Part shown: positions 1 to 64,000 of the stretch, piece by piece
Layout of the letters: each line of letters begins with the position of its first letter
Position numbering within the stretch: position 1 is the stretch's first letter
From: a virus
Lineage: Duplodnaviria > Caudoviricetes
Reading direction: 5' to 3' (one strand)
DNA length: 64,000 nt
IMG/VR virus record: IMGVR_UViG_3300027255_000165
Made by a program: the position numbers and the translations under genes
Notes under the pieces: model-generated
The model's database searches: none
The model's input: the letters and a program-made list of their open reading frames with translations, nothing else
Told to the model about the DNA's origin: nothing

Positions 1-192
1 TAATAGAGTTGATAATGGATTTGAAATTAATTTATGACAGATTCCAAATGTTTCTCTGTAGTAATCTGTGTTTCTTTCAGTATACAATTTCTCTGGATTG
101 ACCATCTTGGCCACCTTCAAACCCCAATACTGGGTTCGACGACGAAACACATGAAGAAACTTATCTGCGTTAGAACGATTCTGGCCGGTCAT
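1..192 (-). CDS. hypothetical protein, 3' end runs off the window
   Basis: Manual read: ATG at 192, open frame MTGQNRSNADKFLHVFRRRTQYWG... to the window edge; overlaps the stop of the upstream ORF. Confidence 0.5.
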   Translation of the reverse strand, partial: MTGQNRSNADKFLHVFRRRTQYWGLKVAKMVNPEKLYTERNTDYYRETFGICHKLISNPLSTLL

Positions 193-574
193 CGTTGATT
201 TGATTTTGAATTTGATCCACCTTTCCACTAACTCGATCTGCAAATGCAGCTACCTCGGCGATGTTTTGGTTTAGATTAGCCATCATCGCTCGCAAATCGC
301 TTAATTCCTGAATGTTAGCAATCACATTCTTTTCAAGCGAATCAACGTGTTTAGACAGTTCTTCATCTTTTGATGAATTTTTTCGATCTGCATTACACGC
401 TTCCATCTGTCCTTCAAGAGTTATAGAGATTGCTTCAAGCTCTAGAACATGATCTTGAAGATCTTCCAAAACCTCAAGGGCTTCGTCGAGTGCTTCGATT
501 TTACTGTGCATCTTAGCGGCCAATAAGGCGACAAGGGCAGCGCAAATCATTGTAATAATAAACATAATTTCCAT
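170..574 (-). CDS. hypothetical protein with N-terminal membrane anchor and coiled coil
   Basis: ORF track; hydrophobic N-terminus followed by heptad-rich sequence. Confidence 0.6.
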   Translation of the reverse strand: MEIMFIITMICAALVALLAAKMHSKIEALDEALEVLEDLQDHVLELEAISITLEGQMEACNADRKNSSKDEELSKHVDSLEKNVIANIQELSDLRAMMANLNQNIAEVAAFADRVSGKVDQIQNQINDDRPESF

Positions 575-579
575 GATAG

Positions 580-1698
580 TTATACCTTAAAGAATGAGTT
601 TGTTTCAAGTTGATGAAGGGCTGCTGCGACAACCTGATGCATATCGTAATAACGATACGTTCCTAATCTTCCTCCAAAGTGAACAGTTGACATTCCTTCA
701 GCTGAAGCCTTGTATTTTTGATAGATTTGACCATTGGTGTCATCATTCACTGGATAAAAGGGTTCAACATCTTGTGTGTATTCTTGGGGGAATTCCCAGC
801 TAACATACGTTTTCTTTTGACCATGGTCATCAAACCACTTATGTTCAATGATACGAGTATGTGGAGTTTCTTCGTCCGTATAATTCATGACTGCGCACCC
901 TTGATAATTATCTTGATCCATCAATTCATTGTGCCACTTAACTGATTTGTATTCCAATAAACCGTGTTTATAATTGAAAAACTTATCGATGGGACCGGTG
1001 TAGATGACTTTCAGCGCTTTGGCGTTCCAATAGTCTTTTTCTGAAAGATAGTCTTCGTTTAATCGAACGTCAATACCATTTAATAATTTTTCAAAGATCT
1101 GAGTGTACCCTCCAATTGGCATTCCCTGATAACGATCATTAAAGTAGTTGTTATCGTATGTGAATCTTACAGGTAGACGTTTGATGATTGCAGCTGGAAG
1201 TTCTGTAGGATCTTTGCGCCATTGTTTGGCAGTGTAACCCTTAATCAATCTTTCGTATACATCTTTTCCTACCAATGACAGGGCTTGTTCTTCGAGATTA
1301 GTAATTTTACCCGTGAATCGTTGTTTTTCAATCATATCTTTTGCCTCTTCCGGAGAGGATACGCCCCAGATCTGATTGAATGTGGTCATATTGAATGGCA
1401 AATTGTAGATACTATTCTTATAATTTGCAATTACGTTATGACTGTACTGTCTAAACTCGGCGAAATTATTGACATAATCCCAGACCCGTTTATCATTAGT
1501 GTGAAAGATATGAGCTCCATACCGATGTACATGCACGCCTTCAACGTTTTCAGTGTAACAGTTTCCGCCGATATGTGCCCTTTTATCAATCACCAAAACT
1601 CGATAACCTTGTTTGGTTAACTCGTGGGCACATATCGAACCATACAGTCCGGCTCCAACGATTAGGAAATCATACTTATCTTGAGATACCGAAGACAC
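580..1698 (-). CDS. glf: UDP-galactopyranose mutase
   Basis: GAGLYG FAD motif, HIGGNCY, HRYGAHIFHT, YFNDRYQGMP, GRLGTYRYYDMHQ. Confidence 0.95.
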   Translation of the reverse strand: MSSVSQDKYDFLIVGAGLYGSICAHELTKQGYRVLVIDKRAHIGGNCYTENVEGVHVHRYGAHIFHTNDKRVWDYVNNFAEFRQYSHNVIANYKNSIYNLPFNMTTFNQIWGVSSPEEAKDMIEKQRFTGKITNLEEQALSLVGKDVYERLIKGYTAKQWRKDPTELPAAIIKRLPVRFTYDNNYFNDRYQGMPIGGYTQIFEKLLNGIDVRLNEDYLSEKDYWNAKALKVIYTGPIDKFFNYKHGLLEYKSVKWHNELMDQDNYQGCAVMNYTDEETPHTRIIEHKWFDDHGQKKTYVSWEFPQEYTQDVEPFYPVNDDTNGQIYQKYKASAEGMSTVHFGGRLGTYRYYDMHQVVAAALHQLETNSFFKV

Positions 1699-2995
1699 CT
1701 GTTAAAGTAATTGGATTTGGTGTTGTTTCACCGTTAGACAAAACGAAGTCAACTGATTTTTCTGGCGTTGATTGAACAACTGGAGGTGTTGTGCCTTCAA
1801 GATCATCAATGATGTATTGAGGAATCTGATCGTGAACTCTCTTCATCCATTCGATCTCATGATCGTAAGATTTGCCCAAGTATCGTAGAGATTTGATGTG
1901 AAGCCAGAATGGGTGGGCAGACGTATTATAATACGCAGAGTTATGAATCAAGAACGTATATGTTGGGAAGGGATTCTTTCTCTTACTGTCCCTTAGCATT
2001 TTGAATGATAGCTTCATCATCTCTTCATGCCTACCTAATTGCTCTAATAATTCGGTTTGAGCCATCATTGCCTCATTTCGAGCGGGATTAAATTCAAGCG
2101 CCTTTTCATAAGTTTCAAGAGCCATGTCATATTTTCCCATGAATTTATACGCATTACCAATTAAGAACATTGCATAGTAACCCATGTCATCGATATTGGC
2201 TGGCTTTTGGGTTTGAGAATAATTATGAAGCTTGTTCAAGTACATATTAAAATAGAAGATACAGCGACGGGCATATTCTCTTGCGTGATCTATGCCAAAT
2301 GGAAATTCATCAGGATTACCATAAGAATCACTATAAGATTTACCAATGTACCATAAATGATAATCATCTTCAAGAACCTTGTTTGAAGGTACTTTATCGC
2401 TTTCTAATTCGAGAGCATCTTTCAAAAACTTCATTGGAGCGAACCAGGTTTCACCATCATTGGTAATAACCTGACGGAATCCAGTTTCAAGATTAACTCG
2501 ATTAAATCCTTCACCGATCACGGGTAGGTGAATTGTTTCGTGGCGCTTATCGTGAGCAAAGAACCATGGACGGTGAGCGTTCCACATCCATGTACGATAA
2601 TACATTGCATCTCCTGGATCGGCAACAATGTTAAATGAATCGATCATCGTATCGTTAAATGGACTCCAATCGAAATTTTCATCAACCGAAAGCTGCTCGT
2701 CGGCATCCATACGTAAGATCCAATCGCATCCATGATCCGCCTCTAGAGCAGTTTGAAGAGTGTGATCTCGGTTCCAACCTGGATAATCCCAATCAATTTC
2801 ATAGGTAAATCCTGGAACTCCATTTTGAGCAAAGAAATCATCAATGATTTGTTTGGTGTTATCGATTTTACCGTTACATTGAATTACGTAATAGTCAACG
2901 TAACCTACAACGGATTTTAACATTCTGGTGATAGTGGCTTCTTCATTGCCCACCATCGCATTTAAACAGATTTTTACGTTCTTTGGCTTTTTCAT
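1676..2995 (-). CDS. GT2-family glycosyltransferase with C-terminal TPR
   Basis: N-terminal GT-A fold (WILRMDADE DxD motif, HETI) plus TPR (GNAYKFMGKYDMALETYEKALEFNPARNEA). Confidence 0.8.
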   Translation of the reverse strand: MKKPKNVKICLNAMVGNEEATITRMLKSVVGYVDYYVIQCNGKIDNTKQIIDDFFAQNGVPGFTYEIDWDYPGWNRDHTLQTALEADHGCDWILRMDADEQLSVDENFDWSPFNDTMIDSFNIVADPGDAMYYRTWMWNAHRPWFFAHDKRHETIHLPVIGEGFNRVNLETGFRQVITNDGETWFAPMKFLKDALELESDKVPSNKVLEDDYHLWYIGKSYSDSYGNPDEFPFGIDHAREYARRCIFYFNMYLNKLHNYSQTQKPANIDDMGYYAMFLIGNAYKFMGKYDMALETYEKALEFNPARNEAMMAQTELLEQLGRHEEMMKLSFKMLRDSKRKNPFPTYTFLIHNSAYYNTSAHPFWLHIKSLRYLGKSYDHEIEWMKRVHDQIPQYIIDDLEGTTPPVVQSTPEKSVDFVLSNGETTPNPITLTGVFGISR

Positions 2996-4668
2996 TTTCG
3001 AGTAATTAGATAATTATTAAGCACCAATGCGTATAAGTTTCTTTTTAGGAACGTATTTATTGCATTGGTAGGAGTTTCAACGATAGGTTCTTCAGGTCCA
3101 TTGAATGAAGTGTTCAACACGACTGGAACGCCTGACACTTCATTGAATTTACTGATTAGCTTGTGATATTTTGGATTGTTATCTGGTGTAACTGATTGAT
3201 AGCGGGCAGTTCCGTCAATGTGAGTAACTGCTGGAATCTTGCTTCTCCATTCTGGTTTAACTTCAGTGGTAACCAGCATGTATGGAGAATACGTATCAAG
3301 TTCGAAGATTTCGGCCTGTTTTTCATATAGCACCGAAGGCGCAAATGGGCGATACCATTCCCTGAGTTTGATTTCACTATTAATGTACTGTGGCATCCAA
3401 GCCTGTTTTGGTGAGGCCAAGATTGAACGACAACCTAGAGCACGTGGACCCATTTCGGAACCCTTCTGAAACCATCCGATGACTCTATTTTCATTCAATA
3501 AATTAGCAACAGTATCTACCATTTCATCTTCTTCAAGTTTTATTACATTAATTGAAGAAGAATAAAGGTCAATTGCATCATTGATTTCTTGTTCAGTATA
3601 TGTTTTTCCAAGATACGCTGTCATCCATCCTTCAGAAGTTGGAATTTTACCCATCAATACATGCGAACCGTAATATGCACAGCCGATGGGAATACCACTG
3701 TCATCAGCAGGAGGCATGAAGTATGCATTATCGTAAATACCTTCTCTAATAATAAGCTCATTAGTGTTACAATTTAAGAAAGATCCGCCAGCTACACAAA
3801 TGTTATTTGAATTGGTTATTTTCTTTGCCATCTTTGCAAGGTGAAGGGACGACAATTCCTGTTCACGCTGATAGAGGCCTGCAACGTTAGCCTTTTGTTG
3901 AAAGTTTGATTGCCATGTTACTTCGGGATAAAAGGTCTGCACCATAACGTACATATCTTCATCTTCAAATCTCGTTTGAATCGGGTGGGAATCAACCCAC
4001 TCCTTATTAGCATAAGATGCAAGCCCCATTAACTTTCCAGCTTGCCACGTATTGTGAACGGGGTTATATACAAGTTGCTTTGAACCCATTCCATATTTAT
4101 GACCAATTGATGTTTCAGCTTCAGGATCTCCTTCTCTAAAAGGATAAACCACCCACTTACAATATGATTGATTGATGGTTTGATCTTTTCTTGAAAAATG
4201 ATAAATTGAGTAACCTTCTGCTAAATGTTCTCCTGGATTCAACCCTGATTCATCGACCTTAAACCAATCTTTAATTGGGGTTTCGTCATTATAAACTGAT
4301 CCCATTGCGTCTGCAACTACAACTGCAGCCTCATCAAAGTCAGAAGCACAGAAAGTTGAATAGGCATGAGCCAGATGGTGAGGAACAAAGTTTAATCTGT
4401 CTCTTGACATACCGGTTTCAATCTCAAACTCTTCTGGAGCCCTATTGATGTCTTCGGTGGTGTTATAGATAAACGCATCTATGTCTTTATACTCCAGGTT
4501 TAATGCCTCTAGACAATATCTCATTGATTCTAGTGGTAAACTATCGGAATGATCAGTTTTAATGCGAGTAACTCTTTCATTGCTGATTGCAACTTTAAGA
4601 TCTCCGTTGATTGTGATTGCAGCTCCTCGATTGTGACCAATCGAGATTCCCATTACTATGTTATTCAT
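2992..4668 (-). CDS. carbamoyltransferase, NodU/CmcH family
   Basis: ERVTRIK, HHLAHAYS, GKLMGLASY, AGGSFLNC, DDSGIPIG, EMGPRALGCRSILA, REWYRPFAP, THIDGTARYQ, LNTSFN. Confidence 0.93.
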   Translation of the reverse strand: MNNIVMGISIGHNRGAAITINGDLKVAISNERVTRIKTDHSDSLPLESMRYCLEALNLEYKDIDAFIYNTTEDINRAPEEFEIETGMSRDRLNFVPHHLAHAYSTFCASDFDEAAVVVADAMGSVYNDETPIKDWFKVDESGLNPGEHLAEGYSIYHFSRKDQTINQSYCKWVVYPFREGDPEAETSIGHKYGMGSKQLVYNPVHNTWQAGKLMGLASYANKEWVDSHPIQTRFEDEDMYVMVQTFYPEVTWQSNFQQKANVAGLYQREQELSSLHLAKMAKKITNSNNICVAGGSFLNCNTNELIIREGIYDNAYFMPPADDSGIPIGCAYYGSHVLMGKIPTSEGWMTAYLGKTYTEQEINDAIDLYSSSINVIKLEEDEMVDTVANLLNENRVIGWFQKGSEMGPRALGCRSILASPKQAWMPQYINSEIKLREWYRPFAPSVLYEKQAEIFELDTYSPYMLVTTEVKPEWRSKIPAVTHIDGTARYQSVTPDNNPKYHKLISKFNEVSGVPVVLNTSFNGPEEPIVETPTNAINTFLKRNLYALVLNNYLITRK

Positions 4669-5975
4669 TTGTAAATGTAATTAAGCTTTTGTTCTTCTTC
4701 AAAATACTTTTGATTAGGCGTGACGATTTGAAATAGAGTTGAAGTTTTGGTTTCTTCGTTCCAATCCCAATCTACACAGCCGAGTTGTTCGATTCGATTG
4801 TGAATCTGTTGGTTATAATGGTCTCGAATCAAACGTGATTTTCTATTAATGTCAGTTGCATTGTTATCAACCGTTGAGTTACGATTATTGTACTGTAAGT
4901 ACAACATTTTCTTGATGTGAATCATTTTTGTTTCTAGAAACGTTCTAATGATTAACTCAAAATCATCAGCCACAGAAATGAATCGATTATGCTTTCCAAT
5001 TTTATTGTACACGTCTTTACGCCAGATTCGAGCATGGTTTGGCATACCAATGTTGAATCGAATAGTTCTGGGATTGATGTCAGGATATGAGTGACACAGG
5101 TATTCAGTACCATTCCATTCAACCCATTCGTGACCACCATATCCCCATACAAATCCGTTTTCAGGGTGTGCATACCAATACTCTTCAGGTCCAATGGTGC
5201 TAGTGTACTTTCTCATTTCACCGTCTTCAAATGGTTCTGCGACGTCAGTGTAGACAAAACCAGCGTCAGGATATTGATTGATGGCCTTTATGGTTTCAGC
5301 AAACAATTCTGGTAAGAAAAAGTCATCATGATCTAGTTCAGCGAACCAGTTTCCATTGGCCATTGAACATGCTCTATTTTTAACTTCACCGATATTACCG
5401 CCAGAAATTGGAGTTATCTTATAAGGTCTAACTCGATAGTCTTTTTTGGCCAATTCTTGTAGAATGGTCCATGTTTCAGTGTGATCTTCTGGAGAATCAT
5501 CAATTACGATCCATTCCCAATTGGGATAGGTTTGATTTTTAATACCTTCGTAAGTTCGATACAATCTATCTCCCGTCTTATAAGCACCTGTGAAAACTGA
5601 AAAATAAGGTCGATTTGGATCATCAAAAACCTTGTCTAATGAAAAGCAAGCCCAATTAGTTGCATGTGAAACAATATCGTTTGCAAGTTGAAAATCAACA
5701 GGTAGTTGACTATAATGACACCACTTAGTGGTGATAAAAGTTTCATTGATGCGAGACACAAGTTGTGTCCAATCCTGTCGATTACCGCCGATGGTAACAA
5801 TAACATCAGGTCGATGGCGAGCAAAATCCTCAGCAAATGAAGAAGAGTCTGGATACGAATAACACAGAACATTCTCCTGAAGGTTTTCTTCATGATAGAG
5901 TGATGTCAATAAACGATGCTCACCAACTCGATCCCAACCATAAATAAGTGCAGAGGGTAACCCTACTTTGATCAT
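4665..5975 (-). CDS. GT2-family glycosyltransferase
   Basis: QTYPNWEWIVIDDS, ELDHDD DxD motif, DDFELIIR. Confidence 0.85.
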   Translation of the reverse strand: MIKVGLPSALIYGWDRVGEHRLLTSLYHEENLQENVLCYSYPDSSSFAEDFARHRPDVIVTIGGNRQDWTQLVSRINETFITTKWCHYSQLPVDFQLANDIVSHATNWACFSLDKVFDDPNRPYFSVFTGAYKTGDRLYRTYEGIKNQTYPNWEWIVIDDSPEDHTETWTILQELAKKDYRVRPYKITPISGGNIGEVKNRACSMANGNWFAELDHDDFFLPELFAETIKAINQYPDAGFVYTDVAEPFEDGEMRKYTSTIGPEEYWYAHPENGFVWGYGGHEWVEWNGTEYLCHSYPDINPRTIRFNIGMPNHARIWRKDVYNKIGKHNRFISVADDFELIIRTFLETKMIHIKKMLYLQYNNRNSTVDNNATDINRKSRLIRDHYNQQIHNRIEQLGCVDWDWNEETKTSTLFQIVTPNQKYFEEEQKLNYIYK

Positions 5976-6024
5976 ATTGAATCTATTTACAGGGTTATAC
6001 TACAAAAAACTGAAAAGTTTAGAT

Positions 6025-6089
6025 TAGAGGGGACATTGTTAGGGGCTCCCACCCACTCGGCTTTCGACTCCAATGTTATTTCCCCTCTA
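6025..6089. other. GC-rich intergenic stem-loop of unknown function
   Basis: TAGAGGGGA (6025-6033) pairs with TCCCCTCTA (6081-6089); inner ACATTG pairs with CAATGT. Confidence 0.45.
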
Positions 6090-6107
6090 GGGTGAAATGC
6101 AAGGTAT

Positions 6108-6293
6108 TTATTCACGAAACCGGGCCTTCTTGATGTTCTTTCCCTTGCGACTACGAACCTTACCTTGCTCTAAGATAACTGATCCGCAAACATCACATTT
6201 TAGAACACCTGAATGTGTTTCATGATAATCAGAAGATCCACATTTTGAACAGTGGGTCTCGTTTCCAATATCTTCAAAATTCCATTTCGGCAT
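6108..6293 (-). CDS. small zinc-ribbon protein
   Basis: CSKC...CDVC motifs. Confidence 0.6.
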   Translation of the reverse strand: MPKWNFEDIGNETHCSKCGSSDYHETHSGVLKCDVCGSVILEQGKVRSRKGKNIKKARFRE

Positions 6294-6624
6294 CTTCTAC
6301 GTCCTCAATTAAGTCAATCCATTCCTCATGTCCTCTCTCAAGGGCTTGAGTTTTGAATTCAATATTAGACATTAGGCAAAGACGAACTTCCTTGCCAAAA
6401 TAATCATCTACCAAATTCATGAATTCAAGACATCTATTGAAATCTTGATAACGAAGAGCCATAATCTCTCCATCTCCAAATTCAATTTTTAAGACCCATG
6501 GTGCTGCACCCGTTCTGACATCAATTCTTTCGCGATACATTTTTCCAACGCTTTTTATTTTATATACCGCACTTTGAAAGAGTTTACAAACGAATCCAAT
6601 TGTACCACGCTCTTTCATGTGCAT
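6274..6624 (-). CDS. hypothetical protein
   Basis: ORF track, in the operon-like chain. Confidence 0.55.
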   Translation of the reverse strand: MHMKERGTIGFVCKLFQSAVYKIKSVGKMYRERIDVRTGAAPWVLKIEFGDGEIMALRYQDFNRCLEFMNLVDDYFGKEVRLCLMSNIEFKTQALERGHEEWIDLIEDVEDAEMEF

Positions 6625-6781
6625 AGTATAATATGGATTTCGTAACTATTTCGATCATACCGATGGCTAAACCTGTACTAAACTCTCCGGTGACCAACCA
6701 ACTCAGAAAAATGGTATCTAAGGTACCGATGATTCTCCATGAGATTGTCTTCAGTATGTGTCTAATTTTATCTTTGCTCAT
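6584..6781 (-). CDS. DUF2061-like small membrane protein
   Basis: KTISWRIIGTLDT...YYAHERAW signature; this family is typically found beside sulfate-activation genes. Confidence 0.8.
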   Translation of the reverse strand: MSKDKIRHILKTISWRIIGTLDTIFLSWLVTGEFSTGLAIGMIEIVTKSILYYAHERAWYNWIRL

Positions 6782-7164
6782 AACTCTCCTCGTTTCTTCA
6801 TTTCCTGTCTGATCTTGGTGGCAGATATTTCACCAACTTCTGTCGGTGGAACGTGTTCAACTACATCGTATCCCACACCTCGACCGAAATTGATCGATGA
6901 AATATCTGGAATAACCGTCACAATCACTTTGCCCTGTTCCATTAGATCATACAATTCGGTTTCAATGTTCATTTGAACCTGTGATGCAGCGAATGGGTTC
7001 TTCTCGTCTGGTTCCATATCTCGAATGGCGATCCAAACTTTGTTACCTTGTCCCAACTGTTGGTCAATTAACCATCTGTGACCTCCATGCCATGGCTGCC
7101 AACGACCAATGTAAAGTGCCCATCCATCTTTTGAGGGCTTGTCTGCTTTTGTAATGTATTTCAT
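6778..7164 (-). CDS. HIGH-family nucleotidyltransferase (cytidylyltransferase-like)
   Basis: GRWQPWHGGH motif and C-terminal ISATKIR. Confidence 0.85.
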   Translation of the reverse strand: MKYITKADKPSKDGWALYIGRWQPWHGGHRWLIDQQLGQGNKVWIAIRDMEPDEKNPFAASQVQMNIETELYDLMEQGKVIVTVIPDISSINFGRGVGYDVVEHVPPTEVGEISATKIRQEMKKRGEL

Positions 7165-7209
7165 ATTATAAAATTAAATCCTGTGTGTCTATCTAATGGA
7201 TTTACAATC

Positions 7210-7662
7210 CTATCTAATGGCCTCTAAGATTTTAGTTAGAGTTTGTGAAGGTATGTCGTCAGTTGTGTCGACATCTACGAAGTTTTGTTGGGGCGGTTGG
7301 TAACCCTTGACCGCAAAGTGATCTCTTTCTCGAGATTCAGTAGTGTGGACGTAGAATTCAATCATTCCATCTCCAATCACCTGCTTAAACTCTTCTCGTT
7401 GATCTAGGTATGGAGATACTAATGATACGATCACAATCTTACCTTGATTATGCAGGTAATGAGCAATCTTTTGAGCTGCATCGATGTTCTTAATTCGACC
7501 ATTCATAGAATAGTCTTTGTTTGTAAACAAATCTCTCATTTCATCACCATCAATTCTGAAAACCTGATCTTCAGGAGTTCCGTGATCGATAATGAATTTC
7601 TTTAATCTGTCTGCTAGTACGGTCTTACCGTGTGATGGTTGTCCAGTGAACCAATATATCAT
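7210..7662 (-). CDS. cysC: adenylyl-sulfate kinase
   Basis: IYWFTGQPSHGKT P-loop, IDGDEMR, IVSLVSPY. Confidence 0.88.
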   Translation of the reverse strand: MIYWFTGQPSHGKTVLADRLKKFIIDHGTPEDQVFRIDGDEMRDLFTNKDYSMNGRIKNIDAAQKIAHYLHNQGKIVIVSLVSPYLDQREEFKQVIGDGMIEFYVHTTESRERDHFAVKGYQPPQQNFVDVDTTDDIPSQTLTKILEAIR

Positions 7663-8543
7663 ATAAAATTACTAAAGTACCTTTCGCCTCGATCACAAAG
7701 AATGGTAACTGCATTCTTGTAATCATTATCTCGGAGCCATTCAAAAGCTCCTCTAACGTTTGCACCAGCTGAAATGCCTAAGAAAAGACCTTGTGTTTTT
7801 GCTAAGTACATTGCATGCTGAATTGCACAATCGGTTGGAACAGTGACAACTTGGTCAACTTCATTTAGATCAACCAAGAATTTTGAACCGTCGCCAATGC
7901 CTTGAATTCCATGTAAACCTGGTTGACCACCACTCATAACTGGAGATTCAGCGGGTTCAATTGCCACAATCTTGATGTTTGGAAAAGTCTCTTTGATACG
8001 CTTACTTGCTCCCATCAGAGTTCCACCGGTTCCAGTTCCAAGAATGAATACGTCAGGTGTTACACCCTCGGCTTTTAGCTGCTCAACTATTTCTAAACCA
8101 GTAGTGTTGTAATGCGCTTCAATGTTCCATTCAGAATGAAATTGGTTACCATTAAACCATCCATTCTTTTCGCACAACTCGTTTCGGGTTTGAATCGCCA
8201 GGTCAAAATTACCTGCGTCAACTTCAATCAGTTTAGCGCCATAAACCTGGAACATTTTCTTACGTTCTTCGCTCATGTTACTTGGCATCACAATCACGCA
8301 CTTGTATCCGAGGTGGGCTGCAAACATTGCAAATGCAATGCCAGTGTTACCTGAAGTTGCCTCGCAAATTGTATCACCTTTCTTCAATTGCCCTGATTTC
8401 TCGGCTTGTTGAATAATATGAAGAACTGGACGATCTTTAACTGATCCACCAGGGTTCATGAATTCTGCTTTGCCCCATACGGTCAAATCAGCCTCCTCCA
8501 ATTTGATCATTGGAGTGTTACCTACGTTTTCAACAAGTCCCAT
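7659..8543 (-). CDS. cysK: PLP-dependent cysteine synthase family protein
   Basis: VGNTPM, KAEFMNPGGSVKDR, EATSGNTG, GTGTGGT, HGIQGIG, GISAGAN. Confidence 0.9.
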   Translation of the reverse strand: MGLVENVGNTPMIKLEEADLTVWGKAEFMNPGGSVKDRPVLHIIQQAEKSGQLKKGDTICEATSGNTGIAFAMFAAHLGYKCVIVMPSNMSEERKKMFQVYGAKLIEVDAGNFDLAIQTRNELCEKNGWFNGNQFHSEWNIEAHYNTTGLEIVEQLKAEGVTPDVFILGTGTGGTLMGASKRIKETFPNIKIVAIEPAESPVMSGGQPGLHGIQGIGDGSKFLVDLNEVDQVVTVPTDCAIQHAMYLAKTQGLFLGISAGANVRGAFEWLRDNDYKNAVTILCDRGERYFSNFI

Positions 8544-9128
8544 TTAGTGCTGAGTGTCGAAGAAGAATGTTTGGAACAGACGACCATCATACATATCCTT
8601 ACCGAAGTAGTCAAGCGAAGTATGAAATAAATCTCCCGGGTAAAGGATCAATCGATTGTATACGTTACCAACGAAGTTGGTCATTTCCCACTTCGTCATG
8701 TCCTGTGAATCTTGGCCAATTAGGGCTAAACCTTCTTCGTTATAAGATCCGTCATCTTTTCGAGGGGCGGTTGTCCAACCCGTCGCCTTATGGCGGAAAA
8801 GACCCGTTCCACCTGAAAGTGGAGCATCGGGTGTTAAGTAACAAACTCCTGCCCATTTAGTGGTTTGATCGGCGTGAATCCACGAACGATCCCTTTGTGT
8901 GGTGTATTGAAACGCACCAGTATATTCATACTGTTCCCATGCTGTGATTTTACCAGCGTAAGGAGAAATGATAGCCTGAATTAAGTTTTTAACTCCTTCG
9001 TTATAAACCTGTACGGTGCGTTGGCCTGGGTAATTACCTCGAACACCAAATTCCATACCTAGAGCCATTTCTCTAACGGCATCTACGTCATTATAAAAAT
9101 CGTCGACAACTATTGCGCTTACTTGCAT
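8544..9128 (-). CDS. DUF6445-like protein (2OG-Fe(II) oxygenase-like)
   Basis: IVVDDFY, NYPGQRT, WIHAD, YLTPDAP..GGT, NRLILY...FH pattern. Confidence 0.7.
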   Translation of the reverse strand: MQVSAIVVDDFYNDVDAVREMALGMEFGVRGNYPGQRTVQVYNEGVKNLIQAIISPYAGKITAWEQYEYTGAFQYTTQRDRSWIHADQTTKWAGVCYLTPDAPLSGGTGLFRHKATGWTTAPRKDDGSYNEEGLALIGQDSQDMTKWEMTNFVGNVYNRLILYPGDLFHTSLDYFGKDMYDGRLFQTFFFDTQH

Positions 9129-9129
9129 T

Positions 9130-10050
9130 TTAATCTTGTTTTTGATATACGTTAAAGCTACGAATGATCATTTCACTTTCATCAGGGTTTTCAGGATAGT
9201 CCATGTGAAGACCGTGATTGAAAATAACATACTGTCTTGCGTCAGCTCTATTGAACCATTGTAGTACGTTATGTGATTTTGTTTCAAAAATCAATAGACC
9301 ATCGTAGTAAATTCTAATAAAATCCTTTTCCCAGTGACAAACATATTGGACCAATCTTTTGGTTGCATCTGCAACTGGAACATCGTAAGATGAATAATCT
9401 TCTTTGTTATTTTGTTCTATTTGACCATAATGAATGTTAGGCCTAATTCTTCTATTAGGCCTTTTAAACCAACGATCTAATAGAGTGTATGAATCGTATT
9501 TTGGGCCCATGTGAGAGTATCCTTCAAAGACATCAATTTCAGGTGGCCATGTATCATAACCTGAAAACCAGAATGCAGGCCAATATGACTGTCCTTCTGG
9601 AAGTTGAATCCATGCTTCAAACCAACCGTATTGCCAAACCTGCTTTGAAGAAACAAAACCAACGCCAGTTGGAATTGTAAATTCTTCTGGCATCGACTCA
9701 TTCTGTCTCCAACTTGGAAGATCAGACTTTTTCCAAGTCTTAGGAGTGTTTTTAAGGGCCAACACCAGACCTCGAGTATCAATGTAACTTAGCGTTCCAT
9801 CGTTATCATAGTATTGGTGTAAAGAACCCGGGTGAAAGTCTCCCCATGGCATTGCATAACGCCACTCATCTTTGTTCAAGCGTGTTAAGAAGTAATCTGA
9901 AAACACTTTATCATAACCTTCAGGTGCTTGAACCTTACGTTCTTCACCTTTGTAATTTGAATAGTGCCTTTCAGCCCTAAACAATTTAACCATGTTCAAT
10001 AGAACTTCTTTGAACGGATGTTTTAGAAATTGAGAAAAGTTTAAGTTCAT
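9130..10050 (-). CDS. glycoside hydrolase family 16
   Basis: YGWFEA, WPAFW, WPPEIDVFE (ExDxxE catalytic motif). Confidence 0.88.
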   Translation of the reverse strand: MNLNFSQFLKHPFKEVLLNMVKLFRAERHYSNYKGEERKVQAPEGYDKVFSDYFLTRLNKDEWRYAMPWGDFHPGSLHQYYDNDGTLSYIDTRGLVLALKNTPKTWKKSDLPSWRQNESMPEEFTIPTGVGFVSSKQVWQYGWFEAWIQLPEGQSYWPAFWFSGYDTWPPEIDVFEGYSHMGPKYDSYTLLDRWFKRPNRRIRPNIHYGQIEQNNKEDYSSYDVPVADATKRLVQYVCHWEKDFIRIYYDGLLIFETKSHNVLQWFNRADARQYVIFNHGLHMDYPENPDESEMIIRSFNVYQKQD

Positions 10051-10060
10051 AGATTATTTA

Positions 10061-10486
10061 TCAACCTTCCCTTTCAGCAACTCTTTTACGTAATTCGGAT
10101 GATGAAAAAGAGTGATCTCTTTTGTTAAAAATTAATTCAATACCGCGATTGTTACAAATCTGTCGGCCTGTGAATTCTTTTTCGCGATATTCTTCACCTA
10201 AAATTCTAACATCAATTTTAAAGCTTGCTAGAATGTCTTCAAGATCTTTTTCGGTTGCATAAGGAATGATCTCGTTAACCCACTTACAACCATCTACTTG
10301 AATATACCTTTCAACGATAGATTGCACTGGTTTATTCTTTTCAGGACGGTCAATCGTAGGATCCGTCTGAAGAGCAATGATCAGATAATCACAATGCTGC
10401 TTAGCTTCTTCAAGCATTTTAACGTGCCCTGCATGAAACAGGTCAAACGTAGATGCAGTGATGCCAACTATTTTCAATTCTTTCAT
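10061..10486 (-). CDS. tagD: glycerol-3-phosphate cytidylyltransferase-like protein
   Basis: TFDLFHAGH, RDHSFSSSELR. Confidence 0.85.
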   Translation of the reverse strand: MKELKIVGITASTFDLFHAGHVKMLEEAKQHCDYLIIALQTDPTIDRPEKNKPVQSIVERYIQVDGCKWVNEIIPYATEKDLEDILASFKIDVRILGEEYREKEFTGRQICNNRGIELIFNKRDHSFSSSELRKRVAEREG

Positions 10487-10812
10487 GCTTCAATCTCTAC
10501 TCGCTCGACTGATTCTAAACTCTGAAGAATGTCAACCATGTTAGCCGAAATGGGCTCTTCAGTTTCAGCGTTCAACTCCACTGCGATCTTACACTCAAAA
10601 TTGTTTTCAGAGTGTTGAAGGTTAACAGCCTCTTTAGCTGCTTCATACGCTGCTGTAAAACCTTCAGAACGAACATGATAGACTGACCTTCTACCCGTTT
10701 CAGGGCAATGAAATTCAAATCTAAACAAACGCTTACCAATTCTATTCTGAGTTGCAATAACGTACATTGCGATTCCTGTTGCCGTGATGGCAATTAACAT
10801 GATTGTGACCAT
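10483..10812 (-). CDS. hypothetical membrane-anchored protein
   Basis: ORF track; hydrophobic N-terminus. Confidence 0.55.
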   Translation of the reverse strand: MVTIMLIAITATGIAMYVIATQNRIGKRLFRFEFHCPETGRRSVYHVRSEGFTAAYEAAKEAVNLQHSENNFECKIAVELNAETEEPISANMVDILQSLESVERVEIEA

Positions 10813-11180
10813 TACTTTCTTAATTCAAAGCCCTTTTCGGCTATTCTTTCTAATAGTATCTCTCGATCTCGCTTTGTTTCAACGTAATCGTTCATCAGTT
10901 CATCTGGCACACCGTTCCAGGCATCAGTCCAATCACTGACGTTAAATCCACGGTACAGGGCCTCCCATCTAAGAGAGTTGTAACGATTCAACAGGTACTC
11001 TAATTTATTATAGAAGAATTTGACGTGACCTTGGCCGAGTGTGAATTCTTCAGGAATACCATTCATATTGTACTTACCCTGACGAATGACGTTTGGAATA
11101 CGCTTGATCTCGCGAAGTTCTGCCAATAACAGTTTATCGGGCAATTCTTCAGGTTTGATGCCAGTATTAATTCTTGTCAT
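10812..11180 (-). CDS. denV: pyrimidine-dimer DNA glycosylase (T4 endonuclease V-like)
   Basis: MTRIN, LLAELREIKRI, FTLGQGHVKFFYNKL. Confidence 0.93.
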   Translation of the reverse strand: MTRINTGIKPEELPDKLLLAELREIKRIPNVIRQGKYNMNGIPEEFTLGQGHVKFFYNKLEYLLNRYNSLRWEALYRGFNVSDWTDAWNGVPDELMNDYVETKRDREILLERIAEKGFELRK

Positions 11181-11236
11181 TGGTCAATACATAAACGAAT
11201 GGAACATCTCCAAATGTCGTGGTAGTGTAATAGTAA

Positions 11237-12322
11237 TTAGAGTTCAAGGATACCAGTGTTTAAGGGGTTGTTGATGTTATCGATCCACTCGTCGTCAATA
11301 TCTTTCAAGAATGCGATGTACAACTTGATACAGTTTTCAACGTCATCTCGATGAACCATCTCGACTGTGGTGTGCATGTACTTCAGCGGTGAGGCCAAGA
11401 TTGCAGTTGGAGTGTTTTCCAAAAAGAAAGCCATCGTGTCGTTGCCGTAAGATCCAACATGATGTTGTAATGGCAGCTCATTGGCTTTAGCAACCTCTTT
11501 CAGCTTGTTTAGAATGCCACGGTGATTCTGTGAAGTGTACTCTAATGAAGGACCTTTACCACCTTCAACTGGTCCGTGCTTGGCTTTATCCATCTTTGGG
11601 TGAGCCACGTTGTGACAAACATCATGCACTAGGGCCAAATCAGCTTGCAGTTCTTTTGCAATCTTCTTTGCACCGTACAAGCCAACTTCTTCTTGAACCG
11701 AGTTAACCACGTACAGGTCAAAATCCAACTTCTCACCATCAAGCGCCATGCGCTTTAGGACCTCAGCAATAATATAACCTCCAATCTTATTGTCCAACGA
11801 ACGGCCAACGTAGTAATCTCCAATCATGCTGAATTGTGTATCGAACGTAGCCAAGCATCCAACTTCAACTCCCAATTCAGCAGCTTGCTCGTCTGAAGAA
11901 ACACCTACATCAATCCACAATTCATGCGGTTCGTAACCTTTAGAAGTACGTTCGGTACGTGTGTGGATCGCAGGCCAACCAAACACACCTTTAACCTGTC
12001 GACCGTCGTGCGTATGAATGATAACTGTTTTAGAAGGGGCGATCATATTGTCTGAACCTCCATGGTGACGAACGCGGATGTAGCCGTCTTTTTCAATGTG
12101 TGTAATGATCCATGAGATCTCATCGCAGTGTGCTTCAATCACAACTTTCTTGGCTCCTTCTTTACCGCAACGGTAAACACCATAACCAGTGCCGTATGCG
12201 TCCATGTGAAGTGAATGTGAAAAGTCTGAAATGTAACGCATCCACATCTTTTGACCTTCTGTTTCCTGTGCAACAGGAGCGTAAGCATTTAAGTACGCTT
12301 CTAAAAACTTATGACTTTTCAT
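11237..12322 (-). CDS. M42 family metallopeptidase
   Basis: EAHCDEI, GRSLDNKIG, VQEEVGLYGA, DVCH, PLKYMHTTVE. Confidence 0.9.
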   Translation of the reverse strand: MKSHKFLEAYLNAYAPVAQETEGQKMWMRYISDFSHSLHMDAYGTGYGVYRCGKEGAKKVVIEAHCDEISWIITHIEKDGYIRVRHHGGSDNMIAPSKTVIIHTHDGRQVKGVFGWPAIHTRTERTSKGYEPHELWIDVGVSSDEQAAELGVEVGCLATFDTQFSMIGDYYVGRSLDNKIGGYIIAEVLKRMALDGEKLDFDLYVVNSVQEEVGLYGAKKIAKELQADLALVHDVCHNVAHPKMDKAKHGPVEGGKGPSLEYTSQNHRGILNKLKEVAKANELPLQHHVGSYGNDTMAFFLENTPTAILASPLKYMHTTVEMVHRDDVENCIKLYIAFLKDIDDEWIDNINNPLNTGILEL

Positions 12323-12326
12323 TATG

Positions 12327-12710
12327 TTATATGTTAAAGAATGAGTAAAGAACCGTTACGATTGCGGCGGCCGCAGCTAAAGAAAGGATAGCGTTGACTA
12401 CCATTTCTGAGTATTGAACTTGGTTTGGAGTGCGACCTTGATTCCAATTAGCAAAAGGCTCTTCAATTAAGACAAAGATAGCTTCAGTTGGACCAAAACT
12501 TTGAAGCTCTAAACCACGCATTTCAAGAATATCATCCAATAATTCGGGCTCATTCTCAACCATGTACGATACTTCATCGTATTCCTGAGTTGTCCAATCC
12601 TGGGATGGATCTAAGTTCAAAAAGCCCATGTAATCTTCTGAGCTTGAATCAAATTGATAATCGCTACGAATGCGATCGATTAGGGTGTTCAAAGTCTTTA
12701 AGTCTCTCAT
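12327..12710 (-). CDS. hypothetical protein with C-terminal membrane anchor
   Basis: ORF track. Confidence 0.55.
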   Translation of the reverse strand: MRDLKTLNTLIDRIRSDYQFDSSSEDYMGFLNLDPSQDWTTQEYDEVSYMVENEPELLDDILEMRGLELQSFGPTEAIFVLIEEPFANWNQGRTPNQVQYSEMVVNAILSLAAAAAIVTVLYSFFNI

Positions 12711-12765
12711 CAGTTAATCCTTTAAATGTATTGATTATACTATGAGATCGTAAAAAGTTTCAAAC

Positions 12766-12799
12766 AAAAAGAGTCCAGATTTAAGTAAACCTGGACTCT
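12766..12799 (-). terminator. intrinsic terminator after tRNA-Asn
   Basis: GAGTCCAG/CTGGACTC stem followed by a T-run on the minus strand. Confidence 0.75.
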
Positions 12800-12805
12800 A
12801 GATTG

Positions 12806-12879
12806 CTCCCTCTGCTGGACTTGAACCAGCGACCCTCTGATTAACAGTCAGATGCTCTAACCAACTGAGCTAAGAAGGA
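12806..12879 (-). tRNA. tRNA-Asn(GTT)
   Basis: Cloverleaf read manually; anticodon loop CTGTTAA, T-loop TTCAAGT. Confidence 0.95.
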
Positions 12880-12898
12880 ATTCTTGCATGGCATGCTG

Positions 12899-12969
12899 TT
12901 ACCCCGGATAGATTCGAACTACCATTAAGTGGACCAAAACCACTTGTCCTGCCATTAGACGACGGGGTA
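12899..12969 (-). tRNA. tRNA-Gln(TTG)
   Basis: AGTGG-TTTTGGT-CCACT anticodon arm; acceptor TACCCCG/CGGGGTA. Confidence 0.93.
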
Positions 12970-12974
12970 ATATG

Positions 12975-13048
12975 TAGTCCTGACTGGACTCGAACCAGTG
13001 ACCCTTCGCGTATCAGGCGAATGCTCTAACCAACTGAGCTACAAGACT
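12975..13048 (-). tRNA. tRNA-Ile(GAT)
   Basis: TTCGC-CTGATAC-GCGAA anticodon arm. Confidence 0.95.
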
Positions 13049-13075
13049 AAAAGAAATTATATAACTCTTTTTTTG

Positions 13076-13148
<73 letters not shown>

Positions 13149-13206
13149 TGGTTATTCCGAAGAACAGTATTTATATACTAGATCTAAGGGTTGTTTCATT
13201 TGATAA

Positions 13207-13240
13207 TAAAAAAGCCCGGTCAAAGACCGGGCTTTAAAAA
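13207..13240 (-). terminator. intrinsic terminator, possibly bidirectional
   Basis: AAAGCCCGGTC-AAA-GACCGGGCTTT with A/T runs on both sides. Confidence 0.8.
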
Positions 13241-13259
13241 TAGTTAGTATGAAGTTAGA

Positions 13260-14966
13260 TTATTGAATATACTTGTAAATTCTAAGTTCAACAGTAGCTC
13301 CGGCAGCGTTAAGTGAAGTCTCAACACCTGCAACAATTGGACCTGTAAGAGCTGCATGCCTCGTAGGGTCAATAGAATAATTACCAGCGACAATTTCACC
13401 ATCTGCAATCGTTTCAAAATACTTCCCACCGTAACCGGTAAAATACACCGAGTAAGGTACTATGTTCTTAGAACCGTCAAATTGGTGATTAACTCCAGTG
13501 AATTTAATGTATCCTCCCGGTGCAATGCTTAACCATTCAGCTTGAACAGCTCCAGGAATATCACCGACACCCGCTGCTTTATAGGTACCTGCGCCGGATC
13601 CAGGCATAATACCTTTAATGCTTATGTCAGTGTGGTTGTGTACAATCAGAGTGTGAGGGCCTGTTCCTACGTTAACTTCAGTATATGTTGTAGGGAAATA
13701 AGATCCTGCAACTGAACCCGCAGGTGGCATTGGATCTGGTAGAGTAGTTGGTCTGTATACATTTACAAGTGTAACGTCAAAATGCGCAGGCGATGTAATC
13801 GCAATTCCGCCAGTGGCATTGCCAAGTGTGAATAGATTATTTCCAGAAACTGCTGAAATAAAGCTTATGTTGTTTTGTGCTCTGTTAGTTGATGCATAAA
13901 TCCATTTACCTGACGCATTTGCAAGCTCCAAGTTCATAGTGAATTTGTTAATATCGCTCAAAGGTACGTCAGTTAGAGTAACTGAATGACCAGGTCTAAT
14001 TGGAAGCCATGGAGCCGCAGTATTGCCGTTTCCCAAAGGAGTACCGCTAGGAACGCCATAAGACGCTAACCATGCCTTACCAGCTCCTGATCCAATCGCA
14101 GCATCTTCAATCCACACCTTTACAATAGGTTCAGTTGCTGATGCGTTAGTGATTGTAAGAGAGTGTCCACCCGCTGCACCCAAAGAATATGTAGGTTCTA
14201 CAGGAGCTGTTTGGAACTTAAGTGTTGTAGGAAGAGATGTATTAAGTACACCTGACGCTTCAACCACAACTAACATAGGATTGTAGCCCTGTCCAGTGCC
14301 TCCACCTGTAAGACTTAAATTAGTGTGCCAGATATCTCTGGCTATCCAACATACTGCATAATCACCAGAAGGCTGTTCAAGTCTAACAATATCGCCAGCT
14401 CTTAGATCAGCAAATGCAGCTGTAGCTGCGTTTTTAGTAAAAAAGATGCTAAATGAGTTAACCCCATTCACAGCTGGATAAGCCATAGTAGCCCATATGT
14501 TAGAGACCAGATCATTAGTTGAAGCTGTGAATCCACCGTCAGACCATGGTCTGAATTCTACTGTGTTGTCCCATCCTGCAGGACCTGGAGCAACAGCTGC
14601 AGCCCATGAAGAATAAAGACCAGCTGCGGTTTCAGCCCATACTTTTGCGGCAACAACGTCAGAGAAAAGAGGTTGACCAAGTCTACCTGCAAAGTGATTA
14701 ATCATTTCAAGAACTTTAGCATCACCTGCTCCGCCGTCTGACCAGAACATCGGGTGAGCATCGGCTTCGTTCGTGTAACCTAGTGTGAAAGAATCCGACC
14801 AAATTGTCGTTTCACCTGAAATTTCAGCAGGTGGCATAGCACCTTTGCCTAGAGCAAGTTCGGCTGGCATTGCACCCGTTCCGTCCCACTCGTAAAGTTT
14901 GTTTGCTTTAGCGTTAACGCTGCCTAGACCTGGATTAGAAGATCTAAAATATAATGGATTTGGCAT
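13260..14966 (-). CDS. hypothetical virion/structural-type protein inserted in the tRNA island
   Basis: 568-aa Gly/Ala/Thr-rich beta-type ORF with its own GATATATA motif (14993-15000) and flanking terminators; N-terminus resembles the middle of 33550-35037. Confidence 0.6.
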   Translation of the reverse strand: MPNPLYFRSSNPGLGSVNAKANKLYEWDGTGAMPAELALGKGAMPPAEISGETTIWSDSFTLGYTNEADAHPMFWSDGGAGDAKVLEMINHFAGRLGQPLFSDVVAAKVWAETAAGLYSSWAAAVAPGPAGWDNTVEFRPWSDGGFTASTNDLVSNIWATMAYPAVNGVNSFSIFFTKNAATAAFADLRAGDIVRLEQPSGDYAVCWIARDIWHTNLSLTGGGTGQGYNPMLVVVEASGVLNTSLPTTLKFQTAPVEPTYSLGAAGGHSLTITNASATEPIVKVWIEDAAIGSGAGKAWLASYGVPSGTPLGNGNTAAPWLPIRPGHSVTLTDVPLSDINKFTMNLELANASGKWIYASTNRAQNNISFISAVSGNNLFTLGNATGGIAITSPAHFDVTLVNVYRPTTLPDPMPPAGSVAGSYFPTTYTEVNVGTGPHTLIVHNHTDISIKGIMPGSGAGTYKAAGVGDIPGAVQAEWLSIAPGGYIKFTGVNHQFDGSKNIVPYSVYFTGYGGKYFETIADGEIVAGNYSIDPTRHAALTGPIVAGVETSLNAAGATVELRIYKYIQ

Positions 14967-15031
14967 TTTAACTTAAATGTTTTTTGTTTCTGTATATATC
15001 ACATTTAAGACGGTAAAACTTCATCGAGATG

Positions 15032-15060
15032 AAAAAACCCGGTCAAAAAGACCGGGTTTG
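15032..15060 (-). terminator. intrinsic terminator downstream of tRNA-His
   Basis: AAACCCGGTC-TTTTT-GACCGGGTTT followed by a T-run on the minus strand. Confidence 0.8.
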
Positions 15061-15117
15061 ACGGGGGACCGCGTAAAAGCCGTTGCGATCGGCTTGTTGA
15101 TACGCAATTTATATATC

Positions 15118-15195
15118 TGGGGTGACTGATCGGAATCGAACCGACGACCTCTTGAACCACAATCAAGCGCTCTAACCAACTGAGCTACAACCACC
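15118..15195 (-). tRNA. tRNA-His(GTG), with encoded G-1 and CCA
   Basis: CTTGA-TTGTGGT-TCAAG anticodon arm; G-1 opposite C73; ends CCA. Confidence 0.95.
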
Positions 15196-15202
15196 ATTTA
15201 CA

Positions 15203-15429
15203 TTAACACTAGTAACCGGGATTCTGTTTTATTCCACCATTAATCTAAGCCACTACCTTGCCCAGGCTGCTCACCCCTATGGACTATTACGTGTTGCATC
15301 CTCGGTGGTATAACGGTTATAACCTTTCCAAAACTCTGTTTTTTTACTAGTTTTGGAAAGGTTATAACCTTCCACCTTAAGCAGTGATGTCCCGAGTTTC
15401 CTCTCTTTCGAGCGATGGATCAGTGTTAA
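15203..15429 (-). ncRNA. rnpB: minimal RNase P RNA (catalytic domain; specificity domain replaced by one hairpin)
   Basis: Hallmark GAGGAAACTCGGGAC (15403-15389) and AAAACAGAATCCCGGTTA (15230-15213) form P4 with a bulged U. Also P1 TTAACACTG/TAGTGTTAA, P3 CTC-GAAA-GAG, P5 CATC/GATG, GCAA..AATAG, L15-like GGTA and TAGATTAATG. Confidence 0.88.
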
Positions 15430-15433
15430 TTAT

Positions 15434-15637
15434 TTATTCAAAGCTAACGTGGCTGTGAATAGATGTAATTGTACAATGTGGATCAAACTGACATGTTTGT
15501 TTAGAAGCCCACGTTGAAGTGTCAACTAAATCATGATTAGAAGAGCATGAAGTAGATAACATTAGTGTTGCCAATGAAATTGACGCGATAGATAGTGTTG
15601 AAAAAATCATCACTAAAAAGTTCTTAAGATGTTTCAT
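15434..15637 (-). CDS. small putative lipoprotein
   Basis: Signal-like hydrophobic N-terminus ending in STSC. Confidence 0.5.
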   Translation of the reverse strand: MKHLKNFLVMIFSTLSIASISLATLMLSTSCSSNHDLVDTSTWASKQTCQFDPHCTITSIHSHVSFE

Positions 15638-15712
15638 AGTCCCAATGTTATTTTAATGTTATTAACTTATATATCAGTATTAACATATTGTTTACATTGG
15701 GTTAGATCTTAG

Positions 15713-15787
15713 TAGCGGGTGTGGGAGTCGAACCCACGTCGTTTGGCTTATGAGACCAGGCTGGAACCACCTCCAGTCCAACCCGCA
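15713..15787 (-). tRNA. tRNA-Met(CAT), possibly initiator-type
   Basis: Anticodon loop CTCATAA; T1:T72 mismatch as in initiator tRNAs; atypical D arm. Confidence 0.85.
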
Positions 15788-15794
15788 ATGTTAG

Positions 15795-15867
15795 TGGACT
15801 CGGGCAGAATCGAACTGCCGACACATGGATTTTCAGTCCATTGCTCTACCAACTGAGCTACGAGTCC
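15795..15867 (-). tRNA. tRNA-Phe(GAA)
   Basis: ATGGA-CTGAAAA-TCCAT anticodon arm. Confidence 0.95.
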
Positions 15868-15871
15868 ATGG

Positions 15872-15990
15872 GGAAGAGGCTCTGGGTCTTTCAGGGTTTC
15901 TGATAGATGATTTGTTTACGCTCTGATTACTCCAAACCCTTTTTCACCATTTTAACACCATCATCTATTACAGCTTGCACTGCCTCTTCC
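15872..15990 (-). ncRNA. unidentified ~120-nt structured RNA between tRNA-Tyr and tRNA-Phe
   Basis: Terminal stem GGAAGAGGC/GCCTCTTCC, asymmetric bubble, inner ATAGATGAT/ATCATCTAT stem; only 3-4 nt from the flanking tRNAs. Confidence 0.65.
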
Positions 15991-15993
15991 TTG

Positions 15994-16075
15994 TGGGAGT
16001 AGAAGGACTCGAACCTCCGATGTCGTTAGACGATTGATTTACAGTCAACTGCAATAGCCACTATGCGATACTCCC
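15994..16075 (-). tRNA. tRNA-Tyr(GTA)
   Basis: GTTGA-CTGTAAA-TCAAT anticodon arm; long variable arm GTC-TAAC-GAC. Confidence 0.95.
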
Positions 16076-16079
16076 ATTG

Positions 16080-16152
16080 TGATCCCTCCGGGGCTAGAAC
16101 CCGGGACCCGTACATTAAAAGTGTACTGCTCTACCAACTGAGCTAAAGAATC
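16080..16152 (-). tRNA. tRNA-Lys(TTT)
   Basis: GTACA-CTTTTAA-TGTAC anticodon arm; variant T-loop TTCTAGC. Confidence 0.93.
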
Positions 16153-16173
16153 ATTACCACCAAGTCAAAGACC

Positions 16174-16368
16174 TCAGACATCCATCTGCAATTCGTGAAA
16201 GCACTCTTTGCAAAGGAACATCATGTTGTGTTCGTTACGGACATCTGCATCAAAAGGATTCTCAGTCCAAACTCCCAACTTTTGTTCGCAACTTTCGCAA
16301 GTATCAACCAGGTGGCCGAACATTTGCTTAGCTGTTTCTTCGTTTGTCATCATCGTTTTCATAGTCAT
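16174..16368 (-). CDS. small zinc-finger-like hypothetical protein
   Basis: CESC...CKEC motifs; downstream of the promoter motif at 16427-16460. Confidence 0.55.
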   Translation of the reverse strand: MTMKTMMTNEETAKQMFGHLVDTCESCEQKLGVWTENPFDADVRNEHNMMFLCKECFHELQMDV

Positions 16369-16426
16369 AAATTTAATTAAGGTTTACTGTCTCCGTTAAA
16401 TTTGAACCACTATCTGATGATTACTG

Positions 16427-16460
16427 GGCTAATATACAACAAAAACTTGACCCGGTAAAA
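16427..16460 (-). promoter_or_regulatory. repeated putative early/host-RNAP promoter motif, copy 1 of 5
   Basis: TTTTACCGGGTC-N-TTTTTGTTGTATATTAGCCC; related copies at about 18599, 18908, 28797 and 29907, all upstream of minus-strand starts. Confidence 0.7.
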
Positions 16461-16491
16461 CTTTTACGAAACTTTTTTACGGTTGCGATTG

Positions 16492-16565
16492 AGGTGAGTA
16501 GTGGATTCGAACCACTGAACGTCTGTTTTGCAAACAGCTCCCTTAGGCCACTCGAGCAACTCACC
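16492..16565 (-). tRNA. tRNA-Cys(GCA)
   Basis: CTGT-TTGCAAA-ACAG anticodon arm; acceptor GGTGAGT/ACTCACC; U73. Confidence 0.95.
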
Positions 16566-16603
16566 AAAAAAAGAAAGGCCTCAATCTTTCGATGAGGCCT
16601 TTC
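16566..16603 (-). terminator. attenuator terminator directly abutting tRNA-Cys
   Basis: GAAAGGCCTC-ATC-GAAA-GAT-T-GAGGCCTTTC followed by 7 T, then G1 of tRNA-Cys. Confidence 0.85.
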
Positions 16604-16626
16604 AAGAACGTTAAGTAAAACAGTAC

Positions 16627-16704
16627 TTACATTTTCACATAGGCCTCATTCTCACCTGGATACCAGATGCAGAATTTATTGTTATGTTGAATTAGTGTAC
16701 GCAT
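16627..16704 (-). CDS. putative attenuation leader peptide MRTLIQHNNKFCIWYPGENEAYVKM (missed by the ORF track)
   Basis: ATG with an A-rich context (AAAACAATG) 23 nt below a GATATATA motif; codons 19-22 contain ATGAGGCCT, complementary to the 5' arm of the terminator. Confidence 0.78.
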   Translation of the reverse strand: MRTLIQHNNKFCIWYPGENEAYVKM

Positions 16705-16882
16705 TGTTTTAGCTTTGTTTGAGACTTATATATCTGAATCTTTCTTTGTTTCACCACAGTCACATGGTTTAATTGTGGCGATGGTTGTATTAACTACCCA
16801 TGCAACACACATAACCAAGAATAGTGATGCGAATGGGTGTTCTGCGATAATGTCTACGAGTTGTGCTAACGAGTTCATGTCT

Positions 16883-17626
16883 TTAAAAGTCTACGCCTTC
16901 TACTGGCTGAGTTTGAGAATTGCCAGCTGCTTCAAACCGGAGCTGACTTACGGGATTCCACTTTAATGCTAACGCGCTCATGTTTTGATTGTACATTGAG
17001 CGAAGATCTTGTCGTGGGTGCCAAGTATACGTTGCTGGCAAAAATTCGTCTGATACGATGATATTTTGCTTTAACGTCTGTAGATTGGTTTCAACCAGCT
17101 TGCTGATTCCAGATTTATTCAATACATAACAATGTGTTTGATATGAGTAACCTGGACGAATAAAGTTAGTTAAACCTACGTTGAAATCTTTGACCATTGG
17201 ATGATTAACCAACAATCTCGATAAGAAGATGAGATCCCAATCATAGTTCTGTAATTCAGTAAAGACGCTCCAATCTATCGTTTCGATTGGATTGAAGTCA
17301 TCTTCTATGATTAAGATGTTTTCATAACCATTTCGGTATGCATCTTCCCAGATTTTAATGTGGGAGCAGATTCCACCGGCTTCACCAGTTGTTACTGGCC
17401 GATTCCACCATTCGTTGTTAGTGCCTTGAGCCCAATTATCATAGAACTTGATTCCATATTCATTTCGACCCTCCTCTGTCTTAAATAACTGGCGACCATT
17501 AACTCCTTCAATAATTTTATAAGGTGTTCCTGTGGGAACCCCTAGCCTGTTTAAACGATCAATTAACGAGTCATAACTCTGTTGACTATGATCTAAGGTA
17601 ATCAGGTAAATGTTATCAATCTTCAT
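16883..17626 (-). CDS. GT25 glycosyltransferase resembling the procollagen galactosyltransferase C-terminal domain
   Basis: YLITL, GVNGR, GEAGGICSHIKIW, ILIIEDD, YSYQTHCYVL, SDEFLP; start trimmed to the MKIDN ATG. Confidence 0.82.
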   Translation of the reverse strand: MKIDNIYLITLDHSQQSYDSLIDRLNRLGVPTGTPYKIIEGVNGRQLFKTEEGRNEYGIKFYDNWAQGTNNEWWNRPVTTGEAGGICSHIKIWEDAYRNGYENILIIEDDFNPIETIDWSVFTELQNYDWDLIFLSRLLVNHPMVKDFNVGLTNFIRPGYSYQTHCYVLNKSGISKLVETNLQTLKQNIIVSDEFLPATYTWHPRQDLRSMYNQNMSALALKWNPVSQLRFEAAGNSQTQPVEGVDF

Positions 17627-17960
17627 TCTTCTTGAAAATGATTTCTTCACCGTTCTCGTCATCAATCCAATCTATCACACCGTCTTGACGAAGACGAAGT
17701 AACGATTCATAGATGTCAATCTTAATTGTAATGTCATCGAATGCTTCAGCATCTAATTGTAGGTCTCCGTAATTGACTAGATTATCGGTCGCGGCTTCAC
17801 AAACCAAATCATGAAAAATATCTTCATGGGTTTGTGTTTTGAACAATACGTCATCATGGTGAACATGTTCATCAATGTGACGAACTCCCTGCACCATCTT
17901 GTCAGCGTATTCTTTAACTCGAGGAGTCCATTCGGTTGTGAAAAGATCTTCTAGTTTCAT
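17616..17960 (-). CDS. hypothetical protein
   Basis: ORF track. Confidence 0.55.
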   Translation of the reverse strand: MKLEDLFTTEWTPRVKEYADKMVQGVRHIDEHVHHDDVLFKTQTHEDIFHDLVCEAATDNLVNYGDLQLDAEAFDDITIKIDIYESLLRLRQDGVIDWIDDENGEEIIFKKNED

Positions 17961-17962
17961 GA

Positions 17963-18574
17963 TTAAAAGTTTACTTCTACTCCGATTGCTTCAACAATTA
18001 GTGTACGGCCACGACGAATACGATTCTTAATGGTTTGAAGAGGAAGGTCGTGCTTCTTGGCAATGTCTTCATACTTCATGTTACCGATCAAACGATCAAC
18101 TAAGATGTCTTTGTATAAAGGCTTGAGCTCGCGAATTGCTTTCAATGCATTTTCATACGTATCGTTCAATTCACTTTCTTCTTCGTACCAATCCATTTCA
18201 GATTTGTAAGCTGCATCATCGATTAATTCTTCAAGAGCACGTACATTATTCATGCTTGTAACTTCTACTCCGTATTCGTCACGAAGACGATCGATTGAAG
18301 TCTTACGATTACGTTCGCGAATGTAGTACAAAGATTCGTTGTAAGCAATGCGATATAACCAAGTGGTGATCTGATACTGTGGATCATACTGATCGATCTT
18401 AGTCCACATCTTAATTAAAGTGTTGACTGCGATGTCTTCAGCGATATCACTATCTTTGATGATATTCTTGACGTAGTTTTGAAGGCCTGGCTTTACCTTA
18501 CGGTAGAGAGCGGTGTAATCTTCGTGTGAACGAGTTGCAATGTAATTTTCTGTGAGTTCGCGATAAGTTGCCAT
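17963..18574 (-). CDS. RNA polymerase sigma-70 family (ECF-like) factor
   Basis: Region 2 (AEDIAVNTLIKMW, TTWLYRIAYN) and region 4 HTH (KYEDIAKKHDLPLQTIKNRIRRGR); start trimmed to MATYR. Confidence 0.9.
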   Translation of the reverse strand: MATYRELTENYIATRSHEDYTALYRKVKPGLQNYVKNIIKDSDIAEDIAVNTLIKMWTKIDQYDPQYQITTWLYRIAYNESLYYIRERNRKTSIDRLRDEYGVEVTSMNNVRALEELIDDAAYKSEMDWYEEESELNDTYENALKAIRELKPLYKDILVDRLIGNMKYEDIAKKHDLPLQTIKNRIRRGRTLIVEAIGVEVNF

Positions 18575-18598
18575 ATTCTTTGTTTTTTGGTGGTTACT

Positions 18599-18633
18599 GG
18601 GTAAATATAACAAAAAAATCTGAACCGTGAAAC
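18599..18633 (-). promoter_or_regulatory. repeated promoter motif, copy 2, upstream of the sigma gene
   Basis: TTTCACGGTTCAGATTTTTTTGTTATATTTACCC. Confidence 0.65.
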
Positions 18634-18660
18634 AGTTCAGTGAAAAAAGTTCAAACTTTT

Positions 18661-18885
18661 TTACTTTTGGTTCTTAGAGACGACCCCGTGGTTCTTGAAC
18701 AACAGGCTGAAAAGGACACTAATGCCCATGGCCTGCCAAAAAGAAACCGGGTTAACCGCATCAACTGCGGGAACGAGACAGTAATTCCAAAGGAACATTA
18801 CTGGCAATGCAAATAAGACCGCAGCTAGAGCGACTAAAACAATCACTACTACTGAGGCTCCGACAAGTTTGGTAAGATCTTCCAT
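18661..18885 (-). CDS. small membrane protein
   Basis: Two hydrophobic segments; LWNYCLVP...SFWQAMG pattern. Confidence 0.6.
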   Translation of the reverse strand: MEDLTKLVGASVVVIVLVALAAVLFALPVMFLWNYCLVPAVDAVNPVSFWQAMGISVLFSLLFKNHGVVSKNQK

Positions 18886-18907
18886 CTATCTAAATAACTA
18901 ATTACTA

Positions 18908-18942
18908 GGTAAATATAACAAATTCCGGTGACCCGGAGAAAC
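18908..18942 (-). promoter_or_regulatory. repeated promoter motif, copy 3
   Basis: TTTCTCCGGGTCACCGGAATTTGTTATATTTACC. Confidence 0.65.
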
Positions 18943-18967
18943 AATTGCGCAAAAAGTTATTAACAAT

Positions 18968-19495
18968 TTACTCAATGTCTTTATCTTCAAACAGCTTGAT
19001 CAGGTTACCAATCTTCATTGGTGTGTAATTCCAAAACTCACAAGCCATGTTAATCATCTTCTTCTTATGGTCAGGTTTGTACTTAGGGCTATAGAAACCA
19101 TAGTATAGGAAGTGTCCCTTTGACTTCTGGGGCCATTCCATCAGTGGCCAATAGGCAAATGTAGCATTCAGCTGAGGTTGCTCGAAGATACGGTTAATGA
19201 TCTGAGCGTTAGTCGGTAGAGCCTGCTTACCCTGCATGTCAAGGATTGCACTATCAAACTCAGCTGGAACCATTAGGATTCTACGACCGTTCAATTGCAT
19301 TAACACTTCTTCAGTGGTACTTGGATCCCATGCAAAGTTACCTAGATGAATGACATCATCTTCATCAGTAACTACTGAGTTCCAGCGCTGAATCATTTCT
19401 TCGTTCATTTCTTGAACGTTATCGAAAGGACGCTTGTTTTGCTTAATAATGGTGGCCCTGCCAAACTGGCAGTTACCAATCAGATATGTTGCCAT
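18968..19495 (-). CDS. calcineurin-like metallophosphoesterase homologue with degenerate metal ligands
   Basis: Family scaffold retained (RPFDNVQEMNEEMIQRWNSVVTDEDDVIHLG) but DxH, GD, GNHD and GHxH motifs are substituted. Confidence 0.72.
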   Translation of the reverse strand: MATYLIGNCQFGRATIIKQNKRPFDNVQEMNEEMIQRWNSVVTDEDDVIHLGNFAWDPSTTEEVLMQLNGRRILMVPAEFDSAILDMQGKQALPTNAQIINRIFEQPQLNATFAYWPLMEWPQKSKGHFLYYGFYSPKYKPDHKKKMINMACEFWNYTPMKIGNLIKLFEDKDIE

Positions 19496-20073
19496 TAAAT
19501 GGTGATGAATTTGATGTTATAATTCTTCCACAAAGTATCCATGAAATGGTATTCATTCGAACCAGATCTTGCGTTATGAACTCTTTTGTCTTCTGATGTA
19601 TCAATAAACAAACAGATCACGAAGTCATAATGAGTTGCATAGATCATTGACTGACCGATGCCAGATCTAAGATCCGAGCCTGAAGCTCCTCTCTTAACTT
19701 CAATCGCGATGCGAAGATCGCCAAATTCAAAGACCATGTCTGGGCGGTTTTGAGTGCCCATGAAAACGATGTTGTGAACGGTAGTATTAACGTTACCCTC
19801 CCATTTCAAAGCTTTCTTAACCTTGTCCTTGGCCTCATTGCGGCCAATGGCCTCGCTATCGATCAAGTATTGAGTCATGGCCTCAACTATGTGAGGATAC
19901 ATGAACTGTTTGATCTTATCTTCGTTCTGTTTCTTGTAGTCGATAGTTCCAAATATCTCGTCATGTGTGATTCCCTCACACAGCGCATCAAGAATTTGTA
20001 ACCTCTTCTTCGATTTGCTCGCTATCTTCATTGGTTGAAAGATTAAATTCGGACTCTTGCAATTGTTGCTCAA
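19495..20073 (-). CDS. PD-(D/E)XK nuclease-like protein
   Basis: RPDMVFEFGDLRIAIEVKRG followed by GIGQSMIY; true start probably at 20031. Confidence 0.6.
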   Translation of the reverse strand: MSNNCKSPNLIFQPMKIASKSKKRLQILDALCEGITHDEIFGTIDYKKQNEDKIKQFMYPHIVEAMTQYLIDSEAIGRNEAKDKVKKALKWEGNVNTTVHNIVFMGTQNRPDMVFEFGDLRIAIEVKRGASGSDLRSGIGQSMIYATHYDFVICLFIDTSEDKRVHNARSGSNEYHFMDTLWKNYNIKFITI

Positions 20074-20515
20074 GTTCCTGTAATTGTGCGTGAAGTTCTC
20101 TAACTTCTGCGTTTCTTTCAGCCAATTGATCTAGTGCCGATGTGACCTGCTGGCCGACGTTGGTCAATAGACGGGTGAAAGAACGTGCTTTTTCAACACC
20201 CGTTCCTGAAATGTTTAGAAGGATATTGTAAAGGCCTGTCAACTCAGTTGATCTCATCATGATTGAAAAAGCATCTTCGTCAGATGTTTGAGTTGCCTTT
20301 GATGCTTTGTATTGCTCCTTCAGTTTATCATATACGTAAACTGCTAAAGCTGCGTTTTTAGATTCCCACTGGTAATCTTTATCGATGTGTTGAAGAATTT
20401 TGGATACGTGTGAATAATCTTCAAAATTTAGTTCAAACTCGTGGTTTGCAATTTCTACCTGAAGATCAGTTGTCTTCTTCTCTAGTTCTTGGATTTGTGA
20501 TTTTAAGTCTTGCAT
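19988..20515 (-). CDS. coiled-coil hypothetical protein
   Basis: ORF track; GATATATA 19 nt upstream. Confidence 0.6.
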   Translation of the reverse strand: MQDLKSQIQELEKKTTDLQVEIANHEFELNFEDYSHVSKILQHIDKDYQWESKNAALAVYVYDKLKEQYKASKATQTSDEDAFSIMMRSTELTGLYNILLNISGTGVEKARSFTRLLTNVGQQVTSALDQLAERNAEVRELHAQLQELEQQLQESEFNLSTNEDSEQIEEEVTNS

Positions 20516-20539
20516 GTTAAGTGATTTAGATTTTATATA

Positions 20540-21013
20540 TCAAAAGTCCGGATTTGTTACACGGACATCAAAATTTTCGAAACCAACATATTGTTGCTCA
20601 TCGGCATTAATTCTACGCTCTAAGCTATCAACTGTATCGTTTCGTTCTTTCATTCTTTCAAGACGGGTGTCCCTATCAATATCAAGAAACATAACCATAC
20701 ACTTAAGTCTGATTTCTTCAGGTAGCATATCGACCGCTTCACGGTTTAGGATGATAACCTCGCTATTCTCAAATTCTTCACGAGTTAAACCGTAAAACCA
20801 ACCGTTAAATTGTTGGTACTCGATCATGTCACCTGTGTTAATCAGCCCTAAGAACTGATCTTCAGTCAAAAAGAAATAGTCTTTACCATTTTGTTCTCCT
20901 ACTCGAGGAGGACGAGTGGTACAAGAAACACCAAACTTAAATCCACGTTCAATCAAACGCTTTCTAAGGTGGTCTTTACCTGCAGCTGCTTTACCTACTA
21001 AAACGAGTTTCAT
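20540..21013 (-). CDS. gmk: guanylate kinase-like protein
   Basis: GKAAAGKD P-loop, VSCTTRPPRVGEQNGKDYFF, WFYGL. Confidence 0.88.
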   Translation of the reverse strand: MKLVLVGKAAAGKDHLRKRLIERGFKFGVSCTTRPPRVGEQNGKDYFFLTEDQFLGLINTGDMIEYQQFNGWFYGLTREEFENSEVIILNREAVDMLPEEIRLKCMVMFLDIDRDTRLERMKERNDTVDSLERRINADEQQYVGFENFDVRVTNPDF

Positions 21014-21894
21014 TTATTTAATACCTCAGTTTGGATATATTGTTTCAGATCTTGTGTTGCTTGCCAACCTAAAGTTTCGGTTGTATTGTTCGGAATCTCA
21101 ATCGCTTCCTTACGTTCACCTCTTTTTTCAGGAATAAACTTCCAGTCAGATTCAAACATCTGTGCAAGTTCAACAATCGTGTAAGGTTGACCTCTGCGAA
21201 GGAACCATTCTCCTTGATTACCGTTTTCATAAGCTGCGATCAAACCTGATACGATGTCATCAATGTGGGTGAAATCTCGAGTTTGAGTTCCGGGTTCAGT
21301 TACAGTTAGTTCTTTACCTTCACGGCGAAGTCGTTCAAAGATTCCAACGACGGTAGCGTAAGGACCTTTCTCGATTTGACCCTTGCCGTATACGTTAAAG
21401 AAGTAACAGATCTCGTATCGAAGACCGTACCATTCGGCGTAGTTCTTGATTAGTTCGACCATCTTAGCCTTTGACCAAGCGTAAGGTGAAAGGTTTTCAA
21501 GTGAACCGTTACGACCAAACTTTGAGCTTGAAGCTGAATAGATCAACTTAGCTCCCCAGTGACGACACAGTTCAAGGATTTGAGTGGTTCCATCAAGGTT
21601 AGATTCCCACACCTGTTCAGGTTGGTCAAAAGATACATCAATACGTGCAAACTCACCAAAGTGAAACACCACATCAAACTTTTGATCTAACCAATACTGC
21701 CGTTCTCTATCGTTCAGTAATCTATATGTTGAAATATCAAAGTATGTTACACGAGAATCGTTAACTTCATTTGATTTAGATCCACTCATATAGTTGTCTA
21801 CAGATTGAATCTGAATGTCTTTATACTTCTTTAAAAGTGCCTTGATTAGGTTTGAACCCACAAAACCTGAACCACCTGTTACTAATACTTTCAT
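21010..21894 (-). CDS. NAD-dependent epimerase/dehydratase
   Basis: TGGSGFVGS, SPYAWSK (YxxxK), FFNVYG, QTRDFTHIDD. Confidence 0.9.
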   Translation of the reverse strand: MKVLVTGGSGFVGSNLIKALLKKYKDIQIQSVDNYMSGSKSNEVNDSRVTYFDISTYRLLNDRERQYWLDQKFDVVFHFGEFARIDVSFDQPEQVWESNLDGTTQILELCRHWGAKLIYSASSSKFGRNGSLENLSPYAWSKAKMVELIKNYAEWYGLRYEICYFFNVYGKGQIEKGPYATVVGIFERLRREGKELTVTEPGTQTRDFTHIDDIVSGLIAAYENGNQGEWFLRRGQPYTIVELAQMFESDWKFIPEKRGERKEAIEIPNNTTETLGWQATQDLKQYIQTEVLNK

Positions 21895-21925
21895 CTTAAA
21901 TTATACCCATTGATGGGTGTTTTGT

Positions 21926-22372
21926 TTAATCTTTAGCTGCATTAATTAAGTCAGATGAAGATTGAATCTTTTCACCTCCAATGTTCCACAACATATCGAT
22001 CTTATAAGCCGAGCAGAATCCTGATTCTGGAGTGTTATTTTTAACTCTATCACCTCCGTTTGCAAATGCAATCGTACACTCAGGATACATCGTTTGAACT
22101 CGAACTAATAGATTGATTGCTGAATCATCATCGTCGTTAAACGCCATCACTTCATCGATCGAACGAAAAGATCGTAAGATCTCTGCTCGTTCTGCAAAAT
22201 TCATGAAAGCTTTACCCTTCTTGCGAACCAACCAACCGTCTGAATTAGCTCCCGCAATTACTTTATGACCAATCTCTTTGGCAGTGTTAAACATTCGGAC
22301 GTGACCCTTATGAACTGGGTCAAATCCACCACTTACAACTACAATGTCGTATTTCTTATCTCCTTCTATCAT
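21926..22372 (-). CDS. cytidylyltransferase/adenylyltransferase (RfaE domain II-like)
   Basis: SGGFDPVHKGH, FANGGDR, KIQSSS. Confidence 0.85.
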   Translation of the reverse strand: MIEGDKKYDIVVVSGGFDPVHKGHVRMFNTAKEIGHKVIAGANSDGWLVRKKGKAFMNFAERAEILRSFRSIDEVMAFNDDDDSAINLLVRVQTMYPECTIAFANGGDRVKNNTPESGFCSAYKIDMLWNIGGEKIQSSSDLINAAKD

Positions 22373-22974
22373 TTTTCGTAATTAAACGTTTCAAAATCTC
22401 TTTTGTATAATTCGTAAACCATTTTCTTGGTTTCTGGTGTGTAATACTCTTCCCAGTGTCTTCCTTCTCGATGTAGTGTTATGTTAGATTTGCACATTGA
22501 TCTAGCAGGTGTTGAAAATCCTTCAGGAATGTTGTTTTTAATTTCATCAACTATTTCTGGCCATTCTTTATCTAGGGTTTCAAACCTAATAATTTTATCA
22601 ACTAATATGTTCTTTTTGATGGCAATGAAACGGGCTTGAGGCCACCAGTGTCTATTTTCAGTGGTATAAAAGAATCTGCCTCTTTCATAAAACATCTTAA
22701 CCACATCTTCAAATTCAACAGACCATCTATAATCATTATCTGGATCTCGATAATACTCAAAGTTAGATACAAATCGATCGTATGGGTTTCGAACACATGC
22801 AAAAGAAAAGTAACTTTCAATCAGCTCAGGATCGTTCTTAGATAGAGTTTCAATGTACATTTCATGTTCATGGTTATCGCAATCCGTTGGATTGCTTAAA
22901 ACCGAATGAATTGAAGTTGAGGCGTTCTTTGGGATTTGCACAAAGACTGTGCGCCATTTATGATATGTGCTCAT
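22369..22974 (-). CDS. sulfotransferase family 2 protein
   Basis: FVQIPKNASTS, VRNPYDRFVS, WWPQARFI, IRFETL, YKRDFETFNY. Confidence 0.88.
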   Translation of the reverse strand: MSTYHKWRTVFVQIPKNASTSIHSVLSNPTDCDNHEHEMYIETLSKNDPELIESYFSFACVRNPYDRFVSNFEYYRDPDNDYRWSVEFEDVVKMFYERGRFFYTTENRHWWPQARFIAIKKNILVDKIIRFETLDKEWPEIVDEIKNNIPEGFSTPARSMCKSNITLHREGRHWEEYYTPETKKMVYELYKRDFETFNYEK

Positions 22975-23761
22975 GTTGTTTTGACCATTTTGGATTAAAC
23001 CAGAATCTACGACCGTTCCTGTCTATGATGTTATCCATTGCTGGATTTCCATAACATAGCATAAACTCGTCCCAGTTTTGGGGTTGAATGTTGTAAGGGT
23101 TCTCCCAGTCTTTGATTGAACCTCCTCCGAGTTTATAGGCTTCTAAGGGTATTCTTCGACACAATTCCAGAATTTCGGGCCCCTGTTCAATTGCATCCTT
23201 AGTTGAAAGGAATGGATTCACATCAGCTCGATACAGGATCTCTGCTCGAAGATAGTTACCAATGCCATTAAAGTACTTTTGATTCATCATCACCTCGTGA
23301 ATGGGCTTCTTAAACTCCTTTGATAGGATGTGACGGTCAATGTTCTTAAAAAATGATTCGTAATCTGCGGTTGGATCTGGGCCTCGATTATCTGACCAGT
23401 TGAGTGTTTTCTTCCACTTACCAAATCGACGAACATCCACAAAACACAAGGCAACTGAACCATGTGCATAAAAGATTAGATGTGCATGTTTTGGGATCTC
23501 GTTCAGAGGAACCAGCTTAAAGTATCCGCTCATTCCCATTGTCATTAGCAATGTGGTTGAATTACCCCTTGAAAGGCCATCTGACAGAGTTAGCATTAAT
23601 TCTTTACCCCTGCTCTTGGCAGATACGGTAAACTTATGAAATGGAACTTCAACCTTCTCACCCTTGTGTTGAGGATTCTTTTCAATCCTCTGAAAGGTAA
23701 GACCTTCGCACATCTCATTGATGTAATCGGCGGTGATTTTAAGCTCTGCTAACTCTGGCAT
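22958..23761 (-). CDS. nei: Fpg/Nei-family DNA glycosylase, NEIL1-like
   Basis: N-terminal PEL, SRGKELML, FVDVRRFGKW, FNGIGNYLRAEILYR (H2TH); no C-terminal Cys4 finger. Confidence 0.88.
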   Translation of the reverse strand: MPELAELKITADYINEMCEGLTFQRIEKNPQHKGEKVEVPFHKFTVSAKSRGKELMLTLSDGLSRGNSTTLLMTMGMSGYFKLVPLNEIPKHAHLIFYAHGSVALCFVDVRRFGKWKKTLNWSDNRGPDPTADYESFFKNIDRHILSKEFKKPIHEVMMNQKYFNGIGNYLRAEILYRADVNPFLSTKDAIEQGPEILELCRRIPLEAYKLGGGSIKDWENPYNIQPQNWDEFMLCYGNPAMDNIIDRNGRRFWFNPKWSKQHEHIS

Positions 23762-23791
23762 GGTGATTATATTTGTTGTGGTTTAATTGTT

Positions 23792-24004
23792 TCATTTTAC
23801 GTGGAACAGCACCCAAAATAGAGCATCAACAAATTCGCACCACACGTACATAATAACCCAATAGATCAGGAATTTAGACCATTCGGGTAGGTGAACCTCT
23901 ACTCGTTCTTTTTCAGGATGCTTCTTTTTAGAGCGATGACGTAACCATCTACTTACAGTTGCAAGTGCTCCAGCATAAAAGAAGTTCTGAGGGAAATCTA
24001 TCAC
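23792..24004 (-). CDS. small membrane protein
   Basis: ORF track. Confidence 0.5.
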   Translation of the reverse strand: MIDFPQNFFYAGALATVSRWLRHRSKKKHPEKERVEVHLPEWSKFLIYWVIMYVWCEFVDALFWVLFHVK

Positions 24005-24345
24005 GCCTTAACAAAGATTTGAACGAATATTAGCGCTAATGCTAGCACCAATGAAATGCCAGTCTTAACATTAACACCTTCTCCCATAAATGCCCATGTC
24101 ATTAGTGCAAACACAATCATGCCGCTGGAAAAACCAATGAATCGACCAGGCCACAACACTCCATCAAAGTGTTCAACTACCATTCGAGTGGCGTAAATGA
24201 CAATGTAAGAAATGACTGAACCTGTGATAATTGAAACCGCAATTGGATGCTTCTTAAACCAGGGCCAAATGAATTGACCATTAGTTTGAATCCAAATCAA
24301 CGATTGGCCTAACATGAACAACAAGAAACCCCAGAACAGCTTCAA
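24001..24345 (-). CDS. multi-pass membrane protein
   Basis: Four hydrophobic segments. Confidence 0.6.
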   Translation of the reverse strand: MKLFWGFLLFMLGQSLIWIQTNGQFIWPWFKKHPIAVSIITGSVISYIVIYATRMVVEHFDGVLWPGRFIGFSSGMIVFALMTWAFMGEGVNVKTGISLVLALALIFVQIFVKA

Positions 24346-24971
24346 AACAATGAAGAGGTTGTAGTCAACATGTGACTGATGAATGACATACGGTGGTGCT
24401 TGCTAGCACCTTCAGATACAATGGCATTACGATGCTGAGCAGAACCGTAACCCTTGTTTGAAGCCCAACCGTATTCGGGCTCTTCCTTTGACAGCTCACG
24501 CATCAGGTTGTCTCGCTCAGTTTTAGCCAAGATTGATGCAGCTGCAATGTTAACGTATTTGTTGTCTCCGCCAACTACACAAACGAAAGGAACTCCATGA
24601 AAACCATGAAACTGATCACCGTCAATGGTGATAAAGTCAAACATAATCTTCTTGTGAACCTCTGTCAGGCAGATTTCCATGCCTTTTAGGGTAGCATTCA
24701 AGATGTTATAGTTCTCAATATCTTCGATTGAAATGTGCTCGATATGATACGCCAGGACATTGTCAAGGACCATCTTACGTGCCTCGGCACGTTGACCTTC
24801 ATTAAGCAATTTTGAATCTCGAATCAATTCATGTTGAAAGCCTGGAGGCATGATACACGCTGCAACTGTCACTGGACCAGCAAGAGCCCCACGACCAGCT
24901 TCATCAACTCCAACCTCTACACCAGATTCATGGTAGGTGGACTTTAAAAGAATGTGCTTACCGGTAGTCAT
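24342..24971 (-). CDS. rnhB: ribonuclease HII
   Basis: GVDEAGRGALAGPV, RDSKLL, IDG, GGDNK, IAAASILAKTERD, NKGYG. Confidence 0.95.
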   Translation of the reverse strand: MTTGKHILLKSTYHESGVEVGVDEAGRGALAGPVTVAACIMPPGFQHELIRDSKLLNEGQRAEARKMVLDNVLAYHIEHISIEDIENYNILNATLKGMEICLTEVHKKIMFDFITIDGDQFHGFHGVPFVCVVGGDNKYVNIAAASILAKTERDNLMRELSKEEPEYGWASNKGYGSAQHRNAIVSEGASKHHRMSFISHMLTTTSSLF

Positions 24972-25012
24972 ATAAGATAATTTAGATCTTATACAACGTA
25001 TATGTAAAAAGT

Positions 25013-25705
25013 TTACTTGTTATTGTCGACTTTCCACTTGTCGTACTTGTTAACGATCTCTTGTAGAATTTTAGCGCGAACAATATCTTTTTCGCCGAAC
25101 ACATGAAAACCAACACCTTTGATTCCTCTTAGCATATCCATGAATGAAGGTAGAGAAACCTTTGACTTAATAATGTCATGTTGAGAAACATCGCCTGCAA
25201 CCACAACTTTAGAATCTTTACCCATACGAGTAACAAATAGCATCAACTGTTTGTAATCGGCGTTTTGGGCCTCATCTAGAATCATCAGCGCATTATCGTA
25301 GGTGTTACCTCTCATGTACGCTAAGGGTTCAAAGTCAAAGATTTTCTTTTCAAACATGATCTTGGTCTTTTCAGGCCCAATGATCTTTTCAATGTTTGAC
25401 TTATAAGATTGAATGTAAGGAGCGATCTTTTCGTCTACCTCACCTGGAAGAAAACCAAGCTTTTCGCCGGCTTCCTGAATTGGCTTACAAAGAATGACCC
25501 TTTCAATCTCCTTTGCTTCCAACATTTTTAGAGCGGCATAACATGCCGTGTAAGTTTTTGATGTTCCGGCTGGACCGTAACAGAATGTAATTTGATTATC
25601 GTTAATGGTATGTAAGTATTGTTGCTGAGTTTGACGAAGTTGAACTCCCTTAAGGCTTGTTCCGTCAAAAACTCTGCGGCTGGATTGACCGTTTCGTTCT
25701 GCCAT
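25013..25705 (-). CDS. phoH: PhoH family ATPase
   Basis: GPAGTSKT, GEKLGFLPG, EPLAYMRG, LDEAQN, TRMG, GDVSQHD. Confidence 0.95.
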   Translation of the reverse strand: MAERNGQSSRRVFDGTSLKGVQLRQTQQQYLHTINDNQITFCYGPAGTSKTYTACYAALKMLEAKEIERVILCKPIQEAGEKLGFLPGEVDEKIAPYIQSYKSNIEKIIGPEKTKIMFEKKIFDFEPLAYMRGNTYDNALMILDEAQNADYKQLMLFVTRMGKDSKVVVAGDVSQHDIIKSKVSLPSFMDMLRGIKGVGFHVFGEKDIVRAKILQEIVNKYDKWKVDNNK

Positions 25706-25719
25706 TTTATGTACTTTGT

Positions 25720-25980
25720 TTAGTCACCGGCCATTATGACCAGTTCCTTCAGTTTTACAAGCTTGTCACATTTCTCATATTCTTCAAGATCTTCAAAATA
25801 ATTCACCAATACATCGATAAACTTAGATCTTTGACCAATGCCATGAGGGATTTCAACGACATTCTCTCCGTCCTTAAATACAACAAACCTGTTGACTGTC
25901 TTGGTGAAATTACGAGTCAAGGTATAATATGCTGCTCTCATCAGAGAGTCTTTCTCCTCGTTTGAAATCTCGAATGACAT
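25720..25980 (-). CDS. hypothetical protein with UVR-like C-terminal motif
   Basis: YFEDLEEYEKCDKLVKLK. Confidence 0.6.
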   Translation of the reverse strand: MSFEISNEEKDSLMRAAYYTLTRNFTKTVNRFVVFKDGENVVEIPHGIGQRSKFIDVLVNYFEDLEEYEKCDKLVKLKELVIMAGD

Positions 25981-26070
25981 TGTGTTCTCCTCTTTGTTTG
26001 AATTTGTGTGTTATGGTATATATTTTGTATCAAGTGATACGGTTGCCAAATTCAAACTTTAAATAAGATA

Positions 26071-26265
26071 TTACAATTGTCCGTTATTCTTTAACCACTG
26101 TTGGGTTTTCTTTATCTTAAGCTTCTTAATACGTCTTTCAGTCGTTGGCTTGATGTAGTCTTGTTTTTCACGAAGACTTTTCAACTGACGGGTCTTAATG
26201 ACCTTTGACTTGTATTTCTTAAGAGCTTGTTCGATGTTACCGTTTTTAACGTCTATCTTAAGCAT
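26071..26265 (-). CDS. rpsU: ribosomal protein bS21
   Basis: [34 protein letters not shown]. Confidence 0.85.
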   Translation of the reverse strand: MLKIDVKNGNIEQALKKYKSKVIKTRQLKSLREKQDYIKPTTERRIKKLKIKKTQQWLKNNGQL

Positions 26266-26504
26266 TCTTTAATCTGTTTTATTTTTTGACACTGTTCGTA
26301 TCTTTCTTTTTGTTCGAACCACTGGATTAAGTTGTCTAAAGCGTTTTCAACTTCTTGACGTGGAACGTTATTTTGATTTAGGATTTTCTCGTGATTTTCA
26401 ATCAGGGTATTATATAGGGCTTGGTACATCGCATCTTTTGAGACCGTCGATAGGTCCATCAAATACGAAAAGAAACCCGCACTATCACCGTCCTTCCAAT
26501 TCAT
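26253..26504 (-). CDS. hypothetical protein with UVR-like C-terminal motif
   Basis: [18 protein letters not shown]. Confidence 0.6.
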
Positions 26505-27306
26505 TGATTTTATCCTTCATTTTTTGAACCTCTTCGATTTGTTGTTGATTCAGATTCGGGTAAGAAGCATTTAATTGAATCATCATGGAACCGCGTTGAT
26601 TTGTATTATATATTGGCCACCCATGATCTTTAATTCTTAAAGTCTTACCGTGAAAACTATTGACTGGAACGGAAACCTTAATAGATCTTCCATCCATGGT
26701 GTCAACTTGAATTTTTGTACCAACTACAAGGTCCCACCATGGTATGTCATAACCGATGTAAATATCATCACCTCGTAGGATGAAGCGCGAATTCATTAGG
26801 ACTTCAAACTCAACAATCAGGTCTCCAGGACCAGCCGTTGGGTTATATGGATTGATTTGGCCTTTGCCAGGAAGTTTGAACTTCATGCCAGTCTTAATAC
26901 CTGGAATCAATCGAACGTCAATGTTTTGACCATTAATGTTAATGGTTCTCATTCCTCCTTTGAACGCATCTTCAAACGGTAGAGTCATTGTAACTCGAAT
27001 GTCCTGTCCTCGACGTTGGCGAGGATCACCTCCAAAGAATTGATTGAATAAGTCAGAGAAATTACCATCTGCGCCAAATCCATTTTGGCCCATGAATGGA
27101 TTAACCAGACTGGCATCGTATTTGATGCGTTCGGTATCATCGCTGAGAGTTGAATAAGCTGTTGAAATTTCTTTAAACTTTTCCTCAGCTGTAGTATCCC
27201 CTTGATTCGCATCAGGATGATACTTTTTAGCAAGGTCCCGATACGCTTTTTTGATTGTTTCCTTATCAGCATGCTGAGTGACCCCTAAAACGTCATATAG
27301 GGTCAT
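26485..27306 (-). CDS. DnaJ/CbpA-class co-chaperone
   Basis: J domain with HPD, G/F region and DnaJ C-terminal domain; no zinc finger. Confidence 0.92.
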
Positions 27307-27482
27307 CCTTCTTTATTAATAATAGGACTTGACTTGATGACTTTCTTGGCGTCAACTTTCAGGTTCTCATAAGTTGCACGGTCCAACTTACGCTGGCGCA
27401 ACTCTTGATTTTCCATCAACTGATTTTGACGTTCTAGCGCTGAAGCAATTCGCTCTAGAATCATTAACATTTCATCATTCAT
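27303..27482 (-). CDS. small hypothetical protein (not in the ORF track)
   Basis: Manual: [21 protein letters not shown]...KEG, 59 aa, overlapping its neighbours. Confidence 0.5.
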
Positions 27483-27628
27483 TGCTGATCTTTTAGGTTG
27501 CTATTTGGATTTATAGATCCCTGTGCGGCCTTTGTTTCAGCTTCCTTTGATTTAATGAAATCAGTAAGATCTTTGATTGAGCCCTGATAAAGGCGGATTC
27601 TTTCTAAACGAGGGTCTTGGTGTTTCAT
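27479..27628 (-). CDS. small hypothetical protein (not in the ORF track)
   Basis: Manual: MKHQDPRLERIRLYQGSIKDL..., 49 aa. Confidence 0.45.
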   Translation of the reverse strand: MKHQDPRLERIRLYQGSIKDLTDFIKSKEAETKAAQGSINPNSNLKDQQ

Positions 27629-27631
27629 ACC

Positions 27632-27943
27632 TTATATATTCTGAGGTTGAAAGGCTCGTCGATCAATTAGTGCTTGACGAGCTTGAGTTAGAACAGCACA
27701 CTTTTCGTACTCTTCCTCTTCTTCGAACTCGGAAATCATGTAGTTAAAAGTTTCAATCAGGGTTTCAATCTGAATCTTGTCCCACATCTTTACCTGCTCA
27801 CCATCAATACCCTGGTTTGACAACTTTTCAAAGTTCTCTTCAACCAGGCGACGCATCATCATGCGCTGCCAGTTTTGAATGATGTGGTCAATATTCTGTG
27901 AACCACTGTCGTTAAAATCGAAATCGTCTTGATCTTCAAACAT
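27632..27943 (-). CDS. hypothetical protein with UVR-like C-terminal motif
   Basis: FEEEEEYEKCAVLTQAR. Confidence 0.6.
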   Translation of the reverse strand: MFEDQDDFDFNDSGSQNIDHIIQNWQRMMMRRLVEENFEKLSNQGIDGEQVKMWDKIQIETLIETFNYMISEFEEEEEYEKCAVLTQARQALIDRRAFQPQNI

Positions 27944-28002
27944 ATCTTATATATTGAATTTTCCTAGGTGAGAACGAAACTCTTCCATGAAAAAGTTTCA
28001 AC

Positions 28003-28230
28003 TTATTTTTCAGATGTCCATGGACCTTTCTTTTTAAAGTCAGGATCCCATGGTTTTGGCTCATTACGAGTCTTTTCAAGTTCTTGACGCCATGTATTAG
28101 GATACATGTCCTGGAATTGTTCAAGTAAGGTGCGCAACTTTGGTGCTTTGGTTTTGTTCTTGCTCATGAACTTGTCCATCTTGTCAGCTGCTCGATCGGT
28201 GTGGCTTTGGCCAATTGTTCCTTTTCCCAT
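28003..28230 (-). CDS. hypothetical protein
   Basis: ORF track. Confidence 0.5.
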   Translation of the reverse strand: MGKGTIGQSHTDRAADKMDKFMSKNKTKAPKLRTLLEQFQDMYPNTWRQELEKTRNEPKPWDPDFKKKGPWTSEK

Positions 28231-28249
28231 TTTATTGTGTTTAAATTTA

Positions 28250-28480
28250 TTATACCCTGTTTTTCAAAAAAGTTCTTAAAAGATGTCCGCCATTAATGGC
28301 TAGGATGCCAATGTTAGTGATGATAACCGGATTGGATTCCAACATTACACCATACGCTATCCACGCTGTGCATCCAATTGCATTAATGATTCGAAGGCGA
28401 GTGACATCCTTCATTACAAAAGACATCATCACCAAGAACGTTGCAATATAACCTACAATCTCGATCATGCTACAAACCAA
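28250..28480 (-). CDS. small inner-membrane protein (YgjV-like)
   Basis: GYIATFLVMMSF..KDVTRLRIINAIGC..WIAYG. Confidence 0.65.
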   Translation of the reverse strand: MVCSMIEIVGYIATFLVMMSFVMKDVTRLRIINAIGCTAWIAYGVMLESNPVIITNIGILAINGGHLLRTFLKNRV

Positions 28481-28776
28481 TCGGCTTCGTTAAACACTTC
28501 TACATTTTCGGAACCATCGTATTCGTTAATTCGAAACTTTTGTCCTTCTTCAACCCACACAACATGAAGTTTTTCAAAGCCTGTAAAGTATAAGCTACCT
28601 TCATTATCGTATTTTTCAGTGAGAATGTATTCAAATCGAGAAATATCACCTGCGAGGAATGCGTCAATCAAATCAAAGTCAATTGCCATTTCTGGAGAAT
28701 TCCAAGTGCTAAATCCAGCGCCGAATGGTGGGCTTACTAAAACCGCGGTCTTACCGTCTTTTTTAAACATCTTCAT
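28465..28776 (-). CDS. conserved phage hypothetical protein
   Basis: AVLVSPPFGAGFSTWN...FRINEYDGSE; start trimmed to lie below the promoter motif. Confidence 0.6.
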   Translation of the reverse strand: MKMFKKDGKTAVLVSPPFGAGFSTWNSPEMAIDFDLIDAFLAGDISRFEYILTEKYDNEGSLYFTGFEKLHVVWVEEGQKFRINEYDGSENVEVFNEADWFVA

Positions 28777-28796
28777 AGATCTTCTTTTAATTATAA

Positions 28797-28830
28797 GGCT
28801 AATATACAACAAAAACCCGAGATAAAAAAA
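28797..28830 (-). promoter_or_regulatory. repeated promoter motif, copy 4
   Basis: TCTCGGGTTTTTGTTGTATATTAGCC. Confidence 0.6.
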
Positions 28831-28914
28831 TCCGGGTTGAACTTTTTTCAACCCGGACTAAAAAAACTTACATGATCTCTTCATTTGGAGTAATTTCTGT
28901 AATTCTCATTTCTA

Positions 28915-29634
28915 TTACACTAATTCGTACTGACCCATTGATAAAATGACATTTGCAGTGGCTCGAACGTCACCTTCACAGTAGTCCTTGATCTCTTCTA
29001 GTCGACCTTGCCAATAAGCTCGAGCAACTTCACCGCCATACATGTTCTCCTTAGGTGAAGGGATACCCAGTAAATCACAGATCAGAGCCAGTGAAGCACC
29101 GTTCCAAGAACCAAACTTCCAAATCTCTGCCGTATCGAGAAGACAGTTCTCCCAGGGTTTAACGTTTTGAAGGTGAAGTTGAGGAGGAACCGTAACCTTG
29201 TTGATTAGAGATCGACGAATCAAGAATGGAGCGTCAAATCCTTTAACATTATGTCCAACTAGCTTCAACCCTGGAGCACGTCTGAATAAGGCCGATAGAG
29301 CAGCCATAAGTTGCTCTAGAACGTCTTTCTCATTGTCGCCATAGAACGATTTAACCTTGAATTGAGGCTTATCGAAGTCATCGAAAACAACCTGACCAAT
29401 CGATACCACGATGACTTTACCAAACTCCGGGTACAGGGCCGAATCTAATTGATAGACCTCACCGGCTTCCATGTCAACATACTCTGCTTTATCCTTCCTG
29501 ATATAGCCCAGTTTCTTTTCCCAGTGACCCTGGACACCTGGAAACTGAGCGTTGTATTCTTCAATAGTATCGCACGCTGATGTTGTCTCAATGTCTAGAA
29601 ACAGCATATTTTTAATCTGATCTTTACTGTACAT
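28915..29634 (-). CDS. 3'-5' exonuclease (PolB-exo-related, DEDD)
   Basis: LFLDIET, GHNVKGFDAPFL, YCEGDV. Confidence 0.88.
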   Translation of the reverse strand: MYSKDQIKNMLFLDIETTSACDTIEEYNAQFPGVQGHWEKKLGYIRKDKAEYVDMEAGEVYQLDSALYPEFGKVIVVSIGQVVFDDFDKPQFKVKSFYGDNEKDVLEQLMAALSALFRRAPGLKLVGHNVKGFDAPFLIRRSLINKVTVPPQLHLQNVKPWENCLLDTAEIWKFGSWNGASLALICDLLGIPSPKENMYGGEVARAYWQGRLEEIKDYCEGDVRATANVILSMGQYELV

Positions 29635-29887
29635 TATGTTCTGCTATTATGTTATAGATTGAAACGGGGTATCTGACGTCACGTGCTGTATGACTTCCTG
29701 AACTGTAAGACCTATTAGATGGAACTCGCATCCAGAACCAAGCAACTCCATAAAGGTTTGTGAGTTTGTCGTTCTTCTGATCTAAAATACCTAGAAGAGG
29801 TCCACCTGCGAACGTGAAGGTGTACCAGTTGCCAATTTTTGGTTTGGTGACCGTTGCCTTTGGTTTAGCTTTTGCTTTCTTTGCCAT
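29624..29887 (-). CDS. hypothetical protein
   Basis: ORF track; start trimmed to MAKKAK. Confidence 0.5.
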   Translation of the reverse strand: MAKKAKAKPKATVTKPKIGNWYTFTFAGGPLLGILDQKNDKLTNLYGVAWFWMRVPSNRSYSSGSHTARDVRYPVSIYNIIAEHNVQ

Positions 29888-29906
29888 ATTCTTTTGCTGG
29901 GTTATA

Positions 29907-29940
29907 GGGCTAATATAACAAAAACCCACGACCCGGTAAA
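29907..29940 (-). promoter_or_regulatory. repeated promoter motif, copy 5
   Basis: TTTACCGGGTCGTGGGTTTTTGTTATATTAGCCC. Confidence 0.65.
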
Positions 29941-29965
29941 ATTATATGATAAAAAAATAAAAAGT

Positions 29966-30322
29966 TTATTGTTCGTCAACGAAATCTTCCCAATCATCGC
30001 CGAGATGATCTAGACCATCGCTCAATGTAACGTCCCATTCAGTTTCTTCTAACTCTTCTCTAAAAGAAGCGAAATGATTTCTCTCTTGGGCAAATGGATC
30101 CTCCCAATCTCTAATCGATCTTAATCGACTAAAAGCTTCATACGTTAAATTGATTGCAGTGTAACCGCCGGTGACCGTGTAAGGACACTCTTCGTGATTG
30201 TACCAAAACGGAGGTGGCATATCGATTCTACTAGTCATAAAATCAAACAGTTCATCAATCTGCATGTGATGAACCCAAATCGTAATGTACATACATTTCA
30301 TGTCAGGATAGCCCATAATCAT
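29966..30322 (-). CDS. hypothetical protein
   Basis: ORF track. Confidence 0.5.
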   Translation of the reverse strand: MIMGYPDMKCMYITIWVHHMQIDELFDFMTSRIDMPPPFWYNHEECPYTVTGGYTAINLTYEAFSRLRSIRDWEDPFAQERNHFASFREELEETEWDVTLSDGLDHLGDDWEDFVDEQ

Positions 30323-31251
30323 CTTCGTTTAAACCTTCCAGGTTCTGATGCGATTGTTGCATCAATGTCCTGTTGAATCCATTTGTTAATTTGTTCATAA
30401 ATCGCAAGTTGTAATTCTTGACCATGGTGATCTACGTACATTCTTTTGTACACTTCACCTAGAATTCCAAAGATTGGTCCAGGTTCAGATGACATTTCAA
30501 TTACATATAGATCGCCATTGTTTGCTCTTGCGAAATCAACGGAATAGAAATCTAAGTCAGAATGTTTTGCATTGAACTCTTTGATAGGTTCAAATGCGTC
30601 TTGCGGTATATTATCTGCAAGCTCATAATTAAATTTAAGCTTGTCTTTTGGATCTTTTGAAAGGTTCTCAGTTTCGTCGTTGGCTGGAACTCGATAAACA
30701 GTCATTAGAGGTTCGCCTCTCCAGCAGAACACTCTAAATTCTTCTTTAATGTCAATCTTTTCTGAAAAGACTGCGAACTGTTCCATCTGTACGCCTTTAG
30801 TATCTTCAGCTCTATCAAAAACCACAATGCCTTGACCGGCGTATCTGTTATCTGGTTTTGCGACAACTGGAAATGAAAGGTTCTTAATGTCTGAAGGCGC
30901 GTACACTGATTTTGGAAGGTAAGCCGAACCTTCGTGCAAAACGTGCCAATCTTTCTTTGATGAAACCTTTTCTTTAGCGATAACTGAGTTGTAAACGAGT
31001 GATGAATCGTATCCTTGGTCGATTAAACGATCGGTGTTCCAGTTCGAGTAGTTTAGAACGGGTTGAGTAGTTTCACCGATGTGTTTTTCTTCTTTTGTAA
31101 TCAACTTCCACATTCGACCAGTACTGAAAGCTGGATCATAGATATACTTGTTATCAGGCATATCCACAGCAACGGTCAAAGCCAGCTGTTGCAGCTGGCC
31201 TTGAACTTGCTTTTCGTTAACGAATTGTGAATACTTCTTGATTAACTCCAT
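30319..31251 (-). CDS. ATP-grasp domain protein
   Basis: FPVVAKP, GQGIVV, EFRVF, YSVDF, YVIEMSSEPG; start trimmed to MELIKK. Confidence 0.75.
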   Translation of the reverse strand: MELIKKYSQFVNEKQVQGQLQQLALTVAVDMPDNKYIYDPAFSTGRMWKLITKEEKHIGETTQPVLNYSNWNTDRLIDQGYDSSLVYNSVIAKEKVSSKKDWHVLHEGSAYLPKSVYAPSDIKNLSFPVVAKPDNRYAGQGIVVFDRAEDTKGVQMEQFAVFSEKIDIKEEFRVFCWRGEPLMTVYRVPANDETENLSKDPKDKLKFNYELADNIPQDAFEPIKEFNAKHSDLDFYSVDFARANNGDLYVIEMSSEPGPIFGILGEVYKRMYVDHHGQELQLAIYEQINKWIQQDIDATIASEPGRFKRR

Positions 31252-31265
31252 AGAGTATATATCAA

Positions 31266-31697
31266 TCACCTGTCTTCGAACACCTCTACAGTCTTTTCGC
31301 GCTTGACCAGGTTTGACCATACACCATTATAGCGAGTTGCTTTAACGATATGATTGTCAATCCAGTGATAATTGCCACCTCGAGGTTTGTTCATCAACAT
31401 ACCGTGGTATTTAAAGCCGTGTTTGTTTAACCACTCTTCAGTGATTTGACGGTGCTCCTCGGTACGAGATGTGAAGAACGTAATGATGTGACCTTCGTCA
31501 AACCATTGATTCAGAATATCGCGTGATTCTGGGTAAGGAAGCACGTATTTCATTCTCTCTGGTTCTTCGTTTGGCACGTCATCGGTAATAGTACCGTCGA
31601 TGTCAATCAAGTAATTCTTGATTCCTTCGGGTAGATGTGGGCTAATTAGATTGCCATCATCTCCAAAAGCGGATTGCAAGTTAAGGTCCTGCTTCAT
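31266..31697 (-). CDS. HAD-family phosphatase
   Basis: LIDIDGTI, FFTSR, KPRGG..WID. Confidence 0.82.
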   Translation of the reverse strand: MKQDLNLQSAFGDDGNLISPHLPEGIKNYLIDIDGTITDDVPNEEPERMKYVLPYPESRDILNQWFDEGHIITFFTSRTEEHRQITEEWLNKHGFKYHGMLMNKPRGGNYHWIDNHIVKATRYNGVWSNLVKREKTVEVFEDR

Positions 31698-32321
31698 TTA
31701 CTTAAAGATTTTCGTGTTGCGAATAAATGATACCGTAATGTAACGGGTACCACTATAAACTGGTCGACCTCCGTGGCGGTGACTAATCATACCTGGGTGT
31801 AGAATTGCGTTACCTACTCGTTTTGGATTAGCGTTCAACTTGTAAGCTGGGAAATAGGTTCCACCGCCTTCAAACTCATCGTTCAATTTTACTGCTATCG
31901 TATAGGATGAATGATCGTGATGTAGTGAGAGATGACCCTGTTTATCTGCACGATAGCGAATTATGAATGTTTCGTCTTCAACTGTGTCCCATCCCTGGCC
32001 TTCAAGAGTCCAATAATACGTTGCAAGTGGGGCAACAAATTCTCTGATAACTCGAGTGTAGATCTCTTTCATACCAACGGCATCCATCAACATATCATTA
32101 GTTGGATAGAATTCGTGGCGGCCAAGAGTCCATTCGCCTTGAGTTTCAGCTAGGATGATTAGTTCCTCACAGAACCGTTGAGTAAACAATGGGAACTCAG
32201 CTACACTAGGTCCCAATTCATCAATCATCAGCTGATATTCGCCTCTAGCAATTGCCGGATTGATGTATTTGTCAACCCATGCTTGCCAATTTGAAGTGTC
32301 TAAGATTTCTGCGTAGTTCAT
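31698..32321 (-). CDS. 2OG-Fe(II) oxygenase resembling the lysyl hydroxylase (PLOD) catalytic domain
   Basis: FIIRY, LSLHHDHSSYT, FEGGGTYF, HPGMISHRHGG, GTRYITVSF; ATGA overlap with the upstream GT4 stop. Confidence 0.82.
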   Translation of the reverse strand: MNYAEILDTSNWQAWVDKYINPAIARGEYQLMIDELGPSVAEFPLFTQRFCEELIILAETQGEWTLGRHEFYPTNDMLMDAVGMKEIYTRVIREFVAPLATYYWTLEGQGWDTVEDETFIIRYRADKQGHLSLHHDHSSYTIAVKLNDEFEGGGTYFPAYKLNANPKRVGNAILHPGMISHRHGGRPVYSGTRYITVSFIRNTKIFK

Positions 32322-33331
32322 ATTGTGTTTATGATGTGTAACCATTGTTCGACTCGAAAGTTCCAGGTTTGCTGCTTTGCCCATTCGTGAGCTCTACGTC
32401 TGAGTTTAGCTTTAACCTCTGGAGATCCGTGAAGTACTTTGATTATATTTAGAATGTCAGTGTCTGTTTCACCACTTTCGAGTAAAAAACCTCGATTGCC
32501 CACCACTTCTGACAGAGCGGCAAGATTGGTTGTAATAGGTATGGCTCCGCAATATTGCGCTTCCAATGCAGTGATGCCGTAAGTTTCTTCATAATGCGTG
32601 GGGTGTAACCAGTACTCTGATTTCATCTGCCAGTTGTGAAGAGTCATTTGATCAACAGTGCCCATATAGGTGACACCGTCTAATTGTGGCAATGGGCTAT
32701 TATCTATATCGTACCCGGGCCCGAACACTCTTAGGGTTGCTCCAATGAGATTCTGATGTATTCTAGGCCACATCTTTAGAAGATCATACAATCCTCTTTC
32801 ACGGGCAGAAGAATAGATGAATGAATTTGGAATCTTTTCAACTTTCCAAGATGGAAAATCATTTCGATCAATACCGTTACCAATTACGTGGATTGGTTTC
32901 TGCAGGCTGTAATCTCTGATCAATTGCTGCTTGTGCCACTCAGTTAGGGCAATGAATCCATTGATTCGAGGATCTTCTAACCATGAGGAATCAATCACAG
33001 CCTCGCCTCTCCACCAAGGAAACCAATCTGTGTTATGGAACCAGAATAGTGACTTATCGAAATTGTTAAACTCTTTTAAATAGTGGAGGTATGATGCAGC
33101 GATCAACAGATCAAAATGTTGTTGATGGCACTGATCAATGTTAAGCCACGTAACTCCATTGTGGAATGTACTTTCTACTTGTCCACCAAAACAAACCGCG
33201 TGACCCCTCTTCGCAAGGCCCTCAGCCAATTTTAGAGCTGCAATCTCAGTACCGCCAACCCCATCGCAGCTTTCAATTCGCTGAGGAGTTATGTTAGTGT
33301 TTTGATAACCTACGTAAACGAGGATCTTCAT
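32318..33331 (-). CDS. GT4-family (GT-B) glycosyltransferase
   Basis: GVGGTEIA, VIGNGID, YSSARERGL, EETYGITALEAQ. Confidence 0.88.
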   Translation of the reverse strand: MKILVYVGYQNTNITPQRIESCDGVGGTEIAALKLAEGLAKRGHAVCFGGQVESTFHNGVTWLNIDQCHQQHFDLLIAASYLHYLKEFNNFDKSLFWFHNTDWFPWWRGEAVIDSSWLEDPRINGFIALTEWHKQQLIRDYSLQKPIHVIGNGIDRNDFPSWKVEKIPNSFIYSSARERGLYDLLKMWPRIHQNLIGATLRVFGPGYDIDNSPLPQLDGVTYMGTVDQMTLHNWQMKSEYWLHPTHYEETYGITALEAQYCGAIPITTNLAALSEVVGNRGFLLESGETDTDILNIIKVLHGSPEVKAKLRRRAHEWAKQQTWNFRVEQWLHIINTI

Positions 33332-33397
33332 GTTAAATCGATTTACAATTATATCTAACTCTAATCGATTTGTTTACAGTTTCAATCGTCTATAAAC

Positions 33398-33424
33398 TAA
33401 AAAGCCCGCTTTGCGGGCTTTTAA
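33398..33424. terminator. bidirectional-type intrinsic terminator
   Basis: AAAAGCCCGC-TTT-GCGGGCTTTT. Confidence 0.8.
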
Positions 33425-33545
33425 TTAGTTGTTTGCGATATAATCTCGAGCTTCTTCCTGTGAAGAGAATGAAGCAAGTAGATCAGCCTCATTAAGAACG
33501 AAAAACATTGGATTTCCGTTCAAATCAATTCCTTGTTCTATTCTC
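33423..33545 (-). CDS. small hypothetical protein (not in the ORF track)
   Basis: Manual: MRIEQGIDLNGNPMFFVL...YIANN, about 40 aa. Confidence 0.4.
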
Positions 33546-33549
33546 ATGA

Positions 33550-35037
33550 TTATCTAATTCTTTTTGAGTAGTATTCGTAGTTTCTAGCAACTTCAGCGCC
33601 AGTAAGAGCTTTCTTATAAACGTTAATGAATGAAATAGCACCAGAGAACTGTCTGCCATCTCCTTCTTGGCCAATATCAAGTCCTCCAATATAACCATTG
33701 TTACTTGAAACTCTCGTTGCAACCGTATTAACTAGAGTACCATCAATGTATTGTTTTAAATACCCTGTTGAGTAATCCCAAACAGTTGTTAAATGATACC
33801 ACTGATTTCTACTCATTACCTGTGAAGGTTCGTGGTAACCTTGGTTATCAGTTGAATACCAATACGAGCTTAGCCTTTGATTTGATTTGTTCCATGACAT
33901 GTAAATATGCGCTCTCATAATACATCCTCTATCGCCCGATGACAATTCATTTGCATCAGCATAAATCATAGATTCAAGCGTACAACTTCCTGTTCCAAGG
34001 TTTCCAATCTCTGGCGTAACAAACTTTTCAAAGCTTCTAAAATAATAAGCTTTTACTCCTTGAACGTCTTCAACATCGTGTGAACCACCTGAAGCATGGC
34101 GACCTTGACCTGAAAGATCATAGAGAGTTCCACTATTATTAAATGAATTTGGATTAGCAAAATCATAAGAAGCCCATAGTCCATCCACTGTAGGATACAA
34201 GTCTTCATTATGTAAGTGGTACGTTCCAGCATTTGCATTCAACCAAGAGATAGCATCACCCGGTGTTTCAAATGTTGTACCAGCTAACTGAGATGCAATG
34301 TGCTTAAGTTGACCTGCGTTTGAAGCTGCAGAATAGAATCTTGGAGTTACACCATCGTTCGCCCAAACTTGAAGGTCTCTACCAGCACCAGTTGGAAGAC
34401 CAACCATTGAAGTTCTTGCAACCGGCTCAGAACCGTAACCTGACCATTCGCCAAGTTGAGCCTTAGCTTCAACATTAGATGGTACAGCTGCATCTCCTTT
34501 ATGATAGACTGCCTTCATATCATCACCTGTTGCTTTGATCCAAAGCTCAGCTCTGTTAACAGGAACACCAGGACCTGGGAAATTGGTAGCTCCACTCCAT
34601 GAAGAAGCTGAAGCAACTGCAAAGTACCAGTTACCGTGTGGATTTGAGCCATCTAAAAATGTGGTTCCAGTCTGGCTAGATCTAGTAAGACCGTTCCAAT
34701 AGTTATTGTTCCATCCGGTTTCAATTTTAACCACATTATCGACCACCTCCATGATGTCTAGTGGGTTTTGAGCTTGAGACCAGATATTGTTTCTATCAGG
34801 GTATTGAGGATATACAAGTTTGAAAGTGTATTTACCGTCAAATCTAAAGTTCTTAATGTAAGCCATGATTGAATACTTATTCGCACTTGGATTACCAGGA
34901 TTAGACCATTTGGCTTCATCCCAGTCATTAGCCGTGCTAAAGAATTCACCGCCACCTGAATAGTGACTAAATACTTTCATCCACTGTCCGTCAAACTCTA
35001 CTGGATAACCATTATATGTTGATGTTATAATTGACAT
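33550..35037 (-). CDS. virion adhesin-like protein: fibrinogen-like N-terminal domain plus LamG/ConA C-terminal domain
   Basis: N-terminal WMKVF...YTFKLVYP...NIWSQ...NWYFAV; C-terminal WYHLTTVWD...LKQYIDG...FSGAISFINVYKKALT. Confidence 0.72.
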   Translation of the reverse strand: MSIITSTYNGYPVEFDGQWMKVFSHYSGGGEFFSTANDWDEAKWSNPGNPSANKYSIMAYIKNFRFDGKYTFKLVYPQYPDRNNIWSQAQNPLDIMEVVDNVVKIETGWNNNYWNGLTRSSQTGTTFLDGSNPHGNWYFAVASASSWSGATNFPGPGVPVNRAELWIKATGDDMKAVYHKGDAAVPSNVEAKAQLGEWSGYGSEPVARTSMVGLPTGAGRDLQVWANDGVTPRFYSAASNAGQLKHIASQLAGTTFETPGDAISWLNANAGTYHLHNEDLYPTVDGLWASYDFANPNSFNNSGTLYDLSGQGRHASGGSHDVEDVQGVKAYYFRSFEKFVTPEIGNLGTGSCTLESMIYADANELSSGDRGCIMRAHIYMSWNKSNQRLSSYWYSTDNQGYHEPSQVMSRNQWYHLTTVWDYSTGYLKQYIDGTLVNTVATRVSSNNGYIGGLDIGQEGDGRQFSGAISFINVYKKALTGAEVARNYEYYSKRIR

Positions 35038-35050
35038 TATCTATGTGTGT

Positions 35051-35287
35051 TTATTTCCAATCGGAACCCTGCAAAATAGCCTGCATTTCGCTAGCAGCAT
35101 AAGGTCCTTCTTTTGTTGTTAGAGCTGCAATGCTAGATGGAACATCATCTCTTTCCCACTTTACATAAATTTTAGAACCGTCTTTAGATCTAACTAAAGA
35201 TTCAGCCGATTGGTCCATTACGTCCATAAAGTTAATAGCATCAACCTCATTAGCGTTTAAAATCATATACTTTAATTCTCTTTCCAT
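35051..35287 (-). CDS. small conserved phage protein
   Basis: ORF track; SLVRSKDGSKIYVKWE. Confidence 0.55.
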   Translation of the reverse strand: MERELKYMILNANEVDAINFMDVMDQSAESLVRSKDGSKIYVKWERDDVPSSIAALTTKEGPYAASEMQAILQGSDWK

Positions 35288-35299
35288 AGTTATTTTTCT

Positions 35300-37504
35300 T
35301 TATTTGAATCTTGTTACATGTGCATTATAGTTTTGAAGAACTTCACTAGTAGATAAACCTTTATTGTAAATTCTTACTATAGCAATATCTCCACCAAAAT
35401 AATACCCTGATGTATCACCGCCAAATGCTCCAATAGCAGCCCCTTTAGAAGTTGTAACAAGAGCTCCACTTTTAGATTTGCTACGTCTCTCAACTCCATC
35501 AACGTAAATTCGCTTTGTTGAACCATCCCAAGAACCCACAATGTGGTGCCACTGACCATTAACAATGCCAACTTCGGTTTTATTAGGAGCAAATGTATCA
35601 TATCCGCCATCACCTGCGTGGTAAGTTCTAAATACTATATCTGTACCATGGCTAAACAAACTATACTGGGTATTTACATCACCTTTTTCAAATATAAAAT
35701 CATCGCTGTTACCATCAAACCTTACCCATGATTCTATAGTTAATTGTGAAGTATGATTAAATGCTGCGTTATTTGGAATAATAATTTTATCATTCGAATT
35801 ATCAAATTCCCAAAAACCACCATTTGAACTATTCCATCCTGTGCCATTTACCAAAGTTCCTTCAAGAGAATCTGCTAATGAGTACATAGAAGTAGATCCG
35901 CTTTCATAACATATTAAATTACCTGCATCAGCTGCGAATGTTAAACCATTTGTTACAATAGGACCGCCATGCACGTTTTGAGAAACTTCTTCTTGAGAAA
36001 GAATTCTATTGTACAATTTTATTTCTGCTCTAGCTCCATCGTGACACCATCCGTACATTTCACCGAATGAAATGCCTCCACCATCATATAATATTTTACC
36101 AGCTGTTAATGAAATGTCCGTAGTTCCAATCAATTCACCATTGTAATAGACACCCATTGTATTATTATCTCTATTCCAGAAAAAGCTTCTACGATACCAT
36201 TTTCCAAGAGTTTGAAACTTAGAAGGCAGGGGCCATGAAGCGTCAATTGTGTAATTTGACAGTGAGCCATCTGCTAGACCCATTCTAATTGCGGTGTTAT
36301 ATACACCATGGTTCCAATCAAAGCCGATTGACCCAGATCCATAACCACCTGAAATAACAGCACCTGCTGCAGCTTCTGGATATGTGTTATCGTCGATTCT
36401 AACAAGTTCTTCAATTACCCAACCACCTGATGTTTTGGCCATAGCATCATTCAAAGAAGCTGAGTGAGAAACATTAAATTGCAATCTGTCTTTACCACCA
36501 TAATATGCTGGATCAAATTTTGAATCCCAATATCTTTTAGCTGCATTCCATTCTCCTTGACCTTTATAAGCATGGTTTCCATTTCCAGTTAAATCAATCC
36601 AAGTGTTATTCTCTGATCTAGAACCGTGCACAAACGGCGACATAATACTTCCTAATTCAACCATAGGTGCATAGTACCAAACAATATCTCTAGCTTCTCC
36701 TCCGATATAGTTACTCAAATACGCTCCAGTTTCGTTAGATTGAAGAGTTGCAGTACATGAAATTCTGATCCATTGATTAACGGGCCAGTTTGCAGCATTA
36801 GTGTCTCCATTCCAATTAAAATTACCTAAAGAATTGTTATTAACGTTGGTTCTAAAGTAAGGTTGGTTTGAACCAGCTCTTGACTGTCTAAACCAAACTG
36901 AAATAGTGTACGTTGTTGAAGGCAAGCCGCTAAAACCTGCACAACCCCAATGCTGACTACCGGTTGTCACACTCTGACCTCTCAAAATTGTCAATACGTT
37001 TGATGGTCCACCATGATTTGTAAATGGTTTTTCAATATCGGTTGCATTGTTATTAATCGTCCATTCACCGCTGTTAGTCCACGCAATATTAGAATTTGGA
37101 TCACCTGAAGAAAGAAGATTAGTGGTTGGAACTTGATAATAATAGCCTTCATTGTGTTTAGATTCAACGTTCATAATCAATCCATCGGTGACCACATTTG
37201 AGTAGTTACTATTAATGATTAGAACATCATTGTTTTTAGCCCATTCTAACCCTCGAGCTAAATCGTCAACTGCGATTGAAGCTCCCATTTTATTTAGGAT
37301 TTCAATTAATTCATCATCGTTTGATGCAATTCTAGCATCAATGTTACTAGAATAAAGTGCATAACCTCCTGTAGGAATTTGTAAACCGTTGAAGAATCCC
37401 GTTGAAGATGAAGGACCCATACCTTCTTTTGAGGCGATTGACCATCCTCCAACGTTTGATGCATTTGCATCAATGCCAACATTTTTTTTAATTCTATTTG
37501 CCAT
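35300..37504 (-). CDS. LamG/ConA-repeat virion protein with a carbohydrate-binding-like insert
   Basis: Two LamG modules (WHHIVGSWDG..KRIYVDG, GDIAIVRIYNKGLS); GATATATA 27 nt upstream. Confidence 0.78.
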   Translation of the reverse strand: MANRIKKNVGIDANASNVGGWSIASKEGMGPSSSTGFFNGLQIPTGGYALYSSNIDARIASNDDELIEILNKMGASIAVDDLARGLEWAKNNDVLIINSNYSNVVTDGLIMNVESKHNEGYYYQVPTTNLLSSGDPNSNIAWTNSGEWTINNNATDIEKPFTNHGGPSNVLTILRGQSVTTGSQHWGCAGFSGLPSTTYTISVWFRQSRAGSNQPYFRTNVNNNSLGNFNWNGDTNAANWPVNQWIRISCTATLQSNETGAYLSNYIGGEARDIVWYYAPMVELGSIMSPFVHGSRSENNTWIDLTGNGNHAYKGQGEWNAAKRYWDSKFDPAYYGGKDRLQFNVSHSASLNDAMAKTSGGWVIEELVRIDDNTYPEAAAGAVISGGYGSGSIGFDWNHGVYNTAIRMGLADGSLSNYTIDASWPLPSKFQTLGKWYRRSFFWNRDNNTMGVYYNGELIGTTDISLTAGKILYDGGGISFGEMYGWCHDGARAEIKLYNRILSQEEVSQNVHGGPIVTNGLTFAADAGNLICYESGSTSMYSLADSLEGTLVNGTGWNSSNGGFWEFDNSNDKIIIPNNAAFNHTSQLTIESWVRFDGNSDDFIFEKGDVNTQYSLFSHGTDIVFRTYHAGDGGYDTFAPNKTEVGIVNGQWHHIVGSWDGSTKRIYVDGVERRSKSKSGALVTTSKGAAIGAFGGDTSGYYFGGDIAIVRIYNKGLSTSEVLQNYNAHVTRFK

Positions 37505-37559
37505 TTAAGTGGTGAGATATTTTTATATCATATATATCACACGCCCAACCTTATAATAG

Positions 37560-37592
37560 TAAAAAAGCCCGCTTTTCAGCGGGCTTTTCTTT
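37560..37592. terminator. intrinsic terminator
   Basis: AAAAGCCCGCT-TTTC-AGCGGGCTTTT. Confidence 0.8.
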
Positions 37593-37607
37593 TAAAAAAG
37601 TTAAAGA

Positions 37608-38312
37608 TTAGAAAGTGATTTCAGTGCTGTAACCGAATGTTGCGAAATCATCAGCATAAAGCTGTTGAATTTTTGACATTCTAGTTTGACCTAATTCACC
37701 TTCAAAGTACGTTTTCCAATCTGGTCTGTCAGGAAGAGAGTTAGTAACAGGCAACTCGTTTGGTAAGCTAACGCCGGACTTAGCTGCAATTGCTGCGGCG
37801 ATAGTTGGCCACTGTTGATCAATTTCTTCAAGTTTGAAGTTATTCGTGATAGCAATAGCACCATTCAAACCTTCACTCTTAATGAAACCGACCTGTGGCC
37901 ACACTAGAATAGGAGCATCATCCCACCAGTATTGTAGCTGGCCGTCTAATGCTCTTTCTGATTTTTCAGCGATTGGATCACCGTTAGAGTCAAGGACTGA
38001 AATTGGTTCACCATTTGCTCTTGCATCACATGCAATAAGATAATCTAGAGTTTCATCGAAACTTTGAGGCCATCTCATTGCAACTTGCATGTATTCAAAC
38101 CCTGAGCAGAATCTGTCGTATGGATTTCTACTAATTGTGAATTTGTAGTAATCGCTAATATCTTCACCATTAAAGTTAGAAATAGACATTAGCATGTCGT
38201 ATGTTTCATGAGATGGAACAATAATATCCTGACCAGAAAGAGTTTTTTTAACTGAGACAGAAGCGTTCTTTGTGATCTCAATGAACATTGTTTTCAAATT
38301 GTGGTAAATCAT
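37608..38312 (-). CDS. sulfotransferase family 2 protein (second copy)
   Basis: FIEITKNASVS, SRNPYDRFCSG, WPQVGFI, LYADDFATFGY. Confidence 0.82.
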   Translation of the reverse strand: MIYHNLKTMFIEITKNASVSVKKTLSGQDIIVPSHETYDMLMSISNFNGEDISDYYKFTISRNPYDRFCSGFEYMQVAMRWPQSFDETLDYLIACDARANGEPISVLDSNGDPIAEKSERALDGQLQYWWDDAPILVWPQVGFIKSEGLNGAIAITNNFKLEEIDQQWPTIAAAIAAKSGVSLPNELPVTNSLPDRPDWKTYFEGELGQTRMSKIQQLYADDFATFGYSTEITF

Positions 38313-38315
38313 GGC

Positions 38316-40013
38316 TTATACTAATTTAATTGCTAATGTTTGGTCTTGGTCTCCAGATCTAGATAATGAACCCGACTTAGAACCATCCCAAGTGTATGTT
38401 GTTTGTGCTCCATCATTAGTCGTACCCATAACAATAGCATGTTGACCAGTACCCCATCCATATTCGTTATTTACCGATCCGCCGCCATTACGGGCTAAAA
38501 GACCTCTGTTGTTTGGAATATATGAAGCGATTTCAAACAAACCAAATGATGGGCCACCTCTATAGATTTTAACAACAGTTTGGTTTGAAGAATTAACATA
38601 AGATAGTGCAAAAAACACAGTAGGTCCGCCTTGACCATTATCATCTATAACGTGTAATCTAGTAACTCTACATCTCTGAAGTGCATTGATTCCAGTATAA
38701 ATGTATTGTCCGACTTCAGGCCAGTTACATCTGTTACCATCGCGCTCCCACTGATCCCAATTGACTGTAGCAAGTCTAACGATTATTCTATTTTGTGATA
38801 CGTTCATAAATGCATACGCCCAAATATCTCCAAAATCAGGGTGGTAAGCCATCCAATCGATGTGACCTCCAGTGTATTGCCCATAATCTGGTTTACACGG
38901 ATCATTGCCGCCCCAGATGAACTGAATAACATCAGTCTCTGGTGAAGAAGTAAAGGTTGCGTTGTCAGGATCAATTGTGACGTTGTTGATAGCAATATTT
39001 CTACCATATGTAGTACCGTTTGGTTCGTACGTGAAAATAGTAACTACCTTATTGGTATGAGGAGACCATGCAACTCCACCTTGACCACCAAAATTATGGT
39101 CATAAATCCAACCTTGATAGAACACGTCCAATGATTGTGCATTTTGAGTTGTAATTGAAGAACCGTTATGTTTAAATAAAACAAGTCTTGGTCCCCACCA
39201 CTGTCTTTGCCATAGGAACAGACCCGTTCTTAGTCCTGATGGACTAGTCCCAACATCAATAGCATCCAAAGGTTGACCCCATTGGTTTACGCCGTTAATA
39301 GCGTTTCTAGCCATCCAGGAGTTATTGTTAAGTTGGTTAGTTGAAATGTTATATGCTCCAATCGCGGCTGTTGGATTACCATTATCCTGAAGTCTATAGA
39401 TTGTACCAGTGTATTTAAGGTTCGAACTTGGTTCCATACCTCCAAGACCTAATGAAACTGAAGATTGATCTCCAATTGAATCTGTGACGTGATGCCACGT
39501 ATAAACTCTTTGGAATTCAGAGCCATCAGCAGAAAGCCTGTAGATGTTGGTACCAATCCTCCAGTGTTTAGAGTTACCTCCCCACATGTAATAAGATTCG
39601 TAATTAGGACCGTATCCGATGAAAGCGCCATTAAGATCTCCGTTAGTTCCAGCAATCATAGCACCTGAAGCACCTGAATTAGAAGTGTAATAAGGTGAAA
39701 GATCGGATCTCCACATTCCTGAAGAGTATGGAGTAGATTTAACGTAAACGAGATTGTTTCCTACCGTGTCGCCTGACCCAAATATTTGGCTAAAAGATAA
39801 ATTAGTAGCGTTATGGTAACCCGATACTCTAGCGTCGCCAGAGCCATTTGGCATGCCGTCTACACCCAAAAATCCATTCCTATTTACCATCCTAAGTGTT
39901 TCTCCGATGGAAATTCTAGAGCCGCGTTCTCCTAAATAATACCCATTACCTGTTGAAATATCAGCTCCTAGCTTACTAAGCTTTAAATTTGATAGAGACT
40001 GTTTAGATAGCAT
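38316..40013 (-). CDS. hypothetical virion protein
   Basis: 565-aa Gly/Asn/Trp-rich ORF in the fibre block. Confidence 0.6.
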   Translation of the reverse strand: MLSKQSLSNLKLSKLGADISTGNGYYLGERGSRISIGETLRMVNRNGFLGVDGMPNGSGDARVSGYHNATNLSFSQIFGSGDTVGNNLVYVKSTPYSSGMWRSDLSPYYTSNSGASGAMIAGTNGDLNGAFIGYGPNYESYYMWGGNSKHWRIGTNIYRLSADGSEFQRVYTWHHVTDSIGDQSSVSLGLGGMEPSSNLKYTGTIYRLQDNGNPTAAIGAYNISTNQLNNNSWMARNAINGVNQWGQPLDAIDVGTSPSGLRTGLFLWQRQWWGPRLVLFKHNGSSITTQNAQSLDVFYQGWIYDHNFGGQGGVAWSPHTNKVVTIFTYEPNGTTYGRNIAINNVTIDPDNATFTSSPETDVIQFIWGGNDPCKPDYGQYTGGHIDWMAYHPDFGDIWAYAFMNVSQNRIIVRLATVNWDQWERDGNRCNWPEVGQYIYTGINALQRCRVTRLHVIDDNGQGGPTVFFALSYVNSSNQTVVKIYRGGPSFGLFEIASYIPNNRGLLARNGGGSVNNEYGWGTGQHAIVMGTTNDGAQTTYTWDGSKSGSLSRSGDQDQTLAIKLV

Positions 40014-40046
40014 GTTATTGTATTAGTGTTTTTAAGAAAGAGATTA

Positions 40047-40067
40047 GGGGTTCCCATAAGGAACCCC
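40047..40067 (-). terminator. stem-loop, possible terminator
   Basis: GGGGTTCC-CATAA-GGAACCCC. Confidence 0.55.
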
Positions 40068-40082
40068 ATATTCTCAATCAAT

Positions 40083-43000
40083 TTATGCTTGTTTTAGCAA
40101 ATCAATCTCAGCTTTTAGCTCTTTGATTGCCTCAACTAGAACTGGAATTACACCATCATAATTCACTGACAAGAATGGTTCGTGAGTCACAGGATCGATA
40201 TTTGTTGATACCAATTCTGGGATTACTGCTTTAACTTCTTGTGCAATGAAACCGTATTGAGTGCCTTCTCTTCTTTCATCTTTCCATGTGAAGGTTGTAC
40301 CTCTTAGGGCTTCAATCTTAGCTAGACCAGATGATAGAGTTGCAATGTTCTCCTTTAGGTTTTGGTCAGATGCAGTTGATGAGTAAGCTACGATATCGCC
40401 TCCGACGTGCAGTTGACCTTTTAGAGCCATGTTACCATCAGTAGAGATAGAAGAAGCTACATAACCATCAGATGCAACGAAGGACCAACCTCTGTTGGAC
40501 TGTCTGTTCATTGTGAAAGTTAGAGCGTAGTCAGTAACCCAGCCGTAATCGGCAACGTCATTACCCATACCAATACCGTAAGAAGAATCAGTACCCCACA
40601 TTCTGTACTTAGTCCAGTTATTACCTGCGTCCGTGTAGTGATAAGATCCACCGTTTGGACCTGTAGCACCTGTAGCACCTGTAGCACCTTTAGCACCGCC
40701 AGCACCTTGAGCACCTTGAGCACCTTGAGCACCTTGAGCACCTGTAGCACCTTTAGCACCAGGAGCACCACCTGGACCGCCTGGACCCTGGTAACCTTGA
40801 GCACCTTGAGCACCAGTAGCACCTCCGCCACCAGTAGCACCTTGAGCACCTGTAGCACCATTTACACCTGAAGAACCAGATGTACCTGATGAACCTGAAG
40901 TACCTGCAGCACCTTGAGCACCTTGAGCACCTTGAGCACCTGTAGCACCTCCGCCACCTGTAGCACCTTTAGCACCATTTACACCTGAAGAACCAGATGT
41001 ACCTGATGAACCTGAAGTACCTGCAGCACCTTGAGCACCTTGAGCACCTTGAGCACCTTGAGCACCAGTAGCACCTGTAGCACCTCCGCCACCTGTAGCA
41101 CCTTTTTGACCAACAGGGCCTTGGTAACCTTGAGCACCTTGAGCACCTTGAGCACCTTGAGCACCTGTACCACCTTGAGCACCTGTACCGCCATTTACAC
41201 CTGAAGAACCAGATGTACCTGATGAACCTGAAGTACCTGCAGCACCTTGAGCACCAGTAGCACCTGTAGCACCTTTTTGACCAACAGCTCCTTGAGCACC
41301 TTGAGCACCATTTACACCTGAAGAACCAGATGTACCTGAAGTACCTGAAGTACCTGCAGCACCTTGAGCACCTTGAGCACCTTGAGCACCTGTATTACCC
41401 GTAGCACCTTTTTGACCAACAGCTCCTTGAGCACCTTGAGCACCATTTACACCTGAAGAACCAGATGTACCTGAAGTACCTGCAGCACCTTGAGCACCTT
41501 GAGCACCAGTAGCACCTGTAGCACCTTTTTGACCAACAGCTCCTTGAGCACCTGTAGCACCTTGAGCACCAGTAGCACCTGTAGCGCCATTTACACCTGA
41601 AGTACCTGATATACCGTCTACACCTGCTGCACCTTGAGCACCAGTAGCACCTGTATTACCAATTGGACCTTGGTAACCTTGAGCGCCTTGAGCGCCTTGA
41701 GCACCTGTAGCACCTGTAGCACCTTTTTGACCAACAGGACCTTGGTAACCTTGAGCACCTTGAGCACCTTGAGCACCTTGAGCACCTTGAGCACCTTGAG
41801 CACCTGTATTACCCGTATCACCTTTTTGACCAACAGCTCCTTGAGCACCAGTAGCACCTTGAGCACCATTTACACCTGAAGAACCAGATGTACCTGAAGT
41901 ACCTGCAGCACCTTGAGCACCTTGAGCACCTGTATTACCCGTATCACCTTTTTGACCAACAGCTCCTTGAGCACCTGTAGCACCTTGAGCACCATTTACA
42001 CCTGAAGAACCAGATGTACCTGAAGTACCTGCAGCACCTTGAGCGCCTTGAGCGCCTGTATTACCTGTTGAACCTTTTTGACCAACAGCTCCTTGAGCAC
42101 CTTGAGCACCATTTACACCTGAAGAACCAGATGTACCTGAAGAACCAGATGTACCTGCAGCACCTTGAGCACCAGTAGCACCTGTAGCACCTTTTTGACC
42201 AACAGCTCCTTGAGCACCTTGAGCACCATTTACACCTGAAGAACCAGATGTACCTGAAGTACCTGCAGCACCTTGAGCACCTTGAGCGCCTGTATTACCC
42301 GTAGCACCTTTTTGACCAACAGCTCCTTGAGCACCTTGAGCACCATTTACACCTGAAGAACCAGATGTACCTGAAGAACCAGATGTACCTGAAGTGCCAT
42401 TAGCACCTTGAGCACCTCTAGCACCTTGAGCACCTTGAGCACCTGTAGCACCAATTAGGCCAGAATTAGGACCAATCCATTGACCTGAAGAATTTAGGAT
42501 TGGTGTACCGTTGACCGTAACGTTGTTATCCGGTCTTAGGTGAATGTCCTGATCAGCGAAGATCTCCAAATCTTCTGGAGAATCTGTATTTGCTGCAATG
42601 AATGTTTCTGCCGCGTCACCTGCAAAAGCAATTTTTGCTGTACCCGGAAGAATGATATTACCATCAACTGTTAGCTGACCATTAACTTGAGTTTTACCAA
42701 GTTGTAGACCTGTGGTTGCATTAGAACCAGAGATCGATTTAGCCGAGTTAATAGTGATGTCTGAGTTAAATGTAACACCGCCAGTCGAATTAAAATTCAT
42801 ACCACCCTCTTGAGCAGAGAATTGTAGAATACCGTTGTTAAGAGTTTTAATAACAAGGTTTTGACCTGGATCGGTTGAAATGTTAATAGTGTCGGAGTTA
42901 TCCTCGATGACTTTCTTACCATTAACATATAGTGAGTTTGGACCAACAAAAAGTTCATCTACATTGATCTGTGATGTTTTGGTGGCTTCGTCGAATGTAA

Positions 43001-43334
43001 TTAGATTGTATTCATTTCCAAGAGCATCCGTAAATGCTACGTTTGGAGGAAGAAGGGTTTTATCTGCATCACGACCAAGCTGACCAGTAATATACTCGTG
43101 GAGGTGAGTCATCTCATTCTCAAGTGCCTTAACACCACGTGTAAGTTCATCAACGATTGGACCCATTGCAAAAAGCTTGGTGTAAGATTCATCAGCACCG
43201 TAAGCATTTGCAGTTTTACCTGCAGTTGTTCTTGTAGTGTCAATGAACTTAGCTTTTAGTAATTCTGCATCGGAATCCTTTAGAACGAATGTAGATCTAA
43301 ACGTTGCTAAGTCTTTAAGACTAATTCTAGACAT
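40083..43334 (-). CDS. collagen-like tail fibre with C-terminal peptidase S74 chaperone
   Basis: About 600 aa of G-X-Y (GAQ, GAT, GQK, GTS); SDQNLKENI...FTWKD...YGFIAQEV. Confidence 0.88.
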
Positions 43335-43355
43335 TTTCTTATCTTGTTTTTTTAA

Positions 43356-43384
43356 GAAAAGGACCCGGTCCGAAGACCGGGTCC
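43356..43384 (-). terminator. intrinsic terminator
   Basis: GGACCCGGTC-TTCG-GACCGGGTCC followed by TTTT on the minus strand. Confidence 0.82.
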
Positions 43385-43397
43385 GCTTTCAGCTTAT

Positions 43398-46300
43398 TTA
43401 AAGTTTATTTATTCTATTTTCTAGATCCTTCACTCTAGAGTGTAGGTCCTTAACGATTTCGAATAAGTAAACCGTCATTTTGTCGTAATGCATCGAGATG
43501 AAGCCACCTTGACCGTCAGAAACTGCTAGTCTCTCGTCAAATGCAGCAACTTCTTCTGCAATGAAACCTAGGTCTTTCTTACCAGATTCTTTCCATGTGA
43601 ACTCTCTAGCATTCAGGCTTAGGAATTCCTCAGCGTCAAATGTTAGAGTTTCAACATCAGTCTTGAATCGTAGTGATGAACCTTGGAAACCAACTCCATT
43701 AGATACAAAATCCCACATCATTGGCATTGGAGCTTCCATATCTCCGTCGTTCACCATTGCGCTGTTAGAGAATTCGACCCAGGTCCCGTTCGGGTATGGA
43801 CCACCAGGTTGGCTGTAGAAACCAACATCACCGGCTTTCCATAGGAGCGTGTTACCGTCAAACGTTAGGTTAGTTTCACCGTTGATGGTTGTAGAACCAG
43901 TGGCTGTAAGAACTCTATTGTTGACGTTGTTTGTGATAGGAGCAGCTGCACCTTGAGCACCTTGAGCACCTGTAGCACCTTGAGCACCTGTAGCACCGCC
44001 AGCGCCTTGAGCACCTTGAGCACCTGTAGCACCAGTAGAACCTTTAGCACCACCAGCACCTTGAGCACCTTGTACACCTGAAGGAATAGTAAACTGGAAG
44101 TTAGCATTGGTAGCGTTACCAATGTTTAGAACTTCAACTGGAGTACCAGGTCCACCTGTTAGGGCTGGAGCAACATCGATTGTTGCTGCAGTACCTGTGT
44201 TACCTTGAGCGCCTTGAGCGCCTTGAGCACCTGTAGCGCCTTTTTGGCCTTGAGCACCTTGAGCACCTGTAGCACCTTGAGCACCTTGAGCACCGTTAAC
44301 ACCTGAAGAACCAGAAGTACCTGATGAACCAGAAGTACCATTGACACCTGCGGCACCTTGAGCACCTTGAGCACCTGTAGCGCCTTGAGCACCTTGAGCA
44401 CCTTGAGCACCAGTAGAGCCTTTAGCACCGTTAACACCTGAAGAACCAGATGTACCTGATGAACCAGAAGTACCTGATGAACCAGAAGTACCGGCAGCAC
44501 CTTGAGCACCTTGAGCACCTTGAGCACCTTGAGCACCTTGAGCACCAGTAGCGCCTTGAGCACCTGTAGCACCGCCAGCGCCTTGAGCACCTTGAGCACC
44601 GTTAACACCTGAAGAACCAGACGTGCCTGATGAACCAGATGAACCAGATGTACCTGAAGTACCAGCAGCGCCTTGAGCACCTTGAGCACCCGTAGCACCA
44701 GTCTGACCTTTTTGACCTTTTTGACCAACTGGAATTGTAAATTCAAAGTTGGCGTTTAAAGTATCACCTAGGTTTACAACTTGAGCAGGAGTACCTTCAG
44801 CCGATGTAACTGTTGGAGCAACGTTAACTTGGGCTGCAGTACCTACGTTACCTTGAGCACCTTGGGCACCTGTAGCACCTTGAGCACCTTGAGCACCAGT
44901 AGCACCTTTAGCACCGTTAACACCTGAAGAACCAGATGTACCTGATGAACCTGATGAACCTGATGCACCTTGAGCACCTTGAGCACCTTGAGCACCAGTA
45001 GAGCCTTTAGCACCGTTAACACCTGAAGAACCAGATGTACCTGATGAACCAGAAGTACCAGAAGTACCGTTTGTACCAGAAGTACCGTTTGTGCCTGATG
45101 AACCTGAAGTACCAGAAGTACCGTTTGTACCAGAAGTACCGTTTGTACCAGAAGTACCGTTTGTACCAGAAGTACCGCTTGTACCATTAGTACCAGAAGT
45201 ACCATTTGTACCTGATGAACCAGATGTACCAGAAGTACCGTTTGTACCAGAAGTACCGTTTGTACCATTTGTACCCGATGAGCCTGAAGTACCAGAAGTA
45301 CCTGCAGCTCCTTGAGCGCCTGTAGCACCTTTTTGACCTTTTTGACCAATTGGGATTGTGAATTCTAGGTTAGCGTTCAAAGGCGTTCCAATGTTTAGAA
45401 CTTCAACTGGAGTACCTTCTGCACCAGTAAGAGCTGGAGCAACATCGATTGTTGCTGCAGTACCGACTGCACCTTGAGCACCTTGAGCACCTTGAGCACC
45501 TTGAGCACCTTGAGCACCTTGAGCACCAGTAGCACCTTTAGCACCGTTAACACCTGAAGAACCAGATGTACCTGATGAACCTGATGAACCTGATGAACCT
45601 GATGAACCTGAAGTACCGTTTGTACCAGAAGTACCGTTTGTACCAGATGAACCTGAAGTACCTGAAGAACCCGATGAACCTGATGAACCAGAAGTACCAT
45701 TTGTACCAGAAGTACCATTTGTACCTGATGAACCAGATGAACCAGATGATCCTGAAGTACCATTTGTACCTGAAGTACCGTTAGTACCGTTAGTACCTGA
45801 AGAACCAGATGAACCAGATGAACCAGATGAGCCTGAAGTACCGTTAGTACCTGAAGAACCAGATGAACCAGAAGTACCGTTTAGATCAGCTACTAGGTTC
45901 CATGCGGCAGCTCCGTCCCATTGATAAACAAGACCGTCTGCTGTGAAACCTAGTTGACCAGGGAATGAACCTGTACCTAATTCTACAACTGAAGATGCTG
46001 ACTTAGCACCATCATGTCCAGAAGTACCCGATGTACCAGAAGTACCCGATGTACCAGATGAGCCTGAAGTACCTGAAGTACCGTTTGTACCTGATGAACC
46101 TGATGTTCCAGCAGTACCTGAAGTACCTGAAGTACCAGAAGAACCTGATGTACCGTTTGTACCTGATGTTCCAGAAGTACCTGAAGTACCTGATGTACCA
46201 GATGAACCAGATGAACCTGAAGTTCCAGATGTACCATTAGTACCTGATGTACCGTTAGTACCTGATGTACCAGAAGAACCTGATGTTCCAGCAGTACCTG

Positions 46301-49300
46301 AAGTACCTGATGTACCAGAAGAACCTGATGTTCCAGCAGTACCTGAAGTACCTGATGTACCAGAAGAACCTGATGTACCAGATGAACCAGATGAACCTGA
46401 AGTACCCGAGATACCGCCTGCACCTGCAACCGTGTATTTAATAATTAGCATGTTTCCGATCACTGGCACATAACCAGGATCTGGAGAGTTAATTCTAGCA
46501 ACAGTGAAGACTGCTTCGTTACCGACAATCAATTTAGCATTAATTGTGAACTCGTGTCTATCAGCACCGTTAAATTCGAACAATAGTTGTGAAGCAGCAC
46601 CCATCACATTATGAAGGGTTGTTCTGTCATTCATCCATCTATCGAAATTATTGATTCTAATTTCTGTTGCGTTGTATAGATCGCCTGTATTTGTGGTGAA
46701 GTTAGTTGCAGTTGCATCTCCTTGACCACCAAAGAAATAAGGCGCGTCAATTGTACCGTTAACACCTGATGTACCAGAAGTACCAGCAGTACCAGAAGTA
46801 CCGTTTGTACCGTTTGTACCAGAAGTGCCAGAAGTACCAGAAGTACCAGAAGTACCAGAAGTACCGTTTGTACCTGATGTACCGTTTGTACCTGAAGAAC
46901 CTGAAGTACCAGCAGTACCTGAAGAACCAGATGTACCAGAAGTACCGTTTGTACCTGATGTACCGTTTGTACCTGAAGAACCTGATGTACCAGAAGTACC
47001 AGAAGTACCGTTTGTACCTGAAGTACCGTTAGTACCTGAAGAACCTGAAGTACCGTTAGTACCTGAAGTACCGTCTGTACCATCTGTACCTGAAGAACCT
47101 GAAGTACCGTTTGTACCTGAAGAACCTGAAGTACCGTTTGTACCATTTGTACCTGAAGAACCTGAAGTACCGTTTGTACCATTTGTACCTGAAGAACCTG
47201 AAGTACCGTTTGTACCTGAAGAACCAGATGAACCCGAAGAACCCGAAGAACCCGAAGAACCTGAAGTACCGTTTGTACCTGAAGAACCAGATGAACCCGA
47301 AGAACCTGAAGAACCTGAAGTACCGTTTGTACCTGAAGAACCAGATGAACCCGAAGAACCTGAAGAACCTGAAGTACCGTTTGTACCTGAAGAACCCGAA
47401 GTACCGTTTGTACCTGAAGAACCCGAAGTACCGTTTGTACCATTTGTACCTGAAGAACCCGAAGTACCGTTTGTACCGTTTGTACCTGAAGAACCCGAAG
47501 TACCAGAAGTACCAGAAGTACCAGAAGTACCAGATGAACCAGAAGTACCAGAAGTACCAGATGAACCTGAAGAACCGCCAGTACCATTTGTACCAGATGA
47601 ACCTGAAGTACCTGAAGTGCCTGAAGTACCAGATGAACCTGAAGTACCAGATGAACCTGAAGTACCTGAAGTACCCGAAGTACCCGAAGTACCTGAAGTA
47701 CCAGATGAGCCTGAAGTACCTGAAGTGCCTGAAGTACCAGATGAACCTGAAGTACCAGATGAACCTGAAGTACCTGAAGTACCCGAAGTACCTGAAGTAC
47801 CTGAAGTACCAGATGAGCCTGAAGTTCCGTCTGTACCAGATGAGCCTGAAGTTCCGTCTGTACCAGATGAGCCTGAAGTTCCGTCTGTACCAGATGAACC
47901 TGAAGTTCCGTCTGTACCAGATGAACCTGAAGTACCTGAAGTACCTGAAGTACCTGAAGTACCTGATGTACCATCAGTGCCGTCTAAGCCTGAAGTACCA
48001 GATAGACCCGATGAACCAGAAGTACCATCTGTACCTGATGAACCAGAAGAACCTCCTTCACCAGTTATACCTGATGAACCAGAAGTACCAGAAGTACCAG
48101 AAGTACCAGATGTTCCTGAAGTACCGTTTGTACCTGATGAACCTGAAGTACCAGAAGTACCAGAAGTACCAGATGAACCTGAAGTACCAGAAGTACCAGA
48201 TGTTCCAGATGTACCGTCTGTGCCAGAAGTTCCAGAAGTACCAGAAGAACCTGGAAGACCAGCTTCACCTGAAATGTAACCTTTAAATGTCCATGCGCCG
48301 CCACCTGGAGTAGATCCTTCGTTAGCCGTACATGTCTCTTCGATCACTGTTTGTACCGCACCAGGGGCGTGGCTGTTAGTAACAATACCACCAGAATAGG
48401 TTGCGATTGTGTTAAGTGATGAAGTTGAATAAGTAGTCATCAACAGCACCTGTGCGTTAGCGTTGTAAGCGTCAACTTTCAATACATCAGCGTAATCAAT
48501 ATCTGCTTGAGTGTATGCGTCGTCGCTACCACCGTCAGGTGCGTCTGTAATAAGAACAATGTACTTAGCAACACCTTCTCTAAAGCCACCTACCATACCA
48601 GAGTTGATTACTCTATCAAGAGCAATACCTGCTGGTTCTGGAGTACCTTGACCATTACCTAGAGGGAAGTCAACTGTATTCATCTTGTTCAACTGTGAAG
48701 TGAACGAAGAGATGTTGTTTGACGAGAATGTCTCTAGAGCAGTGATGTGTGAAGATCTGCTAGCTGTGTAATTGTTTAGAATGTATCTCTGTGTAGATGG
48801 AAGAGCGTTGTAAGTTGCAGTTGCACCGTAAGTTGGTGTACCGTCAACTCCGTACTCGTCAAATGTTACAAGAGATAGTCTGTAGTTGTTATTAGATTCT
48901 GTCTCGATCGTTGAAGCGATAGCTGCAATTGAAGACTTAACGTTGTTGATTGCTCCACCCATTGAACCGGTGTAGTCAACCAAGAACACAACGTCCATAC
49001 CTTGATCACATGGTGCAGGGTTACCAGGACCATAGCCTGACCATTCCCAAATACCACCGTCACAGTCAAAATAAAGTTGACCAACGAATGAACCTGTTAC
49101 GTCACCATTTGGATCGCCGTAACATCCTGATTTAGCGCCATCATAACCTGATGAACCTGAAGTACCAGATGTACCTGATGTACCTGATGTACCATCTGTA
49201 CCTGATGAACCTGAAGTACCTGAAGTACCCGAAGTACCTGAAGTACCTGATGTACCTGATGTACCATCTGTACCTGATGAACCAGAGGTACCAGAAGTAC

Positions 49301-50228
49301 CAGAAGTACCAGAAGTACCAGAAGTACCAGAAGTACCAGATGAACCTGAAGAACCGCCAGTACCATTTGTACCAGATGAACCTGAAGTACCTGAAGTGCC
49401 TGAAGTACCAGATGAACCTGAAGTACCAGATGAACCTGAAGTACCTGAAGTACCCGAAGTACCCGAAGTACCTGAAGTACCAGATGAGCCTGAAGTACCT
49501 GAAGTGCCTGAAGTACCAGATGAACCTGAAGTACCAGATGAACCTGAAGTACCTGAAGTACCCGAAGTACCTGAAGTACCTGAAGTACCAGATGAGCCTG
49601 AAGTTCCGTCTGTACCAGATGAGCCTGAAGTTCCGTCTGTACCAGATGAGCCTGAAGTTCCGTCTGTACCAGATGAACCTGAAGTTCCGTCTGTACCAGA
49701 TGAACCCGAAGTACCTGAAGTACCTGAAGTACCTGAAGTACCTGATGTACCATCTGTACCTGATGAACCTGAAGTACCAGATGAACCGGAACTACCGTCC
49801 GTACCATCTAGACCCGAAGTTCCAGATAGACCTGAAGTACCAGATGAACCTGAAGAACCTGAAGTGCCTGAAGTACCCGAAGTACCTGATGAACCGGAAC
49901 TACCGTCCGTACCATCGGTACCGTCTGTACCTGATGAACCAGATGAGCCTGAAGAACCTGAAGTACCCGAAGTACCTGAAGAACCAGATGTACCTGAAGA
50001 TCCAGATGTACCTGAAGTTCCTGAAGTACCAGCGGTACCAGAAGTACCAGAAGTACCAGACGAACCAGACGTACCTGAAGAACCAGAAGTACCAGACGAG
50101 CCAGACGTACCTGATGAACCCGAGGTACCCGAAGTTCCGGCTGTGCCGGAAGTACCTGAAGTACCGTTAGTACCTGAAGAACCAGAAGAACCTGAGGTAC
50201 CTGTCGTTTTAATTAAAGGAATTGCCAT
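43398..50228 (-). CDS. giant fibre protein: GTS/GSS repeats, vWA domain, collagen-like segments and S74 chaperone
   Basis: 2276 aa; v[14 protein letters not shown]...[12 protein letters not shown]; C-terminal SSLRFKTDV...FTWK..GFIAEEV. Confidence 0.88.
47538..47975. repeat. ~438-bp direct repeat, copy 1
   Basis: Near-identical to 49317-49754 (offset 1779 nt, in frame); one mismatch seen by eye. Confidence 0.75.
49317..49754. repeat. ~438-bp direct repeat, copy 2
   Basis: Shares the unique anchor GAACCGCCAGTACCATTTG with copy 1. Confidence 0.75.
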
Positions 50229-50258
50229 TTTATAATAAATGTCTGTTTTGGTTTAGGT

Positions 50259-51017
50259 TTAATCTAGAGCTGATTTGTTGTAGATGATGTCAATAATGTC
50301 ATCTGCAGTCAAATCAAATCCTGAAAGTTCGCCGTTCCAGTATAATTCGTCGCCGGCTTCGATGTCAGCAATCAGCTTAGCTGTTAGACCTCCGTCATTG
50401 GAGAAGTAACAGTCTGATGTTCTAACACCGTTTCCTTCTTGAACACCAACACCGTTGACTAGAATGTCAACCGCTGAATCCAAGAAAGGAGTGTAATTAA
50501 TTGTAATGCCCGTCGCTGAATAATCACCGTTGGTTGGTAGAGGGTTTTGATCTCTTTGGTACACTTCGACTCCTGTGTCGACTGGTGCGCCACCAACTGA
50601 TGGTCTCCAAGGAAGGACATGTGCTGTCGTTTCGGTAATTGCCTGCATGATTGGGTTACTGTATGCATACGCGTCGTTTGTTGTGAACAATACAGGATTA
50701 CCCGTTCCTGAATCGTCAACAACATAAAACGCACCTGGGACAAGATTCCAAGTAGCAACTGTTACCTTACCAACCTGAACACCGACAAAAGTGTCGGCGG
50801 ATGGAGTTGATTCAATAACAATTCTACCTAGTTTGTCCTCAATAGATGCATCAGCAAGGACCCATGTACCACCGTCGAAGGCAACAACCTGACCTGCTGA
50901 GAAGCCATGGCCAACCTGTGTAAAGGTTGACTTTAGCGATCCAGACGTGATCGAAAGAATGATAGCGTCAAGAATCTCTTGCAAGCCATCAATCTGTTTG
51001 ATTTTGATTTGAGACAT
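50259..51017 (-). CDS. virion structural protein
   Basis: C-terminal domain paralogous to that of 57529-59490. Confidence 0.65.
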   Translation of the reverse strand: MSQIKIKQIDGLQEILDAIILSITSGSLKSTFTQVGHGFSAGQVVAFDGGTWVLADASIEDKLGRIVIESTPSADTFVGVQVGKVTVATWNLVPGAFYVVDDSGTGNPVLFTTNDAYAYSNPIMQAITETTAHVLPWRPSVGGAPVDTGVEVYQRDQNPLPTNGDYSATGITINYTPFLDSAVDILVNGVGVQEGNGVRTSDCYFSNDGGLTAKLIADIEAGDELYWNGELSGFDLTADDIIDIIYNKSALD

Positions 51018-51155
51018 GTCTTACTAGATTGTTTATTTGAGGTTTATGTTTGAGGGTTTTCTCACTATGGTATATATACACAAAGATTGGGTTAAAGTTT
51101 ACATACTGGCTGATTTTTAATCATTTTAATCAAAGACTTAATCTACGTAAATTGC

Positions 51156-52361
51156 ATGAAAAAGCTAGGCTCTCAGATAATAGATTTCAAACGAATGATT
51201 AGACAATATGAGTTCTTCATTGAGGACTTGAATGATCTAAAGGAAATACAATCTAATATTAATTCTGATTTTAGCTCCGCGATTGCAGGATTAAAAAGGC
51301 CAGATTTATTTGATAGTAAGGTAACTTCAGATGCAGCTGAACAGGCCAATCAAGCGAAAGATTCAGAAGAAGAGCCTGAAAGAGATCCTTCATTTAAGAA
51401 ACTTTTTAGAAAAATGGTGGTTAAGTGTCACCCTGACAGACTATCACCTGATACTTCTGATAGCGAAAGATTAAGACTTAAGCAGTTATATGAGAGCAGT
51501 ATTAAAGCTAATGATGATTATAACTGGGCTCTTTTAATTACTACTGCAATTAAGTTGGAGATTGAACTCGGTGAAGAGTATTATGATCATGTTAATGAAT
51601 TAAAACATGAAAGTGATAAAGTCCAAAAAGAAATTGAAGGTATTCAGGGTTCAGTTGCATGGACTTGGTATCACGCTAGTGAAGAAGAAAAGCCCAAAAT
51701 AATGCAACAGTATGTTAAGCACATGGAAAAATCGCTAGGATTAGATCGTAAAAAGGTTTTAATCTTAGGCGTAGGACATCCTAGAACTGGGACAGGTTTT
51801 ACAGCTTCTATATTAAGTAGCTGGGGTTTAAGAATAGGTCACGAAAAACTTATGGAGGATGGAATTGTAGCGTGGCAACATGTAATTGAAAATGGGCCAT
51901 GGCCGTGGATTAAGCACACTGATAAGTTAAAACCTGAAATCTTAATTTATAACGTCAGAAACCCTAAGGATTCTATTCCATCAATTGTTTTCACTGAAGA
52001 CGTTAGGCCCGAATCTCTTAAATTTAGAATTAGAAGAGGCAGGGTATCTAGATCATCGAATCCCGTTGAACAGGCTATTCATTCTATCTTAAGATGGGAC
52101 GAATTAATAATTAAAATGGGACCCAAGTTTACATATCGGGTTGAAGATCAAGCCATAGATTTGTTCAATTTCTTAAAAGATAAGAATCTAAACGTAAAAT
52201 GGGTTTCTCCACAGAGCGTGGTTAATGATCGAAAACATCAAGGATTTGAAAGTTTAAAGAATGAACTTCAATCAGTTTCGTCAGAGCTACAAAAGAAAAT
52301 GAACGCCTATTGTCAAAAATATGGATATGATCCCGTATTTTTAAACGTCCCAGAGGCCTGA
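51156..52361 (+). CDS. J-domain plus sulfotransferase-like fusion protein
   Basis: FKKLFRKMVVKCHPD (J-domain HPD); ILGVGHPRTGTG (5'-PSB-like) and VRNPKDSIPS (3'-PB-like); only substantial plus-strand gene. Confidence 0.72.
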   Translation: MKKLGSQIIDFKRMIRQYEFFIEDLNDLKEIQSNINSDFSSAIAGLKRPDLFDSKVTSDAAEQANQAKDSEEEPERDPSFKKLFRKMVVKCHPDRLSPDTSDSERLRLKQLYESSIKANDDYNWALLITTAIKLEIELGEEYYDHVNELKHESDKVQKEIEGIQGSVAWTWYHASEEEKPKIMQQYVKHMEKSLGLDRKKVLILGVGHPRTGTGFTASILSSWGLRIGHEKLMEDGIVAWQHVIENGPWPWIKHTDKLKPEILIYNVRNPKDSIPSIVFTEDVRPESLKFRIRRGRVSRSSNPVEQAIHSILRWDELIIKMGPKFTYRVEDQAIDLFNFLKDKNLNVKWVSPQSVVNDRKHQGFESLKNELQSVSSELQKKMNAYCQKYGYDPVFLNVPEA

Positions 52362-53471
52362 ATAGTGACATCTCAAATACGTTGGGCTTGAGTAGACGTG
52401 GCCAGTTGGATATTTAGATCTTAGCTTTCTACCGAATAGCGTATCTTCACTAACACCTCCTTTAGAATCTTCCCATTTAACTTCACAACTTGACATGTGA
52501 GCTAGCAACCAAGGTGTATTAACTACAAAACCTTCCTTAACCCTTGATTCAACAAATTTATAATCTTTAGAAAAAGGAGAGTTTAAGACTCTAGCATTTT
52601 CATAAGATTTTAAGACTTCTCCGGCAGCAGCGGATGAAGTTATCATTGCTTCATGATCAAACCATGCTGAATTTACCATCCAATCTGAATTTGGATTTGC
52701 ACGATGTTGAAGAACTAGCATTTCACAAAAATACGGAAGCATAAAATCATCTGAGTCACAATATGTAATAATATCACCGGTTGCGATAGTTACGCCCACT
52801 GCTCTTGGAATTCCTCTATAGATCTTTTCTCCAGTTTGATCTTTTTCATACATATTGCCATATCCAGATTTATCTACATAGGCATATTTGATGCGATTAA
52901 TTCCTTGAATTTCATTGATCCATAAATTATGAGTTACACTACATCCATCAGAAACGATAATCAACTCACAATTTTCATAAGTCTGTTTAATGAAACTTGC
53001 AATTGCTCTTTTAAACTTAAGCTCAGAATTTATACGAGAACCTGGATAATCTCCAAGATAAGTCTGCATTATAATTGAGATTTTAGGATAATCAATAGCT
53101 TTTCTTGATTCAACCTTTGGAGCGGGTGTTAGAGCTGGATCGGGTTTTTTCATGATAGGTCTTGTAAAAGTTTTAACATTTATCGTTGGCTGCGATGTTG
53201 GCTCTATTTTAGTTTGAGTTGGTTCTTGCCTTGGAAGTGTTTTTTCTTTTTCTATTTGTTCCTTTGCTTGTTCAAATCTACTTTTCTTTGGAGGCGCAGG
53301 TTCCACTTTCTTATCTTCGATCTTTGGCTTGGATTCAACCTTTTTAATTTCGGGTCTAGGTCTTAGAACTGGAGAAGGAGGAATAGGCTTTTGAATCTCC
53401 TGAGTTTTTTCAGATTCAACCGGTTTTGGAGTGTTATTAAACTCGTTTAATAGATCTAAATAGTTTTTCAC
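52341..53471 (-). CDS. GT2 glycosyltransferase with Pro/Lys/Glu-rich N-terminal extension
   Basis: ISIIMQTYLG, ELIIVSDGC, TYCDSDD. Confidence 0.82.
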   Translation of the reverse strand: MKNYLDLLNEFNNTPKPVESEKTQEIQKPIPPSPVLRPRPEIKKVESKPKIEDKKVEPAPPKKSRFEQAKEQIEKEKTLPRQEPTQTKIEPTSQPTINVKTFTRPIMKKPDPALTPAPKVESRKAIDYPKISIIMQTYLGDYPGSRINSELKFKRAIASFIKQTYENCELIIVSDGCSVTHNLWINEIQGINRIKYAYVDKSGYGNMYEKDQTGEKIYRGIPRAVGVTIATGDIITYCDSDDFMLPYFCEMLVLQHRANPNSDWMVNSAWFDHEAMITSSAAAGEVLKSYENARVLNSPFSKDYKFVESRVKEGFVVNTPWLLAHMSSCEVKWEDSKGGVSEDTLFGRKLRSKYPTGHVYSSPTYLRCHYSGLWDV

Positions 53472-53473
53472 GG

Positions 53474-54229
53474 TTATACGTCATGATTTTTCATTTTAGA
53501 GTGGCAGACTATATATGTATACTCTTTGAACATATAAGGTTTGTATTCTTTTTTCAATTCCTCAATAAATACTTTGTCTTCACCGCCCATTGGATCATCG
53601 ATACTGCTCCATTTTGAATTTACATTTCTGGAATGGACGACAAGATGTGTGCCTGAAGGATCTTCAAATGTTAACTTGTATAACATTAACTTGCCATACA
53701 ATGGCAGGTCTACAATGTAAATTTTGCCGGCCTTAGCATTGTTCTCAATAGTTTGCATATCCAACTTAAAGCTTGAAGTTATTTCAATTATTCCAGTTTT
53801 TTCAAACTTATAGGGTTCATCAATGATGATGGGTACAGATCCGCCGGTATTAAGCAAGAACTTTGCACCATTAGATTCAGTAATTGCTTTTGAAATTGAG
53901 CTTAAATGAGTAGGCATAATAACATCGTCTGCATCTAAATATGCAATATAATCACCTGTTGAATAATAAATGCCTAATTGTCTAATCTTTCCAGGCCATC
54001 TAGATTTTGATTTCTCAACCCAAATTAAATTAACATTATCGTATTTTGAAAAATGCTTTTCATATAGGCTCTTAGTTATGTCACATCCATCTGCTACTAT
54101 TACCAATTCTTTATTTTCATAATCTTGTTCTAAAAAAGAATTTACAGCTCTTTTGAATTTTGGAATAGAATTGGTTCTAGCATTTGGATATTCATCCAAG
54201 TAGCTCATCATGATAACGCTGATTTTCAT
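53474..54229 (-). CDS. GT2 glycosyltransferase
   Basis: ISVIMMSYL, ELVIVADGC, AYLDADD; paralogue of 52341-53471. Confidence 0.82.
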   Translation of the reverse strand: MKISVIMMSYLDEYPNARTNSIPKFKRAVNSFLEQDYENKELVIVADGCDITKSLYEKHFSKYDNVNLIWVEKSKSRWPGKIRQLGIYYSTGDYIAYLDADDVIMPTHLSSISKAITESNGAKFLLNTGGSVPIIIDEPYKFEKTGIIEITSSFKLDMQTIENNAKAGKIYIVDLPLYGKLMLYKLTFEDPSGTHLVVHSRNVNSKWSSIDDPMGGEDKVFIEELKKEYKPYMFKEYTYIVCHSKMKNHDV

Positions 54230-55420
54230 TTAGAAATATGTATTAGTTTGCCAATTGTAATTGTAACTTAATTGATGTTTATCCTTTTCAAAGAGATTTT
54301 CGATTAACTTCTCGTAAGTATCTAATAGATCTTGGTTTTTGACAGTGTATCTGTCTAGTACCTTTTGATTTCTTAGCTTATACTCTTCTAGATTATTATC
54401 GTGTTCTTCAATTGCATATTTTAATTGATTGTATCCCTCATTGACATTGAAATCTGAATAGTAGTACCCTGCATCCTTGATCATATCAGCATTGTGAACT
54501 AGTGGAAATCCAAAGTACATCACGTCTAGATAAGAATAATTTAGTGGGTTTTCCCACTGATGTGAAACTATAACGTCAGCTCCATTAGCTAAGTAGTGAG
54601 TAACGGGGTATCGTGATGTGAAACTAATCTTTGGACCTTGTGAGCCATTGACAATATCCATAGTCGCAATCATTGACTTAAAGTATCCATTCTTAAGAAG
54701 TCTTTGTCCACTCGCCACATTCATTTTCTTAAATTCTACACCTTCTCTAAGTGCTTTCTCTGCAATCATAATAGGTATCATTGCATATTTGACTACGTTT
54801 AAGTTAGGTTCAAATACTGATAGAAGCTTTTCAGAGTTTTCTTTACCTGGAATGTAGTATGGCGTTTTTGTCTTTTTAATTCTTGCCCTAAGCACCTCAA
54901 TATCTAAAAACATAGGATCCCATACAAAAGGAACTGGGAAAACGTTTTCATTTCTAAATGCAACCTTATAGTATTCATGATTTTGATAGCCCTGTTGGGG
55001 TACGTACCATAATTGATCGGCTCCTGGATCCCATGGTGCTTTACCCAGATCATTACCTTCTTTAAAAATAGAACGCTCCATATCAATTACATAAGAATTA
55101 CCGCACATGTATTTGACAACCTTCTTATTTGGTCCTGATTTTCTGAATTGATCTAAAATCTCAGTTGGAAAAGAAGTTCCAAGTGTTATTAAAATATCCA
55201 CGGTTGGATATACTTTCCAATAATCTTCGATTGGAAATTTATTAACGTCCCATGAAACCTTTGATAGATCTGTTACCTTTCGGCTAGTATCGAGAATTAC
55301 AACTTCATATTTGCCTATTTTCATTAGAGCATTTGCTAAGAGCAGGGCATTCAATTTAATACCGTTGATCCATATACTTTCGTAATCGGATTGTAGACCG
55401 ATTGTGATTCCTATCTTCAT
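54230..55420 (-). CDS. DUF2827-like glycosyltransferase-fold protein
   Basis: KIGITI..SIWINGIKLN, FEPNLNVVK, VSHQWENPLNYSYLD..YFGFPLVHN. Confidence 0.72.
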   Translation of the reverse strand: MKIGITIGLQSDYESIWINGIKLNALLLANALMKIGKYEVVILDTSRKVTDLSKVSWDVNKFPIEDYWKVYPTVDILITLGTSFPTEILDQFRKSGPNKKVVKYMCGNSYVIDMERSIFKEGNDLGKAPWDPGADQLWYVPQQGYQNHEYYKVAFRNENVFPVPFVWDPMFLDIEVLRARIKKTKTPYYIPGKENSEKLLSVFEPNLNVVKYAMIPIMIAEKALREGVEFKKMNVASGQRLLKNGYFKSMIATMDIVNGSQGPKISFTSRYPVTHYLANGADVIVSHQWENPLNYSYLDVMYFGFPLVHNADMIKDAGYYYSDFNVNEGYNQLKYAIEEHDNNLEEYKLRNQKVLDRYTVKNQDLLDTYEKLIENLFEKDKHQLSYNYNWQTNTYF

Positions 55421-55467
55421 CTATATTGTAAGTGTTTTTACTGGCTTTGTTTTATTTATTCGTCAAT

Positions 55468-55497
55468 AAAAAAGGGCTTCCCTTGCGGGAAGCCCTC
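55468..55497 (-). terminator. intrinsic terminator
   Basis: AGGGCTTCCC-GCAA-GGGAAGCCCT followed by a T-run on the minus strand. Confidence 0.8.
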
Positions 55498-55530
55498 TGT
55501 GAATTAAATCACTTAAAGGTTGTTATTCAA

Positions 55531-57393
55531 TTAAGCTTGAACACCAACGATTCTGATGATGTCAGAAGCTTCGATAGCATAAACTAGGTTTAGATCGAAA
55601 TCATTAGGATTCATTTGAGTAAATGCTACTCTTAGACCGTTAACGTAAACTTCTGTATCGAAAGAACCTTCTGCGAATAGAACTGGAGATGAAATAACAA
55701 CTGGACCAGCAGCAGCTGTAATACCAGTAACTTCAACTTCAGCGTATGTATCACCGAAAATTCTTAAATTAGTCTCAGCTGTTAGAGCAAGCTCTAGAGA
55801 ATCAACTGAATCGATGATAGCTAGAACGTCGCCGTTAGTAGCTTCGATTTCGTTCGCTAGAGCAAGCTCTAGAGAGTCAATTGACAAGTTAATACCTGCA
55901 ACTTCAGCGTTAGTAGTTGAGATTTCAGCTGCTAGAGCAAGCTCTAGAGAGTCAACTGAATCAACTAGAGCGCCTGAACCGTTGTTCAATGCAAGTTCTA
56001 GAGAGTCGATAGAAGCGCCGATTGCAGTAACGTCGTCGTTAGTAGCTTCGATTTCGCCAGTTAGAGCAGATTCTAGAGAATCAACTGAAGCGTCTAGAGA
56101 TGTTAGGTAGTTGTTAACGTAAAGCTCTCTTGAGATGAATGAGTTATCATTCACAAGGTCAAGACCCTGTACGTAAGAAACAACCTCTGCGAATTGGTCT
56201 AGATCAACTGTAGAACCGTCAAGAATTGCGTTAATTCTTTCAGATTCGATAGAAACAGCAACTTCTAGAGAATCAACAGATGCGCCTAGGAAACCTTCAG
56301 CAGCGCCTGCTCTTCCAGACTCAGTGTTGATAGCTGCGTAAAGTGCAGTAACATCAGTGTTAGTAGCTTCGATTTCGTTCGCTAGAGCAAGCTCTAGAGA
56401 GTCAACAGAAGCACCTAGGAAACCTTCAGCAGCGCCAGCTCTTCCTTCTTCAGCATCGATAGCTGCGTAAAGTGCAGTAACATCAGTGTTAGTAGCTTCG
56501 ATTTCGTTCGCTAGAGCAAGCTCTAGAGAATCAACAGATGCGCCTAGGAAACCTTCAGCAGCGATAGCTCTTTCTTCTTCAGCTGTAATTAGAGATACGT
56601 GCTCAAGGTGGTGAGTGTTCATCTCATCATTGTGCTTCTCTTCAAGAGAATTGATAGCCTGTTGTAGGTCTGCGTCAACACCTTCTAGAGAATCAACAGA
56701 AGCGATAAGAGCTGAAACGTCAGTACCAGCCTTGTTTTCTAGAGAGTCGATAGAAGCATTGATTGCAGTAACGTCGCCGTTAGTAGCTTCGATTTCGCCA
56801 GCTAGAGCAGATTCTAGAGAATCAACTGAAGAGTCTAGTCTGTTTAGTCTACCATCAACGAAAGTCTCTCTTGAGATGAATGAGTTATCATTCACAAGGT
56901 CAAGACCGTTTACGTAAGAAACAACTTCTGCAAATTGGTCTAGATCAACTGTAGAACCGTCAAGAATCGCATTGATTCTTTCAGATTCGATAGAAACAGC
57001 AACTTCTAGAGAATCAACAGATGCGCCTAGGAAACCTTCAGCAGCGATAGCTCTTCCAGACTCAGCGGTGATAAGACTAACGTGCTCATCGTGGTGAGTG
57101 TTCATCTCAGTTTCTCTTGTGTCAGCTTCAGCAGATAGAGCTGCGTAAAGTTCAGTAACATCAGTGTTAGTAGCCTCAATCTCAGCAGATAGAGCAGTTT
57201 CTAGAGAATCGACAGATGCAGATAGAGCCGAGTCAGCGGCGCCTCTTGCAGCGCTTTCGTCTACTAGATCAGATTCTACTGTGTCGAATCTTGCGTCAAC
57301 GTCGAATGCGTTAGGGATTTCAGTTGTCTTAACAGTTGCCCAGTTAACCTGTGCTAAGAAATCTGAAATTTGTTTTGAACGAATTTGTGCCAT
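55531..57393 (-). CDS. acidic coiled-coil repeat virion protein (SVDSLE repeats)
   Basis: Repeated ASVDSLE / EIEATN units and two copies of RINAILDGSTVDLDQFAEVVSYV; start trimmed to MAQIRSKQI. Confidence 0.7.
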   Translation of the reverse strand: MAQIRSKQISDFLAQVNWATVKTTEIPNAFDVDARFDTVESDLVDESAARGAADSALSASVDSLETALSAEIEATNTDVTELYAALSAEADTRETEMNTHHDEHVSLITAESGRAIAAEGFLGASVDSLEVAVSIESERINAILDGSTVDLDQFAEVVSYVNGLDLVNDNSFISRETFVDGRLNRLDSSVDSLESALAGEIEATNGDVTAINASIDSLENKAGTDVSALIASVDSLEGVDADLQQAINSLEEKHNDEMNTHHLEHVSLITAEEERAIAAEGFLGASVDSLELALANEIEATNTDVTALYAAIDAEEGRAGAAEGFLGASVDSLELALANEIEATNTDVTALYAAINTESGRAGAAEGFLGASVDSLEVAVSIESERINAILDGSTVDLDQFAEVVSYVQGLDLVNDNSFISRELYVNNYLTSLDASVDSLESALTGEIEATNDDVTAIGASIDSLELALNNGSGALVDSVDSLELALAAEISTTNAEVAGINLSIDSLELALANEIEATNGDVLAIIDSVDSLELALTAETNLRIFGDTYAEVEVTGITAAAGPVVISSPVLFAEGSFDTEVYVNGLRVAFTQMNPNDFDLNLVYAIEASDIIRIVGVQA

Positions 57394-57460
57394 GTATGTG
57401 GTTTTCGTATTTTTTGTTCTTGAAGCCGACTTTGTGCCAGCTTCAAGACTATATATCAAA

Positions 57461-57488
57461 ACAAAAGGGAGCGTTTAGCTCCCTTTTT
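57461..57488. terminator. intrinsic terminator
   Basis: AAAAGGGAGC-GTTTA-GCTCCCTTTT. Confidence 0.75.
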
Positions 57489-57528
57489 GATATAATATAG
57501 TGATATTTTCTGGAAAAAATGCGTTTTT

Positions 57529-59490
57529 TTACAGGTCGTAAGAAGAAGCCTGGTAAATAACGTCAATATCATCTGATGGATCTAGTCCATAACCTGCATA
57601 GGTAGGGTTCCAGATCAATACGTCGCCGGATGCAATGTCTTTAATCAGCTTGGCGACCATTGCGTTTCCATCAGTATTGTAACCTGAAAGGGTAGGATCT
57701 GTAAAGTAACAATCATCTTCGTTGTCTCCATCTCCGATGTTAACTTCAACACCGTTAATTTTAACAATTACATCGCTATCCTGGAATGGAGTGTAGTCGA
57801 TATTGATTCCTGTCACATAGTGATCGTGTGTTGTGGTTGAAGCCACAACCTGGTTTTTATCAACTGATACATTAACTCCCGTTTCTGGTTCGTCATTAAC
57901 GCCTTCTAGCATTAGAAGAACTGCAGAAGAACCCGCTGATGAAGATGTGATACCGTTTTGGTTGATATATGTTCCATTACCGGTGATCATTAGATCTCCA
58001 CCATCTTGTCTTGTTAAAATCAAGAAGTCAGCTCCGTTTGCAGGGGCTGAAGCCGCGATACCAAAACCTGATAGGAATGTATCTCCTAGAACGTCAACGT
58101 CAGTTGTTGTGATAGAGATTGAAGCCGTTGATGTAATAGCTTGAATCTTCAATTGTCCAAAGGTAGATGAGTAAGCTCCGTCTCCTGGTATGATTGCGAT
58201 TGCTTCAAGATCTAGGCCATCAGCTTGAAAAGCAGCGTTAAAAAGATCAGCTGCGATCTGAGCATTAACCAATAGGTATTCCGGTGCATCTGGATATGCG
58301 ATTGGAGAAGTTACTGTTGTTTGGTCAAATAGAACTGTTGTTGAATTTGTACCATCGCTGATTGTTACATCAATCTGGGTGTAACTTGCGCCTGTGTTAT
58401 CTGATAGCGCTAGGATTGATACACCATTAGTTGCAACAGATGCGTTAGAAAGCAAAGATGAAAACTCTGATTCTTTAGATGCTGTGATATGGTGATCATC
58501 AGTTGATACGTTAATTAGGTCAACAAAATCTTGAACTGTTGAAACTTCATCTGAAGAACCATCAAACACTGGAATCTCATTAAAGATAATCATGTCTGAA
58601 GAACCCGGTAAGTAGTTTGAAATAGTAGCTCTAACTTCAGTTTGAACTGGATCTTTAACTTGTAGGAAAAGTGCTTTAGCTCCTCTTGAAGCAGTTGTTG
58701 TGATTCCACCAGGAACTGTAGGGTCCATGTAGTAGATTTCACCAGCATTACCATTAAGAAGTTCAGGGTTTGAGTGGTTATCAATTAACGTGTTAAATGG
58801 CTTAATGTAAACTACAGTGTCATTCATTGTCTTTTCAAGAACCAAACCAACTGGAACTTCTGCAGCACCCGGAGTTCCAAGCTTTACAAACTCGCCTTCA
58901 GCTGAAACTGTAATAATGTCGCCTGAATTATAACCTGTTTGAGAAGTTGAAAATTCAAATCTGTATCTTTCTGTTTCTTCTTCAGCTGCAAAGCGACCTT
59001 GGATCTTATCCATTGACGCTGGAGTTGGAAAGAAAGATTGAACTGCCCCAGTAGTTAGAAGAGGCACATTGTTATCTGAAACTTCAAAGAAAGCTAGCTT
59101 AGAATTTGTTGTAAGATAATTTGAAGCGTAAAGTTTATACGCAATCATATCTACGTCTTTTGCGATAAAAGAAATAGACGTTTCGGATTTAGTTTCGATT
59201 GATTCAATCTTTAGAACAATCTGACCATTTTCACTTGTAACCCAATCTCCAGACTTAATGTCCAATCCATTGTACTCTTTAACGTTACCTGAACGAGAAT
59301 TAGCAGTACCGATGGATTGCGAAGTTACTTGATCAACTGTGATTTCAAAGGTGTAATATGCACCGGTTGCTTTAATGCCAGTTGAATCCTCATAAGGATA
59401 CTGATCTAAACCGTTAATAGATGTGATTCTACCGGATAGAAATAGGGGTGGATTGGTTGGATTGTAGATTGCCATAGTCTTAGAATACAA
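57529..59490 (-). CDS. virion structural protein
   Basis: 653 aa; C-terminal TGINIDYTPFQDSDV..NGVEV..GDG..DCYF domain shared with 50259-51017. Confidence 0.65.
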   Translation of the reverse strand: MYSKTMAIYNPTNPPLFLSGRITSINGLDQYPYEDSTGIKATGAYYTFEITVDQVTSQSIGTANSRSGNVKEYNGLDIKSGDWVTSENGQIVLKIESIETKSETSISFIAKDVDMIAYKLYASNYLTTNSKLAFFEVSDNNVPLLTTGAVQSFFPTPASMDKIQGRFAAEEETERYRFEFSTSQTGYNSGDIITVSAEGEFVKLGTPGAAEVPVGLVLEKTMNDTVVYIKPFNTLIDNHSNPELLNGNAGEIYYMDPTVPGGITTTASRGAKALFLQVKDPVQTEVRATISNYLPGSSDMIIFNEIPVFDGSSDEVSTVQDFVDLINVSTDDHHITASKESEFSSLLSNASVATNGVSILALSDNTGASYTQIDVTISDGTNSTTVLFDQTTVTSPIAYPDAPEYLLVNAQIAADLFNAAFQADGLDLEAIAIIPGDGAYSSTFGQLKIQAITSTASISITTTDVDVLGDTFLSGFGIAASAPANGADFLILTRQDGGDLMITGNGTYINQNGITSSSAGSSAVLLMLEGVNDEPETGVNVSVDKNQVVASTTTHDHYVTGINIDYTPFQDSDVIVKINGVEVNIGDGDNEDDCYFTDPTLSGYNTDGNAMVAKLIKDIASGDVLIWNPTYAGYGLDPSDDIDVIYQASSYDL

Positions 59491-62284
59491 ATATTACGTA
59501 TGCGTGAGCGTTTCTTGCAGAAGAACCCAAACCTGATTTATTACCGTATTTAATAAAGTCTTTTCTTACGTCAAGTGTCATTGATGTTGTAAATGCACCA
59601 TTTAAGAAGTTTGGAACAAGTTGATTTGTGCCAGACGTAGAGAAGTTTGCAGCTGCAGAATCAATTTTAGCTAGTGCAGCGTCAACTCTGTAGGCGTGAA
59701 CTTCATACTTGTAAGTTGCAGGATCCCATGCAAGAACCTGAATTGCAAGTGGTGGATTTGATTCATTGAATGAAACTGTAGCTGTATAAATTGCCGTTGA
59801 AGTATTAACTGAAACTGAGTCAACTGATGCGTTTGCAGTCAAGAATCCAGTTGCAGAAACAAACTTGTTATCTGTAGTGTTATTAACTAGGTGGTTTGAT
59901 GAATCATATTCAAGTCTTAGTAGATACTTGTTAGTTCCTGAACCAGAACCTCCTGAGATAGTAGACCACTGTACGTTATATGGGTTAGAGTCAATTTTAA
60001 CAAGCGCTTGACCTGATGTACCACCTGAAGGAATTCCAAGACCATTAGTACCTGAAGAACCTGACGTACCATCTGTACCTGAAGAACCTGAAGTACCATT
60101 AGTACCCGAAGAACCAGAAGTGCCGTCCGTGCCAGATGAACCTGAAGTACCTGAAGAACCCGAAGTACCATTGTCACCTGAAGTACCCGATGAACCTGAA
60201 GTACCATCAGTTCCTGAAGAACCTGAAGTACCGTCTGTGCCTGATGATCCTGAAGTACCATCAGTTCCTGAAGAACCCGAAGTACCATTGTCACCTGAAG
60301 TACCTGAAGAACCCGAAGTACCATTGTCACCTGAAGTACCCGATGAACCTGAAGTACCATCAGTTCCTGAAGAACCTGAAGTACCGTCCGTGCCTGATGA
60401 TCCTGAAGTACCATCAGTTCCTGAAGAACCCGAAGTACCATTGTCACCTGAAGTACCTGAAGAACCCGAAGTACCATTGTCACCTGAAGTACCTGAAGAA
60501 CCAGAAGTGCCATCAGTACCTGATGAACCTGAAGTGCCGTCTGTACCTGAAGAACCCGATGTACCGTCTGTGCCAGATGAACCTGATGTGCCGTCCGTGC
60601 CTGATGAACCTGAAGTACCATTATCTCCTGAAGTACCTGAAGAACCCGAAGTACCGTCTGTACCTGAAGAACCCGAAGTACCGTCTGTACCTGAAGAACC
60701 CGAAGTACCGTCTGTACCTGAAGAACCCGAAGTACCGTCTGTACCTGAAGAACCCGAAGTACCGTCTGTACCTGAAGAACCCGAAGTACCGTCTGTACCT
60801 GAAGAACCCGAAGTACCGTCTGTACCTGAAGAACCCGAAGTACCATCAGTACCTGATGAACCTGAAGATCCACTTGCTAATGAAGAAGCACTAATTACAT
60901 AAGGGTCTGCAACTGTACCAGAACCCGAAACATCAATGTTAGTTCCAGCCTGTGTAATACCTCCAACGCCATCTGTACCAGATGAACCAGAAGTACCATC
61001 AGAACCTGAAGTACCATCAGTGCCTGAAGAACCTGAAGTACCATCAGTACCTGAAGAACCAGATGAGCCTGAAGTACCATCAGTACCTGAAGAACCTGAA
61101 GTACCATCAGAACCAGATGAGCCTGAAGTACCATCAGAACCTGAAGAACCAGATGAGCCTGAAGTACCATCAGTACCTGAAGAGCCAGATGAGCCTGAAG
61201 TACCATCAGTACCTGAAGAACCAGATGAACCGTCAGAACCTATTACACCATCTACACCTGCAGGACCCTGTGGACCCGCTACGCCATCAGTACCTGATGA
61301 ACCTGAAGTACCGTCTGTACCTGAAGAACCTGAAGTGCCGTCTGATCCTGCAGTTCCTGAACCAGAACCTGCTCCACCAAACATATCAATGTCATAACTA
61401 ATGTACTGTCCTACTTCCCATACGTATGGTGAAGCAACTGGAGAGTATGAGCTATCTTCGTATGTAACTAGAACTTCAGTGTAATCATTATCGTTATCGT
61501 CTCCTCCACCGGCTTCAGCGTTAATTCTATTATAACCTGTAATTTCGTAGATAGCGTATTGGTTTGGAGAACCTGCGTTTGTAACAACGATGTTAGCGTT
61601 GACGTTAGAACCGCCCGGGTCTCTCTTTATCAGATAATTTTCAAGCAGTACGTTTCTAACGTTGTTCTGATCTAAGTTGTAAAACTTGATTGAAGTTACC
61701 AGTGAAGGATCAGAGGCATTGAACGTGACTGATTTCAGTGATGGGTTTGAGCCATCAACTGCAGATACTTGGTATCTAACGTAAGGGCTTGAAGCGTTAC
61801 TTGAACCTGAAAGTGAAGTTGATCCTGAACCCGATCCTGAACCAGAACCTGAACCTGAACCAGTACCTGTAATACTTGATCCGCTAACTGTACCAATCAT
61901 CAACTGTGGAATAATGTAAGTCTTCGCTGATGGATAGTAGTTAGAGTATGTGATTGTTACTTGAGCATAAAGGTTACCATTGGCCAGATTTGCGCTCTGG
62001 TTTGGTGTGATCGAGAAAGAGATGTAACCCTGCGTTGCTGTTGCTGGGTTACCCATTGTTAGAAGATCAGTAATACCCGAAATAACTGGGTTTGAGTACT
62101 GATACATCTTTTGTCCTAATGAATTGTACAGAGATACCGTAATTGAATCGGCATCAGCGGCATTCAACTGATTGTTGATGTAGTCTTTGTACAAGATTAG
62201 CTCGACGGTCGATGGTTGGCCAGCAACCACTGAAAGGTTACTGCCGATATAAACCATTATGTCATCCTTTGAAACGTAAGGCAT
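59480..62284 (-). CDS. virion protein with a long GTDGTSGSS repeat tract
   Basis: 934 aa, central 27-nt tandem units; GATATATA 29 nt upstream. Confidence 0.72.
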
Positions 62285-62324
62285 GTCTATGCTATCTTAT
62301 TTTATGTTTGGTTATATATCACCC

Positions 62325-63026
62325 TCATGAGGTGAAATCCTTCATTAAGGAAGAATATAATATACTCTTGGCTATCGGGAAGATTGCGTCTTCAAACGAA
62401 CAATTGATATTATAGTCCATTCTTGCAAATGGAATCCGAGTGTCCATTTGCGTATGGATCTCTACCATTTTACCCATTGCTTCTGGTGTGAATGGAACTT
62501 CTTCAATCTTTTCAAGTTTGAAAGTTCTCCAATCTCCTCCTAACTTTGATGGTTTTTCAAATTTACACAGGTGAATCTTTTGTCTATTGTCAACCATCGC
62601 TGCAAATCCTGACTTTAAAATTGGAGTTTTAGAAGGAATCCACGTTATTCTAATATGCGGTTCAATGTCTCTCCAAGCCAATCTTGCTTCCATGTAAACG
62701 TCTTCAAATTTAACTATCGCTTCGTTTGCAATACGGTGAAGAACGTCCATCTGATCTCCTATTTGATCATCAGGAATTTCGTAAATAATTCTAAAGTTAA
62801 CGAAGTCAATATCCTTAGCAATCTTTAACTTATCGTCAAGAGTTTCTTTCTCATATTTGAAACGATACAGGTAATCCAAGTGGTACTCAACCTCCTGAAT
62901 AATAGGCCAGATTATACCAAGTTTAATCATACCTTCAAGGCGCTTAATTTTCGCCATTAAAGTGTATTTCTTGAACTCGTAATCTATAGGCCCTTGGCTA
63001 AACCAATCCTGATCAAACTCCATCAT
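62325..63026 (-). CDS. conserved hypothetical protein
   Basis: ORF track; GPIDYEFKKYTLMA N-terminus. Confidence 0.6.
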   Translation of the reverse strand: MMEFDQDWFSQGPIDYEFKKYTLMAKIKRLEGMIKLGIIWPIIQEVEYHLDYLYRFKYEKETLDDKLKIAKDIDFVNFRIIYEIPDDQIGDQMDVLHRIANEAIVKFEDVYMEARLAWRDIEPHIRITWIPSKTPILKSGFAAMVDNRQKIHLCKFEKPSKLGGDWRTFKLEKIEEVPFTPEAMGKMVEIHTQMDTRIPFARMDYNINCSFEDAIFPIAKSILYSSLMKDFTS

Positions 63027-63061
63027 AGAGTATATATCACATGGTACTCCGCCTGTTTATT

Positions 63062-63649
63062 TTAAAGTGCTCCCCAGACCTTTTTTTCTGTGATAACTTC
63101 TTGCCATAGGGGCTGCCACTTCATTTCATCATATCTGAGCACGTGTCGAGGTTGGGGTTCAACGGTCTTTGGGATCATTTCTACTTCCTCCGCGGTCGGG
63201 GGTACGCGATTATTATTAATAGACTGTAAATGATAGTAAATGTGCCGTGTTGTTCCATCAAAGGTTTCCATCACCTCTTCAACATGTTCCTTTTCCATTC
63301 CAAATTCTGAAGCTAAGTCCTGCGCAAGTCGATTCAAAGACTTCTGTTCTTCAATCAAATGTCGTTCCATGATAAATTCCTTGCGTTTGTGGAATTTCTT
63401 ACGCAGGTGAATGATGGCTTCTTCAATCACATCTTGACTCTTTGACTTTAAGGTTTGCTTTAATTTTTCAATCTCTGCAAGATAAACCTTATCCTCTAAG
63501 TACACTTCAAACCCAAGATGATTGAATTCATACTCACCATAATCGATTCTCTGGAGAAGCTCGGAGTAACCTTTCCAGGGCAGTTGCTTTAAGTGTCGTG
63601 TTGTGTAAAACCTACGCCACCATGTAAATTGTCTGTGATTCATCGCCAT
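63062..63649 (-). CDS. hypothetical protein
   Basis: ORF track. Confidence 0.55.
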   Translation of the reverse strand: MAMNHRQFTWWRRFYTTRHLKQLPWKGYSELLQRIDYGEYEFNHLGFEVYLEDKVYLAEIEKLKQTLKSKSQDVIEEAIIHLRKKFHKRKEFIMERHLIEEQKSLNRLAQDLASEFGMEKEHVEEVMETFDGTTRHIYYHLQSINNNRVPPTAEEVEMIPKTVEPQPRHVLRYDEMKWQPLWQEVITEKKVWGAL

Positions 63650-63897
63650 GCATCTTGTTTATCGTAATCTTCCCAATACCGTGTTTGTGTGCGCCAGTGA
63701 ACCCTGTGAGGAGCAAAGTGTTCTTCAACCAATTGACGTTTTGATTCTTTAGCGAAACCACCAACTCGATTGTGGTGAGAAGCTAAGACACTTGCATATT
63801 CAGACATAGTGTAGTCCCATACGTTTGGCACGATGGCATCGTAACGTAGCACCTTTTCTTCGGGTGCTGGATTTTCAAAATAATGATGATCTTCCAT
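63640..63897 (-). CDS. hypothetical protein
   Basis: ORF track. Confidence 0.5.
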   Translation of the reverse strand: MEDHHYFENPAPEEKVLRYDAIVPNVWDYTMSEYASVLASHHNRVGGFAKESKRQLVEEHFAPHRVHWRTQTRYWEDYDKQDAWR

Positions 63898-64000
63898 TAC
63901 TTACCGGTTAAACTACTGATGTCAACTTTCTTAAAACTAAATGATGCCCATGGGCGAGTAGATACATCTGACACGATCCAACGCTGTGCAGGGTGCTTAT

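Follow-up and report, generated by a model that had tools for sequence, protein, structure and literature searches.

A miniature bacterial-type RNase P RNA without a specificity domain in the tRNA arrays of phages

RNase P RNA is treated as a universal and essential cellular ribozyme; bacterial versions are about 350–400 nt long, and the RNA of Mycoplasma fermentans keeps a working specificity domain (S-domain). At 276 nt, this last RNA is reduced, and it helped to define the minimal core (Siegel et al. 1996, as cited in PMC8172020). Archaeal type T RNAs (Pyrobaculum/Thermoproteaceae) have lost nearly all of the S-domain and kept the catalytic domain (Lai et al. 2010, cited in PMC8172020), and Pyrobaculum manages with an RNase P RNA that has no S-domain (PMC3579882, PMC13462272). 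In the laboratory, an engineered catalytic domain (C-domain) of the Escherichia coli RNA without the S-domain still cleaves pre-tRNA, less efficiently (PMC5839562). Among phages, theta (minimal HDV-like) ribozymes adjoin tRNA genes and have been proposed to free tRNA maturation from host RNases (bioRxiv 10.1101/2023.06.13.544163).

We found no report of a virus-encoded RNase P RNA in the full-text literature; most subscription journals are outside the coverage of that search, and a prior report is possible. The huge-phage paper makes no mention of RNase P in its main text, and in the circularised-megaphage paper Rfam found tRNAs and one tmRNA only. Below we describe a widespread phage RNA family for which no published description was found, which does not exclude one elsewhere.

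Genes for collagen-like tail fibres and for virion proteins mark the 64-kb stretch of DNA analysed here (the window) as phage DNA, and its sequence recurs in many marine metagenome runs. In a local scan with E-value reporting, RF00010 (RNaseP_bact_a) matched positions 15431..15197(-) over model positions 1–367, with 46.2 bits and E 5.4e-13; it was the top-scoring family of its clan, weaker overlapping clan matches having been suppressed. A search with this very model had been suggested as a check in a preliminary description of the locus, made from the letters alone. At the gathering threshold (100 bits) RF00010 gave no match and tRNAs alone were reported for the window. Because the score falls below this threshold, routine annotation misses the gene. 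A covariance model of the family itself (R1, see below) hit exactly the coordinates first proposed, 15203–15429, on the (-) strand, with 190 bits and E 6.6e-43. The element, whose features are collected in Table 1, has a fold energy z-score of -6.3 and is not overlapped by any ORF of at least 50 aa.

Table 1. Coordinates of the miniature RNase P RNA gene, its structural elements and its neighbours in the window
Feature	Position	Strand	Details	Basis
Whole miniature RNase P RNA gene	15202..15430	(-)	P1 5' strand to P1 3' strand, 229 nt	RF00010 46.2 bits, R1 190 bits
P1 5' strand	15422..15430	(-)	9 bp with 15202-15210	Read from sequence; 8/8 modelled pairs covary in family
P2 5' strand	15414..15419	(-)	Partner 15233-15238	Both-side changes in 6/6 pairs
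Minimal P3	15403..15412	(-)	3-bp stem and GAAA loop	RF00010 alignment and helix map
CR-I (GAGGAAA) and P4 5' strand	15391..15403	(-)	Bulged U 15395; CR-I proper 15397-15403, GAGGAAAGUCC-like	
CR-V (ACAGAA) and P4 3' strand	15214..15227	(-)	CR-V proper 15222-15227	
P5 5' strand	15386..15389	(-)	Partner 15297-15300; J5/15 CAA 15294-15296	
P6 pseudoknot 5' strand CUGCU	15380..15384	(-)	Partner AGCAG 15267-15271 in P17 loop	
Stub in S-domain position	15304..15376	(-)	P7 15372-15376 with 15304-15308, then hairpin	
21-bp hairpin arms	15349-15369 and 15315-15335	(-)	A-rich 13-nt loop 15336-15348	
Stub 3' joiner GUUAUA	15309-15314	(-)		
P15, P16, P17 and L15	15251..15293	(-)	P15 15291-15293 with 15251-15253; L15 GGU 15255-15257	
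J18/2 (UUAGAUUAAU)	15239..15248	(-)	Directly after P15	
tRNA-His	15118..15195	(-)	Encoded G-1 (15195) and encoded CCA; 6-nt 5' leader is the ribozyme 3' tail	
Intrinsic terminator	15035..15059	(-)	3' of tRNA-His; closes the tRNA/ribozyme transcription unit	
67-aa ORF, lipoprotein-like signal	15434..15637	(-)	Directly upstream of the ribozyme, between tRNA-Met and the ribozyme	

The RF00010 alignment covers P1/P2, the minimal P3, CR-I, P5, P15–P17, J18/2 and CR-V. Helices P1-P2-P3 and P5-P15-P16-P17 follow each other in canonical order, and all of them covary. The P4 geometry (3 bp, bulged U, 4 bp) is formed by the window sequence from CR-I and CR-V, with base identities at two P4 pairs departing from the Rfam bacterial consensus. 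Across relatives, P3 ranges from 3 bp up to about 60 nt, and the middle pair of P15 occurs as AU, GC, CG and UA. The full-length RF00010 match, together with covariation, thus bears out the anatomy initially read from the letters, namely both hallmark sequences, P1, P3, P4 with its bulged U, P5, P6 and L15.

The specificity domain (P8–P14), which reads the T-loop/D-loop of tRNA, is missing from the window RNA, where P7 and a hairpin stand instead; in the RF00010 alignment, 103 S-domain model positions are reduced to 33 unaligned nucleotides. Also missing, in the window RNA and in every aligned relative, is P18, whose GNRA loop docks in P8. J18/2 follows straight after P15, implying that P18 is absent, and the RF00010 alignment has a clean deletion of 24 positions there with nothing in place, in agreement with the loss of P18 suspected earlier. 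At the level of sequence and predicted structure, the element is confirmed as a miniature bacterial type A RNase P RNA, consisting of a catalytic domain only, without P18 and with P7 plus a hairpin replacing the S-domain. We also considered an archaeal type T identity and rejected it, since the best clan match is bacterial class A and since P6, P16/17 and the L15 GGU are type A traits.

Relatives of the element were collected in several ways. A metagenome scan anchored on J5/15 and CR-V yielded 46 loci with about 35 distinct copies. Model R1 was built from only eight compact members, because MAFFT misaligned the variable P1–P3 region in an 18-sequence alignment (A2); it contains nested helices only, P4 and P6 being left out, and the ends of P1 were set by hand anchors, since automatic duplex folding over-extended helices. 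R1 recovered 40 copies in the metagenome-scan loci. A second scan, of IMG/VR, relied on the P17 loop, L15 and J18/2 only, leaving CR-I, CR-V, P4 and P5 unselected, and the RNA was present in 42 of the 53 loci. Altogether, metagenomes, IMG/VR and GenBank phages provided about 70 distinct relatives of 176–290 nt, and those members that were scored reached 45–55 bits with RF00010. After trimming to the two strands of P1, members measured 176–288 nt. Patterns based on a single DNA motif were abandoned, as they returned mostly chance matches in coding DNA (L001, L094, L120-L126, L143, L174).

In an alignment of 40 relatives (A4), 93.9% of the cells were paired, versus 70.6% after shuffling; double changes occurred in 39 of the 50 pairs, and the covariation score was 0.548, versus 0.06–0.10 when partners were slid. 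Double changes were found in all five P6 pairs. As P4 and P6 lie outside the model, the alignment was not fitted to them. In an independent sample drawn from the second IMG/VR scan (A5), 96.0% of the cells were paired. For P4, the corresponding value in A5 was 98.6%, with both-side changes in 6 of 7 pairs, and its upper and lower strands combined as CAGG/CCUG, CGCG/CGCG, CCCG/CGGG, CAAC/GUUG and AGGG/CCCU. Covariation in related phages, which had been proposed as a further check, is hence observed in every helix, P4 and P6 included.

GAGGAA, the bulged U, GCAA and ACAGAA were kept in a sample not selected for them, and CR-I and CR-V were retained in at least 30 relatives not selected for them. 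The L15 GGU, which pairs with the 3' RCCA of tRNA, was invariant in 18/18 aligned members, where the search pattern had fixed only CR-IV/CR-V, and it is present in the copies of phage Zooman, LR756502.1 and LR756511.1. J5/15 and CR-V, on the other hand, were fixed by the A4 search pattern; only A5 and the copies derived from blastn can therefore speak to their conservation. Comparative analysis thereby shows the predicted fold to be under selection in every helix, including that of the catalytic P4.

With the window element or the L158 member as query, blastn against 50,697 phage records either hit tRNAs alone or gave no match. Three copies in INPHARED (GenBank phages) were reached through weak blastn seeds from members of other clades and confirmed by R1. 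The carriers include LR756502.1 (642 kb) and LR756511.1 (595 kb), published huge phages whose copies are missed by RF00010 at E 0.01 and detected by R1 alone. The cultured Microbacterium phage Zooman has an unannotated gap of 215 nt between tRNA-Arg(ccg) and tRNA-Arg(cct), and the RNA takes up exactly this space (53 bits with RF00010, E 1.4e-16; L180 2398-2610, corresponding to OK040793.1 89338-89558); phage Big4 (ON637770.1, about 91.9 kb) gave the same blastn match. Two IMG/VR records carry the RNA inside a tRNA array: L004, a 330-kb contig with a 293-nt copy (RF00010 55 bits), and L127, with a 252-nt copy (45 bits). Unrelated phages are among the carriers, and the sources are marine, sediment and a soil isolate.

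Some loci deserve a separate mention. L142 (176-354) combines a 5' half and an upstream ORF of the window type with an L139-type 3' end and terminator; pairing between its P1 strands is lost, and it looks recombinant. L135, a 727-kb metagenome contig, has a tmRNA gene (3207-3567) some 3 kb away from its miniature RNase P RNA. A 373-nt match to bacterial-type RNase P RNA (L175 4360-4732, 51.5 bits) was found on a 16.8-kb contig with tRNAs that is binned as a Candidatus Altiarchaeales MAG; this contig probably comes from a phage and was binned wrongly, and its RNase P RNA would be a less reduced version. A search of IMG/VR for relatives of a 568-aa neighbouring protein found none.

The window contains ten tRNA genes, all on the (-) strand (span 12805-16565). 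Same-strand tRNAs occur on the fetched locus for 59 of the 72 distinct copies; a tRNA follows within 12 nt downstream in 30/72 and precedes within 12 nt upstream in 17/72. Members without an adjoining tRNA exist as well (L130, L139, L178/L179). By occupying a tRNA-like slot in the array, the gene would have its RNA released by ordinary tRNA-end processing. Close relatives (L153, L158, L142) have kept the 67-aa upstream ORF together with the ribozyme; in one seawater RNA-library contig, 968 additional letters separate the two. Near the ribozyme, L004 (11986-12057) and L130 (6859-6934) have tRNAs with a CUA anticodon, labelled Pyl by ARAGORN, which could be amber suppressors and a hint of stop-codon recoding.

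The adjoining tRNA-His with G-1, singled out in the preliminary description, is indeed there, 6 nt after P1. The cleavage there called non-standard is the usual one in bacteria, whose RNase P leaves G-1 on tRNA-His (PMC6582537). All members of the window's clade are followed by tRNA-His; in other clades the downstream neighbour is a tRNA for Trp, Gln, Leu, Met, Lys, Arg, Tyr or Thr. We therefore rejected a special relationship with tRNA-His and its G-1 as a general feature: given that other clades precede different tRNAs, the histidine link is synteny in one clade and not a rule. A full CCA is encoded in the window by tRNA-His only; at the 3' end of the other window tRNAs, the discriminator base is followed by one C and then A or T.

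Some evidence for expression comes from contigs of RNA libraries from four studies (with salt-marsh, estuary and seawater among the habitats), which cover the gene or short-stub relatives; three of them have the short-stub form and one the long-hairpin form. This support is weak, as the contigs do not show the ends, strand or level of the RNA and DNA carry-over is possible.

The arms of the 21-bp inverted repeat are perfect complements flanking a 13-nt loop, as originally described, and 0.01 such matches would be expected by chance; the 21-nt arm sequences do not occur elsewhere in the window. That a 21-bp hairpin replaces the S-domain is true of the window RNA. This long hairpin does not define the family, given that a relative more than 99% identical over the gene and its surroundings has a 13-nt GNRA mini-hairpin. 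Family stubs fall into size classes of 26–34 nt (the majority), 71–73 nt and more than 100 nt. In the 26–34-nt class, P7 is followed by an asymmetric loop, which is conserved, and by a short hairpin that often ends in a GNRA loop. The long-hairpin cassette of the window is shared only with L156/L166.

Two comparisons illustrate how this cassette has moved. L158, whose short-stub RNA (12443-12624) is 182 nt long, matches the window at 299/300 and 298/300 positions in the flanks and at 61/62 and 105/107 positions in the two ribozyme halves, but its stub measures only 13 nt, against 60 nt in the window. L156, conversely, is an otherwise unrelated phage (83/107 in the ribozyme 3' half, about 61% in the flanks) that matches the 60-nt cassette at 55/60 positions, and the differences keep the arms paired; a seawater RNA-library contig provides a third paired variant. 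Since L158 is more than 99% identical and yet has a short stub, the long hairpin is a swapped-in cassette. Judging from these alignments, the 21-bp hairpin is a module acquired in a recent exchange that left the rest of the gene unchanged, and it is not the family norm. As an inference only, RNase III could act on such a perfect duplex of 21 bp.

A few further features of the stubs can be recorded. The base of the window hairpin is a self-complementary 10-mer, GGTTATAACC. Other stubs of 71–73 nt (L188, L227, L201, L221, L200, L219, L193) have different sequences, in which TTATAA-type palindromes are likewise repeated, and share the 3' joiner CGUUAU(U)A. A kink-turn, defined by a 3-nt bulge and then tandem sheared G.A/A.G pairs between two stems, was considered for the internal loop of the stub. 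In the window's clade the fit is loose (5' GA, 3' GUUUGA/GUUUGGA, 4–5-nt loop), the window stub itself having AA and GUUAUA, and in most other members C or U replaces the G of the bulged strand. A kink-turn would accordingly suit only some of the members.

As to a protein partner, the 64-kb window contains no ORF with an RNR motif, consistent with the earlier failure to see rnpA there; this is a weak test, and the window is only part of a genome. PF00825 was searched against whole records. It revealed no RnpA in the records of L004 and L127, nor in those of Zooman and LR756511.1, which are complete genomes. LR756502.1, in contrast, encodes an RnpA of 101–122 aa with the RNR motif (PF00825 52 bits, E 3.4e-14), in a GenBank record that is unannotated; the gene (L181 1435-1803, at about 525.1–525.5 kb, with RnpA at record positions 525189-525473) lies about 90 kb from the miniature RNase P RNA, which is at about 614.6–614.8 kb. 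None of the records of Zooman, LR756502.1, LR756511.1, L004 and L127 has a second, full-size RNase P RNA. On two IMG/VR fragments with RnpA relatives (L236 and L237, 8% and 52% complete) no ribozyme was found, which is uninformative either way. A complete phage-encoded holoenzyme is plausible for LR756502.1 on the strength of these two predicted genes, and carriers without RnpA would have to use the host protein. The initial suggestion of a borrowed host protein accordingly suits the RnpA-less Zooman and LR756511.1, and LR756502.1 has an RnpA gene of its own; the partner itself is inferred.

The data above establish the homology and architecture of the RNA, the selection on its fold, its setting in tRNA arrays and its distribution among phages. 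What we infer from them, and consider probable, is that the element is a phage type A RNase P RNA that trims phage pre-tRNAs, likely with host RnpA; catalysis, partner and benefit all belong to the inference. The RNA would be transcribed within the phage tRNA array and freed by ordinary tRNA-end processing, its 3' end being made by the cleavage at the 5' end of tRNA-His. It would fold into a complete catalytic domain (P1–P5, the P6 pseudoknot, P15–P17 and the P4 core) and, with host RnpA (or phage RnpA in LR756502.1), form an RNase P that removes the 5' leaders of closely packed pre-tRNAs, making the phage tRNA supply independent of the host RNase P RNA. Substrate binding would rest on pairing of the L15 GGU with the 3' CCA of tRNA, on J5/15 and on contact of the protein with the leader, and not on the lost S-domain that reads the T-loop, whose position would be taken by an exchangeable stub, in this case the 21-bp hairpin. 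Against this reading, the metatranscriptome support consists of contigs only, without mapped RNA ends, and the CCA that L15 would bind is encoded by tRNA-His alone among the window tRNAs. Furthermore, with a P3 of 3 bp and with P18 and the S-domain lost, activity in the absence of protein could be low.

The same losses, of the whole S-domain and P18 and of all but a minimal P3, would also suit a non-catalytic decoy or regulator that has kept its surfaces for RnpA and pre-tRNA, sequesters host RnpA or pre-tRNAs and so redirects or throttles host tRNA maturation; moreover, with no RnpA detected in most carriers, the RNA must compete for the host protein. Such a molecule, however, would not need many features that are evidently under selection, such as the bulged U and the full P4 geometry with its many compensatory changes, nor the ACAGAA, the A-rich J3/4 strand, the P6 pseudoknot and the L15 GGU, which are also kept. 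That LR756502.1 supplies its own RnpA makes little sense for a sponge, and we regard the decoy as improbable. Even less can be said for a functionless, decaying remnant of a captured host rnpB. The element is far shorter than the cellular genes and scores below the Rfam threshold, as decay would have it, but some 70 diverged members share the same reduced architecture, with 94–96% pairing and compensatory changes in every helix, and among the phages in which they reside are unrelated ones of marine, sediment and soil-isolate origin. Covariation, a purely comparative argument, effectively refutes decay, to which we assign next to no likelihood.

A different possibility is that the ribozyme is active and has changed its substrates, acting on tight array junctions only, on tRNA-like elements in mRNAs or on its own precursor in cis, possibly without protein. 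Loss of T-loop recognition removes the main check on tRNA shape, the stub is a swappable cassette with three size classes, and the ribozyme lies 0–12 nt from tRNAs, all of which would be in keeping with this proposal. The acceptor-end binders (the L15 GGU and J5/15) are nonetheless canonical, L130, L139 and L178/L179 adjoin no tRNA, and we infer that the 6-nt tether from P1 probably lacks the length needed for cleavage in cis. On balance we think a change of substrates unlikely and retain the reading of a pre-tRNA-trimming RNase P RNA. An extension of that reading, which we offer only as a tentative and rather doubtful hypothesis, is that large phages run their own minimal RNase P (about 180–230 nt, catalytic domain only) that matures the 5' ends of dense tRNA arrays, with host or phage RnpA, under host RNA shutdown, while the stub serves as a horizontally exchangeable tuner of substrate choice or stability. 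If this were true, it would be the smallest bacterial-type RNase P in nature and, as a natural experiment, would show how little RNA is needed to process tRNAs accurately.

A conserved phage family of bacterial-type RNase P RNAs without the S-domain would add 5' end maturation to the tRNA functions of large phages. Natural minimal ribozymes down to 176 nt bear on what RNase P needs for binding, for fidelity and in terms of protein dependence, and the Rfam gathering thresholds used in routine annotation miss such genes. The question can be tested directly, Zooman being cultured and LR756502.1 encoding both subunits, and the cassette swap in near-identical genomes represents a natural pair for studying stub function.

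Compared with bacterial type A RNase P RNA (rnpB, E. coli M1 RNA, RF00010), the phage RNAs have in common CR-I, CR-V, P1–P5 with the bulged-U P4, the P6 pseudoknot with the P17 loop, P15 with the L15 GGU, and J18/2. They differ in size (176–290 nt versus about 350–400 nt), in the absence of P8–P14 and P18, in a P3 of as little as 3 bp and in being carried by phages within tRNA arrays. The type T RNAs, by contrast, are archaeal, cellular and essential, and work with several archaeal proteins, whereas the phage RNAs combine a bacterial type A core, with P6, P16/17 and the L15 GGU, and no more than one protein partner of bacterial type; the resemblance between the two groups is a case of convergent reduction. 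The E. coli C-domain construct indicates that such an architecture can work in principle, but it is laboratory-made and keeps P18 and a full P3, whereas the phage RNAs are natural, evolved and smaller. Relative to the M. fermentans RNA, the shortest phage members (176–182 nt) are about 100 nt shorter. The nearest phage precedent remains that of the theta ribozymes, which are likewise phage-encoded and embedded beside tRNA genes. Theta ribozymes, however, cleave themselves, work in cis on the 3' trailers of tRNAs and have an unrelated fold, whereas the phage RNase P RNA is a homologue of the trans-acting enzyme that matures tRNA 5' ends.

Follow-up and report, generated by a model that had tools for sequence, protein, structure and literature searches.

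A putative leader-peptide attenuator in front of a tRNA gene cluster in uncultured marine jumbo phages

An uncultured marine jumbo phage, which we analyzed in a window of 64,000 nt (the whole stretch of DNA examined), carries a compact unit ahead of its tRNA gene cluster. On the minus strand, the unit comprises, in order, a promoter (TGAAACA-N16-TATAAG, 16725..16753), a 25-codon open reading frame (ORF; 16627..16704) that encodes MRTLIQHNNKFCIWYPGENEAYVKM and stops at TAA, a GAAA-capped hairpin followed by seven uridines (U7), and the first base (G1) of tRNA-Cys. Both the short ORF and the intrinsic terminator touching tRNA-Cys come within ~150 nt after the promoter. An initial annotation had proposed such an arrangement, and all its elements (promoter motif, ORF, 9-nt complement, hairpin, and tRNA-Cys start) were found at its coordinates on this strand. 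The tRNA-Cys gene (GCA; 16491..16565, minus strand) starts at 16565, right behind U7, and would be the first gene gated by the unit. In total, the window encodes ten tRNAs (Cys, Lys, Tyr, Phe, Met, His, Pro, Ile, Gln, and Asn). Relatives carry an additional tRNA-Trp (CCA) 26 nt after tRNA-Cys, which is deleted in the window phage.

The promoter motif named in the initial annotation, GATATATA, is present (16734–16727, minus strand) but incomplete on its own. GATATATAA (16734–16726, minus strand) represents the -10 part, with the -10 element TATAAG (16730–16725) inside it, and a -35-like TGAAACA (16753–16747) lies 16 nt upstream of TATAAG. The combination TGAAACA-N16-TATAA occurs 4–6 times on the coding strand compared to 0.3 expected occurrences (>10-fold enrichment), once directly before tRNA-Pro. 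It is kept as TTGAAACA-N16-TATAAA/T in L007 and L041, where it is located outside any ORF. Geometry and predicted folds place the probable transcription start near 16718, ~14 nt ahead of the ORF.

Six natural variants of the unit were recovered from uncultured phages of estuarine and marine origin, spread over three subclades: the window sequence (WIN), the L043 type, L041, the L007 type, L042, and one variant from an RNA library. The GT25 protein adjoining the unit is 75–99% identical among the phages that carry it. All six variants share the promoter, a distance of exactly 21 nt between GATATATAA and the ATG, a reading frame open through codon 16, a terminator set against tRNA-Cys, and three competing RNA folds, with mini-gene lengths of 19–25 codons. 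The unit was not found in a sister subclade (L006, L040, and L182–185). More distant relatives (L001–L017; GT25 57–62% identical) also have no leader, and other tRNAs follow their GT gene; L001 comes from a 180.8-kb record that contains only three tRNAs. Whether leaders track the tRNA set is therefore testable only within a narrow clade. The evidence base is correspondingly narrow, comprising six variants from this one clade.

Conservation of the ORF in related phages, a check suggested by the initial annotation, was borne out by its recovery in all six variants. Subclades differ by an indel of 3 nt (in frame) inside the ORF versus indels of 4 and 2 nt after the stop codon. The leader has no Shine-Dalgarno sequence, which is normal for this phage, as only 6 of 56 phage genes are preceded by one. 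We infer that the ORF is translated. At the RNA level, multi-kilobase metatranscriptome contigs span the unit, but these may represent carried-over DNA and cannot show 3′ ends.

The conserved ORF could also be read as an ordinary small protein gene, or as a nascent arrest peptide based on its WYP motif, with a partly leaky terminator and the peptide as the functional product. The invariance of Q6, H7, and WYP at aligned positions fits such a role. Seven core residues, however, are permuted in order between subclades, and both termini of the peptide are variable. Moreover, in one natural variant a +1 frameshift terminates the ORF at codon 19, at a UGA within the antiterminator segment; the shift replaces all residues after codon 17 and removes the C-terminus while leaving codons 1–16 intact, which argues against a functional peptide. 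The WYP codons coincide with a palindromic hairpin (UGG-UAU-CCA), and amino-acid changes along the leader follow RNA pairing. We therefore consider a functional peptide very unlikely.

Folding of the RNA delineated four segments characteristic of alternative structures. Segment 1, the 5′ strand of an anti-antiterminator in minimum-free-energy folds (16683..16715), covers the 5′UTR, the AUG, and codons 1–8. It is followed by an apical hairpin, P2 (CAUCUGG-UAU-CCAGGUG, 16653..16669), over codons 12–18, which could act as an RNA polymerase pause hairpin. Segment 2 (16613..16649) consists of AUGAGGCCU (16649–16641, codons 19–22), the stop-codon region, and a spacer, and has two alternative partners: segment 1 or the 5′ arm of the terminator. 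This arm forms segment 3 (16591..16603, GAAAGGCCUCAUC), and the remainder of the hairpin fold (16566..16590) comprises the GAAA loop (16590–16587), the 3′ arm or segment 4 (16586–16573), and U7 (16572–16566), all on the minus strand. The terminator hairpin (-16 to -20 kcal/mol) abuts tRNA-Cys G1 via U7 in every variant. A simple scan for gapless consensus terminators missed it, probably because the upper stem is bulged.

The 9-nt perfect complementarity between ATGAGGCCT (16649–16641) and AGGCCTCAT (16600–16592), on which the initial annotation based its antiterminator, is real, but the pairing extends further, into a two-part helix (outer and inner) of about -20 kcal/mol. A third fold, the 1:2 anti-antiterminator, was absent from that annotation. 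Across the four complete variants for which fold energies and shuffles were computed, the antiterminator (2:3) reached -19.1 to -20.7 kcal/mol (z -3.6 to -4.6, P ≤ 0.003 in each), its pairing beating ≥99.7% of shuffles in each variant, and the leader-only 1:2 fold reached -25 to -30 kcal/mol (z -3.4 to -4.1). Both exceed shuffled sequence by far in stability (whole leader fold, z = -5.0), and the three folds are mutually exclusive with balanced energies.

The expected conservation and covariation of the pairing were likewise observed. Between the leader and the terminator 5′ arm, 9, 9 (one G·U), 8, and 7 bp are kept although the terminator sequences differ, and one position of this pairing changes from U-A via U·G to C-G, with the terminator's own pair changing alongside. 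Compensatory changes on both sides affect alignment column pairs 36–107 and 51–95, both in the segment 1 stem, as well as 67–81. In L007 and L041, P2 reads CUUCUGG-UAU-CCAGAAG with one compensatory A-U to U-A pair, and L042 regains a pair broken in L007 through a His-to-Arg change. Column-wise covariation fails for the outer stems because helices shift register between subclades; per-sequence folds and shuffles were therefore used instead.

Small non-coding RNAs usually have a similar anatomy: the leader folds into a long hairpin that is significantly stable and shows compensatory changes, and an intrinsic terminator comes next. The terminated ~150-nt transcript could then be the product, with an incidental ORF and tRNA-Cys expressed through leaky read-through, and the dependence of the C-terminal part of the peptide on RNA pairing agrees with this. 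We regard this explanation as quite unlikely, given that it accounts neither for the fixed ATG position, the in-frame indel, and a frame open to codon 16 in every variant, nor for the conserved pairing of segment 2 with the terminator arm and an amino-acid set that equals the tRNA set despite its permuted order.

The unit combines a promoter-proximal ORF, a terminator before the first gene, an antiterminator, a 1:2 fold over the translated region, and product-matched codons. Phage tRNA genes are thus probably gated here by a transcription attenuator of the ribosome-mediated (leader-peptide) type. The initial annotation had interpreted the unit in the same way, and the conserved ORF, the kept and covarying pairing, and the tRNA-Trp of relatives support that interpretation. 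With the ribosome mimicked by a footprint mask in a thermodynamic model, as the annotation had suggested, a mask at codons 5–14 led to the antiterminator. In the same model, the antiterminator disappeared in all four variants with the mask at the stop codon and in three of four with the mask at codon 16, where a shortened one was left in the window sequence. When the RNA was truncated before the 3′ arm and carried no ribosome, three of the four variants still adopted the antiterminator as their minimum-free-energy fold, so that the 'off' default would rest on folding kinetics. Nascent arrest at WYP was rejected as a trigger because a ribosome stalled there would cover segment 2 and favor termination.

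Under the proposed attenuation mechanism, a leader without a ribosome, or with one at the ORF end, would have its segment 2 occupied, either by segment 1 or by the ribosome itself. This would allow the terminator hairpin with its U7 to form, and the transcript would stop one base short of tRNA-Cys. A ribosome stalled at about codons 2–15 would instead hold segment 1 and free segment 2 for pairing with the terminator 5′ arm, as the modeled antiterminator (about -20 kcal/mol) is comparable in strength to the terminator. Read-through would thereby depend on stalling, and RNA polymerase would continue into tRNA-Cys, tRNA-Trp (in relatives), and further units up to tRNA-His. A promoter-like site located after tRNA-Cys/Trp (TTTACC(GGGTCAA)-N-TATATT, 16431..16459, minus strand), kept in L006, L040, L041, and L043, would supply later tRNAs independently of the attenuator. 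Only tRNA-Cys and tRNA-Trp would thus strictly depend on read-through, in line with the limited direct control that the initial annotation had cautioned about.

The codons over which a ribosome would stall mirror the gene cluster behind the terminator. The proposed sensor codons 5–16 (16657..16692, minus strand; ATT CAA CAT AAC AAT AAA TTC TGC ATC TGG TAT CCA, I Q H N N K F C I W Y P) form IQHNNKFCIWYP, which includes all nine non-Met tRNA identities of the window, as initially claimed, plus Trp. The Trp codon is explained by the relatives, which have the suspected tRNA-Trp directly behind tRNA-Cys. The amino-acid types at these positions therefore equal the pooled tRNA set of the clade's clusters minus Met (C, W, K, Y, F, H, P, I, Q, and N), and each of these ten is represented by one or two codons. 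In L007 and L041, the sensor codons occur in permuted order, NQHICPKNFWYP. In four of six variants, the 12 codons in the sensing range specify only cluster amino acids, with all ten present, and in the other two, replacements are confined to duplicated residues. Likewise, the substitutions N8S, I13S, and I13N in the window lineage affect only duplicated amino acids. Among 68,853 stop-free six-frame 12-mers of the window, the sensor 12-mer alone consists of only cluster amino acids and includes all ten; one out-of-frame chance match contains nine. Simulation under a nucleotide-composition null gave a chance of ~5e-7 for this codon match. Two features count against the attenuator reading: codons 2–4 (Arg, Thr, and Leu) lie inside the sensing range and do not correspond to cluster tRNAs, and the W-Y-P codons (UGG UAU CCA) are also constrained by the P2 hairpin.

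Tracking of the tRNA set by leader codons, as proposed in the initial annotation, is evident for the clade as a whole, but the match is imperfect for individual genomes. The window phage has lost tRNA-Trp, L186 has no tRNA-Phe, L043-type leaders contain two Ser codons, and some variants contain one or two Ser. Such mismatches, together with single codons per amino acid and a 25-codon ORF diverse enough to use 18 of the 20 amino acids (P = 0.002), would suit a leader that uses the same attenuator hardware to sense overall translation speed or capacity, unmatched to the cluster tRNAs. Any slowdown of elongation would then raise read-through, much as antibiotics that target the ribosome induce other attenuators. 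This general sensor is unlikely in our view, because it would not require the observed composition, i.e. all ten cluster amino acids and no others in four of six variants despite permuted order, and changes only at duplicates in the other two.

Under the attenuator reading in general, scarcity of any charged cluster tRNA would be expected to yield more phage tRNA and plentiful tRNA to yield shut-down, constituting a negative-feedback homeostat. The biological trigger may be host tRNA loss, anticodon nucleases, or starvation. Sensitivity may be low, given just one or two codons per amino acid compared to the runs in classical attenuators. In a more specific form of the attenuator, to which we give somewhat less than an even chance, the leader acts as a codon 'checklist', with one codon per cluster tRNA. 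It would detect when any of about ten host tRNAs is lost, be it through degradation during infection, an anticodon-nuclease defense, or starvation, upon which the phage would transcribe replacements until accumulating tRNAs shut the unit off.

The usual explanation for tRNA genes in phages is codon-usage matching or, more recently, the replacement of host tRNAs lost to infection or defense nucleases. To our knowledge, the regulation of these genes is largely unknown. If our interpretation is correct, phages take a direct measure of decoding capacity and produce tRNAs as needed, and attenuation reaches beyond amino-acid biosynthesis to include the tRNA pool. The unit would then represent a compact natural sensor for the availability of specific tRNAs. 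The checklist reading, if true, would further describe an on-demand circuit for counter-defense and tRNA-supply homeostasis, and would be the first known case of attenuation acting on tRNA genes. The genomic signature (promoter, checklist ORF, and tRNA-abutting terminator) could serve to find further cases.

Database searches placed the unit outside described families. None of the Rfam covariance models (Trp_leader, His_leader, Thr_leader, Leu_leader, Bacteroid-trp, and others) overlapped 16566–16734 even at E ≤ 1 apart from a chance-level match to the snoRNA SNORA18 (E = 0.55). The only Trp_leader match in the scanned region was sub-threshold and located at another terminator (13206–13296). 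Assignment to the T-box or another known RNA family was rejected for want of a covariance-model match at the site. Among GenBank phages, no near relative was found; a DNA search matched only part of a tRNA-like stretch in huge-phage records, and a GT25 protein search returned no match. In IMG/VR, two leader patterns gave only chance matches inside coding regions, and patterns for the terminator and the 5′ half of tRNA-Cys gave none. A pattern scan of genome contigs produced >120 matches in unrelated bacteria, which were judged to be chance from the collection size and not individually inspected. In the literature on attenuation of phage or tRNA operons, we found nothing relevant and no publication of such control of tRNA genes.

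The unit nevertheless shares features with several known systems. T-box riboswitches also sense tRNA status via a terminator/antiterminator choice, but they bind uncharged tRNA directly (specifier loop and T-box bulge) and have no ORF; our element had no match to the T-box model in the Rfam scan and contains a conserved ORF instead. The vmlR, bmrCD, and lmo0919 leaders, which Term-seq identified as ribosome-stalling attenuators in front of antibiotic-resistance genes, are alike in that a stall anywhere in a short ORF flips the terminator to the antiterminator, making them sensors of translation trouble. They differ in their trigger (a drug-bound ribosome), their targets (resistance proteins), and the lack of a match between leader codons and product. 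In architecture, the unit resembles E. coli trpL and the his, phe, and leu leaders, with a promoter-proximal short ORF, segments 1:2, 2:3, and 3:4 of comparable energy, regulatory codons within or ahead of segment 1, and an intrinsic terminator directly before the regulated genes, ~140 nt from start codon to terminator end. In contrast to these leaders, the present unit is phage-encoded, its targets are tRNAs rather than amino-acid biosynthesis enzymes, ten amino acids appear once or twice each instead of one in a run, and there is no similarity at the level of sequence or covariance models. The ilvL (ilvGMEDA) and thrL leaders provide a precedent for a single leader answering to several amino acids, yet they address two to three amino acids through clustered repeats, whereas the phage leader covers ten, mostly by single codons, in a set that equals the downstream tRNA identities.

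The unit ahead of the tRNA cluster is compact and lies on the minus strand. GATATATAA (16734-16726) precedes a 25-codon leader ORF (16704-16627, counted from its ATG) encoding MRTLIQHNNKFCIWYPGENEAYVKM, a 23-nt spacer and a terminator hairpin, GAAAGGCCUCAUC-GAAA-GAUUGAGGCCUUUC plus U7 (16603-16566), which abuts G1 of tRNA-Cys (16565-16491) with zero gap. ARAGORN identified ten tRNAs within 16565-12805 (Cys, Lys, Tyr, Phe, Met, His, Pro, Ile, Gln, and Asn). Positions 16649-16641 and 16600-16592 show exact 9-nt complementarity, and the region folds at -50 kcal/mol (z = -5.0), much more stably than its shuffles. Re-reading the sequence thus reproduced, with all coordinates, the promoter motif, ORF, hairpin, tRNA-Cys, and pairing of the initial annotation, which had proposed a leader-peptide attenuator sensing tRNA depletion. 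A GT25 glycosyltransferase gene (17665-16883, minus) lies shortly upstream of the unit, and an upstream 50-codon ORF (16878-16726, minus) has its 3' end inside GATATATAA.

GATATATAA forms the -10 half of a bipartite motif, TGAAACA-N16-TATAAG (16753-16725, minus). The promoter-like class TGAAACA-N16-(A)TATAA occurs in 4-6 copies on the coding strand of the window against 0.3 expected (enriched >10-fold), at 13171-13198, 16726-16753, 23767-23794, 32443-32471, 27511-27538, and 580-606 (all minus). The copy at 13198-13171 directly precedes tRNA-Pro, while at 23767 and 580 an ATG follows only ~6 nt downstream, a distance that suggests leaderless mRNAs. In relatives (loci with L-numbers) the promoter reads TTGAAACA-N16-TATAAA (L007) or TTGAAACA-N16-TATAAT (L041) and is located outside the upstream ORF, whereas in the window this ORF ends inside it. 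The distance from GATATATAA to the ATG is exactly 21 nt in every variant, despite differing intervening bases. A promoter and a terminator within ~150 nt, separated by nothing but a mini-ORF, correspond to the architecture of an attenuator or sRNA, not of an operon tail. An sRNA with an incidental ORF would share this layout; we consider it unlikely beside the attenuator reading of the initial annotation, which is supported by the conserved unit, the alternative folds, covariation, and the codon match.

The window derives from an uncultured jumbo phage and has nearly all of its genes on one strand. Among them are tail-fibre and collagen-like genes and one for a phage sigma factor most closely related to those of crAss-like phages, Prevotella phages, and huge uncultured phages. 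A Shine-Dalgarno-like motif is present at only 6 of 56 genes. Taken together, this context suggests a Bacteroidota host, so a leader ORF without a Shine-Dalgarno sequence is nothing unusual in this phage. The same phage encodes both the GT25 (collagen galactosyltransferase-like) enzyme and a 2276-aa protein (43398-50228, minus) with 22 collagen-repeat matches, a VWA domain, and an S74 chaperone domain.

GenBank yielded no near relative of the window by DNA or GT25 protein search. Relatives were found in metagenome contigs and a protein collection with the GT25 protein as anchor; the protein is present on contigs of up to 223 kb and in >200 blocks of the assembly collection. The unit was recovered in three subclades. 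L194-197 are identical to the window; the leader reads MRTLIQHSNKFCSWYPGENEVYVKM in L043, L044, L186-189, L198, and L199, MQTLNQHICPKNFWYPEEKACV in L041, MQLRNQHICPKNFWYPEAEAHV in L007, L190, and L191, and MQLRNQHICPKNFWYPEAEARV in L042, where the contig stops within the terminator. A further variant, MRTLIQHSNKFCNWYPGAE, came from contigs in two RNA-library runs and a fragment in a third. It resembles the L043 type and carries I13N plus a frameshifting 1-nt insertion, which leaves codons 1-16 intact, removes the C-terminus, and places a UGA stop inside the antiterminator segment. These contigs cover GT, leader, terminator, and tRNAs; they give no transcript ends and may be DNA. In all variants the hairpin and U7 abut tRNA-Cys, even in the L007 subclade, where a very different 71-nt tRNA-Cys (L007:5036-5106, L190:1869-1939) starts directly after U7. 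This tRNA-Cys has been replaced or has sharply diverged while the terminator-tRNA junction was kept. A sister subclade (L006, L040, L182-185) has neither leader nor tRNA-Cys at the site; relatives further removed (57-62% GT identity) lack the leader and have other tRNAs in this position.

Each of the four complete variants can adopt three folds. The first (1:2, anti-antiterminator) is a long imperfect hairpin in which the 5'UTR, AUG, and codons 1-8 (segment 1) pair with codons 21-stop and the spacer (segment 2), with a small hairpin spanning codons 12-18 at its tip; leader-only folds reach -25 to -30 kcal/mol (z -3.4 to -4.1). In the second (2:3, antiterminator), segment 2 pairs with the terminator 5' arm through an outer helix that has 9 bp in the window and in L043, where one is a G.U, and is shorter in L041 (8 bp) and L007 (7 bp). 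Together with an inner helix it reaches -19.1 to -20.7 kcal/mol (z -3.6 to -4.6), with ≤0.3% of shuffles equally stable. The third is the terminator itself (-16 to -20 kcal/mol). When a ribosome was mimicked by masking its 29-nt footprint before folding, the antiterminator was the best fold with the A site at codons 5-14; it was lost in all four variants with the mask at the stop codon and in three of four at codon 16, where a shortened helix remains in the window sequence. Three of the four variants already folded best into the antiterminator when ribosome-free RNA was truncated before the 3' arm, so an 'off' default must rest on co-transcriptional folding order.

Covariation, scored on an alignment of the subclades (A1) against the structure of the window, revealed three pairs changed on both sides: 36-107 (T-A to A-T), 51-95 (T-A to C-G), and 67-81 (A-T to T-A). 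Pair 51-95 is a C-A mismatch in L007 that is repaired in L042 by CAT to CGT; since this changes His to Arg, the C-terminal peptide sequence yields to the demands of RNA pairing. The leader-terminator-arm pairing noted in the initial annotation persists in relatives (7-9 bp in the four variants) and includes a covarying position: GGCC is followed by U, U, or C, which faces A, G, or G in the arm, and the latter change agrees with the terminator's own pair (A-U, G-C, G-C). Column counts underestimate the conservation of the outer helices, because their register differs from subclade to subclade.

The leader codons mirror the tRNA genes of the clade. The clusters of the window and L194 encode Cys, Lys, Tyr, Phe, Met, His, Pro, Ile, Gln, and Asn tRNAs; L186 has this set plus Trp and minus Phe, and two clusters cut by contig ends carry Cys, Trp, Lys, Tyr, Phe, and His (L190) or Cys, Trp, Met, Lys, Tyr, and Phe (L041). 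Without Met, the pooled set is {C,W,K,Y,F,H,P,I,Q,N}, and codons 5-16 specify exactly these ten types and none other, both in the window (IQHNNKFCIWYP) and in L007, L041, and L042 (NQHICPKNFWYP). Under a nucleotide-composition null, a 12-codon run made solely of the ten types with all ten present has a simulated probability of ~5e-7, and chance coverage of all ten within 24 residues is 2.6e-4 (proteome null). The leader 12-mer is unique in composition among 68 853 stop-free six-frame 12-mers of the window. The other all-cluster 12-mer, KNCPINCYWQNF (nine types, ~11114-11149, minus), lies out of frame within ORF 10812-11180; we take it as a chance match that calibrates the false-positive rate of the composition test.

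IQHNNKFCIWYP and NQHICPKNFWYP share only five aligned identities, the remaining seven positions being a near-permutation. The window lineage shows three substitutions in codons 5-16 (N8S, I13S, and I13N), all at duplicated residues, so every amino-acid type stays represented. Such retention of composition with drifting order and termini is what selection on tRNA usage, not on the peptide, would be expected to leave, and a functional or arrest peptide seems very improbable. The match is a property of the clade, and individual genomes deviate from it: TGG persists in the window phage despite the loss of tRNA-Trp, TTC persists in L186 despite the absence of tRNA-Phe, and two Ser codons occur in the L043-type leader. 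The cluster set does not include the amino acids of codons 2-4 (Arg, Thr, Leu), and UGG-UAU-CCA is also constrained by the apical hairpin. A general translation-speed sensor on the same attenuator hardware is a reading we hold as a minor contender. The best explanation, and probably the correct one, is a ribosome-mediated attenuator that gates phage tRNA genes through a codon-checklist leader. The missing tRNA-Trp, which the initial annotation had suggested looking for elsewhere, is present in the clusters of relatives (L186, L190, and L041). A tRNA-Trp (CCA) follows tRNA-Cys in L043, L041, and L007 and is absent from the window (16466-16490 versus L043:5883-5985); single tRNA genes are gained or lost between strains 99% identical in a neighbouring protein.

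A second conserved promoter-like motif, TTTT(A/T)CCGGGTCAA-N12-TATATT, sits after tRNA-Cys/Trp (window 16431-16459, minus; L006:1255-1290; L040:2665-2700; L043:~6008-6040), so later tRNAs would have a supply independent of the attenuator. In the leaderless sister subclade it lies directly 3' of the small upstream ORF. The string ttttaccgggtc also occurs upstream of a GTG at 29929. No terminator was seen between this site and 15059-15035, and read-through transcripts could therefore reach tRNA-His. Directly after tRNA-His lies a further copy of GATATATAA (15109-15117, minus), followed ~50 nt on by the strong terminator (15035-15059) with no ORF between, then GATATATAC and a 568-aa gene. Directly upstream of tRNA-His, 15197-15431 (minus) gives a weak yet significant match to the class A model of bacterial RNase P RNA (46 bits, E = 2.8e-12, under the gathering score of 100); the full model is covered in only ~235 nt, and the locus may encode a much reduced phage RNase P RNA. 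Stretches of ~110-120 nt without ORF or tRNA also occur inside the arrays (L040:2709-2816, L006:1530-1592, and window 15872-15990, minus). In the leaderless subclade such a stretch separates the promoter from tRNA-Tyr; in the window one separates tRNA-Tyr from tRNA-Phe, and an Rfam scan matched no family there.

At the leader site, no Rfam family matched, the Trp, His, Thr, and Leu leaders and the T-box included, except for a chance-level snoRNA match. Full-text literature searches turned up no account of phage tRNA genes or tRNA operons being controlled by attenuation. The trp attenuator works by a four-segment logic of mutually competing folds, and the three folds of the unit, with their dependence on ribosome position, reproduce that logic. 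The unit would operate like a trp-, ilv-, or thr-type attenuator, from which it differs in its target, a set of tRNA genes, in its owner, a phage, and in a leader that samples ten amino acids with one or two codons each.
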